Of a stretch of DNA of 36,830 bases, positions 1 through 36,830 are shown piece by piece (the stretch's first letter is position 1; each line of letters begins with the position of its first letter). The DNA is from Candidatus Saccharimonadales bacterium. GTDB taxonomy: Bacteria > Patescibacteriota > Saccharimonadia > Saccharimonadales > JBBQYC01. The position numbers and the translations under genes are program-made. A model generated the notes under the pieces. The model did no database searches. It saw only the letters and a program-made list of their open reading frames with translations, and was not told where the DNA came from. The stretch covers positions 1 to 36,830 of the forward strand of contig JBBQYC010000003.1 in assembly GCA_038209015.1 (NCBI GenBank), read 5' to 3'.

Positions 1-1
1 A

Positions 2-238
2 ACTCATCCTTCTGAAAATAAAGTGACTGTAGAAGGTATAAATGTTGTTAAGAAACACGTCAAACCAAATCGTGAATACCCACAAGGTGCCATAATTGAT
101 TTAACAAAACCAATATGGACGAGCAAGGTTGCAATTGTTGAACCAACTAGCAAAAAAGCCAGTAAGATCGGTTATTCCTTTGATAAAGACGGTAAAAAGA
201 CTCGTGTATTTAAGAGTAATGGAAAGGAGATTAAATAA
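2..238 (+). CDS. rplX: 50S ribosomal protein L24 (5'-truncated by window edge)
   Basis: VTVEGINVVKKHVKP...KIGY...GKKTRV L24 motifs; frame is open to the window start; precedes rplE. Confidence 0.95.
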   Translation, partial: THPSENKVTVEGINVVKKHVKPNREYPQGAIIDLTKPIWTSKVAIVEPTSKKASKIGYSFDKDGKKTRVFKSNGKEIK

Positions 239-828
239 TGGCTGATACTAAATCAAAGACGACAAAATCTGCTGATGTGTCACGTTTGAAATCTCTTTTT
301 GATACTACTTACGCTGCTGAACTTCAAAAAGAACTGAAGCTACCAAACCGACATACTGTTCCACGTCTAGAAAAAATAGTTGTGAATGTTGGTCTTGGCA
401 AAGCGAAAGATGATAAGAAAATTATCGAAGCTGCAGAGAATACACTTATCAAAATCACGGGCCAAAAACCTGTTGATACGTATGCTAAAAAATCAATCGC
501 AGGTTTTAAACTACGTGAGGGCAACAAGATTGGAATCAAAGTTACCCTGCGCGGTAAGCGAATGTATGAATTTATGGATAGACTGATAAATATAGTAATG
601 CCACGCTTGCGTGACTTCCACGGAGTGAGCAATAAGTCGTTTGACGGATCAGGTAATTACAGTATTGGATTCAGCGAACAATCTGTGTTTCCTGAACTAA
701 GTTTCGATGAAACAACAACCGTACATGGACTACAAATAAATTTCGTAGTAACCGCACAAGAATCAGAACACAGTAAGGCGCTATTAAGTAAATTTGGAAT
801 GCCGTTCCAAAAAGAGGAGAGGAACTAG
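238..828 (+). CDS. rplE: 50S ribosomal protein L5
   Basis: [31 protein letters not shown] motifs; spc operon order. Confidence 0.98.
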
Positions 829-830
829 CC

Positions 831-1100
831 ATGGCTAAGAAATCTATAATTGCCCGTGATGCAAAACGGCAGAGAATGATACAGAAGTTCGCCGATAAAC
901 GAGCAGAGCTAAAGAAGATAGGCGACCGAGAAGGACTTCATTTGCTTCCTAAGAATTCTTCTCCTACAAGATGGAAGAATCGTTGTAAAGAAACCGGACG
1001 TCCACATGCATATATGCGCCAGTTCGGTTTAAGTCGTATCAGCTTCCGAGAACACGCCAGTAAAGGCGAAGTCCCCGGCATAACTAAGGCCAGTTGGTAG
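831..1100 (+). CDS. rpsN: 30S ribosomal protein S14 (89-aa, zinc-free type)
   Basis: MAKKS...[16 protein letters not shown]...[21 protein letters not shown]. Confidence 0.98.
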
Positions 1101-1111
1101 AAAGGAATACT

Positions 1112-1507
1112 ATGGTAAGCACAGATCCAATAGCAGATATGCTCACACGAATCCGAAACGCCATTGCAGTGCGCAAGTCGACTGTTACGCTGCCTCATTC
1201 CAAAATGAAGGAATCAATTGCGAACATCCTGAAAGAGCACAAGTATATAACTGGTGTAGAGGTTAGTAGTGACCGTATCGGTAAAATGATGACCCTAACG
1301 ATTAACGGCGAGCATGAAAATGCTCGAATAACCGAACTCTCGAGAATCAGTACGCCAGGTCGTCGTTCATATACATCTGCGGATAAGATCCCTCATGTTA
1401 AACAGGGCCGCGGTATTGTTATTATTTCTACCAGTCGCGGGCTGTTAACTGGCCGACAGGCACGTTCGCAGCGGGTTGGTGGTGAATTAATTTGTGAGGT
1501 CTACTAA
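1112..1507 (+). CDS. rpsH: 30S ribosomal protein S8
   Basis: TDPIADMLTRIRN, ISTPGRR, GGELICEVY; ATG at 1112 follows AAAGGA SD. Confidence 0.97.
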   Translation: MVSTDPIADMLTRIRNAIAVRKSTVTLPHSKMKESIANILKEHKYITGVEVSSDRIGKMMTLTINGEHENARITELSRISTPGRRSYTSADKIPHVKQGRGIVIISTSRGLLTGRQARSQRVGGELICEVY

Positions 1508-2046
1508 TGAGTCGTATAGGTAAACAACCCATTGATATTCCAAGCGGCGTCACCATCACTGTAGATGATAAGCTGGTTACTGTTAATGGTTCAAAAGGAT
1601 CTCTATCGCAACCAGTTCTTTCAGGTATGCTAATCAAACAAGAAGATCAACAACTTACGGTAAGTCGTGCTACTGATGAACAAGAACACCGTGCAAAACA
1701 TGGTCTACAGCGTACGCTCATTGCCAACATGGTAGAGGGCGTAAGCAAAGGATTCTCTAAGAAATTAGAAGTCAACGGAGTTGGTTATAGAATTAACCTT
1801 GCTGGAAGTGATCTTAAAATGGCATTAGGCTTCTCACATGAAGTGGTATATAACTTGCCTCAAGGAATACAGGCAACAGTAGAGCAAAATACTATAACAA
1901 TCTCTGGAATTGATAAGCAGCAGGTTGGGCAAGTAGCTGCAGAGATTCGCTCACTTAAGAAACCCGAACCGTATAAAGGCAAAGGTATAAAGTATGCTGA
2001 CGAACGAATCCTACGTAAGAGCGGTAAGTCAGGAAAAGAAAGCTAA
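1507..2046 (+). CDS. rplF: 50S ribosomal protein L6
   Basis: MSRIGKQPI, PEPYKGKGIKY. Confidence 0.98.
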   Translation: MSRIGKQPIDIPSGVTITVDDKLVTVNGSKGSLSQPVLSGMLIKQEDQQLTVSRATDEQEHRAKHGLQRTLIANMVEGVSKGFSKKLEVNGVGYRINLAGSDLKMALGFSHEVVYNLPQGIQATVEQNTITISGIDKQQVGQVAAEIRSLKKPEPYKGKGIKYADERILRKSGKSGKES

Positions 2047-2049
2047 ATT

Positions 2050-2406
2050 ATGAAACAGAACGATATGAAAACCAGTAAATTACTACGACGCAAGCACCGT
2101 ATTCGCGCTAAAGTTATCGGTAGTGAAGAACGGCCGCGCTTAAGCGTGCATGTAAGTAACCTGCATGTATCAGCTCAGATAATTGACGATAGCAAAGACA
2201 CTACATTAGCACATGCTTCAACGGTTGGTCAGAAGTCACTGGATGCTAACTTAACCAAGCGTGCAGAATGGGCAGGAGAAAAAATTGCCGAAGTCGCAAA
2301 GAAGGCAAAAATTAAGAAAGTTGTTTTTGATAGAAATGGTAAGCTGTACCACGGACGAGTCAAAGCATTCGCCGAAGCAGCCCGAAAAGCAGGATTGGAG
2401 CTATAA
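2050..2406 (+). CDS. rplR: 50S ribosomal protein L18
   Basis: RPRLSV, AQIIDD, VVFDRNG.LYHGRVKAFAEAAR. Confidence 0.98.
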   Translation: MKQNDMKTSKLLRRKHRIRAKVIGSEERPRLSVHVSNLHVSAQIIDDSKDTTLAHASTVGQKSLDANLTKRAEWAGEKIAEVAKKAKIKKVVFDRNGKLYHGRVKAFAEAARKAGLEL

Positions 2407-2948
2407 TGGATCGATCACGACGACCGGGGCCAAAGATGCCTCAAGAAGAAAAACAGTTCGAAGAACGCGTTATCAATATTGACCGTGTGGCTCGTGTTGT
2501 ACAAGGTGGACGCCGTTTTAGATTCCGAGCACTCGTAGTTTTAGGCGATGGCAAAGGAAAAGTCGGCATGGGTATTGCTAAAGGTGCAGATGTAACGACA
2601 GCAGTAACAAAAGCCGTTGACGTCGCTAAGAAGAATATTCTTGATGTGACAATCGTAAACGATACAATCCCGCATGATGCCCAGGCTAAAGTTGGTGGTG
2701 CTAACATTCTTATAAAGCCAGCGGCACCAGGTACCGGTTTGATCGCGGGCGGTGTAGTCCGTACCGTTCTAGAAGTAGCCGGAGTACACAATGTTTTGTC
2801 CAAATCTATTGGTTCTAACAATAAGATAAATCAAACCTACGCTACCATTGAAGCTTTACAGCAGCTTGTACATCCAGATAAGTGGCACACCGCTTTCTTA
2901 CAAAAAACCAAGGATAAAAAAACAGCTCCAAAGGCGGAGGCTAAGTAA
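2406..2948 (+). CDS. rpsE: 30S ribosomal protein S5
   Basis: [34 protein letters not shown]. Confidence 0.98.
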
Positions 2949-3418
2949 TGAAATTCAACGAACTTACAATAAAATCTCATAAACCTCGTCGGCGCGCTGG
3001 ACGTGGAATATCCGCTGGACTAGGTAAGACTGCTGGACGGGGTACAAAAGGCCAAAAAGCACGTACAGGTAACGGACGACGACCTGGGTTTGAAGGTGGT
3101 CAAAACCCGCTCATGAAGCGTTTGCCTAAACTACGTGGCTTTACCAGCAAAAGGACTCCAAAAGAAGTAATATACACGGGACAGCTGGCCGCAATTGGTG
3201 CAACCATTGATAACTTTGCACTCTACAATGCTGGACTTGTTAGTTCACCGTATGCAAGTGTAAAACTTATAAGCAAAGGTGAAATAACAAAAAAACATTC
3301 AGTATCACTGCAAGCTGCCAGCGCTAATGCAATTGCGTTATTGCAAGCTAAAGACGGGACATTCAAAGCCATAGACCGCTTGAAGCAGTCTCCAAAAACC
3401 ACTGACAAAAAAGACTAA
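2948..3418 (+). CDS. rplO: 50S ribosomal protein L15
   Basis: [37 protein letters not shown]; directly follows rpsE with no rpmD. Confidence 0.98.
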
Positions 3419-3429
3419 ACTGTTATACT
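3402..3429 (+). promoter_or_regulatory. Putative internal sigma70 promoter for secY
   Basis: CTGACA-16 nt-TATACT with TGn extended -10. Confidence 0.45.
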
Positions 3430-3539
3430 AGATACCAATAGATCAAAAGAGGGTGTAATGATTTTTCTTGAAAAGAAGTGCATGACGAGTAATACAATGC
3501 AACAAAATGCTCAGATAAACTTAGGAAAGGTATAAGCAT

Positions 3540-5036
3540 ATGAGCTGGAAAGTTATTTGGCAATCCCTAAAAAGTCCTGATATGCGAAAACGACTTCTTG
3601 CCGTACTCGGTATGTTACTCGTGTTTCGTGTGCTTGCTCATATTCCTATACCTTTGAGTGATCCCGAAACTCTACAGCAAGTACTCCGGAACTTATTCAC
3701 AACATCGCAAAACTCTCAATTACTTAGTTTCATTGATGTTCTTTCAGGTGGTGCCTTAGCGAATTTTTCAATTATGCTCGTAGGTCTTGGGCCATATATT
3801 AATGCTTCTATTATTATGCAATTGATGACCAAAGCTCTACCGAAGTTGGAAGAACTTCAAAAAGAAGGCGAATATGGTCGCAAAAAAATAAATCAATACA
3901 CTCGTATACTCGCGTTTCCGCTTGCTATCATTCAGTCGGTGGGAGCGATTTACTTAGTGAGACAAACCGCACAGCAAATAGGTGGTATTGGCGATATAAC
4001 AGCCAATGCTTCGATGGGTCAATGGGTGCTTATGGTAGCCGCGCTAACAGGTGGTGCAATGCTTCTGATGTGGCTTGGAGAATTAATTACTGAACAGAGT
4101 GTAGGGAATGGTATCTCTCTGCTTATAACAATCGGTATTGTCAGTACGCTGCCTTCAACAGTCGGATCAATTTTAACCTCAATAGTTGACGACAGTGCAA
4201 AGTTTAATATTCTTGGTTTCGAACTGCCTATCAACACTGAATCATTAACATATGGAGCGATCATAGCCGCTATTACCATTATAGTTACAATCCTTGTGGT
4301 TAAGCTTAATGAAGCGTCGCGAAATTTAACCATCAATTATGCCAAACGCGTACAGGGCAATAGGGCATATGGAGGGGTAACAACCAAATTACCGGTCAAA
4401 CTCATAACTGCCGGAGTTATACCAATTATCTTCGCTGTCGCCTTCTTGAGTGTACCTAGCTTTGCTGGGCAGATAATGACTGGGTCTTCCAATGCACAAT
4501 GGCAAGAGTTGGGTGCAAAGCTTGTCATATGGTTCCAGCCACCAACAAGTGAGGCGCTGCAATCTGATTTGAATGCATTTATATATCCGGCAGCATATTT
4601 CTTCCTAGTGTTTGTATTTACTTTTTTCTATACGGGTATAACCTTCAACTCAAAGGAGATTGCAGAAAACTTACAGAAACAAGGAGGCTTCTTGTCTGAT
4701 ATTCGCAGCGGACAGCAAACCGAGAAGTATTTAGGCAAGGTTGTGAACCGATTGACACTATTCGGGGCTATCAGCTTAGGCTTGCTCGCGGTATTTCCAA
4801 TCATTGCCCAGTACTTTTTAAATACGAATTTAGCCATCGGTGGTACTAGTATTTTGATTTTGGTTGCCGTAGCGCTAGAGACTCTCCGTTCTATTGAGTC
4901 ACGAGCATTAATGGTCACATACGACCAGTATGAACAGCCAGATTTCTTCTATGATAGTTCCGAGCCAGCACAAGCTGCTACCGGCGGTAGAAAACTAAGA
5001 TTTAGACTTCCAGGACGACGCAATAAAAAATCCTAA
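3540..5036 (+). CDS. secY: Preprotein translocase subunit SecY
   Basis: GLGPYINASIIMQL, WLGELITE..VGNGISLLI, AGVIPIIFA, IGGTSILILV; multiple hydrophobic TM segments. Confidence 0.98.
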   Translation: MSWKVIWQSLKSPDMRKRLLAVLGMLLVFRVLAHIPIPLSDPETLQQVLRNLFTTSQNSQLLSFIDVLSGGALANFSIMLVGLGPYINASIIMQLMTKALPKLEELQKEGEYGRKKINQYTRILAFPLAIIQSVGAIYLVRQTAQQIGGIGDITANASMGQWVLMVAALTGGAMLLMWLGELITEQSVGNGISLLITIGIVSTLPSTVGSILTSIVDDSAKFNILGFELPINTESLTYGAIIAAITIIVTILVVKLNEASRNLTINYAKRVQGNRAYGGVTTKLPVKLITAGVIPIIFAVAFLSVPSFAGQIMTGSSNAQWQELGAKLVIWFQPPTSEALQSDLNAFIYPAAYFFLVFVFTFFYTGITFNSKEIAENLQKQGGFLSDIRSGQQTEKYLGKVVNRLTLFGAISLGLLAVFPIIAQYFLNTNLAIGGTSILILVAVALETLRSIESRALMVTYDQYEQPDFFYDSSEPAQAATGGRKLRFRLPGRRNKKS

Positions 5037-5092
5037 AAAAAGTCTTTGTCTTTTAGTATCTGTCTGGTATAATCAACCTCTGTTATATTTGT

Positions 5093-5308
5093 ATGGCAAA
5101 TAAGGAAGTTATCGAACTGCAAGGAACAGTTGTTGAGGCATTGCCTGGAACACAGTTCAAGGTCGAGCTTGAAAATGGCCATCAAATTATAGCTCACGTC
5201 GCAGGGAAAATGAGGAAGCATTATATCCGACTTGTACCTGGAGACGGCGTTACGGTTGAGTTGACCCCTTACGATCTTACGAAGGGCAGAATCACGTACC
5301 GCAAGTAA
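5093..5308 (+). CDS. infA: Translation initiation factor IF-1
   Basis: [40 protein letters not shown]; upstream TATAAT at about 5068. Confidence 0.98.
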
Positions 5309-5358
5309 TACTATATAAGGCAGTGTGTCGCCCCTAAACACATAAGGAGACGATCCGC

Positions 5359-5475
5359 ATGAAAGTGCGTGCAAGTGTAAAAAAGATGAGCCCCGACGAC
5401 AAAATTGTTCGTCGTAAAGGCCGTGTTTACGTTATAAACAAATTCAAACCTAAGCATAAGCAGAGGCAAGGTTAA
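5359..5475 (+). CDS. rpmJ: 50S ribosomal protein L36 (cysteine-free)
   Basis: Not in ORF track; translated by hand as [38 protein letters not shown]; SD AAGGAG upstream; stop overlaps rpsM start. Confidence 0.97.
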
Positions 5476-5861
5476 TGGCGCGTATATCAGGTGTTACTAT
5501 CCCAAGTGAAAAGCAAGTTCACGTTGCATTGACGTATGTCTATGGCATAGGACCAAAATCAAGCAATGATATTTTATCGATCGCTGAGGTGGATGGTACA
5601 ACTCGCGTTAAGGACTTAACAGAGTCTGAAATTTCAAAAATTCAAGACACCATTAATGATAAGTTTCTTGTTGAAGGTGAATTACAAAGAGTCGTTTCAG
5701 GTAACATCAAACGTCTTCGTGATATTAAGTCTTACCGAGGCGAACGACATGCAAAGAGACTTCCAAGCCGAGGCCAGCGTACACGTACAAATGGTCGAAC
5801 TCGACGCGGTAAACGTGTGGCAGTTGGCGGCGCGCAACCTAAATCAGCAACAAAGACGTAG
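5475..5861 (+). CDS. rpsM: 30S ribosomal protein S13
   Basis: MARISGV, LTYVYGIG, YRG.RH..LPSRGQRTRTN. Confidence 0.98.
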   Translation: MARISGVTIPSEKQVHVALTYVYGIGPKSSNDILSIAEVDGTTRVKDLTESEISKIQDTINDKFLVEGELQRVVSGNIKRLRDIKSYRGERHAKRLPSRGQRTRTNGRTRRGKRVAVGGAQPKSATKT

Positions 5862-5871
5862 GAATTGATAT

Positions 5872-6294
5872 ATGAGTACTAAAGATACAACTACCCCTGC
5901 TGAAGTTAAAAAATCAGCACCAAAGCGTAAAAAGAGCAAGCGCCAAGTTCCGACTGGACATATGCACGTATACGCTAGTTTTAATAACACGATAATTACA
6001 TTTACCGATCCTAAGGGCGGCGCATTAACTGCATCAAGTGCCGGCGCATGTGGATTCCGGGGAAGTAAAAAAGGCACAGCGTACGCAGCTCAAGTTGCAG
6101 TAGAAAAAGCTGGCACAGCTGCAAAACAATCGTATGGACTTAATAAAGTTGACGTATTTGTTAAAGGAATCGGACTTGGACGTGATGCAGCCATTCGTAC
6201 ACTTCAAAATCTGGATATTTTCGTAAGTAGTTTGACAGACGTAACAGGCGTTCCACACGGTGGCGTGCGTCCTAAGAAAGCTAGAAGGGTCTAA
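5872..6294 (+). CDS. rpsK: 30S ribosomal protein S11
   Basis: ASFNNTIITFTD, GFRGSKKGTAYAAQ, DVTGVPHGG. Confidence 0.98.
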   Translation: MSTKDTTTPAEVKKSAPKRKKSKRQVPTGHMHVYASFNNTIITFTDPKGGALTASSAGACGFRGSKKGTAYAAQVAVEKAGTAAKQSYGLNKVDVFVKGIGLGRDAAIRTLQNLDIFVSSLTDVTGVPHGGVRPKKARRV

Positions 6295-6296
6295 CC

Positions 6297-6917
6297 ATGG
6301 CACGAGATAGACAATCTATAGTTAAAATGAGTCGACGTGAAGGCTACGCACTTCATCCTAAAGCTCACAAAGCACTTGTAAAGCGCACAGCTCTACCTGG
6401 TCAATTGAATACTGGTGGCGGGCGACGTAATAAACCAAGTCAGTACTCGATTCAGCTTCGTGAGAAGCAAAAAGTGAAGCGTTTATACGGACTTCTCGAA
6501 CGTCAGTTCCGTAAACTTATGACAGAAGCCTCAGCCGCTAAGGGTCAGTCAGGCGTAAAATTACTTGAATACCTCGAACGTCGCATGGACAACGCTGTTT
6601 ATCGTGCCGGTTTGGCGCCATCTCGCCGTGCAGCACGACAATTGGTTGGTCATGGGCATTTTATGCTAAATGGCAGGCGAGTGGATGTACCGTCTATACG
6701 TCTTTCAGCTGGAGATTCATTAGAAGTTCGACCAAAAAGCACTGAATCCGGTTATTTCAAGCAGCTCGACGACGTAAGTCCTCAACCAGCTGATACACCT
6801 GCCTGGATGAAGGTTGACCGTAAGAAACTGAAGATCGATATTTCGGGCGTACCAGCGCGCGAAGATGTTGAACCAGACATAAATGAACAATTAATCGTAG
6901 AGTATTACTCACGCTAA
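6297..6917 (+). CDS. rpsD: 30S ribosomal protein S4
   Basis: QLREKQKVKRLYG, LERRMDNAVYR, ARQLVGHGH, IVEYYSR. Confidence 0.98.
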   Translation: MARDRQSIVKMSRREGYALHPKAHKALVKRTALPGQLNTGGGRRNKPSQYSIQLREKQKVKRLYGLLERQFRKLMTEASAAKGQSGVKLLEYLERRMDNAVYRAGLAPSRRAARQLVGHGHFMLNGRRVDVPSIRLSAGDSLEVRPKSTESGYFKQLDDVSPQPADTPAWMKVDRKKLKIDISGVPAREDVEPDINEQLIVEYYSR

Positions 6918-6936
6918 CAAGGAGGCGGAAATAATT

Positions 6937-7875
6937 ATGTCAAAACACATTCACACACCAGGAGTTGTAAGGGTAGATGATCACAGCGATATAAGCGCTA
7001 CTTTTACAATCGAGCCTCTGCACACTGGCTACGGCATGACATTAGGCAACAGCCTTCGGCGTGTTCTGCTTTCAAGCATTTCAGGTGCCGCGGTTACTTC
7101 ATTTAAGATCGAAGGTGCATCACACGAATTTACTACCGTAAAAGGTGTTAAAGAAGATGTTGTCGAGATTATGATGAATCTTAAAGGAATACGATTCAAA
7201 GTATTCGGTGAAGAAATACAACAGCTACGTATTGAAAAATCAAGCAAAGGCAAAATTACTGCTAAAGATATTACAACTAATGCTGATGTAGAAGTTGTAA
7301 ACCCTGACCATGTTATTGCGACACTAGATGATGATAAATCAAAAGTTGTTATTGATTTGATCGTAGAGGTAGGTCGCGGCTATCGTACAATTGATGAAGG
7401 TGCTGCAAGCAAACCAAGTGATATGATTGCTCTTGACGCCATCTTTAGCCCAGTTGTTCGTGTTCGATACAAAGTAGAAAATACCCGTGTCGGACAAGTA
7501 ACCAATCTTGATAAACTGCTTTTGACAGTTGAGACTGACAATACAATTACACCGCGTGATGCGTTTGAAGAAGCTGCAGCCATACTCGTTAATCAGTACA
7601 TGGCACTTGCGGGTCAAACCCGTGTTGAACAAGCTGAGCCTCTAGTGGCAAGCTCGGAGGCTGCTGAAAAAGAAGCCGACGAACCAGCTGAACTCATGAC
7701 ACCAATCGAAGAATTAAACTTTACTGCACGTACTACTAATGCGCTTATCAATAACGATATTCACACGTTAAAAGATTTGTTTAGTTTAAGTGATATTGAG
7801 TTGAAAGAACTCAAAGGGTTTGGCAGCAAAGCTTTGGATGAAGTCAAAGAAAAAATGGCGGAGATGGAGCTTTAA
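6937..7875 (+). CDS. rpoA: RNA polymerase alpha subunit
   Basis: EPLHTGYGMTLGNSLRRVLLSS, HEF...GVKEDV, DAIFSPV, alpha-CTD. Confidence 0.98.
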   Translation: MSKHIHTPGVVRVDDHSDISATFTIEPLHTGYGMTLGNSLRRVLLSSISGAAVTSFKIEGASHEFTTVKGVKEDVVEIMMNLKGIRFKVFGEEIQQLRIEKSSKGKITAKDITTNADVEVVNPDHVIATLDDDKSKVVIDLIVEVGRGYRTIDEGAASKPSDMIALDAIFSPVVRVRYKVENTRVGQVTNLDKLLLTVETDNTITPRDAFEEAAAILVNQYMALAGQTRVEQAEPLVASSEAAEKEADEPAELMTPIEELNFTARTTNALINNDIHTLKDLFSLSDIELKELKGFGSKALDEVKEKMAEMEL

Positions 7876-7877
7876 TA

Positions 7878-8300
7878 ATGCATCGCCACGGATATAAAGG
7901 TCGAAAATTTCACCGAGAAACGGATCAACGCCGGGCCTTGCTTAAAGGTCTCGCTGATTCACTGATAAAGTATGAATCAATTGAAACAACTCTACCTAAG
8001 GCAAAGGAAATCGTTCCTTATGTAGAAAAATTGATCACGAAGGCTAAAAAGGGTGACCTGCACAGTCGTCGACAAATAATTTCAGAACTTCAGACTATTG
8101 AATCTGCTCACAAGTTAGTTGATCAATTAGCGCCAAAGATGAAGGGTCGAAATAGCGGCCACCTGCGAATTGAAAAGACTACCTCACGACGCGGTGATAA
8201 CGCTGAACTCGCTCGTGTTTCTTTTGTGGATGACTTAAAAGAAGCACCGGTTGCTGCATCAGTTGCCACACCTAAGGCTACAACCAAGGAGAAGAAATAA
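7878..8300 (+). CDS. rplQ: 50S ribosomal protein L17
   Basis: MHRH, IETTLPKAKE...VEKLITKAK, RRGDNAE. Confidence 0.98.
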   Translation: MHRHGYKGRKFHRETDQRRALLKGLADSLIKYESIETTLPKAKEIVPYVEKLITKAKKGDLHSRRQIISELQTIESAHKLVDQLAPKMKGRNSGHLRIEKTTSRRGDNAELARVSFVDDLKEAPVAASVATPKATTKEKK

Positions 8301-8303
8301 TGA

Positions 8304-8383
8304 ATCACGTTAGAGATAATCGAGTTTTTGATATTCAACGTGAAAAAGACGCATTGCGTCAGAAGGGGAATTTCTAACGTGAT
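8304..8383 (+). repeat. 14-bp inverted repeat enclosing an ~80-bp insert at the rplM start
   Basis: ATCACGTTAGAGAT (8304-8317) pairs with ATTTCTAACGTGAT (8370-8383) with one G-U; flanked by ATGAA direct repeats; inner GACGC-ATT-GCGTC hairpin. Confidence 0.75.
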
Positions 8384-8813
8384 GAAAACCTATAGCGCTA
8401 AACCAACTGATGTTGTACGTAAATGGTACGTACTCGATGCTGCAGAAATACCGCTTGGAAGACTCGCAAGTAATGCCGCTCAAATGCTTATGGGCAAGCA
8501 AAAGCCGATGTTCACTCATCACATCGACGTAGGTGATTTCGTCATAGTAATTAACGCTGACAACTTAAAAGTCACTGGCGATAAACAACTTAAAAAAACC
8601 TACTACCGACATACGGGATACCCTGGCGGTATTAAAGATACTAAACTGCAAGATATGGATAACCTCAAGGTGATTCATAAGGCTATCCGTGGGATGATAC
8701 CTGCTAATAAGCTCCGAGACGAACGACTGAAGCGTCTTAAAATCTATCTTGATGACCAGCATAAGCACGAAGCACAGAAACCTCAGAAGATAACACTTAA
8801 GGACAAAGCATAA
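8382..8813 (+). CDS. rplM: 50S ribosomal protein L13
   Basis: MKTYSAKP..VVRKWYVLDA...LGRLAS, HTGYPGG; canonical start is ATG 8382, not TTG 8328. Confidence 0.97.
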   Translation: MKTYSAKPTDVVRKWYVLDAAEIPLGRLASNAAQMLMGKQKPMFTHHIDVGDFVIVINADNLKVTGDKQLKKTYYRHTGYPGGIKDTKLQDMDNLKVIHKAIRGMIPANKLRDERLKRLKIYLDDQHKHEAQKPQKITLKDKA

Positions 8814-9211
8814 TGGCAGATAAACACTATCACTACGCAATTGGACGTCGCAAAAGCGCAACAGCTCGCATCCGTCTTACTACAGGTAAGGGCGATATAA
8901 CTATCAATACTAAGCCTGCAGCAGAATACTTTGCTGATGCAAAATCGCTATTACATGATTTACAGGAGCCATTCAGAGTACTTGAAATTGAAAACAAATA
9001 CGATGTATCTGTACTTGTATCTGGCGGAGGCCACAATGGTCAAGCAGAAGCTATTAAACTTGGAATAGCTAAATCACTAGCTATTATGAACGAAGAGCTC
9101 AAGCCAACACTACGTCGTGCTGATCTTCTAGGCCGTGATCCACGTGAGAAAGAACGTAAGAAATTCGGTCTTAAAGGTGCACGTAAGCAGCGTCAGTTCA
9201 CAAAACGCTAA
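8813..9211 (+). CDS. rpsI: 30S ribosomal protein S9
   Basis: GRRKSATAR, GGGHNGQAEAI, RDPREKERKKFGLKGARKQRQFTKR. Confidence 0.98.
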   Translation: MADKHYHYAIGRRKSATARIRLTTGKGDITINTKPAAEYFADAKSLLHDLQEPFRVLEIENKYDVSVLVSGGGHNGQAEAIKLGIAKSLAIMNEELKPTLRRADLLGRDPREKERKKFGLKGARKQRQFTKR

Positions 9212-9243
9212 TACGGTCACACTAACAATTATTTGAAAAACAT

Positions 9244-9398
9244 TTGCGTATATCAAAATATATAGTATTATTTGTTCATGCATAAACTCGTACAGATGAA
9301 TGCTTATTGGTTTACCGACACTCAAGTGGCGGTTTGTTCTGTGCGTTTATAGAATACTGAGAACTTATTGAAGAAACCGCCACGATAGGCGGTTTTTT
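9244..9398 (+). promoter_or_regulatory. Promoter, leader peptide and attenuator upstream of the orphan ORF and trpS
   Basis: TTGCGT-16-TATTAT; uORF 9278-9352 MHKLVQMNAYWFTDTQVAVCSVRL; antiterminator GTGGCGGTTT 9326-35 pairs with AAACCGCCAC 9374-83; terminator at 9374-9398. Confidence 0.65.
9374..9398 (+). terminator. Intrinsic terminator
   Basis: AAACCGCC-ACGATA-GGCGGTTTTTT. Confidence 0.85.
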
Positions 9399-9417
9399 AT
9401 TTAAATAAGGAGAATTT

Positions 9418-9609
9418 ATGAATGAAGTACATATGACAGTAGTTACCGAAGCTCGCGAACTTGTTGAGTCATTCGGTACGGTTACAGTTGAGAATATTGA
9501 CGAAATAAGACGACAGCTGGTAGTAAATGGCTACGCTACGTCCTTTAAGTTCGCACACGAATGTATTATCCTACCGCTAAGAGAGCTAATAGATGTGGAT
9601 GAGGTATAA
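9418..9609 (+). CDS. Hypothetical protein (63 aa)
   Basis: Strong SD TAAGGAG; stop overlaps trpS start (TAATG); no recognisable family. Confidence 0.7.
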   Translation: MNEVHMTVVTEARELVESFGTVTVENIDEIRRQLVVNGYATSFKFAHECIILPLRELIDVDEV

Positions 9610-10637
9610 TGATGCCTATGAGAAAACCAGTCATTCTAACCGGACTGCGTGCTAATAACGCGCTGCATATAGGAAATTATTTGGGTGCGCTAAAACCTAT
9701 GATCGACCTTGCTAAGGAGAAAGCAGGTGACTATCAGATAAATTTATTCATCCCAGATTTACACAGCTTTACGACGCCGATTGATCATTCGCAGCTACAA
9801 ACTCAGATTCATCAAAATCTAGCCGTGTATGTTGCTGCAGGCTTACCAATGAACCATGATGATATTCATATATACAGACAAAGCTTTATTCCGGCTCACA
9901 GTGAACTCACCGTAATTCTCAACAGCTTTACCGGTATGGGTGAAATGAGCCGAATGACACAATTCAAAGATAAATCAGCCCAGCAACATGAGGATAGAAT
10001 CAGCGTCGGGCTTTTTGATTATCCAGTTCTAATGGCTTCGGATATTTTACTGTATAACGCCGAATATGTGCCCGTTGGAGATGACCAGACACAACATTTA
10101 GAATTTACACGTGATATAGCCCAACGAATAAATAGTAAATTCGGGAATATATTCACAGTACCGAAATCTGTTCAAGAGCAACACTCTTTTTTTGGTAAAC
10201 AGCAGGGGCTTAGAATACGCGACTTACAAAATCCAGCAAAAAAGATGAGTAAGTCCGATGAAACAGGCAAAGGCGTCCTATTTCTTTCTGACAGCCCGGA
10301 ACTTATACGAAGCAAAATTATGAGTGCAACAACTGACAGCTTGTCAGATATACAGTATGACTACTCTGAACAGCCTGGAATTAGTAATTTACTGGATATA
10401 CTTGAATTGTTTGGTGGAGAAAAAAAGTCTTTCATTGGTCAAAAACAATACGGCTCACTTAAGCAAGCCACCGCCGATGCAGTGTGTGCTTTTATTGAAG
10501 ACTTCCAGGGCAGATTCAACCAGGTCGATACTGATGCTATCGACAAGAAGTTGATTGCAGGTGAAGAGCACATGAACACTCAAGCTACTACGACTCTTAG
10601 AGCTGTCCAGAATGCGGTAGGCTTGCGTTCACAATGA
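9609..10637 (+). CDS. trpS: Tryptophan--tRNA ligase
   Basis: HIGNYLGA, RMTQFKDK, YPVLMASDILLY, VPVGDDQ.QH.E, KMSKS. Confidence 0.97.
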   Translation: MMPMRKPVILTGLRANNALHIGNYLGALKPMIDLAKEKAGDYQINLFIPDLHSFTTPIDHSQLQTQIHQNLAVYVAAGLPMNHDDIHIYRQSFIPAHSELTVILNSFTGMGEMSRMTQFKDKSAQQHEDRISVGLFDYPVLMASDILLYNAEYVPVGDDQTQHLEFTRDIAQRINSKFGNIFTVPKSVQEQHSFFGKQQGLRIRDLQNPAKKMSKSDETGKGVLFLSDSPELIRSKIMSATTDSLSDIQYDYSEQPGISNLLDILELFGGEKKSFIGQKQYGSLKQATADAVCAFIEDFQGRFNQVDTDAIDKKLIAGEEHMNTQATTTLRAVQNAVGLRSQ

Positions 10638-11476
10638 CAGATAAAGTCCGCTTAGATCATTATTTATGCAAGCAACACCCCGATATTAGCCGTGGTTTTT
10701 TACAAAAATTAATTGCTCGTGACCAAGTGCTAGTGAATGGAAATGTGGAGAAATCAGGGTTTAAGGTAACCGGTGACGAGCAGATTGAAGTTCTTTATGA
10801 TTTCTCGGCAATAGGAAAAGTTCCAGAGATTGAGTTACCTATACTATTCGAAGACAAAAACCTTCTCGTTGTAGATAAACCATCCGGAGTCTTAAGTCAT
10901 GCGCTTACTAAGTTCCATACAGAACCGAGCGTCGCAAGTTTTTTAAGACAACGAATGAAACAAGATCCAGACGGTGATATTCGTTTTGGTATTGTGCACC
11001 GTCTGGATAGAATCACGAGCGGGGTAATGATATGTGCAAAAAATCACCAAACTTTATCTGACTTACAGCAACAGTTTGCTAAAAGAAGCGTAGAGAAAGT
11101 GTATCAAGCCGTTGTCACCGGCACCCCAAATGAGCTAGAGGCTGTAATTGATATCCCGATAGAGCGCAATCCGAAAGCGCCTGCAACTTATCGCCCAGGA
11201 CAAGATGGGAAGCCATCTAGTACTCATTACCGCGTTACAAAGTCCTGCGGCGCACATTCTTTGCTCGAATTAAAGCCCAAGACAGGCAGGACGCATCAAC
11301 TGCGTGTGCACTTGCAGTATATTGGACATCCGATTGTTGGCGATATCATTTACAATAGTGAGCCTGCAGACCGGTTGTTCCTACATGCAAGTGATATCAC
11401 TATTACCTACGATGGCGAAAGACGAACTTTTAGCGCTGCCACGCCGCCTGAATTTGAGGAATTCGTGTCATGTTAA
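10634..11476 (+). CDS. RluA/RluD-family RNA pseudouridine synthase
   Basis: N-terminal S4-like domain, DKPSG, VHRLDR.TSG, TGRTHQLRVH, GHPIVGD. Confidence 0.93.
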   Translation: MTDKVRLDHYLCKQHPDISRGFLQKLIARDQVLVNGNVEKSGFKVTGDEQIEVLYDFSAIGKVPEIELPILFEDKNLLVVDKPSGVLSHALTKFHTEPSVASFLRQRMKQDPDGDIRFGIVHRLDRITSGVMICAKNHQTLSDLQQQFAKRSVEKVYQAVVTGTPNELEAVIDIPIERNPKAPATYRPGQDGKPSSTHYRVTKSCGAHSLLELKPKTGRTHQLRVHLQYIGHPIVGDIIYNSEPADRLFLHASDITITYDGERRTFSAATPPEFEEFVSC

Positions 11477-12309
11477 TACACCCCCTTACACAGAACGCTA
11501 TCGATACATACTTAAATAGACCATCGCATGCCCTCCTTATAGCAGCCCCCGCAGGTGCGGGTAAGTTCTACGTCGCAAAAAAGATTGCAGCTGAACTTCT
11601 CGGTGTTTCGACTCTCGACAACTATCCATATACTCTTGTTATAGAATCATCCCAAATGACTATTGATGCGGTTCGGACAGTGAAAGTATTTCTGGGGAAA
11701 AAAACTACTGGTGGTAATGATATTCGACGGATCGTTGTTCTTGATAAAGTAGATAGTTTGAGCGATTCAGGTCAAAACGCGTTGCTTAAGTCAGTTGAAG
11801 AACCGCCAAATGATACCGTAATAATCATGACTACTGACGATATTAGCTATATTCTGCCTACCATACTATCGAGATGTACACATATGACAATTCTACCTGT
11901 AACACATGAACAAGCCGCCTTACATTATTCAAACGTATCAACACCAGATTTACAGAAAGCATTTCTTATGAGTAAAGGGTATGTAGGACTTATGGAATAT
12001 ATCCTGCATTCCAAAGACGAAGATATAGAAAGTGCTATGACAATAGCTAGAGAGCTCCTGCAAGGCTCCACGCATAACCGAATCTGCTCAGTGGAGGCAT
12101 TATCCAAGTCTAAGCAATCACTCTCTACAATTATAAAAGCTGTGGAAGTCGCGATACAGCTTAATTTTTATAAATCAATTTCCGTCGAAAATCATCAGGC
12201 AGCTCGACGGTTTCATGTCATGCTGAGAAGCCTTGGCAAAGCGCAGCAGCAGCTACATTCAAAAACAAATACGAAACTGGTGCTAAGTAATCTATTTCTC
12301 CAGATGTAA
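11470..12309 (+). CDS. holB: DNA polymerase III delta' subunit-like clamp-loader protein
   Basis: HALLI.APAGAGK, QNALLKSVEEPP, ILPTILSRC. Confidence 0.88.
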   Translation: MLIHPLTQNAIDTYLNRPSHALLIAAPAGAGKFYVAKKIAAELLGVSTLDNYPYTLVIESSQMTIDAVRTVKVFLGKKTTGGNDIRRIVVLDKVDSLSDSGQNALLKSVEEPPNDTVIIMTTDDISYILPTILSRCTHMTILPVTHEQAALHYSNVSTPDLQKAFLMSKGYVGLMEYILHSKDEDIESAMTIARELLQGSTHNRICSVEALSKSKQSLSTIIKAVEVAIQLNFYKSISVENHQAARRFHVMLRSLGKAQQQLHSKTNTKLVLSNLFLQM

Positions 12310-12327
12310 TGTATACTTATATGCAAC

Positions 12328-12981
12328 ATGCTTGAATTAGTAGTAGTATTTGGACTCGGTTTCTTAGCCTTCCGCGGTACAAAAATCCATGAGGAAGAAA
12401 TTTCTCCTTTTCCTCGCAAAATCACCGAGAAATTAGGAATGCTATGGGATATTGCACATGAAGGAATGCGTGAAAATCGATTTTTACGCGCCGAAAAAGC
12501 ATTATTAACTATACTCAAGATAGATGAGAAGAACGCCGCCGCTTATAACAGGCTGGGTATACTCTATGCCAAGCAAAAAGAATATAAGGATGCCATAGAT
12601 TGTTTTGAGATAGCTAGCAGTATTGAACCGAGCGCATCAAGTCTACATAACCTAGGATTGATTTATTATGAAACGGAAAACTATACGAAAGCAGCAACTG
12701 CCTTTGAAGAATCCTTGAAGCTTGAAGATGGGTTAGCGGCACGACGAATAGCATATGCCAAAGTACAAGAAAAACTGGGCAATGAAAAGCTGATGATACA
12801 AGAACTCGAAAAAGCTGTTGAATTAGAACCAACGCGCGAAAGTTACTTATTGTTAGCTAAAGGCTATCGATCTACCGGTAGAGAAGAAGAGGCTTTGCGT
12901 ATTGATGAGCATGTTAAAACTTTGATTAGTTCATCAGGGAGCAGAAAACGTATAGCAAGACCAAACAAAGTTGTTATTTAA
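12328..12981 (+). CDS. TPR-repeat protein with N-terminal membrane anchor
   Basis: AAAYNRLGILY, SLHNLGLIYY TPR patterns; hydrophobic N-terminus. Confidence 0.88.
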   Translation: MLELVVVFGLGFLAFRGTKIHEEEISPFPRKITEKLGMLWDIAHEGMRENRFLRAEKALLTILKIDEKNAAAYNRLGILYAKQKEYKDAIDCFEIASSIEPSASSLHNLGLIYYETENYTKAATAFEESLKLEDGLAARRIAYAKVQEKLGNEKLMIQELEKAVELEPTRESYLLLAKGYRSTGREEEALRIDEHVKTLISSSGSRKRIARPNKVVI

Positions 12982-13089
12982 CCTCTGTTTTGCTACACTT
13001 TTCTAGTATTTTCTAACACTAGTATATGACTACTGTACTAGTACGGAACTAATATGATCGCAGATAGTCAGTTTAACAATCTGCAATAC

Positions 13090-13166
13090 GCCACCTTAGC
13101 TCAGCTGGTTAGAGCAACGGTTTTGTAAACCGTAGGTCGTCGGTTCGAATCCGACAGGTGGCTCCA
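13090..13166 (+). tRNA. tRNA-Thr(UGU)
   Basis: GCCACCT/AGGTGGC acceptor, ACGGT-TT TGT AA-ACCGT anticodon arm, GTTCGAATC T-loop, encoded CCA. Confidence 0.97.
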
Positions 13167-13318
13167 TGCTTTGCCAAGCCAAGCATTTAATAATTTCTTT
13201 ATTCCAATTTTCATTTATGGATAAAAACTTCTGTTTCTGAATTTTTTTCGGCATAAGCTTTCCTCATCTGTAAATTGTTGAATGACAAATGTAAAATGCT
13301 TTTGTGAAGCAAAAGTTC

Positions 13319-13404
13319 GCAGGGTTAGTGAAGCGGTCAAACACGGCAGACTGTAAATCTGCTGGCATATGCCTTCGTAGGTTCGAATCCTACACCCTGC
13401 ACCA
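13319..13404 (+). tRNA. tRNA-Tyr(GUA)
   Basis: GCAGGGT/ACCCTGC acceptor, GCAGA-CT GTA AA-TCTGC anticodon arm, long variable arm, GTTCGAATC, CCA. Confidence 0.97.
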
Positions 13405-13451
13405 AAATCCTTATGCTTGCAATTTATCAGTTGATGCATGATAATTTTGCC

Positions 13452-14021
13452 ATGAATAGATTACAAACTTTTTCATCTTATCCTACGATCACAGAAACCC
13501 TACCCGCTAGAAGCTCTACTGAAATATTCGAGACACTGGATGAACTCAACGCTAGATTGGGAGAAAATTCAGGTGAGTTTGTGATAATTGGTGGTGCAAA
13601 TCTGGTACTTAGAGGAATTAGACGGGCAACTGTTGACGTAGATATATTGGTATCAGATGATACATTCGTAGCTATGAAATCTATGGAAGGTGCGCAAATT
13701 AAACTGCCACCGAAGCGTGCATTAGCAAGTGGCGCTACGAATACTTCGGTTTGGCTAAATACTGAATGGACAAAGATTCCCGTGAGTGGAGCGACTGATA
13801 TGGGTGACGCTTACTACCCAATTTCCTACGGAATGTATAATGACACAGAACTAGAACGTGTTGACGGTCATGCCTTAGCTCCACTTGATCATGTATGGGG
13901 TTCAAAGGTCGCACTTCAAAGACCAAAAGATTTACCTGATCTACGTCTAATAGCCGCCGAGACTGGTAGAAGTACAGTTTTTCCAGCACCAATCTATACT
14001 GGTCCATTTTTAAATAGCTAG
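13452..14021 (+). CDS. Pol-beta-superfamily nucleotidyltransferase-like protein
   Basis: FVIIGG...RATVDVDILV (GG/DxD) and C-terminal K...RPKDLPD; likely leaderless start after TTGCAA-17-GATAAT (ORF track begins at 13413). Confidence 0.75.
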   Translation: MNRLQTFSSYPTITETLPARSSTEIFETLDELNARLGENSGEFVIIGGANLVLRGIRRATVDVDILVSDDTFVAMKSMEGAQIKLPPKRALASGATNTSVWLNTEWTKIPVSGATDMGDAYYPISYGMYNDTELERVDGHALAPLDHVWGSKVALQRPKDLPDLRLIAAETGRSTVFPAPIYTGPFLNS

Positions 14022-14065
14022 TGCTAGTTTAGTTCTGACCTCAGCCATGATGCTGCACCAAAATT

Positions 14066-14377
14066 ATGAAAAATAGCGATTTTAGAGAAAATCAATCAGA
14101 AATTTCCGTAGGTTCATATGCTGAGCGTGCCAGGATTCCTGTTTGCGGTGATCATGTGATTGTTGTTGAAGTCAATGAAGAAGATGATCGAATTCTTGAG
14201 TCAACAGTGTTGTGGGACTATTTACCTGTTGGAACTAGGGGGCTTGTTAGGGCGATAAGTAGTTACCATGGGCTTGATGTGGCATGGGTTGATGCTCTTG
14301 AAATAGAAGAGGATAGACGATATCCAAAATCTAGTCCGTTTACTTTTCGAGAAATAGGACCTTTTGATACTTACTAA
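14066..14377 (+). CDS. Hypothetical protein (103 aa)
   Basis: ATG-started ORF filling the gap on the same strand as its neighbours; no recognisable motif. Confidence 0.55.
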   Translation: MKNSDFRENQSEISVGSYAERARIPVCGDHVIVVEVNEEDDRILESTVLWDYLPVGTRGLVRAISSYHGLDVAWVDALEIEEDRRYPKSSPFTFREIGPFDTY

Positions 14378-14536
14378 AGACAGTTCTTCAAAATTTGTAG
14401 ACAATAATACACCAATGTATACCCCTACTGTAATCAAGAGTTTTTGTTCATTATGTTTTTTGGTCAGTACTCGAAACATAGTTTCATAAACTGTTAACTA
14501 ATTTGAATTTATCTGTTATGTTTATATGGTATTTAT

Positions 14537-14781
14537 GCCATCTAAGCTCAGGGGTAGAGCAGTGACTATGGCGAAAAATGCCCTGATAGCTCAGTGGTAG
14601 AGCGCATCCATGGTAAGGATGAGGTCGTGGGTTCAATCCCCACTCAGGGCTCCAGATGAAATACGGGTCACGTGTGAGAACTGCCGGTGGCAGTTCGCAC
14701 GGAAATCTTCACTTGAAAACTGGTTTTCAAAGATAAAGTTTCGGGGTCGCCGGAGATGTCCAGATCCCGAAGATGGCTCCA
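14537..14781 (+). ncRNA. Expanded tRNA-like RNA enclosing tRNA-Thr(GGU)
   Basis: GCCATCT/AGATGGC+TCCA acceptor; GCTC-AGGGGTA-GAGC D-arm; GTGAC/GTCAC anticodon-position stem; TCGGGGTC/GATCCCGA T-position stem; candidate promoter TTGAAT-16-TATGGT just upstream. Confidence 0.75.
14580..14654 (+). tRNA. tRNA-Thr(GGU)
   Basis: GCCCTGA/TCAGGGC acceptor, CATCC-AT GGT AA-GGATG anticodon arm, GTTCAATCC T-loop, CCA. Confidence 0.97.
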
Positions 14782-14822
14782 GTGTTTACATATATTAGTT
14801 AATCTGTTAATATCTACCAGTT

Positions 14823-15026
14823 ATGGCAAAAAAAGGCGACAAACGAAAGACAATTGGACTCGTAAGCGAAGGCAGCGGCGGGCGTCATTATTATACCCGA
14901 AAGAATACTATGAATACTCCTGATAAGCTTGAGCTGAAGAAGTATGACCCGGTACTAAGAAAACATGTTTTGTATGTTGAAACCAAAAAATCTCTTGGAC
15001 GCAACGAAGTTAAACCTAAAAAATAG
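14823..15026 (+). CDS. rpmG: 50S ribosomal protein L33 (cysteine-free)
   Basis: [30 protein letters not shown]. Confidence 0.96.
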
Positions 15027-15046
15027 TCTAAAATCTAAGCTCTATA

Positions 15047-16009
15047 TCAGTTTGGCTGGAAGCTAATACTTCTAAGAATAATATCTGCGAGTGGATCTAA
15101 GGCTACTTTGGACTCTTCCAACATAGATATATAAATAAATAATGATTCACCATTGTTTTTAGGTATGATCACTGCTCGAATATTCAAAATCTGACCACTT
15201 TCATTAATTGTTTCCACTCTCGCAAATATACCTCTTTTATGTTTAGTTCCCGGCACACTTATGTCACCGGTAACAGTAACGGTTTTTTCTGAACCAGTAG
15301 CTACTTGAAGTGCCTTATCATAGCTAGATAATCCGTTATTTAATACTGTCGAAGTGGTCTCAGTATTTTTATATACTAGTTCTTTGGCTTTGGGCAATCT
15401 AATTACCCTTACGTCATAATAATCTGTCGTATCATTCTTGCTTTTAAATATATCAACTTGCAGGCCATTTAGCTGTTCAGACTTCATTAGTTCAAAATCG
15501 GCAGGTAGTTTAATTGAGTATTCATGTTGTGAATTTACGAATTTTTTCAGATCTTTGTCGGTATATTCAGTTTGTGCCTGTTGAAAATTAAATATCTCTG
15601 GATTTTTAAAATATAGTGAACCTAGTACAACAAGGACAGATAGAATTACAGACAAAAAACCTAGTATTAACATTTTCCAAGCACCAAATTTGAGCATATG
15701 TCCACTCTCTTTGTATGCACGTATTGTTCGTTCACTTTTGGCGACAAAAGCGGCAATCACGCCTGCCGGAATAAAAGGAAATATTTGAATATTGCTATTT
15801 GATAAGTTTTCAGGCATCAAAATTACTATCGCTATAAAATACAAAACTACGACTGAATAGCCGACCAGTCTGATTTTGCGCGCCTGTAATCTGTGCCCAA
15901 ATAGTTCAGTGTTCCTAGCAAATAAATACACACCCAAAAGCGGACCAAAAACCACCGACGCCACCGATATCTCAGCCGTTGTAAAAATTTGTGGTTTTGA
16001 TTTTAGCAT
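15047..16009 (-). CDS. Membrane protein with about 4 N-terminal TM segments and a possible PsbP/DcrB-like soluble domain
   Basis: Hydrophobic N-terminal half; YSIKLPADF and C-terminal IILRSISF are reminiscent of the PsbP-like fold (weak). Confidence 0.65.
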   Translation of the reverse strand: MLKSKPQIFTTAEISVASVVFGPLLGVYLFARNTELFGHRLQARKIRLVGYSVVVLYFIAIVILMPENLSNSNIQIFPFIPAGVIAAFVAKSERTIRAYKESGHMLKFGAWKMLILGFLSVILSVLVVLGSLYFKNPEIFNFQQAQTEYTDKDLKKFVNSQHEYSIKLPADFELMKSEQLNGLQVDIFKSKNDTTDYYDVRVIRLPKAKELVYKNTETTSTVLNNGLSSYDKALQVATGSEKTVTVTGDISVPGTKHKRGIFARVETINESGQILNIRAVIIPKNNGESLFIYISMLEESKVALDPLADIILRSISFQPN

Positions 16010-16038
16010 TATTAGTTACTCTAACAAATGGTATCACA

Positions 16039-17967
16039 CTAGTTTATTTTCGATATGTCCAAAATCGTATTTATATACTCCGCGTGGCTCCACACTAATG
16101 GACTCACGGATATCTGACGTCCGGTTTGAGGATCTAGCTGTTCTGATAAAACGCCTGTGTTCAGGGCTGTTTTTGATATAGCGTGAAGTATCTCATGCGC
16201 CTGATCTGGTTTGTGTACTCTTATATAGAATTGAGCTAACCATAATGTACATATTACCCAAGGGTTACCTACACTATTCTGATATACCCGGAAGTAATCA
16301 TCTCCATCATATCGAGCTACTCCATTCTCTCCTGTTAAAACAGTCTCTACAGCCTCTATGGTTGCGCTCAATATGGGTGGGTCTTTATGAAAATATCCGA
16401 ACATAAAACTTCCGTAAAAACTAGATACATCTAAGCATTCATCAAATTCAAGACCTGAATCAGGATTAAAATAAAATCCTTTTCGAAGAATGTTTGTATC
16501 TGGATTCACGAAGGCTTTTCTATTTTCATACAGCATGTTGGCCGTATCGCGCCAGTGCTGGGCTTTCGAAGCTTTTTTGAAGTAATCGGCGAAATCCGCA
16601 GCTGTTAAGAGCGCTTGGTATACGGTTGCGACAGTATACGTGCTGGTTGAAAATTTTTGCTCCCATAAATCATAGCTTGCATGAGGCAAACCGGTTTCGA
16701 CATCTATGAATGAACACAAGAAATTAGCTGCTGGTTCTATGAAGGCTGGGAACATTTCTTTGATAAAATCAGCGTCTTGCGATATATCAAAATATTCTCC
16801 GAGCATGAATAAGACTATCGCTGTTTCATCTTCCTGAATCGCTAGTTCTTTTTCCTTGCCATGCATCAGCGGGTGCCAAGTGCTACCAATCGCTCGGTCT
16901 GGCTGGTACTTATGCATAAGGTACCCAGCTGGGTTTGTAATATCCCTACAAAATTCAAAGAATTTTTTTGGCTCTTCGGTGTAGCCTAATCTAATTAATG
17001 GCCAAATAGCATATGCGCCGTCACGCGGCCAGACATAACTGTAATAATCGCGGCCATAATTATATATAGACGAATCAATGCCAGCTATTATTCCGCCACG
17101 TTTATCTATATGGGCTTTTATTAGCATGAGTGATTTCTTAGTCAATTCAAGATAGTTTTTATCTGTTATGTGAAGTTGATTTATACCTACTGATAGCCAT
17201 TTTTGCCAGAAATGTTCAGTACTGCTGAGCCTGCCTTGAAGTCCCTGCGCAATTACTGCACGGTTTAAGTGTTCTACCGCTTGCTGGGAATCACCAGCTA
17301 TAACCCAATAATTAATTTCCGTCGTGTCATGCGGCTCTATAACCTGCATAAACCGAAGGACTGAATCCACACCACCGTGTTCAACCGTACTACCGGATAG
17401 CTCTCCATCCTCTGCGTCTACGAATGTACCAGCCTTACCTTCGATACCGTGATTACCGATTGCGAACTGATCGTATGGCTGTCCTCCTTTATCGAGCCCT
17501 GAAATGAGCAGGCACGTCCTGCCTTTGTAGTCGAGGATATAATTGCCATCAGGAACATAAAGTGCGGTGTCAGCCCGACCATCTCGTGATATTTCAAAGA
17601 CCTGATGCATGAACAAACGAACTTCGCGTTTATCATCTGAATTATTAACAATCGTAATAATTCTCCCGAATAAATTCATGTCACTATCAACAAAATCCTT
17701 CATTTGGAGCTCTATGCTTAGTTCATGGTGAATCATCGTAATATGACTGACAAGCGCATCTGAATCCAACTCAATATGCGTATCCCAGGTTCCATCGTCA
17801 ACCCACGAAAATGTCTGGTCGATCCATACGCCTATCCTATGATGCATACTGCGCTGATTGGTAAGATTATCGAGCCCAACATAAGGGAAATAGAAATCAT
17901 GTACAAGTCCGGATTCATCAAGTCCAACAGTTAATGCTCCGTTACCGAGTATTATTGGACGCGCCAC
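16039..17967 (-). CDS. Glycoside hydrolase family 15 (glucoamylase-like)
   Basis: YSYVWPRDG, IQEDET, SYDLWE, LSEQ, SPLVWSHAEY. Confidence 0.93.
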   Translation of the reverse strand: MARPIILGNGALTVGLDESGLVHDFYFPYVGLDNLTNQRSMHHRIGVWIDQTFSWVDDGTWDTHIELDSDALVSHITMIHHELSIELQMKDFVDSDMNLFGRIITIVNNSDDKREVRLFMHQVFEISRDGRADTALYVPDGNYILDYKGRTCLLISGLDKGGQPYDQFAIGNHGIEGKAGTFVDAEDGELSGSTVEHGGVDSVLRFMQVIEPHDTTEINYWVIAGDSQQAVEHLNRAVIAQGLQGRLSSTEHFWQKWLSVGINQLHITDKNYLELTKKSLMLIKAHIDKRGGIIAGIDSSIYNYGRDYYSYVWPRDGAYAIWPLIRLGYTEEPKKFFEFCRDITNPAGYLMHKYQPDRAIGSTWHPLMHGKEKELAIQEDETAIVLFMLGEYFDISQDADFIKEMFPAFIEPAANFLCSFIDVETGLPHASYDLWEQKFSTSTYTVATVYQALLTAADFADYFKKASKAQHWRDTANMLYENRKAFVNPDTNILRKGFYFNPDSGLEFDECLDVSSFYGSFMFGYFHKDPPILSATIEAVETVLTGENGVARYDGDDYFRVYQNSVGNPWVICTLWLAQFYIRVHKPDQAHEILHAISKTALNTGVLSEQLDPQTGRQISVSPLVWSHAEYINTILDISKIN

Positions 17968-17995
17968 TGTAAACCCCCACCCTTTACGTTTTTCA

Positions 17996-19204
17996 TTATA
18001 ACAGGAGTCCTTTTTTAGCTAGTCGTGCCTGCAAATCGTGGCATGCATTCATAAAGTTCATAAAAGCAATGTACGGTGTTTCATAGGGACTAAAGTACGC
18101 GTGTATATCACCGTCGCTGAACCATTTAGTACACATGTAATAAAAATGATCCGATGTTTGAAGTCGCCGCCAATCCTCTATAAGCTGCCAGTCATTGCTA
18201 TCTAGAATTTTTGATTCCAGTCCGTAGAGCATACCAATGGCCTGATGCTGCATTGGATTCCCCAACCAGGCAGACAGATCTCTCTCAGTGTCAGCCCAAG
18301 TAGTTGTATTTGTAACGTCGACGGAATCACGAGTAGTAAACAGTTCCGCCGCTTCTGTCACTGTGACAAATCCTGTTCCTGGTTGCTTAAGCCATGAAGC
18401 CGGCATGTGGTGCAGGAATTCAAAAATACCCGTGTGTTCCCACTGATGCTCGCCGAAAGTCTCGTAATCCATAAAGAGATTAAAAATATCAGCACTATGA
18501 TTCTCATGCAGCCAGTGCGTAAATTTATCTGCAGTCAATGGATGTTCAGCCCATTCACTATCCCCAAAACGAAACGCTATATCGTCGCTTAGTTTATAAT
18601 TTTTCATGAGTAATTTGATACTACTAGTGCCCTCAGGTTTGTATACGAAATTAGGTGACTTCCAGCCAAGAATAGGATCCCATCCTTCTGCCAATATAGC
18701 CTTGTAACCAGCTTGGTCGGCCCATTGAGCTACTTGATTGTTGTAACTCAGCTCAGTATTGCGAAAAGCAGTCGGGACGACTCCAAATAGCTCTGTAATG
18801 AGCTCCTTATGCATCTGCACTTGCATCTCAAACTCATTACGGGAATAGAAAAATGCCAAACTGTGATGATATGTTTCTGCGACAATCTCTACCCGTCCAG
18901 TGCGTACGAGCTTTTGAAAACTCTCAAGTACATCTGGTCGCCATTCTTGCATCTGCTTTAGGATAGTACCCGTAATCGATAAACTAACTTTGAACTGAGG
19001 ATGTGTCTCTAATAAGTCTTGTAAGATTTTATTGGTAGGCAGGTACGACTTATCAGAAACTTTATTCAGTATGGCTTTATTGTCCTCATCAGTGCCATCA
19101 TTAGCATCAAAATAGGTATGGTCGTTACCAGTGTCAAAAATGGTATAGTGTTTGACGCGATACGGCTGATGAACATGCAGATAAAGACATATAGCTTTGT
19201 TCAT
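17996..19204 (-). CDS. Glycoside hydrolase family 57 (alpha-amylase-like)
   Basis: HVHQP, ETYHHSL, FRNTEL, MDYETFGEHQ, WADTERD, LQTSDHFYYM. Confidence 0.94.
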   Translation of the reverse strand: MNKAICLYLHVHQPYRVKHYTIFDTGNDHTYFDANDGTDEDNKAILNKVSDKSYLPTNKILQDLLETHPQFKVSLSITGTILKQMQEWRPDVLESFQKLVRTGRVEIVAETYHHSLAFFYSRNEFEMQVQMHKELITELFGVVPTAFRNTELSYNNQVAQWADQAGYKAILAEGWDPILGWKSPNFVYKPEGTSSIKLLMKNYKLSDDIAFRFGDSEWAEHPLTADKFTHWLHENHSADIFNLFMDYETFGEHQWEHTGIFEFLHHMPASWLKQPGTGFVTVTEAAELFTTRDSVDVTNTTTWADTERDLSAWLGNPMQHQAIGMLYGLESKILDSNDWQLIEDWRRLQTSDHFYYMCTKWFSDGDIHAYFSPYETPYIAFMNFMNACHDLQARLAKKGLLL

Positions 19205-20397
19205 ACAGCTATACCTTTATGATGTTCATATAGATTTTTAAGCTTGATAGCTGAATTTTCCCAAGAATGACCAGTAAGCTCTTCTTCGGCATTCTGCGAT
19301 AAGGTTTCTTGGAAGGAATCGTGCTGCAATACTGAAACAATTTGATTAGCCATTTCATCGATGTCCCAAAAATCTACTTTCAAAGCGTTATTAAATACTT
19401 CCGCAATCCCCGACTGTTTTGATATCAGGGAAGGAGCCCCGTATGCAGCTGCCTCCAATGGTGTCAGGCCAAATGGTTCAGAAACTGATGGCATTACAAA
19501 CAAATCCGCTATAGAGAAAGCGTCGCGCCATTTTTGACCACGCAGAAACCCTGTGAATAACACGTTTTTACTAATGCCAAGCTGAGCAGCGAGTTCTATA
19601 AGTTCGGTATACTGCTCGCCAGATCCCACAATTAGGAAAAATGTTTTCGGTTGTTTTTCAATTACTTTTGCCGCGGCCTGTAGTAGGTTTGTAAGTCCTT
19701 TCTGTACTGTCAGCCGGCTTATACTGCTAACAACTTTATACCCCTGTTGTTGCATGACTTGCAAATATGTATAGACGTTGTCATTGGAGCGTGGCTCTAG
19801 CATATTCACATCTATACTATTATGAACAACCTCTATCTTATCAAGCGGTATGTCGTAATCTTTAGATATAATTCTTCTCGTATGCTCACTCACTGCGATA
19901 ATCTTATCTGCTTGCATGAGTCCTAAACGCTCTATTTCGCGAACATACGGATTCCCGTAATTCCCAGCCGCCCTGTCTGATTCAACAGAATGAACGTGGG
20001 CTATTAGAGGTTTTCCAGATAGTAGCTTAGCTCTTGCTCCGGCTTTAAGAGTAAGCCAGTCGTGTGCGTGGATGATGTCGATGTCTGTATTCTGGACAAT
20101 TTCTGAGACTGTGCGCGCGTAATGTTCGTGCTGATCCATGAATTCTTCTGACGGCCAGGAACCATTATGGCTAATATTTGACACATCGTAGCTGCTATAC
20201 AAAACAGTGTCTGAAGCCAGATTACTACTTGTAGGTACTATGTCCATAAAATCAACGGGTGTATGACCTGAATGCGGTACTACAAATTTTATATCTACAT
20301 TTTGTTTGGATAGGGCTTGGCACAGTTGATAACACGCAACTCCTAAACCACCACTGTTATGCGGTGGAAGTTCCCAACCCAGCATTAAAATTTTCAT
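19201..20397 (-). CDS. Glycosyltransferase family 4 (glycogen-synthase-like)
   Basis: MKILMLGWELPP..SGGLG, HAHDWLT, PSVSEPFGLTPLEA; alternative GTG start at 20409. Confidence 0.92.
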   Translation of the reverse strand: MKILMLGWELPPHNSGGLGVACYQLCQALSKQNVDIKFVVPHSGHTPVDFMDIVPTSSNLASDTVLYSSYDVSNISHNGSWPSEEFMDQHEHYARTVSEIVQNTDIDIIHAHDWLTLKAGARAKLLSGKPLIAHVHSVESDRAAGNYGNPYVREIERLGLMQADKIIAVSEHTRRIISKDYDIPLDKIEVVHNSIDVNMLEPRSNDNVYTYLQVMQQQGYKVVSSISRLTVQKGLTNLLQAAAKVIEKQPKTFFLIVGSGEQYTELIELAAQLGISKNVLFTGFLRGQKWRDAFSIADLFVMPSVSEPFGLTPLEAAAYGAPSLISKQSGIAEVFNNALKVDFWDIDEMANQIVSVLQHDSFQETLSQNAEEELTGHSWENSAIKLKNLYEHHKGIAV

Positions 20398-20474
20398 GTG
20401 TGTATTCACACCTTCTTAGTTCGAATCTAAGTATAAGCATAATCTATCTGCTATTCAAGCTGATGTGGCATTAT

Positions 20475-21053
20475 TTATACACAATAATCTGTTTGTATGG
20501 GTAGGAAATGCGTAGCACAGCGGGGTGAGTAGTCTATATCATTAGACTCAATTATTATTTGTGGACCCGACGTCTGCTGCTGGCCATTTACAAGCATCGC
20601 TGTGTAGCGGGCGGGCTGGTCACAATCTACCGGTTCATCACAGCGAGCTGTCAAATAATGTATAAAATCTGGAGCGGCAGATTCGGCTAAATCATAAGCC
20701 GGCATTTTGATTCCTCGGTAGTCATAATCAATCATAGCCGCTAAAACAATTGTGCCTCGTTCACGCGCAGCCTGACACCAGGCTATTTCTGCTGAGGGAT
20801 TATCAAACAGATGGAATTCATCTGCAATTACTGCATCGTATTTACTACATTCGACCGCTTCAAGAGTACTTATTTTAGCTGCAGGAATAGATATACCTGT
20901 GCGTGAACTGATATTTTTATCTCTGGTATTTGATTCAGGCTGAAAAGCCGCTACAGAGCGACCACCGTGCCTGAGCGATTCATAGGTCTCAATGGCATAT
21001 TGTGATTTGCCACTTTTCATACAACCTGTAACTATTTCGAATCGTCCGTTCAT
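20475..21053 (-). CDS. tdk: Thymidine kinase (divergent)
   Basis: GCMKSGKS P-loop, ISSRTG, IADEFHLF, DYDYRG, LTARC..C..YSPRC..H; start is ATG 21053 because the longer ORF reads through tRNA-Trp. Confidence 0.85.
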   Translation of the reverse strand: MNGRFEIVTGCMKSGKSQYAIETYESLRHGGRSVAAFQPESNTRDKNISSRTGISIPAAKISTLEAVECSKYDAVIADEFHLFDNPSAEIAWCQAARERGTIVLAAMIDYDYRGIKMPAYDLAESAAPDFIHYLTARCDEPVDCDQPARYTAMLVNGQQQTSGPQIIIESNDIDYSPRCATHFLPIQTDYCV

Positions 21054-21064
21054 ATCTATAAAAT

Positions 21065-21140
21065 TGGCAGGGGTGACAGGACTTGAACCTGCGACACCTG
21101 GTTTTGGAGACCAGTGCTCTACCAACTGAGCTACACCCCT
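21065..21140 (-). tRNA. tRNA-Trp(CCA)
   Basis: Reverse complement AGGGGTGTAGCTCAGTTGGTAGAGCACTGGTCTCCAAAACCAGGTGTCGCAGGTTCAAGTCCTGTCACCCCTGCCA. Confidence 0.97.
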
Positions 21141-21281
21141 TCGTAATGTGTAACCGCTTGGTTACTACTTCGGCGACAAAACAGGTTTACCGCGGAAATT
21201 AGCAACCAGACAAATTCATCTCTTTTCAAACATCTAAACAGCAGTAAACTGCGCGGATTACATTTTTGTCTAGATAGAGGA

Positions 21282-21310
21282 ATCATACCGTATTTGCATC
21301 GGACTGTCAT
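21282..21310 (-). promoter_or_regulatory. Putative promoter for tRNA-Trp/tdk
   Basis: ATGACA-17-TATGAT on the minus strand. Confidence 0.55.
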
Positions 21311-21359
21311 TACGTAGTCCTTTATCTTAAGAGGTAAAAATGGTATACAATAATGAGAC

Positions 21360-22022
21360 ATGGCAAAATTGCAACTCAACAAACCAACCCTGTTTCTACT
21401 TTATGGCTTTCCTGGTTCGGGGAAATCATATTTTTCTCGACAATTCAGCAATGATATTAAAGCAGCACATGTACAATCCGATAGGATACGAAATGAACTC
21501 TTCACAGATCCTCGTTATGATCGTCAGGAAAACCAAATCGTTAATCAGTTAATGATCTACATGACAGACGAATTCCTAGGGGCAGGCGTCAGTGTTCTTC
21601 TTGATGTGAATGCTGCACGCTACGCTCAACGTAGAAAACTACAAGAACTTGCGAGCAAAGCTGACGCTCAGACAGTAGTCATATGGTTTCAAATCGATAT
21701 TGATAGCGCATTTTCCCGTGTCGAAAAACGCGACCGTCGCCACGCAGATGACCGTTACGCGCTAGAGTACGATGAACCAACGTTTAGCCGTATCGCCAGC
21801 GCTATGCAGAATCCATCTCCAACCGAAAATTATATAGTGCTAAGTGGTAAGCATATATACACCACGCAGCGGAATACTATTATAAAAAAATTGTATGATA
21901 TGGGACTATTACACGCTGATCAAGCTGCCAATAACATGGTTAAGCCAGAACTGGTAAATCTTATACCTAACCCGTTAGCAGGACGAGTCGATCCTTCACG
22001 GCGCAATATTATTATTAGATAA
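21360..22022 (+). CDS. P-loop kinase (AAA_33-like)
   Basis: LYGFPGSGKS, SDRIR.ELF, SVLLD.N....QR. Confidence 0.85.
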   Translation: MAKLQLNKPTLFLLYGFPGSGKSYFSRQFSNDIKAAHVQSDRIRNELFTDPRYDRQENQIVNQLMIYMTDEFLGAGVSVLLDVNAARYAQRRKLQELASKADAQTVVIWFQIDIDSAFSRVEKRDRRHADDRYALEYDEPTFSRIASAMQNPSPTENYIVLSGKHIYTTQRNTIIKKLYDMGLLHADQAANNMVKPELVNLIPNPLAGRVDPSRRNIIIR

Positions 22023-22756
22023 TGGCATACAAGCAAGTAAGTCACGCTGAGCTGGGTCTCATAAACCTGTACAAGCGTAAAAATTCAAAACACATCAAGC
22101 TCTCAGTTTCACATGATGGACACATCCAGGTGAGTTTGCCTTTTTGGGCACCGTATAAGGTTGGTCTCGATTATGCAATAGCAAAGAAAGACTGGCTATT
22201 AAACTTGAAAGCCAAACTAAAGCCAACACTTATCACTGATGGCATGAGTATTGGGAAGGCACACAGGGTGGATTTTTCCCGAGGTGATACTAGCAACGTA
22301 AAGACCAGACTAAAAAACGGGACCGTTTACATTACCGTACCGCTTGAGGCCGAATTTGAAGATACGCACGTACAAATTATTGCCCGAAAAGCGTGCGAGC
22401 GGGCGCTCAAAAAAGAGGCTGAAACACTACTTTTGCAAAGACTGAAGCAGCTGTCCGCAGAATCACAGCTTATATGTAACAGTCTGTCTTTTAAGAAAAT
22501 GAAAGGACGGTGGGGTAGTTGCAGTTCTAATAAAGATATAGTTCTGAATATTTTTTTAATGCAGTTAACATGGGAACTTATCGATTACGTTATTCTTCAT
22601 GAACTTGTTCACACGGTTCATATGTCTCACGATGAATCGTTCTGGGGGACACTTGATGGCCTTGTTAAGAATCTGCCTGAAAAAAGAAAACTGATCAAAG
22701 AATATCAGCCCAAGCTCATTCCGAGACAAATAAGCAGTATGAGTTATGAGGCCTAG
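22022..22756 (+). CDS. YgjP/DUF45 zinc metallohydrolase
   Basis: MKGRWGSCS, IDYVILHELVH..HMSH..FW. Confidence 0.9.
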   Translation: MAYKQVSHAELGLINLYKRKNSKHIKLSVSHDGHIQVSLPFWAPYKVGLDYAIAKKDWLLNLKAKLKPTLITDGMSIGKAHRVDFSRGDTSNVKTRLKNGTVYITVPLEAEFEDTHVQIIARKACERALKKEAETLLLQRLKQLSAESQLICNSLSFKKMKGRWGSCSSNKDIVLNIFLMQLTWELIDYVILHELVHTVHMSHDESFWGTLDGLVKNLPEKRKLIKEYQPKLIPRQISSMSYEA

Positions 22757-22780
22757 TCTCAATATGTAATAATATCGGTT

Positions 22781-23947
22781 ATGGCTACTTCTGACACTCC
22801 GGCAAAAACATACAAACACACACCATTAGATACCAAAGCTGCTGAAGTCGAACGCGAACGATTAAAATCACTCGTTAATAGTATGGCTGATGGTGTTATA
22901 GCCATTGACGAAAGCTTGAAAATTGTTCTATACAACGGTGCGGCATTAAATATCATGGATATCAACGAAACGATGGCTGGCAATTCCATACAGACGGTAC
23001 TTTCAATTGTAGACAAAAACTCAGCACCAATCGATCTAGTAAAACAAATAAAAGATATTAAAACTCAATATACAAATCGTGATTGGCTTATTAAGTATCA
23101 AGACAATAGTGTAGCGAATATATATCTGAGCATTGCACCGGTTCGGCTTGGGTATGGCCAAGAGGGAATGCATGGATACGTCATTTTGCTACGTGATATT
23201 ACTCGTGAAAAATCCCTGGAAGAGGAGCGAGACGAGTTTATTAGCGTCGTTAGTCATGAACTCCGCACACCGATTGCTATTGCCGAAGGCAACATAAGCA
23301 ATGCAGAATTTATTTTTGATAAATCTGGGGTAGAAAACCCGAGCATCACTGATACTTTGCGTCAGGCGCATGAACAAATTAATTTTCTTAGCAGCATGAT
23401 CAATGACCTATCCACACTCTCCAGGGCCGAACGTGGCACGCTAGAGCTGGAGGTAGAGAGCATAAATGTCCACCAGCTTTTAGAGGATTTAGGTAAAAAC
23501 TATACACCTGAGGCAACCAATAAACAGTTGCACCTTCACGTCGAAATTGACCCTAAACTTGAGCTATTAAACTCAAGCAAACTATATGTTCGTGAAATAC
23601 TACAAAACTTTATAACCAACGCCATTAAGTACACGGAAGAAGGCTCAGTAACTATCGCCGGCAAACCAGCAAAACAAGGCGTTAGTTTTTATGTGTCCGA
23701 CACGGGAATCGGTCTTAGCAAGACTGATCAGGAAAAAGTTTTTGATAAGTTTTATCGATCCGAGGACTACAGAACTCGTAAAAATAGCGGAACTGGCCTA
23801 GGCTTATACGTCACCATGAAGCTCGCACGTATGCTTCATGCAGAAATACATGTTACAAGCGAACTCAACAAAGGCTCTACATTCACAATCTATATTCCTA
23901 ATATTCAGGAAACTCAGAAGAAGTCTTCTGCTGTGCAAGTTGATTAG
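22781..23947 (+). CDS. Cytoplasmic PAS-domain sensor histidine kinase
   Basis: SMADGVIAID PAS; VSHELRTP H-box; NFITNAIKYT; DTGIG; GTGLGL; no TM segment. Confidence 0.95.
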   Translation: MATSDTPAKTYKHTPLDTKAAEVERERLKSLVNSMADGVIAIDESLKIVLYNGAALNIMDINETMAGNSIQTVLSIVDKNSAPIDLVKQIKDIKTQYTNRDWLIKYQDNSVANIYLSIAPVRLGYGQEGMHGYVILLRDITREKSLEEERDEFISVVSHELRTPIAIAEGNISNAEFIFDKSGVENPSITDTLRQAHEQINFLSSMINDLSTLSRAERGTLELEVESINVHQLLEDLGKNYTPEATNKQLHLHVEIDPKLELLNSSKLYVREILQNFITNAIKYTEEGSVTIAGKPAKQGVSFYVSDTGIGLSKTDQEKVFDKFYRSEDYRTRKNSGTGLGLYVTMKLARMLHAEIHVTSELNKGSTFTIYIPNIQETQKKSSAVQVD

Positions 23948-24173
23948 CTGCATCCCGGTTCAATATAGTCCCAGTGAGGGTTGAGGCAACACCGGTTAGC
24001 ATTATTTCTCCGTTATAAGACAATAGACCATAACCGCACATTGCAATACCAGCAACTTGAGCACTCAATCCTGTAATTTTTAAACTCCTGTACCAGGTCT
24101 TTTCGAAATTCGGTGAATTAGCTGCCAATATACATCTATCAATAGGATCTTTTCTATCGTACCTGTCGTTCAT
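23898..24173 (-). CDS. Small hypothetical membrane protein
   Basis: Two hydrophobic segments; TATAGT -10-like element 8 nt upstream of ATG; overlaps the HK 3' end by 50 nt. Confidence 0.5.
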   Translation of the reverse strand: MNDRYDRKDPIDRCILAANSPNFEKTWYRSLKITGLSAQVAGIAMCGYGLLSYNGEIMLTGVASTLTGTILNRDAANQLAQQKTSSEFPEY

Positions 24174-24212
24174 ATATGCACACTATAATATACTCGGTGA
24201 AGTTTTGAAGCA

Positions 24213-25700
24213 TCAATCTTTGATTGCGGGAAGCTTTGGATAGACGTGCATAACAGGCACGCACACATTTCGACCCTTCCAGACAACAGAGCCGAACTCA
24301 TATTTGTACATAGATACGAGATGCAACGCCACGTCACTCGCTAATGCCACGGGGAAGGTGACTAATCCACGTATGACATTTCCCGGATCAGTAGCAGTAA
24401 GTACCGTAGCGTGTGTTGCTATGAGAGCAAGGTATATCAAAATACCGAATATCACTACCATTGAACTTGTTGAGGCGCCATATATAACTGCAATCAGCGG
24501 TAAAATTAAAAATAGTATTTCTATTGATGTTAGCAGCATGACATTTTCTAAACGTCGTCGAATTTGAGGATATTTAACCCGTATAGCCGTATCTTTTTGG
24601 CCAGTGAGTGATTTGATTGTAGTCAGGCCGAGTTCATCGGTGCTGCGCAGGAACGTGTATTCATCATTGCGAACGGCTTTTCTTGCAAAATACGTTTCCG
24701 GTAATATGGCATGACTCACCGCGTTAAAGCCACCGTGTGACTCCAGAAAATTTTTGTCAATAATCCAGCAACTGCTTAACACGGGAGGACGATTAAATAT
24801 CCGTCGTGGAGGTACAAGCTCCCACCAGTATCTCAGCGGCTGGATAAACACAGCCTTCAGCGTTAATGACGTGCGTAGGGGCAGAACACTCAACATACGC
24901 TTTCTCCGGGCGTACATTGTATTCACCAAGTTTCGTATAGTATGATCTCTTACCCGGACGTCTACACCCATAAACATGACAAGCTCACCGGTTGCTTGTG
25001 TCAGGAGCGCCTGATATGCCTGGTTTTTTGCTAACCACCGCTTCTGCGGCGGCTCTCCATTAATAAATCGAACGCCATCGTGCGCAAAACTTTTAATAAC
25101 TTCAGACGTTTTTGCGTGCGAACAATCATCTAAAACTATTACCTCAAGTTTTGGGTAATTGCTTCGTAGAACGGCCTTAAGACACTGTTCTAAATCCACC
25201 GTTTCATTACGTGCCGGGATGGCAACCGTCACTGTAGGTAAGTCACGGTCAGATAAAAACACATTTGGCTCATAATAAGACAGCTGCTGAACATTTCTGA
25301 TTGCAGAAAATAATAAACCTACGGTCACTAGTAATACGACTGTCATTAAACTGATAAAGACTGAATACCATGTTATATAACTCAGTAGCAAGCTAAGGCT
25401 TACAAATAAAAATATATGTGCCGTCCCTATTACAATACTAGTTCGTCTTACAACATGCTGCAGATAATACATATGCATACGGCCTTTACTTATTCGTAGT
25501 AGATTAGTGATTCGATAAAGCGCTACTACTGAAATAACAATCTGTGACGGAAGCGTCAAAGCTGGTAGTAGAACAGCGGTAGAGACTAAAACGGCAATAA
25601 TAAGTAGCGGATTAATAAATCTTCTCAGTAACCAAAGTGGGCGGAACGTTATTAATAATTCTACAGCGTAAACTGATAGCCATAATACAAACATAAGCAT
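24213..25700 (-). CDS. Membrane-bound glycosyltransferase family 2
   Basis: VTVAIPARNE, VIVLDDCS, WLAKN.A, C-terminal V.WKGR; TM segments at both ends. Confidence 0.9.
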   Translation of the reverse strand: MLMFVLWLSVYAVELLITFRPLWLLRRFINPLLIIAVLVSTAVLLPALTLPSQIVISVVALYRITNLLRISKGRMHMYYLQHVVRRTSIVIGTAHIFLFVSLSLLLSYITWYSVFISLMTVVLLVTVGLLFSAIRNVQQLSYYEPNVFLSDRDLPTVTVAIPARNETVDLEQCLKAVLRSNYPKLEVIVLDDCSHAKTSEVIKSFAHDGVRFINGEPPQKRWLAKNQAYQALLTQATGELVMFMGVDVRVRDHTIRNLVNTMYARRKRMLSVLPLRTSLTLKAVFIQPLRYWWELVPPRRIFNRPPVLSSCWIIDKNFLESHGGFNAVSHAILPETYFARKAVRNDEYTFLRSTDELGLTTIKSLTGQKDTAIRVKYPQIRRRLENVMLLTSIEILFLILPLIAVIYGASTSSMVVIFGILIYLALIATHATVLTATDPGNVIRGLVTFPVALASDVALHLVSMYKYEFGSVVWKGRNVCVPVMHVYPKLPAIKD

Positions 25701-25804
25701 ATGATACCTGATTTTATATATTTACTGTTTTTTAACTTCATGGTAGTCTTGACTTGTGCCAAAGCTACCGTATAGGTAGTTTTTTTATTACAAAGGAGAA
25801 CGGT

Positions 25805-26206
25805 GTGGCAGAATCCAAAAAACCGCGTAAACGAATTCTTAAAAATACAGAGACTGTTCGTGAGCGATCACAAAAAGAACCAAAAACAGAGAAAAGACGG
25901 CGACTGCGTTCCGTTGGCAGCAAAGCAACGAAACCTTTTAAAAAAGCTGCTATCGTAGGAAAAAAAGAGTACTATCTGCCATTACCAGATAACAAGTTAG
26001 GTAGATTTCTTAATAAACGAAGAAGTATTATCCCTAAATACTTTCGAGAAAGCTGGAGTGAAGTACGTCAAGTTACGTGGCCGAGTAACAAACAGACGCT
26101 GCAACTAACAATGGCTGTATTTATATTTACTGCTTTGCTTGTAGCAATAGTGTCAATTGTGGACTACGGATTAGATAAAATATTTGAAGAATTATTACTA
26201 GGATAA
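25805..26206 (+). CDS. secE: Preprotein translocase subunit SecE with basic N-terminal extension
   Basis: YFRESWSEVRQVTWPS plus single TM; GTG start after AAGGAG; precedes nusG. Confidence 0.93.
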   Translation: MAESKKPRKRILKNTETVRERSQKEPKTEKRRRLRSVGSKATKPFKKAAIVGKKEYYLPLPDNKLGRFLNKRRSIIPKYFRESWSEVRQVTWPSNKQTLQLTMAVFIFTALLVAIVSIVDYGLDKIFEELLLG

Positions 26207-26215
26207 GGAGCACAT

Positions 26216-26758
26216 ATGAGTAAACGTTATGATTCCAGCAAACAGTGGTATGCCATTCATACCTACAGCGGCTATGAGGAAAAGGTAGCCGAAAGTATTA
26301 AACAGCGCGCTGAGAGCCTCGATATGAAGGATAAAATCGTCCAGGTTCTAGTGCCGAAAGAAAAAATGATTGAAGTAAAGAATGGTAAGCGCAAAGTTGT
26401 CGAAAAGAAAATCTTCCAAGGCTATGTACTTGTACAAATGAAGATGGGTGAAGATGTATGGTACATCGTACGAAATACACCAAGCGTAACTGGTTTTGTG
26501 GGTAGCGGAGCTGATCCTACGCCAGTATCGGATGATGAAATCGAAAAAATCATGAAGCGTATGGGCCGCAGCGAGCCAAAACATAAGATTGACTATAAGG
26601 TCGGCGAAGTCGTTAATATCACAGACGGACCATTCAAAGGCTTTGATGGATCCATCAATGAAGTGGACGTAGTCAAGGGCAAACTGAAAGTGCTCGTGAA
26701 TATGTTCGGCCGTGAAACGCCTGTTGAATTAGATAGCCTTCAGGTAAAGCGTGTCTAA
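26216..26758 (+). CDS. nusG: Transcription termination/antitermination factor NusG
   Basis: WYAIHTYSGYE, VRNTPSVTGFVG, KOW DGPF.GF.G, MFGRETPVEL. Confidence 0.98.
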   Translation: MSKRYDSSKQWYAIHTYSGYEEKVAESIKQRAESLDMKDKIVQVLVPKEKMIEVKNGKRKVVEKKIFQGYVLVQMKMGEDVWYIVRNTPSVTGFVGSGADPTPVSDDEIEKIMKRMGRSEPKHKIDYKVGEVVNITDGPFKGFDGSINEVDVVKGKLKVLVNMFGRETPVELDSLQVKRV

Positions 26759-26782
26759 ACTACCAGATTTAATGTAAATAAA

Positions 26783-27877
26783 ATGAGTCTACACGAACAA
26801 GAGAATCAGTATATACAGTCTTATGAAAAAAACGAGACTGATATTGCGCAGCCTGAATTCATCACTGCTAGCGAGACAATATTAGCCTATGATGTATCGG
26901 ATACAGTTCACATAGCTGAAGTTGAAGCGCCCGCAAGTTTGATTAACATAGCAGATCGGCGGCAGAACCGAAATAAACATTCGACAAGTCGTACTGCAAA
27001 GCCAAGATATACCGTTGATTCAACAACTGCATTCATGAATGAAATAGGCCGCTACCCACTACTCAACGGCAGAGAAGAAGAGCGCGAACTGGCGATTGCA
27101 ATAGAAGCGGGAAAATTAGCTACAATTAGGCTTTCGGAAGATTTAGATATATCAGAAGAAGAGAAAGAGCGATTAGAGCAATTGGCCGCTACAGGGCAAG
27201 AATCTAAAGAGCGCTTTTTAGTAGGCAACCTGCGACTTGTCGTGAGTATCGCCAAAAACTATACTCGTCCGCCTAGCGTAGACCTGACCGACGTTATCCA
27301 AGAGGGTATTATAGGTTTAGAGCACGCAATAGAAAAATTCGACTACACAAAAGGGTTCAAGTTTTCGACATATTCTACTTACTGGATTCGCGAACATATT
27401 ACTCGCTTCATAGCGATACGCGCACAAAGTGTTAAAGTACCCGATAGAGAGTATTTAAGTCTTCTACGTGCTTTAAAAGATTCTGATAATGATAGCCTGT
27501 CTTATAATGATTTACCCGAAAATCAAAAAAGAATTTTAGCGCTGACTAATCAGGTCAGTCTTGATATGAGTGTCGGCGATAGCGGCACAGAACTCATAGA
27601 TCTAATCGATGATAAGACTGAAGGACCAGAGACGGACGTCGTAGAACGTGATAGCCGGAAGGTGATTCATCAAATAATTAATGATGTGCTCAACCAGCGT
27701 GAAAGAGCCTGGCTCATTATGTATTATGGCTTAGACGGCGAAGATTCTATGACTATGAATCGAGTCGCTAATCTTTCGGGTGTGTCTTTTCATACCGTAA
27801 AAAGCGTAATTGAAAACGCAACGCAAAAGCTGAGATCTAATGAAAGTATTCAAGAATTGGGTAAAGCCGACTACTAG
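26783..27877 (+). CDS. Divergent sigma70-family (RpoD/RpoS-like) sigma factor
   Basis: Region 1.2 FMNEIGRYPLL, 2.1 NLRLVVSIAKNY, 2.2 DVIQEG.IGL..AIEKFD, 2.3 GFKFSTYS.YWIR, 3.2 VSLD, degenerate region 4. Confidence 0.9.
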   Translation: MSLHEQENQYIQSYEKNETDIAQPEFITASETILAYDVSDTVHIAEVEAPASLINIADRRQNRNKHSTSRTAKPRYTVDSTTAFMNEIGRYPLLNGREEERELAIAIEAGKLATIRLSEDLDISEEEKERLEQLAATGQESKERFLVGNLRLVVSIAKNYTRPPSVDLTDVIQEGIIGLEHAIEKFDYTKGFKFSTYSTYWIREHITRFIAIRAQSVKVPDREYLSLLRALKDSDNDSLSYNDLPENQKRILALTNQVSLDMSVGDSGTELIDLIDDKTEGPETDVVERDSRKVIHQIINDVLNQRERAWLIMYYGLDGEDSMTMNRVANLSGVSFHTVKSVIENATQKLRSNESIQELGKADY

Positions 27878-27903
27878 ACAACAGAGGTAATTTGTAGTAG
27901 AAT
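27875..27903 (+). promoter_or_regulatory. Putative rplK promoter
   Basis: TAGACA-17-TAGAAT. Confidence 0.6.
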
Positions 27904-27939
27904 CTACAGGTTACGCACGAGTAGTTTTACAACTACAGC

Positions 27940-28005
27940 AATTAGCAACTAGGAAGTAGAGAATAGCTTCAACTACAAATTCCTAATTTCTTATTACTAA
28001 TTACT
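27940..28005. repeat. Degenerate heptamer tandem repeats in inverted arrangement
   Basis: AATTAGC AACTAGG AAGTAGA GAATAGC, then AATTCCT AATTTCT TATTACT AATTACT. Confidence 0.55.
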
Positions 28006-28024
28006 AAATTACGGAGTAAATTTT

Positions 28025-28450
28025 ATGGCAAAGAAAATAACTGCCAATCTAAAGATGAAATTAAAAGGTGGCCAAGCAAGTGCAGCTCCTCCAGTAGGTA
28101 GCACACTCGGTCAGTACGGTGTTAATATGATGGATTTTATTAATCCGTTCAACGACGCTACGAAAGATCAAATGGGGCAGGATGTTACTGCACATATAAC
28201 AATTTATGATGACCGCACTATGAATTTCCGTATAGTTGGAACACCAACCGACGTACTTATTCTAAAAGCACTGGGTGAGAAAAAAGGATCCGGTAAGCCA
28301 AACACTGAAAAACTCAGTAAGAAATTATCTGATGCCCAGTTGACAGAAATCGCAGAGACAAAAGCAAAAGATATGAATACTGAAGATATTGATGCTGTCA
28401 AAAAAATGGTTGCCGGTACAGCACGCAGCATGGGAATAGAACTGGCTTAA
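28025..28450 (+). CDS. rplK: 50S ribosomal protein L11
   Basis: GQASAAPPVGSTLGQYGVN, GSGKPN, AGTARSMGI. Confidence 0.98.
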   Translation: MAKKITANLKMKLKGGQASAAPPVGSTLGQYGVNMMDFINPFNDATKDQMGQDVTAHITIYDDRTMNFRIVGTPTDVLILKALGEKKGSGKPNTEKLSKKLSDAQLTEIAETKAKDMNTEDIDAVKKMVAGTARSMGIELA

Positions 28451-28454
28451 ACCC

Positions 28455-28781
28455 ATGGCATATGACGGTCAAAATCTAAGCCATATAGAGCCAAACGAAT
28501 TCAGTGATACTGACCGAAGAATGGCATATGAGATGGTACGTAATGCTGCTGAAGGCCGTCCGGTTTCGGCTGCAGCTATACTGCGGCTAAGTCACCTTGA
28601 AAAACACGGCAGTACCGTACAAGCGCCTTATTTCTTAAAACAACTAGGATTATGTGCGCGAGTAGATATCGATATTGATTTGCCAGTTGGTGAAAGCGGG
28701 CTTCCAAATAAGCATGATTTTGATAATGTGTATGGAACCATTTGGCGCCTACAGGGCAATGAGTTAGCAGATAATAAGTAA
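28455..28781 (+). CDS. Hypothetical protein inserted between rplK and rplA
   Basis: 108-aa ATG ORF 4 nt after the rplK stop; fills the gap; no known motif. Confidence 0.65.
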   Translation: MAYDGQNLSHIEPNEFSDTDRRMAYEMVRNAAEGRPVSAAAILRLSHLEKHGSTVQAPYFLKQLGLCARVDIDIDLPVGESGLPNKHDFDNVYGTIWRLQGNELADNK

Positions 28782-28789
28782 AATAATTA

Positions 28790-28816
28790 GTGGGAGTTGA
28801 AAAACGTTTGAACCAC
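28790..28816 (+). promoter_or_regulatory. L1-binding translational operator upstream of rplA
   Basis: GTGG-GAG...GAA-CCAC hairpin immediately before the AAGGAG SD, matching the known L1 mRNA target pattern. Confidence 0.7.
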
Positions 28817-28829
28817 GAAGGAGAATACA

Positions 28830-29864
28830 ATGGCAGAAGAAAAGACGAAAAAGGACCTAAAAGCAAAAGCGGCAGACAAAGAAGCTGCTACGCTTCCAGC
28901 TAAGCCAACCAAGAAGCAAGATAAGCTATCTGCATCAAAAACTTTGAAAGCCGAAACTGCAGCTACTGAAGCTAAGCAAGAGGTTGCAGAATTAGTTGAA
29001 GATACGCAATTGGAAGTACAAGCACCAGTAAAATCCGCTGCTAAGGCCGGTAAAAGAAGTGTTAAAGGTCAAAAAGAAGCAGAAGAAAAAAAGGCTAAAC
29101 ATGAGAGTCAGAAAGACGCTGATGATACAGAAGAACAACCAAAAAAACCAGTAAAGGCAACACGAAGCTTACTAGAACGACGCGGCAAGAAATACCGCGA
29201 GGCTCAAAAGTTAATAGAAGCCGAAAAGTCATACGGGCTTAAAGAAGCCGTTGAATTAGTTATTAAGACATCCACAGTTGCATTCGATGCCAGCGCAGAA
29301 CTACATGTTCGCTTGGGGGTTGATCCAAGACACGCTGACCAAAACGTTCGCGACACGGTCGTACTACCTGCGGGCACCGGTAAAGAAGTTCGTATCGCAG
29401 TATATGCTGACGCAGACGGTGTCAAAGCAGCAAAAGCTGCTGGTGCTGATATTGCGGGTACCGAAGAATTTCTAGAACTGCTTGATAAAGAAAAGATTGA
29501 TTTTGATGTACTGATTGCACAGCCTCAAATGATGGCGAAACTTGGTAAATACGCTCGAATGCTAGGTCCAAAAGGACTAATGCCAAATCCTAAGAGCGGC
29601 ACCGTTGCAGCTGACGTAGCCAAAGCTGTTAAAGAAGCTAAGGCCGGCCGCGTAGAATACCGTGTAGATTCGTACGGTATCGTTCACGTAGCTTTCGGAA
29701 AAATTAGCTTTGGAGCAGGCAAACTACAAACTAATTTAGAGGCTATAATTGCCAGCATTAAAGGCAATAAACCAGCAAGCATCAAAGGCAGCTATGTTAA
29801 AGCGGCTTATGTTACATCTAGTATGGGTCCATCAATACCAGTTGAAATAAGCGCATTACAATAA
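28830..29864 (+). CDS. rplA: 50S ribosomal protein L1 with ~115-aa charged N-terminal extension
   Basis: LGVDPRHADQNVR..VVLPAGTGK, LGPKGLMPNPKSGTV, SSMGPS. Confidence 0.97.
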   Translation: MAEEKTKKDLKAKAADKEAATLPAKPTKKQDKLSASKTLKAETAATEAKQEVAELVEDTQLEVQAPVKSAAKAGKRSVKGQKEAEEKKAKHESQKDADDTEEQPKKPVKATRSLLERRGKKYREAQKLIEAEKSYGLKEAVELVIKTSTVAFDASAELHVRLGVDPRHADQNVRDTVVLPAGTGKEVRIAVYADADGVKAAKAAGADIAGTEEFLELLDKEKIDFDVLIAQPQMMAKLGKYARMLGPKGLMPNPKSGTVAADVAKAVKEAKAGRVEYRVDSYGIVHVAFGKISFGAGKLQTNLEAIIASIKGNKPASIKGSYVKAAYVTSSMGPSIPVEISALQ

Positions 29865-29884
29865 GTTTCCTGTACAATAAGCCT

Positions 29885-30640
29885 ATGCTTATTTTAGGAG
29901 TTGGTGGGCCAATTGGCCACGGTAAATCCACGTTTGCGCAAGAACTCGCAGCTCTTGAGCCTGCGACCGTACATTTTGAATCGAGTCAGATTATTAGTGA
30001 AGTTGCTGATAGATTACACAAACGACTCAGCTCAATACCTGATCCATACAACATTGATGCCTTGAATGTCTGGATGCGCGCCCTTCCAGCCATTTTGGAA
30101 GATGTCGTTCATGTATCGTGCGACTATGATCAGATAAAACTAGATGAGAATGAAGTTGCTACCCATCCAGTTAAATTTCAAAAACTTATCATGCACGTTG
30201 AAAATCTTCGGCGTCGACCGTCCCTAGCAAAAACGAAAATTACAGCAGTTAATAAGGAAACCTACCGTCCATTTCTCCAATGGCTAGGGGGATATCTTGT
30301 AGAGAAAGTAAATAGTGGTATTTGGTACAACGAGATCGTTAGACGGATCCACGCCGTAGACACGGCTGGGGCAAAGTTATGCATAGTCGGGGGTCTTCGG
30401 TATCCAAGCGATGCTGCAATATTGCGCGCTGCTGGCGCTACAATCATACATATTTACCGTCCAGGTCATATCCAAAGCGATATGCTGGATCCGACCGAAC
30501 GAGAACGGCAAAACATACAAGTAGACTGCACAGTTATGAGCAATGGCTCGATTGAGCAACTTCGTCGAACGGCTGAAATGTTTTTAGAAGATTTAGCAGG
30601 ACGAAAACTACAAAAAATTTATAAAACAAATGCTCATTAA
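29885..30640 (+). CDS. Deoxynucleoside monophosphate kinase-like P-loop protein
   Basis: GPIGHGKST, RPFLQWLG..IW, LRYPSD, similar to the phage-type dNMP kinase pattern; TACAAT 6 nt before ATG. Confidence 0.7.
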   Translation: MLILGVGGPIGHGKSTFAQELAALEPATVHFESSQIISEVADRLHKRLSSIPDPYNIDALNVWMRALPAILEDVVHVSCDYDQIKLDENEVATHPVKFQKLIMHVENLRRRPSLAKTKITAVNKETYRPFLQWLGGYLVEKVNSGIWYNEIVRRIHAVDTAGAKLCIVGGLRYPSDAAILRAAGATIIHIYRPGHIQSDMLDPTERERQNIQVDCTVMSNGSIEQLRRTAEMFLEDLAGRKLQKIYKTNAH

Positions 30641-30782
30641 TCAAATAATGACAATTGTTTTGGGCTACAAAATCTGCGAAGTTAATAGCATAAGCACTAT
30701 CACCCCATATATTTGTATATATTACAACGTTTAATTCCTGTTTAACCTTGCGTCATGCTTTTGACAATACGTACAATGAAAC

Positions 30783-30916
30783 AGTTGAATGCCTTTTATA
30801 GCATTCGAGGGAGTAATTTTGGGAGTACTATCAGGTACGTATAAAGTATAGTGATATATACCAAACGACCTGTCCATTGCAGTTCAACAACTGCTATGCT
30901 GCTAAGATGCTCAACT
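30783..30916 (+). ncRNA. Candidate structured RNA (6S-like rod or dcd leader)
   Basis: TTGCGT-18-TACAAT promoter; nested pairings AGTTGA/TCAACT, TAGCAT/ATGCTG, CAGGT/ACCTG, GTATA/TATAC. Confidence 0.4.
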
Positions 30917-30955
30917 CACATGATTTTGATCTACTAAATAACATGAGAGGGTAGT

Positions 30956-31669
30956 GTGTCCGTATACAGCAATAAACAAATCCGTGAAGCATATGATGAG
31001 GGCCACATTGTATGCGTACCCTTTGATAAAAAACATGTCAGCGAGGCAAGTCTCGATGTAACACTCGGCTACTATTACTATCGTACAGATCAGTCAAAGC
31101 GAGGGTTCGTATACAATCCATTCGACCAGCATGACGTCAGTCGTTATTTCGGCGAAATTCATCAGGCAATACCCCATCAAGACTGGTGCCACCAGAATGG
31201 AGTTAAGCTTCTAGAAGGTATTCCACCTGAGCATCCGGTAATCCCGTTGCAACCAGGTGAGCGAATCTTGGCGCATACCCATGAATTCTTTGGCATTAAA
31301 CCTCCGGGTGCCGCAGAAGTTAAATCGCGCTCCTCTTGGGGAAGAAATGGCGTTGCTGTCTGTTTTGACGCTGGCTGGATTGACCCAGGTTATATCAACC
31401 GGTTAACACTCGAAATTTATAATCTAAATATGCATGAAACCGTGCTTCTGCCGGTAGGTGAGCGTATAGCGCAAATCATTTTCCATGCTACGGGAGAAGT
31501 CGAGGGCAGTTATGGTGATGGACGAGACAAAGGCTTTAGCGGTAAGTATCAGTCTGGTAATGATTTAGATACACTTATCGAATTATGGACTCCGGACCAA
31601 ATGCTTCCGCGTGCTTATAAAGACAGCCGGTCACTACCTCAGAAAATTAACCGTTTAAAAGCCCGATAA
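30956..31669 (+). CDS. dcd: dCTP deaminase (dUTPase-like superfamily)
   Basis: ASLDVTLG, LAHTHE, KSRSSWGR.G, AGWIDPGY...LTLEI.N, GERIAQIIF, KYQ. Confidence 0.9.
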   Translation: MSVYSNKQIREAYDEGHIVCVPFDKKHVSEASLDVTLGYYYYRTDQSKRGFVYNPFDQHDVSRYFGEIHQAIPHQDWCHQNGVKLLEGIPPEHPVIPLQPGERILAHTHEFFGIKPPGAAEVKSRSSWGRNGVAVCFDAGWIDPGYINRLTLEIYNLNMHETVLLPVGERIAQIIFHATGEVEGSYGDGRDKGFSGKYQSGNDLDTLIELWTPDQMLPRAYKDSRSLPQKINRLKAR

Positions 31670-31680
31670 AGGAGTCAAAT

Positions 31681-33984
31681 ATGCCACGTGGAACATTCAT
31701 AGTTATTGAAGGAACGGACGGCTCCGGTAAGGGTACTCAGTTTGAGCTTTTGGCAAAGCGTCTTCGTAGTGATGGCCATGATGTCGTCACATTCGATTTT
31801 CCTCAGTATGATCAACCAAGCAGTTATTTCGTTCAACAATACCTGAACGGGAACTATGGTACTGCGGCTGATATTGGACCGTATACCGGATCTCTCTTTT
31901 ATGCGCTCGACAGATTTGAGGCAGCGCAGTCCATTCGTGAAGCAATTGATAGCGGCAAAGTCGTGCTAGCTAACCGCTTCACCGGTAGCAACATGGCCCA
32001 CCAAGGTACAAAGTTTCATAACGCAGAAGAACGACGCGGATATTTCATATGGCTTGATAATTTAGAATTCCAGATGTTGAATATCCCTCGCCCCGATAGG
32101 TCTGTCGTGCTGCGCGTGCCTGCTGAAATCGCACAAACCCTTATAGAAAAAAAAGCAAAACGGATCTACACCGATAAATCCAAAGATATACTAGAGGCTG
32201 ATCTAGAGCATCAGAGACTGGCCGTACAAGTCTTTGATGACATGTGCCAGCTGTTTCCAAAAGATTTCGTAAGAATCGACTGTACGCGGAATAATGAACT
32301 GTTAAGCATAGAAACTATCAGCGAAATGCTTCATACCTCCATAAAACCGCTGCTGCCGCCTCCAAGCACCACAGATGCGTCAAGTATCCAGAGCAAGCCA
32401 TCGAACCCCTATCTGACAAAAGAAGGCTCTACTTATACTGTCACCCCAGCTGGTACATCTTTTCTGAAAGCGGCAATTACAAGCACAACTGATAACGTAT
32501 ATGCCTTTAATAGTACTCTCAGCCCGCTTACCATTGCGGCAGCTATGGCACGACTGTCCCGCCGCGGTGATGATATGCGTATTACCATCCTCGATGAGTT
32601 TGCGACAGCCCACGGTAAAGACGAAAAACTACTTCAGAGAGTTATTACGGCATACGGCGATGATTCCGTTCAGCAGCTTGTAGGTCAACATTTTGTAGTT
32701 GAAGGTGCTAGCAACTTGCTTACTAAAAAACTAGAGTGGGGCAGACTCGCATCATACCTAGAACAATCAACCCGATATATATTTTTTGATCAGAAAAATG
32801 CTGACGGAAAATACAAGTACTACACACCAGACTATTTACCCGCACACCTTGTCGCTGAATATAACCGTGTAATGAACGAGATATTTGATAAGTATTCTGA
32901 AATGGTACATAAGGCAACTGATTACGTTCGAGGAAACTCTGCAGTTCCGAAAGAAGAGCAAGATATTGCGTGGATCGGTGCTACACGAGCGCAGGCATGC
33001 GACGCAGTACGCCCGGTGCTCCCCGTAGCCACTCAGGCTACAGTTGGAATTTATGCCTCTGGTCAGGCGCTAGAAAATCTCATAATGAATCTGATGTCAG
33101 ATGATTTACCAGAAGCCCGTGAAACTGGAAAGAAGATACTCGAACATGCTCGTCAAACTATACCGACATTTTTGGAGCGTGCCGACAAGCCTGAACGAGG
33201 GGGAGCGACAATTGCTTACCGTGCGCAAACAAGAAAAAACATGAAACAGCTTACCAACGATCTGTTACCACAAGGCCATGCGCATGCCGGCCAAGCGGTT
33301 ACTCTTAGCTCATTCTGGCCAAAGAACGAATTAGATTTAGTACCGGATATGCTCTATGAACACAGTGACCTACCACTCGAAACACTCAGAGAGAAACTAT
33401 CTCAACTGCCAATCACCCGTAAATACGATATCTTCAGCACATATATCGGTGAGCGTTTAAATCGACGCCATAAACCAGGTCGGGCATTAGAAAAAGCTCA
33501 CTATAGCTGGGACCTGGTGTGTGATTATGGAATCTTCCGGGATCTGCAACGCCATCGAATTGTCGATGATCTTCAGTGGCAGTTGCTTACTCCACGATAC
33601 GGGTATGAGATTCCAAAACTTATCGAGGATGCCGGATTAACTGATTTGTTCGAAGAGTGTTTTGATTTAAGTCTCCAGCTTTTCAGTAAAATTCAAAGCG
33701 AAGGCTACGAATATGAGGCGCAGTATGCAACACTGCTTGGCCACAAGATGCGATGGAAGGTCACATATAATGCCCGTGAAGCCTTTCACCTGCACGAACT
33801 TCGTACTAGTCCGCAAGGACATCCAGGCTATCGCAAATTAGTTCTAGATATGCATGAGAAACTGAGTGAAGTACATCCTATGATTGGAGATGCCATGAAG
33901 TTTGTGAACCAAGGCGAAGACGAAGAGCTTACACGGCTTGCAGCAGAACGCTACACGCAGTTCAAGCTGAATGAACTGTCATAA
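31681..33984 (+). CDS. thyX: Thymidylate kinase fused to tandem-domain FAD-dependent thymidylate synthase
   Basis: N-terminal Tmk: IEGTDGSGKGTQ, FYALDR, NRFTGSNMAHQG; C-terminal ThyX: YGDDSV, YLEQSTRY, RDLQRHR, ELRT..QGH..YR. Confidence 0.92.
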   Translation: MPRGTFIVIEGTDGSGKGTQFELLAKRLRSDGHDVVTFDFPQYDQPSSYFVQQYLNGNYGTAADIGPYTGSLFYALDRFEAAQSIREAIDSGKVVLANRFTGSNMAHQGTKFHNAEERRGYFIWLDNLEFQMLNIPRPDRSVVLRVPAEIAQTLIEKKAKRIYTDKSKDILEADLEHQRLAVQVFDDMCQLFPKDFVRIDCTRNNELLSIETISEMLHTSIKPLLPPPSTTDASSIQSKPSNPYLTKEGSTYTVTPAGTSFLKAAITSTTDNVYAFNSTLSPLTIAAAMARLSRRGDDMRITILDEFATAHGKDEKLLQRVITAYGDDSVQQLVGQHFVVEGASNLLTKKLEWGRLASYLEQSTRYIFFDQKNADGKYKYYTPDYLPAHLVAEYNRVMNEIFDKYSEMVHKATDYVRGNSAVPKEEQDIAWIGATRAQACDAVRPVLPVATQATVGIYASGQALENLIMNLMSDDLPEARETGKKILEHARQTIPTFLERADKPERGGATIAYRAQTRKNMKQLTNDLLPQGHAHAGQAVTLSSFWPKNELDLVPDMLYEHSDLPLETLREKLSQLPITRKYDIFSTYIGERLNRRHKPGRALEKAHYSWDLVCDYGIFRDLQRHRIVDDLQWQLLTPRYGYEIPKLIEDAGLTDLFEECFDLSLQLFSKIQSEGYEYEAQYATLLGHKMRWKVTYNAREAFHLHELRTSPQGHPGYRKLVLDMHEKLSEVHPMIGDAMKFVNQGEDEELTRLAAERYTQFKLNELS

Positions 33985-34031
33985 CGAATCTCTTAACACA
34001 GTTAGCATAATATAATCAGAACGAGAACCGT

Positions 34032-34466
34032 TTAGTCCGCTAATGCAAATTTTATGGCAGACTGGCCGGCGTTTTGCAAAGATTGGTTTTGACGTTCTAT
34101 TTCGAGATTTCTGAGTTCGCCTCCAAGGTAGTAAACACCGTAGATACGGCCATCATCATATGCCTGAACCTGCCAAGCCAATTTAGTGTCGGTAAGATCT
34201 AGTACTTCTATGTCCTCGTATAATCCATGACTGGCCCTTTCGAGATCTGTCTCGGTAAGCCCGAGTTCGGCCATAAAGCACTCATGTTGACGTACATGTT
34301 CAGCAACATCAAAACAGAAGTAAGCAGTAAATGACCGCTTCGGATCGTCTGGATCCAGGCAACGTAGTAACGATGCTATCTTATCAGCTGCTACTTCTTT
34401 TGGTTCTTTCAGCTCCAAGGTGTGCAATCCTTCTTCTGGATGATCGAATTCTAAATATGTTGACAC
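34032..34466 (-). CDS. Hypothetical protein (144 aa)
   Basis: GTG start with GAGGT SD immediately after a leader terminator; acidic, no known motif. Confidence 0.7.
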   Translation of the reverse strand: MSTYLEFDHPEEGLHTLELKEPKEVAADKIASLLRCLDPDDPKRSFTAYFCFDVAEHVRQHECFMAELGLTETDLERASHGLYEDIEVLDLTDTKLAWQVQAYDDGRIYGVYYLGGELRNLEIERQNQSLQNAGQSAIKFALAD

Positions 34467-34481
34467 GTTATATACCTCATT

Positions 34482-34670
34482 AAAAAACCGGACCCGCTAG
34501 TGCTTGGTGTCCGGTTTGTGTTTTTGTCGAATGTTATTGAACCGCGGCCAAGCCTATCGTATGCGTACCTTCACAAAACCGTACATTGGACGGCCTAAGA
34601 CGAGCTGGATAATTGTTTGGGTTTGATTCTTCACAATATCGACTGTACACCCAGCAAAATAGCTTGTCAA
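34482..34670 (-). promoter_or_regulatory. Promoter, leader uORF and attenuator-like terminator
   Basis: TTGACA-17-TACAGT; uORF 34634-34554; terminator AAACCGGAC...GTCCGGTTTTTT (34517-34482); competing strand at 34553-34540. Confidence 0.6.
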
Positions 34671-34820
34671 ATAGTAATTGTTGTTCTATCTTATGGTTAA
34701 TGAAATCAATCGTATTTTCTATGCAGCACCTTCTCAGCCCCCATGGGCTGTGCTTCATTACGATTGAAGCCTAATCTCTTGTAGATTCCAGTACAGCCCA
34801 TATAAACGGCTTCAATCTAC
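34664..34820 (+). promoter_or_regulatory. Divergent promoter, uORF and crossing-stem leader
   Basis: TTGTCA-17-TATCTT; uORF 34700-34774; stems 34743-54/34790-801 and 34762-71/34808-17. Confidence 0.5.
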
Positions 34821-34844
34821 GAATTATTTAACGGAGGTTATAAG

Positions 34845-35045
34845 ATGGATAGTCCAAGATATGAATCGTTTCCCAGTCAGTCATGGGATAGCTGGCACCA
34901 GATAGAGGATATAGATTACGAAGAAGTAGCTACATTGAATATACATAGTCGGCAAATTACATTTGATGCCGATTCCATACTGCGACTTGCGGTAGTACAG
35001 CGTGGAAACGTCGAAGACAAGCGCGCATTTGATAGTGAACCTTGA
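34845..35045 (+). CDS. Hypothetical protein (66 aa)
   Basis: Strong SD GGAGGT before ATG. Confidence 0.65.
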   Translation: MDSPRYESFPSQSWDSWHQIEDIDYEEVATLNIHSRQITFDADSILRLAVVQRGNVEDKRAFDSEP

Positions 35046-35177
35046 CATTACAGTATGTTGGAGGATGATAAACGTATGGCTTACACACGTATCACTATTG
35101 TGATTACAACCCCACACCTCAAGCGGGCGTAAGTTTACATTTGTCAAAAATAAGCGACCCCGCAAGGGGTCGTTTTT
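35042..35177 (+). promoter_or_regulatory. Promoter, Thr/Ile/Val-rich leader peptide and terminator
   Basis: TTGACA-16-GATGAT; uORF 35076-35132 MAYTRITIVITTPHLKRA; terminator GCGACCCC-GCAA-GGGGTCGTTTTT. Confidence 0.65.
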
Positions 35178-35195
35178 AATTCCAAAGGAGGAATT

Positions 35196-35534
35196 ATGAG
35201 TGTAGTGTTACCATCTAAGGAGTTTCTCGAGAGAGACTATTTGAGTTTCGAGGCTTCACAAGGACCGAGACCGCTGAATCTTGTGGATCTATTGGAACGA
35301 ACATCTTCATCGAGTACGATTACTCATATTCGTATGCTTGACGGCAAGGTTATCAAACCGGAACATATGCCCCAACTATATGGGTTTTCGTATGACCAAT
35401 GGCGACTTATACGGGCCGAACTGCCTGACTGGCATTTGCGCCCAGAAGCGGTCCATACTGAACTTGGTGGCATAGCGCTCTCCCTAGATGCATTTGAAGC
35501 CAGTCACAAGCATATAAACCTAGGACATGAGTAG
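35196..35534 (+). CDS. Hypothetical protein (112 aa)
   Basis: Perfect SD AAGGAGG before ATG; no known motif. Confidence 0.72.
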   Translation: MSVVLPSKEFLERDYLSFEASQGPRPLNLVDLLERTSSSSTITHIRMLDGKVIKPEHMPQLYGFSYDQWRLIRAELPDWHLRPEAVHTELGGIALSLDAFEASHKHINLGHE

Positions 35535-35676
35535 TTGCATTAACAGATATAAAATGCTATATTCAATCAGTTACCAAAGACAGTAGCCGCAGTAATGCTT
35601 AATCCGCTACCGAGGTGCCAATCAATTTTTTGTTTTGAGCACATAACTGACCTCTTGGTAACCCAAGGGGTCTTTT
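35535..35676 (+). promoter_or_regulatory. rplJL promoter and L10 leader with terminator
   Basis: TTGCAT-17-TATATT; CCAAAGACAGTAG...TTAAT..CTACCGAGG matches the L10-leader pattern; terminator GACCTCTTGG-TAAC-CCAAGGGGTCTTTT. Confidence 0.85.
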
Positions 35677-35803
35677 GGTATATAACACAGTTCGTCCGGT
35701 CGATAACGAACTACATTAACAAATTTCATGCATCAATATTCACTACTTTCGCGTTGATAGTAATTGGAAATTGATACTTGAGTAATCCTCCCGAGGAGGG
35801 TAG

Positions 35804-36328
35804 ATGGCATTATCTAAAGATAAGAAAGATGCAATTGTACAGGAAGTTACGGATCTGTTAGCAAGTTCAAAACTGACTGTCATAACGCAGTACCAAGGAA
35901 CACCAGTAAAAGCGTTGCAACAGCTACGCCGCGATGGAAATGAAACCGGTACCGTCATGAAAGTAGTTAAGAACCGTCTAGTGATCAAAGCTTTGCAGTC
36001 TCGAAATGAGACGAAAGACCTTGATACGAGCGAGCTTAACGGTATGCTCCTGTACGCATTCAATGACAGCGATGAAGTAGCTCCGGCTAAAACTATCGCT
36101 GAATTCGCCAAGAAACAGCAGACATTGCAGTTTGTTGGTGCTATATCACCTGAAGGTACATTTTTGAGTGCTGATGAGGTAACCGCCTTAGCAACACTTC
36201 CAAGTAAGAACGATCTTATTGCACAAGTTTTAGCAACGCTCAGCTCACCGCTGAACGACGTTGTAAACGGCTTGTCTGGCAATTTACACGGCTTACTAGA
36301 CGGAGTAGAAGCAAAAGCAGCCGCCTAA
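35804..36328 (+). CDS. rplJ: 50S ribosomal protein L10
   Basis: YQG..V..LQQLR, VVKNRL, LATLPSK..LIAQ; lies between the L10 leader and rplL. Confidence 0.96.
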   Translation: MALSKDKKDAIVQEVTDLLASSKLTVITQYQGTPVKALQQLRRDGNETGTVMKVVKNRLVIKALQSRNETKDLDTSELNGMLLYAFNDSDEVAPAKTIAEFAKKQQTLQFVGAISPEGTFLSADEVTALATLPSKNDLIAQVLATLSSPLNDVVNGLSGNLHGLLDGVEAKAAA

Positions 36329-36394
36329 GGCCACAGACAATAGATTGTCGAAATTATATCTATAACTATTAACTATATAAATTGGAGATTTAAC

Positions 36395-36775
36395 ATGGCA
36401 GATTTAAAGAAACTCGCAGAACAGCTGACAGGATTGACTGTTCTAGAAGTCAACGAACTTAAGACAATTTTAAAAGATGAATACGGTATTGAACCAGCTG
36501 CTGCTGCAGTTGCAGTTGCCGGCCCAGCTGCCGGTGGTGACGCTGGTCCAGCAGAAGATGAAAAGAGCGAATTCGATGTCGTTCTTAAAGACGCTGGTGC
36601 GCAAAAAGTAGCAGTTATCAAGGCTGTTAAAGAGATTACGGGTCTTGGTCTTGGTGAAGCGAAAGCAATCGTCGATGGCGCTCCTAAGACAGTGCTTGAA
36701 AAAGCCGCTAAGGAAGATGCAGAGAACGCCAAGAAAGCATTGGAAGATGCTGGCGCAACTGTTGAACTAGCTTAG
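36395..36775 (+). CDS. rplL: 50S ribosomal protein L7/L12
   Basis: [45 protein letters not shown]. Confidence 0.98.
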
Positions 36776-36803
36776 TTTATAGGTCAGTAAACAGCTAATA
36801 ATT

Positions 36804-36830
36804 AAACCGCCTGGGTAACCGGGCGGTTTT
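36804..36830 (+). terminator. Intrinsic terminator after rplL
   Basis: AAACCGCCTGG-GTAA-CCGGGCGGTTTT. Confidence 0.88.

What the first reader, a model, noticed from the sequence alone, without database searches (positions are those of the whole stretch)
14537..14781. A tRNA inside a tRNA: tRNA-Thr(GGU) nested in the anticodon loop of a 245-nt tRNA-shaped RNA
Seen in sequence: the flanks of tRNA-Thr(GGU) (14580-14654) form a second cloverleaf with correct tRNA spacing. The 7-bp acceptor GCCATCT (14537-43) pairs with AGATGGC (14771-77) and is followed by T-CCA. There is a canonical D-arm GCTC-AGGGGTA-GAGC (14546-60), a single A26, and a perfect anticodon-position stem GTGAC (14562-66)/GTCAC (14667-71) whose 100-nt loop holds the whole inner tRNA. 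The variable region is expanded into two hairpins (GAACTGCC/GGCAGTTC and TTGAAAAC/GTTTTCAA). A T-position stem TCGGGGTC (14741-48)/GATCCCGA (14763-70) abuts the acceptor but lacks a normal TTC loop. The outer ends (GCC...GGCTCCA) match both true Thr tRNAs here, yet the stem interiors differ from them while staying fully paired, which argues for selection rather than decay. A TTGAAT-16-TATGGT promoter would start transcription near G14537. An alternative local pairing GCCAT/ATGGC (14568-72) could form co-transcriptionally. Inference: RNase P and 3' processing of the inner tRNA would leave a two-piece, anticodon-less tRNA mimic with a CCA end. It could be a decoy for tRNA-targeting toxins, a non-ribosomal aminoacyl carrier, or a maturation switch. 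I know of no described bacterial element with this layout.
Basis: partly seen in the sequence, partly recalled or inferred. Interest (0 to 1): 0.92.

Follow-up and report, generated by a model that had tools for sequence, protein, structure and literature searches.

The report
Repeat-invaded tRNA remnant around tRNA-Thr
The "tRNA inside a tRNA" is real sequence, but it is best read as the leftover shell of an older threonine tRNA gene whose T-loop carries a previously undescribed, roughly 87-base structured repeat that sits beside tRNA genes in many Saccharibacteria genomes.

Summary

The "outer tRNA" is a composite of three things:
- two remnants of a second tRNA-Thr(GGU) gene: positions 1-35 at 14537-14571, and the T-loop 3' part through CCA at 14762-14781;
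- the working tRNA-Thr(GGU) at 14580-14654;

M is found in 57 of 100 genomes of the same order, with up to 17 copies each. It was not found in 144 genomes of other orders and matches no Rfam family. Its structure covaries strongly. It almost always replaces U54-C56 of a truncated tRNA copy beside the intact tRNA.

The nested layout occurs in only 2 of 400 genomes. The outer anticodon stem is not conserved. The outer ends are unusually conserved.

Best reading: a tRNA-loop-targeting insertion element, tolerated only in redundant tRNA copies. Its mobilising enzyme, and whether it is expressed, remain unknown.

The parts
14503..14530 (+). Candidate promoter of the ancestral tRNA-Thr gene (TTGAAT, 16 nt, TATGGT; an alternative is TG-extended TATGTT at about 14515-14523).
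   Evidence: Read directly. It is below the threshold of the consensus scan. A similarly placed TTGATA...ATCTGTTA motif stands in G046. This is inference only.
14537..14571 (+). Outer 5' piece: positions 1-35 of a second tRNA-Thr(GGU) gene. It holds the acceptor 5' strand, the D-arm, the anticodon-stem 5' strand and U33-G34-G35 (..T ATGG).
   Evidence: The first 26 nt are 23 of 26 identical in G046. It is not called as a tRNA by ARAGORN or Rfam.
14572..14579 (+). Spacer (CGAAAAAT) between the outer 5' piece and the inner tRNA.
   Evidence: Not conserved in G046: outer-5'-rest plus spacer is 8 of 18 identical.
14580..14654 (+). Working tRNA-Thr(GGU), the only GGU isoacceptor found in the assembly.
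   Evidence: ARAGORN and Rfam RF00005 at 69.7 bits.
14655..14674 (+). Spacer plus a remnant of the outer anticodon-stem 3' strand (GTCAC 14667-71) and of the variable/T-stem region (GTG).
   Evidence: G046 has GGTCTCGGG here, which is the variable loop plus T-stem 5' strand of an intact tRNA-Thr(GGU) allele seen in metagenome loci. GTCAC is not conserved.
14675..14761 (+). Element M, a ~87-nt three-hairpin dispersed repeat standing in place of U54-C56 of the outer T-loop. P1 is 14678-14696 and P2 about 14703-14741. The P3 region, 14744-14761, is degenerate in this copy and pairs instead with the outer T-stem remnant.
   Evidence: Covariance model R1 scores 94.8 bits. There are 10 copies in G000. 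Covariation is shown. No Rfam family matches.
14762..14781 (+). Outer 3' piece: T-loop 3' part, T-stem 3' strand (CCCGA), acceptor 3' strand (AGATGGC), discriminator T and CCA of the second tRNA-Thr(GGU) gene.
   Evidence: It is 19 of 20 identical in G046. The 18-mer ends 26 intact tRNA-Thr(GGU) and 9 intact tRNA-Thr(CGU) genes among 80 metagenome loci.
14785..14813 (+). rpmG promoter-like site (TTTACA, 17 nt, TG-TAATAT).
   Evidence: The ATCTGTTA-type motif recurs before rpmG at 'empty' sites in relatives.
14823..15026 (+). rpmG (ribosomal protein L33) open reading frame, the downstream neighbour. It is not part of the element.
   Evidence: Calling it L33 rests on my reading of the translation and on recall, not on a family search.

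Best explanation
The 245-nt "outer tRNA" is the shell of an older tRNA-Thr(GGU) gene. Its T-loop (U54-C56) is occupied by one copy of M, and its anticodon loop is interrupted by the tRNA-Thr(GGU) gene that does the work today.

M is a ~87-nt, three-hairpin element confined to the Saccharimonadales among the genomes searched.

Mechanism I commit to, inferred and not shown:
- M is a non-autonomous insertion element. Its fold, read on the tRNA-sense strand as RNA or as single-stranded DNA, is needed for its spread.
- It inserts after a G-run, at GG^(T/G)TC, at the apex of tRNA-gene hairpins. The T-loop is the main target. The variable, anticodon and D-loops, and M's own ..UUUCGGG site, are rarer targets.
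- A hit in a single-copy tRNA gene is lethal. Only copies lying in redundant, partial tRNA duplicates become fixed.
- These duplicates often have a direct-inverted-direct, palindromic architecture. That suggests template switching at the T-arm and terminator hairpins.

In the window, the ancestral promoter would transcribe outer 5' piece, inner tRNA, M and outer 3' piece as one unit, since no terminator is seen. Ordinary tRNA processing would release tRNA-Thr and leave M-containing fragments.

The confidence given covers the whole statement. The composite nature of the locus and its membership of the M family I hold at about 0.9. The mobile, selfish mechanism I hold at about 0.55.
For: SHOWN - a dispersed family.
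- The window's 14674-14760 matches 7 other places in G000. The covariance model R1 finds 10 copies.
- 57 of 100 genomes of the order have M, 373 matches in all, up to 17 per genome.
- 0 of 144 genomes from other orders of the phylum have it.
Of the 80 loci listed, all carry Saccharibacteria-type labels except 6 with vaguer labels.
- There were 0 matches in IMG/VR viral contigs.

SHOWN - structure.
- 98.1% of 2064 cells are paired and 28 of 34 pairs show compensatory change; 0 of 500 shuffles reach this.
- Frequent G.U pairs (48 of 61 at one pair, 20 of 61 at another) place the fold on the tRNA-sense strand.

SHOWN - context.
- Of 153 copies, 64 lie 17-85 nt downstream of a same-strand tRNA (mostly 62-85 nt), 35 lie 16-75 nt upstream (mostly 41-52 nt), 23 are at locus edges and 31 have no same-strand tRNA within 150 nt. 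Only 1 has an opposite-strand tRNA close by.
- 45 of 59 downstream-type copies are followed by an exact duplicate of at least 12 nt of the neighbour tRNA's 3' part.
- 24 of 34 upstream-type copies are preceded by an exact duplicate of at least 15 nt of its 5' part.
- Reverse-complement T-arm pieces lie in the spacer in 24 of 59 and 18 of 34. By shuffling, 17 of each have p <= 0.01.
- The flank logo is that of a T-arm.

POINTING TO MOBILITY.
- M sits inside M at the same internal site in 3 loci: G000:C32, L148 and L123.
- Copies in D-loops, in a variable loop and in anticodon loops keep the same M boundaries.
- Two copies at different tRNA loci of G046 are 99% identical, and copies in G011 and G005 are 98% identical.
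- Copy number differs within genera: 2 against 14, and 4 against 0.

THE WINDOW'S SHELL.
- The outer ends are those of a natural tRNA-Thr(GGU) allele.
- G046 shows that allele with M exactly in place of TTC.
Against: - No mobilising enzyme was identified.
  - G000 (91% complete) has no match to Y1 transposase, reverse transcriptase, the TnpB-type domain, RtcB or EndA.
  - Large serine recombinases do not track M: present in 41 of 57 genomes with M and 32 of 43 without.
  - Reverse transcriptase: 14 of 57 with M and 5 of 43 without.
  - Y1-like ORFs are only weakly enriched, 25 of 57 against 7 of 43. Related genomes are not independent, and M-rich genomes such as G066 (complete, 15 copies) have none.
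- No fresh empty-versus-filled pair was caught. The one same-genus comparison was too diverged, with flanks 68-71% identical, and there the tRNA was inverted.
- Nearest-neighbour analysis of 63 copies groups them neither by genome nor by tRNA. Some tRNAs always show the same geometry: His 7 downstream and 0 upstream, Met 6 and 0, Pro(GGG) 1 downstream and 6 upstream. That fits old, vertically kept insertions.
- Long retention with an intact fold in ~0.8-Mb genomes argues for a function, as does the high conservation of the outer ends between G000 and G046.
- The regular spacings suggest that the duplication is coupled to insertion in a way I cannot explain.
- Expression is untested.
Confidence: 0.57

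Rival explanations
1. M is a host-useful structured non-coding RNA, for example a protein-binding or catalytic RNA. It rides on tRNA transcripts and uses tRNA-derived helices (acceptor or T-stem remnants, a CCA end) as a scaffold for processing and stability. On this reading the window's outer acceptor helix with its CCA end is kept because it caps a two-piece M RNA.
For: - The fold is maintained at 98.1% of pairs, with sense-strand G.U pairs.
- M differs between the orthologous G000 and G046 loci by paired changes in P2, while the spacers are scrambled.
- The outer 5' piece (23 of 26) and outer 3' piece (19 of 20) are more conserved than the working tRNA (59 of 75).
- The same geometry recurs for a given tRNA across families.
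- M is retained at up to 17 loci in ~0.8-Mb genomes.
- The window has no terminator between the tRNA and M.
Against: - 43 of 100 genomes of the order lack M, and copy number swings within genera.
- M-in-M insertions and insertions in different tRNA loops look selfish.
- Most downstream-type copies lie behind a terminator-like hairpin.
- Flanking helices are not uniform. Upstream-type copies lack the acceptor 3' strand, and the inverted piece is often partly deleted.
- No RNA data exist.
Confidence: 0.25
2. The partial tRNA copies are attachment-site scars of integrative elements that target tRNA T-loops and anticodon loops. M is the element-side arm of such a site, or the remnant end of the element, recognised by a tyrosine or large serine recombinase.
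For: - The breakpoints lie in the T-loop and anticodon loop, and a displaced fragment is identical to the end of the regenerated tRNA (45 of 59). That is the pattern described for islands in tRNA genes in the abstract of PMC4383910, seen only in a search listing.
- Recombinase genes abut M plus a 3' piece in G005. Coordinates put others about 0.9 kb from M in G041, G010, G046 and G024.
- A 3.5-kb island lies between two M copies at tRNA-Lys in G018.
- M-less partial 3' duplicates exist in L008 and L257.
Against: - The typical unit between the tRNA and the M-bearing fragment is only 62-85 or 41-52 nt and holds no gene.
- Large serine recombinases do not co-vary with M: 41 of 57 against 32 of 43. 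M-rich genomes such as G056, with 17 copies, have none.
- The tRNA-specific parts match the local tRNA, so no single universal attP exists.
- M was not found in viral contigs.
- The model does not explain M-in-M insertions.
Confidence: 0.1
3. One reading: the 245-nt nested structure is a selected, tRNA-shaped RNA. After release of the inner tRNA it would be a two-piece, anticodon-less tRNA mimic with a CCA end, acting as a toxin decoy, an aminoacyl carrier or a maturation switch.
For: - The nested cloverleaf is the minimum-energy fold.
- The outer acceptor strands and D-arm are highly conserved between G000 and G046.
- An analogous nesting occurs at tRNA-Glu(CUC) in G084, with 6 of 7 outer acceptor pairs.
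- No Rfam family matches.
Against: - The layout occurs in 2 of 400 genomes, and 0 of 80 metagenome loci carrying the outer 3' 18-mer have it.
- The outer anticodon stem is absent in G046, where pair 1:72 is A.C.
- There is no compensatory change in any outer stem.
- Three of its five 'arms' belong to a repeat found at many other tRNAs with only half a tRNA attached.
- The T-loop elbow, U54-C56, is destroyed.
Confidence: 0.05
4. M is a T-loop intron that is removed from tRNA precursors at the RNA level.
For: - M stands precisely inside tRNA loops, in the sense orientation.
- One complete tRNA-Lys(UUU) gene with M in its T-loop exists in G018.
- Similar introns shared among different tRNAs are described for archaea in the abstract of PMC4090602, seen only in a search listing.
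Against: - After removing M in silico, a complete tRNA appears in 1 locus (G018, which also has an intact copy beside it) and in 0 convincing cases of 153.
- No EndA or RtcB match was found in G000.
- There is no group I intron match, and 87 nt is too small for one.
Confidence: 0.03

Closest known systems
Displaced tRNA-gene fragments at integration sites of genomic islands and prophages (tyrosine or serine integrases acting in the T-loop or anticodon loop)
   Same: A partial copy of the tRNA's 3' or 5' part lies beside an intact gene. Breakpoints are in the T-loop or anticodon loop. The fragment is often identical to the working gene (abstract of PMC4383910, seen in the listing).
   Different: No island or integrase lies between the copies in the typical locus, where spacing is 41-85 nt. 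A constant 87-nt structured module sits at the breakpoint. Inverted T-arm pieces are present. There is no co-variation with serine recombinases.
Small non-autonomous bacterial repeats: MITEs, REP/BIME elements, IS200/IS605-derived palindromic elements and Rickettsia palindromic elements (all recalled)
   Same: Short, non-coding, multi-copy and hairpin-rich, with patchy distribution, nested copies and strand-specific structure.
   Different: There are no terminal inverted repeats and no target duplication. There is extreme specificity for tRNA-gene loops, in the tRNA-sense orientation. No transposase was identified, and Y1-like ORFs are only weakly enriched.
Non-canonical archaeal tRNA introns (including T-loop positions) and bacterial group I introns in anticodon loops
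   Same: An intervening sequence sits inside tRNA loops, and related copies occur in many different tRNAs (abstract of PMC4090602, seen in the listing).
   Different: The host copies are truncated and cannot yield a tRNA. The splicing endonuclease and RtcB ligase were not found. There is no group I core.
Split, permuted or nested tRNA genes (Nanoarchaeum split tRNAs, permuted algal tRNAs; recalled)
   Same: The 5' and 3' parts of one tRNA are separated on the DNA yet still complementary.
   Different: Here a complete working tRNA of the same anticodon lies between the parts. The separated gene has lost its anticodon loop and its T-loop, so no functional tRNA can be rebuilt.
Template-switch rearrangements at quasi-palindromes and tandem inversion duplications (the latter recalled; PMC7202029 seen as an abstract start)
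   Same: A direct-inverted-direct order of the tRNA 3' part, with junctions at the terminator hairpin and at the T-arm.
   Different: The link to insertion of a specific element, and the regularity across dozens of loci, are not part of the known phenomenon. The mechanism here is inferred from sequence only.
tRNA-like RNAs: the tmRNA tRNA-like domain, viral tRNA-like structures and bacterial Y-RNA-like YrlA (recalled)
   Same: An acceptor helix with a CCA end and a large insertion elsewhere in the molecule.
   Different: There is no match to these Rfam families even at E <= 10. There is no G3:U70 pair and no intact T-loop. ARAGORN reports no tmRNA.

Membership tests
tRNA (Rfam RF00005 / ARAGORN cloverleaf), asked of the outer 245-nt RNA | Recognised by the tRNA covariance model or by ARAGORN | tested here: not met
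   Only 14580-14654 is called. Nothing spans 14537-14781, even at E <= 10.
tRNA (Rfam RF00005 / ARAGORN cloverleaf), asked of the outer 245-nt RNA | 7-bp acceptor stem, discriminator base and CCA end | tested here: met
   GCCATCT/AGATGGC, then T, then CCA. In G046, 6 of 7 pairs hold and 1:72 is A.C.
tRNA (Rfam RF00005 / ARAGORN cloverleaf), asked of the outer 245-nt RNA | 7-nt anticodon loop and a T-loop with U54-U55-C56 | tested here: not met
   The anticodon loop holds 100 nt, including the inner tRNA. U54-C56 are replaced by element M.
tRNA (Rfam RF00005 / ARAGORN cloverleaf), asked of the outer 245-nt RNA | Stems conserved with compensatory changes in relatives | tested here: not met
   The layout is in 2 of 400 genomes. 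With 2 sequences there is no compensatory change, and the anticodon stem is lost in G046.
Any described RNA family (Rfam 15), asked of element M | Match to a curated covariance model | tested here: not met
   There is no match at the gathering score in the window. No relevant match appears at E <= 10 over 14500-14830, nor at E <= 0.01 in 4 further M-bearing loci.
tRNA intron (archaeal endonuclease type or group I) | Removing the insert restores a complete tRNA | tested here: not met
   This holds for 1 locus (G018 tRNA-Lys, 7 deletion variants) of 62. It holds for 0 convincing cases of 153, with 3 single-variant calls.
tRNA intron (archaeal endonuclease type or group I) | Splicing machinery present (EndA and RtcB) or a self-splicing core | tested here: not met
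   PF01974 and PF01139 have no match in G000, which is 91% complete. No group I match was found.
IS200/IS605-type single-strand elements and their miniature derivatives | Strand-specific hairpins and insertion 3' of a short fixed target without duplication | tested here: met
   Sense-strand G.U pairs are frequent. M follows R-G-G: position m3 is G in 135 of 136 copies. No target duplication is seen.
IS200/IS605-type single-strand elements and their miniature derivatives | A Y1 (HUH) transposase in the same genomes | tested here: inconclusive
   None is found in G000. PF01797 matches occur in 25 of 57 genomes with M and 7 of 43 without. Most are partial matches in 200-280-aa ORFs, and none was seen next to M.
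MITE (cut-and-paste transposon derivative) | Terminal inverted repeats and target-site duplication | tested here: not met
   The ends (TGAG.. and ..GTGAC) are not inverted repeats in the alignment. The flank logo shows the two halves of a T-arm, not a duplication.
Integrative-element attachment scar in a tRNA gene | A displaced fragment identical to the end of the regenerated tRNA | tested here: met
   45 of 59 downstream-type and 24 of 34 upstream-type loci show this. It is not met in the window, where the outer pieces differ from the inner tRNA.
Integrative-element attachment scar in a tRNA gene | An integrase-bearing element between the repeats, or an integrase that co-varies with them | tested here: not met
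   The spacing is 41-85 nt in most loci. The large serine recombinase profile is flat, 41 of 57 against 32 of 43. Tyrosine recombinases were looked at only in G000.

The most novel reading that the evidence does not exclude
M is a new class of RNA-structured element that specifically invades the loops of tRNA genes. It might be a small ribozyme-like or single-strand DNA element with no known enzyme partner. Its invasions would force tRNA genes to be duplicated, inverted and replaced, making it a driver of tRNA-gene turnover in Saccharibacteria. The shells it leaves could be kept as tRNA-capped, CCA-ended carriers of a functional M RNA. The window's nested tRNA-Thr, with its unusually conserved acceptor helix, would be one of them.
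Probability: 0.25. Interest if true: 0.85.

Novelty: new variant of a known kind. Interest (0 to 1): 0.66.

Why it matters
The window's nested tRNA is not a designed tRNA mimic. Following it up exposed a large structured repeat family that I could not find in Rfam or in five full-text searches.

- The family occurs in more than half of the Saccharimonadales genomes searched. In some genomes it accompanies about a third of the tRNA genes.
- It breaks assemblies at tRNA loci, and it leaves pseudo-tRNA fragments that can mislead tRNA annotation and integration-site prediction.
- If M is mobile, it is a rare bacterial case of an element specialised for tRNA loops. It would then offer a natural experiment in how ultrasmall genomes with single-copy tRNAs survive hits to essential genes.
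- If M is a host RNA, it is a new non-coding RNA of a major uncultured lineage that includes human oral symbionts.

Either way, the covariance model and the three locus geometries make the question directly testable.

Tried and rejected
- RNA evidence: no RNA holder was listed for 14300-15100, so expression is untested. The DNA contigs laid cover the locus only in pieces, and none spans it.
- More examples of the nested layout:
  - A DNA search of 400 genomes of the order gave only G000 and G046.
  - The outer 3' 18-mer in metagenome contigs gave 0 M-preceded cases among 80 loci examined of 87 reported.
- M as an intron: rejected.
- Enzyme partners: reverse transcriptase, TnpB-type domain, Y1 transposase and large serine recombinase were searched in G000 and/or as profiles over 100 relatives. 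None explains M, and only Y1-like ORFs show a weak enrichment.
- Phage carriage: 0 matches of the M pattern in viral contigs. This was an exact degenerate pattern, so diverged copies would be missed.
- Fresh insertion footprint: comparing G094 (14 copies) with its genus-mate G035 (2 copies) failed. The flanks are only 68-71% identical, the tRNA-Leu(UAG) gene is inverted between them, and two other loci had no alignable flanks.
- Grouping of M copies by tRNA or by genome: nearest-neighbour identities were uninformative. Of 27 usable pairs, 3 were from the same genome and 0 from the same tRNA.
- Folding G046's 250 nt kept the outer acceptor helix but misfolded the inner tRNA, so it adds little.
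- A first ARAGORN run on single-line FASTA silently missed tRNAs. It was repeated with wrapped lines.
- Literature: searches returned nothing on such an element. I saw only listings and abstract starts, and supplements are closed. I cannot say that it is unpublished.
Full report
**1.

ARAGORN and Rfam call only the inner tRNA-Thr(GGU) at 14580-14654. A permissive Rfam search of 14500-14830 (E <= 10) adds nothing relevant.

The minimum-energy fold of the 245 nt is the nested cloverleaf: -91.6 kcal/mol, z = -3.2, with 0 of 200 shuffles folding as well.

Exact contigs from other public runs cover 14440-14590, 14646-14796, 14724-15100 and 14766-14962. None spans the whole locus. An independent genome, G046, has the same arrangement upstream of rpmG.

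**2. Part of the "outer tRNA" is a dispersed repeat.**

A DNA search of 60 relatives showed that query positions about 138-222 (window 14674-14758) match many places, several per genome. BLAST against the window's own genome found 7 further copies.

I call this ~87-nt unit M. It starts with TGAG and contains three hairpins:
- P3 is a 7-bp stem with a GAA loop.

In the window's copy P3 is degenerate.

So three of the five arms of the proposed cloverleaf belong to M.

**3. M is a real, structured, lineage-restricted family.**

Nine copies already show 18 of 34 pairs with compensatory change.

On 63 copies found with covariance model R1:
- 98.1% of 2064 cells are paired.
- 28 of 34 pairs carry changes on both sides.
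- 0 of 500 shuffles, and no slid register, come near this.
- G.U pairs are common, for example 48 of 61 at one P3 pair. Other non-standard pairs are rare.

The fold is therefore read on the tRNA-sense strand, as RNA or as single-stranded DNA.

Distribution:
- R1 finds M in 57 of 100 genomes of the order, 373 matches in all, with up to 17 per genome.
- It finds M in 0 of 144 genomes from other orders of the phylum.
Of the 80 loci listed, all but 6 are labelled Saccharibacteria, Saccharimonadales, Saccharimonadia or Saccharimonas. The 6 carry vaguer labels.
- Nothing was found in viral contigs.
- No Rfam family matches M.
- Tallies over relatives include one genome flagged unpublished (G032). 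No specific claim rests on it.

**4. M lives in the loops of broken tRNA copies beside intact tRNA genes.**

I examined 153 copies: 90 and 63. A few places may be held twice.

| Position of M | Copies |
|---|---|
| 17-85 nt downstream of a same-strand tRNA (mostly 62-85) | 64 |
| 16-75 nt upstream of a same-strand tRNA (mostly 41-52) | 35 |
| Too near a locus edge to tell | 23 |
| No same-strand tRNA within 150 nt | 31 |

Only 1 copy has an opposite-strand tRNA close by.

The flank logo is a T-arm. The variable loop and the G-rich T-stem 5' strand come before M. The T-loop 3' part and the T-stem 3' strand come after it. M therefore stands in place of U54-C56.

Rarer positions, with the same M boundaries, are:
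- the anticodon loop of tRNA-Pro(GGG) copies;
- D-loops;
- a variable loop;
- M itself, after ..TTTCGGG, in three loci.

Three locus geometries recur.
- **A:** [promoter][tRNA 1-53][M][T-loop 3' part and T-stem 3' strand][short inverted T-loop piece][intact tRNA].
- **B:** [intact tRNA][trailer and terminator hairpin][inverted copy of the tRNA 3' part, often partly deleted][variable loop and T-stem 5' strand][M][T-loop 3' part through CCA].
- **C:** the intact tRNA lies inside the M-bearing copy. This is the window, G046, and tRNA-Glu(CUC) in G084.

Counts on distinct loci:
- B, n = 59: 45 have an exact duplicate of at least 12 nt of the neighbour's 3' part after M. 24 have an exact reverse-complement match of at least 8 nt in the spacer, and 17 of these have p <= 0.01 by shuffling.
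- A, n = 34: 24 have an exact 5' duplicate of at least 15 nt. 18 have a reverse-complement match of at least 7 nt, and 17 of these have p <= 0.01.

Only one complete tRNA gene carrying M was seen, tRNA-Lys(UUU) in G018, and an intact copy lies nearby. In-silico removal of M gave no convincing complete tRNA in the 153 copies.

**5. Re-reading the window.**

- The outer 5' piece (14537-14571) runs through the acceptor strand, the D-arm, the anticodon-stem 5' strand and T-ATGG. That is U33-G34-G35 of a GGU anticodon loop.
- The outer 3' piece (14762-14781) is the T-loop 3' part, the T-stem 3' strand, the acceptor 3' strand, T and CCA.
- The exact 18-mer of that end closes 26 intact tRNA-Thr(GGU) and 9 intact tRNA-Thr(CGU) genes among 80 metagenome loci.
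- In G046, the sequence just before M (GGTCTCGGG) and just after it (AAATCCCGAAGATGGCTCCA) is that same natural allele, with M in place of TTC.

The shell is therefore an older tRNA-Thr(GGU) gene. It was hit by M in the T-loop and interrupted in the anticodon loop by the present tRNA-Thr(GGU) plus 8 nt and 12 nt of spacer.

"Empty" tRNA-Thr(GGU)-rpmG loci exist in relatives, for example L006, L011, L019, L021, L025, L027 and L028.

No terminator-like site lies between the upstream promoter region and rpmG. Shell, inner tRNA and M are therefore probably one transcript. This is inferred.

**6.

Against:
- The layout is in 2 of 400 genomes of the order.
- The outer anticodon stem (GTGAC/GTCAC) has no counterpart in G046, where pair 1:72 is A.C.
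- No outer stem shows a compensatory change.
- At other loci M carries only half a tRNA.

For:

| Segment, G000 against G046 | Identity |
|---|---|
| Outer 5' piece | 23 of 26 |
| Outer 3' piece | 19 of 20 |
| Inner tRNA | 59 of 75 |
| M | 72 of 87 |
| Spacers | 44-61% |
| rpmG, first 150 nt | 67% |

With two sequences this cannot separate selection from gene conversion or transfer. It is nonetheless the one observation that the pure-decay reading does not explain, and I keep it open.

G084's tRNA-Glu nesting has 6 of 7 outer acceptor pairs and a 15-bp leader-trailer helix around the inner tRNA.

**7. Mechanism.**

Signs of mobility:
- constant boundaries in different loops and in different tRNAs;
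- M inside M at one fixed internal site in three loci;
- 99% identical copies at two tRNA loci of G046, and 98% identity between copies in G011 and G005;
- copy numbers of 2 against 14, and 4 against 0, within genera.

Signs of age or function:
- the same geometry for a given tRNA across families: His 7 B and 0 A, Met 6 B and 0 A, Pro(GGG) 6 A and 1 B;
- a star-like similarity pattern among copies;
- a well-kept fold.

The direct-inverted-direct order in B resembles template-switch products at quasi-palindromes. Tandem inversion duplication is recalled. PMC7202029 was seen only as an abstract start.

I infer that M-bearing copies survive only where a redundant partial tRNA copy exists or is made in the same event.

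No enzyme was found:
- G000 lacks matches to Y1 transposase, reverse transcriptase, the TnpB-type domain, RtcB and EndA.
- G000 has one large serine recombinase and two tyrosine recombinases.

| Family, over 100 relatives | Genomes with M (n = 57) | Genomes without M (n = 43) |
|---|---|---|
| Large serine recombinase | 41 | 32 |
| Reverse transcriptase | 14 | 5 |
| Y1-like ORFs | 25 | 7 |

The Y1 enrichment is weak and not phylogenetically corrected. M-rich genomes without any Y1 match exist.

**8. Comparison with known systems.**

The locus works like a displaced-fragment scar of a tRNA-targeting element. M looks like a small non-autonomous structured repeat. It fails the tested defining features of a tRNA, of a tRNA intron, of a MITE and of an island attachment scar. 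The IS200/IS605-type test is inconclusive. It matches no Rfam family.

Five full-text searches found no description of such an element. I saw only listings and abstract starts, and supplements are closed.

**9. Verdict.**

The interpretation as a purpose-built nested tRNA mimic is mostly not supported.

What is really there is an instance of a newly recognised, order-wide, tRNA-loop-associated structured element and the tRNA-gene wreckage around it. Composite nature and family membership are shown. Mobility, the duplication mechanism and transcription are inferred. Function and enzyme are unknown.

Noticed in passing
G000:C14:3600-7800 and G000:C33:1-2000; G000:C19 and C20: The assembly holds two diverged copies of the tRNA-Gly(UCC)-Arg(UCU)-His cluster, each His with its own M copy. 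It also holds two contigs with tRNA-Arg(CCU) next to a tyrosine recombinase. This may be strain mixture in the bin (contamination 2.28%) or real paralogy.
   Followed up: no
L068 (G018:C2:67500-76500) 2458-6290: An intact tRNA-Lys(UUU) with a B-type M copy is followed by a 3.5-kb stretch encoding a response regulator, a two-part histidine kinase and a GNAT acetyltransferase. After that comes a complete tRNA-Lys(UUU) gene with M in its T-loop. The two M regions are identical over 103 nt.
   Followed up: partly
L069 (G005:C16:1500-11000): A direct repeat with a 4101-nt period, at least 2656 nt of it identical, ends exactly at the CCA of an M-bearing tRNA-Pro 3' fragment. A 641-aa large serine recombinase gene abuts that fragment. 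By coordinates, recombinase genes lie about 0.9 kb from M also in G041:C9, G010:C1, G046:C3 and G024:C13.
   Followed up: partly
L025 (G035:C1) upstream of tRNA-Thr(GGU); G000:C32 pseudo-tRNA-Leu; L023 pseudo-tRNA-Pro: Other small insertions sit in the D-loops of partial tRNA copies. They are a 43-nt insert followed by an inverted D-arm (L025), a 20-nt palindrome (G000:C32) and a ~31-nt insert (L023). M is therefore not the only thing that accumulates in these pseudo-tRNAs.
   Followed up: no
L008 (G015:C2) and L257 (metagenome contig): These loci hold partial 3' duplicates of tRNA-Thr(GGU) downstream of the intact gene, without M. The duplicate starts at about position 41 and lies 95 nt downstream in L008. 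It starts at the T-stem and lies 52 nt downstream in L257. They may be M-less precursors or integration scars.
   Followed up: no
L287 (G094:C10) against G035:C1:60750-61290: The tRNA-Leu(UAG) gene is 100% identical over 86 nt but inverted relative to its conserved flanks in two genomes of one genus. Only the G094 copy has M.
   Followed up: partly
L095 about 5810-6080, L146 (minus strand) about 4735-5000, L130 about 4150-4420: A recurring non-tRNA context for M has the form ..GAGGCG..GCCGAGCTTTAG.GGGG.., a hairpin..GGAGGG [M] AGCCCCTC... It has no Rfam match at E <= 0.01. It may be another structured RNA or a gene end that M has invaded.
   Followed up: partly
32 of 100 relatives, e.g. G012 (6 matches), G026 (9), G044 (9): Many ORFs of 200-280 aa match only positions ~38-120 of the Y1 transposase model. 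They stand beside a few classical ~146-aa IS200-type genes, such as 5 identical ones in G044. I guess they may be REP-associated-transposase-like.
   Followed up: no
window 35556-35687 (+): Ribosomal protein L10 leader (RF00557, 64.4 bits).
   Followed up: no
L095 5587-5735 (-): lysM-TM7 RNA motif (RF03005, 88.1 bits), a few hundred bases from an M copy.
   Followed up: no
G000 whole assembly: ARAGORN finds 36 tRNA genes and no tmRNA. Several isoacceptors are missing from the 53-contig assembly, for example Phe, Ile and Asn. M copies often lie at contig ends in relatives, which suggests the repeat breaks assemblies at tRNA loci.
   Followed up: no
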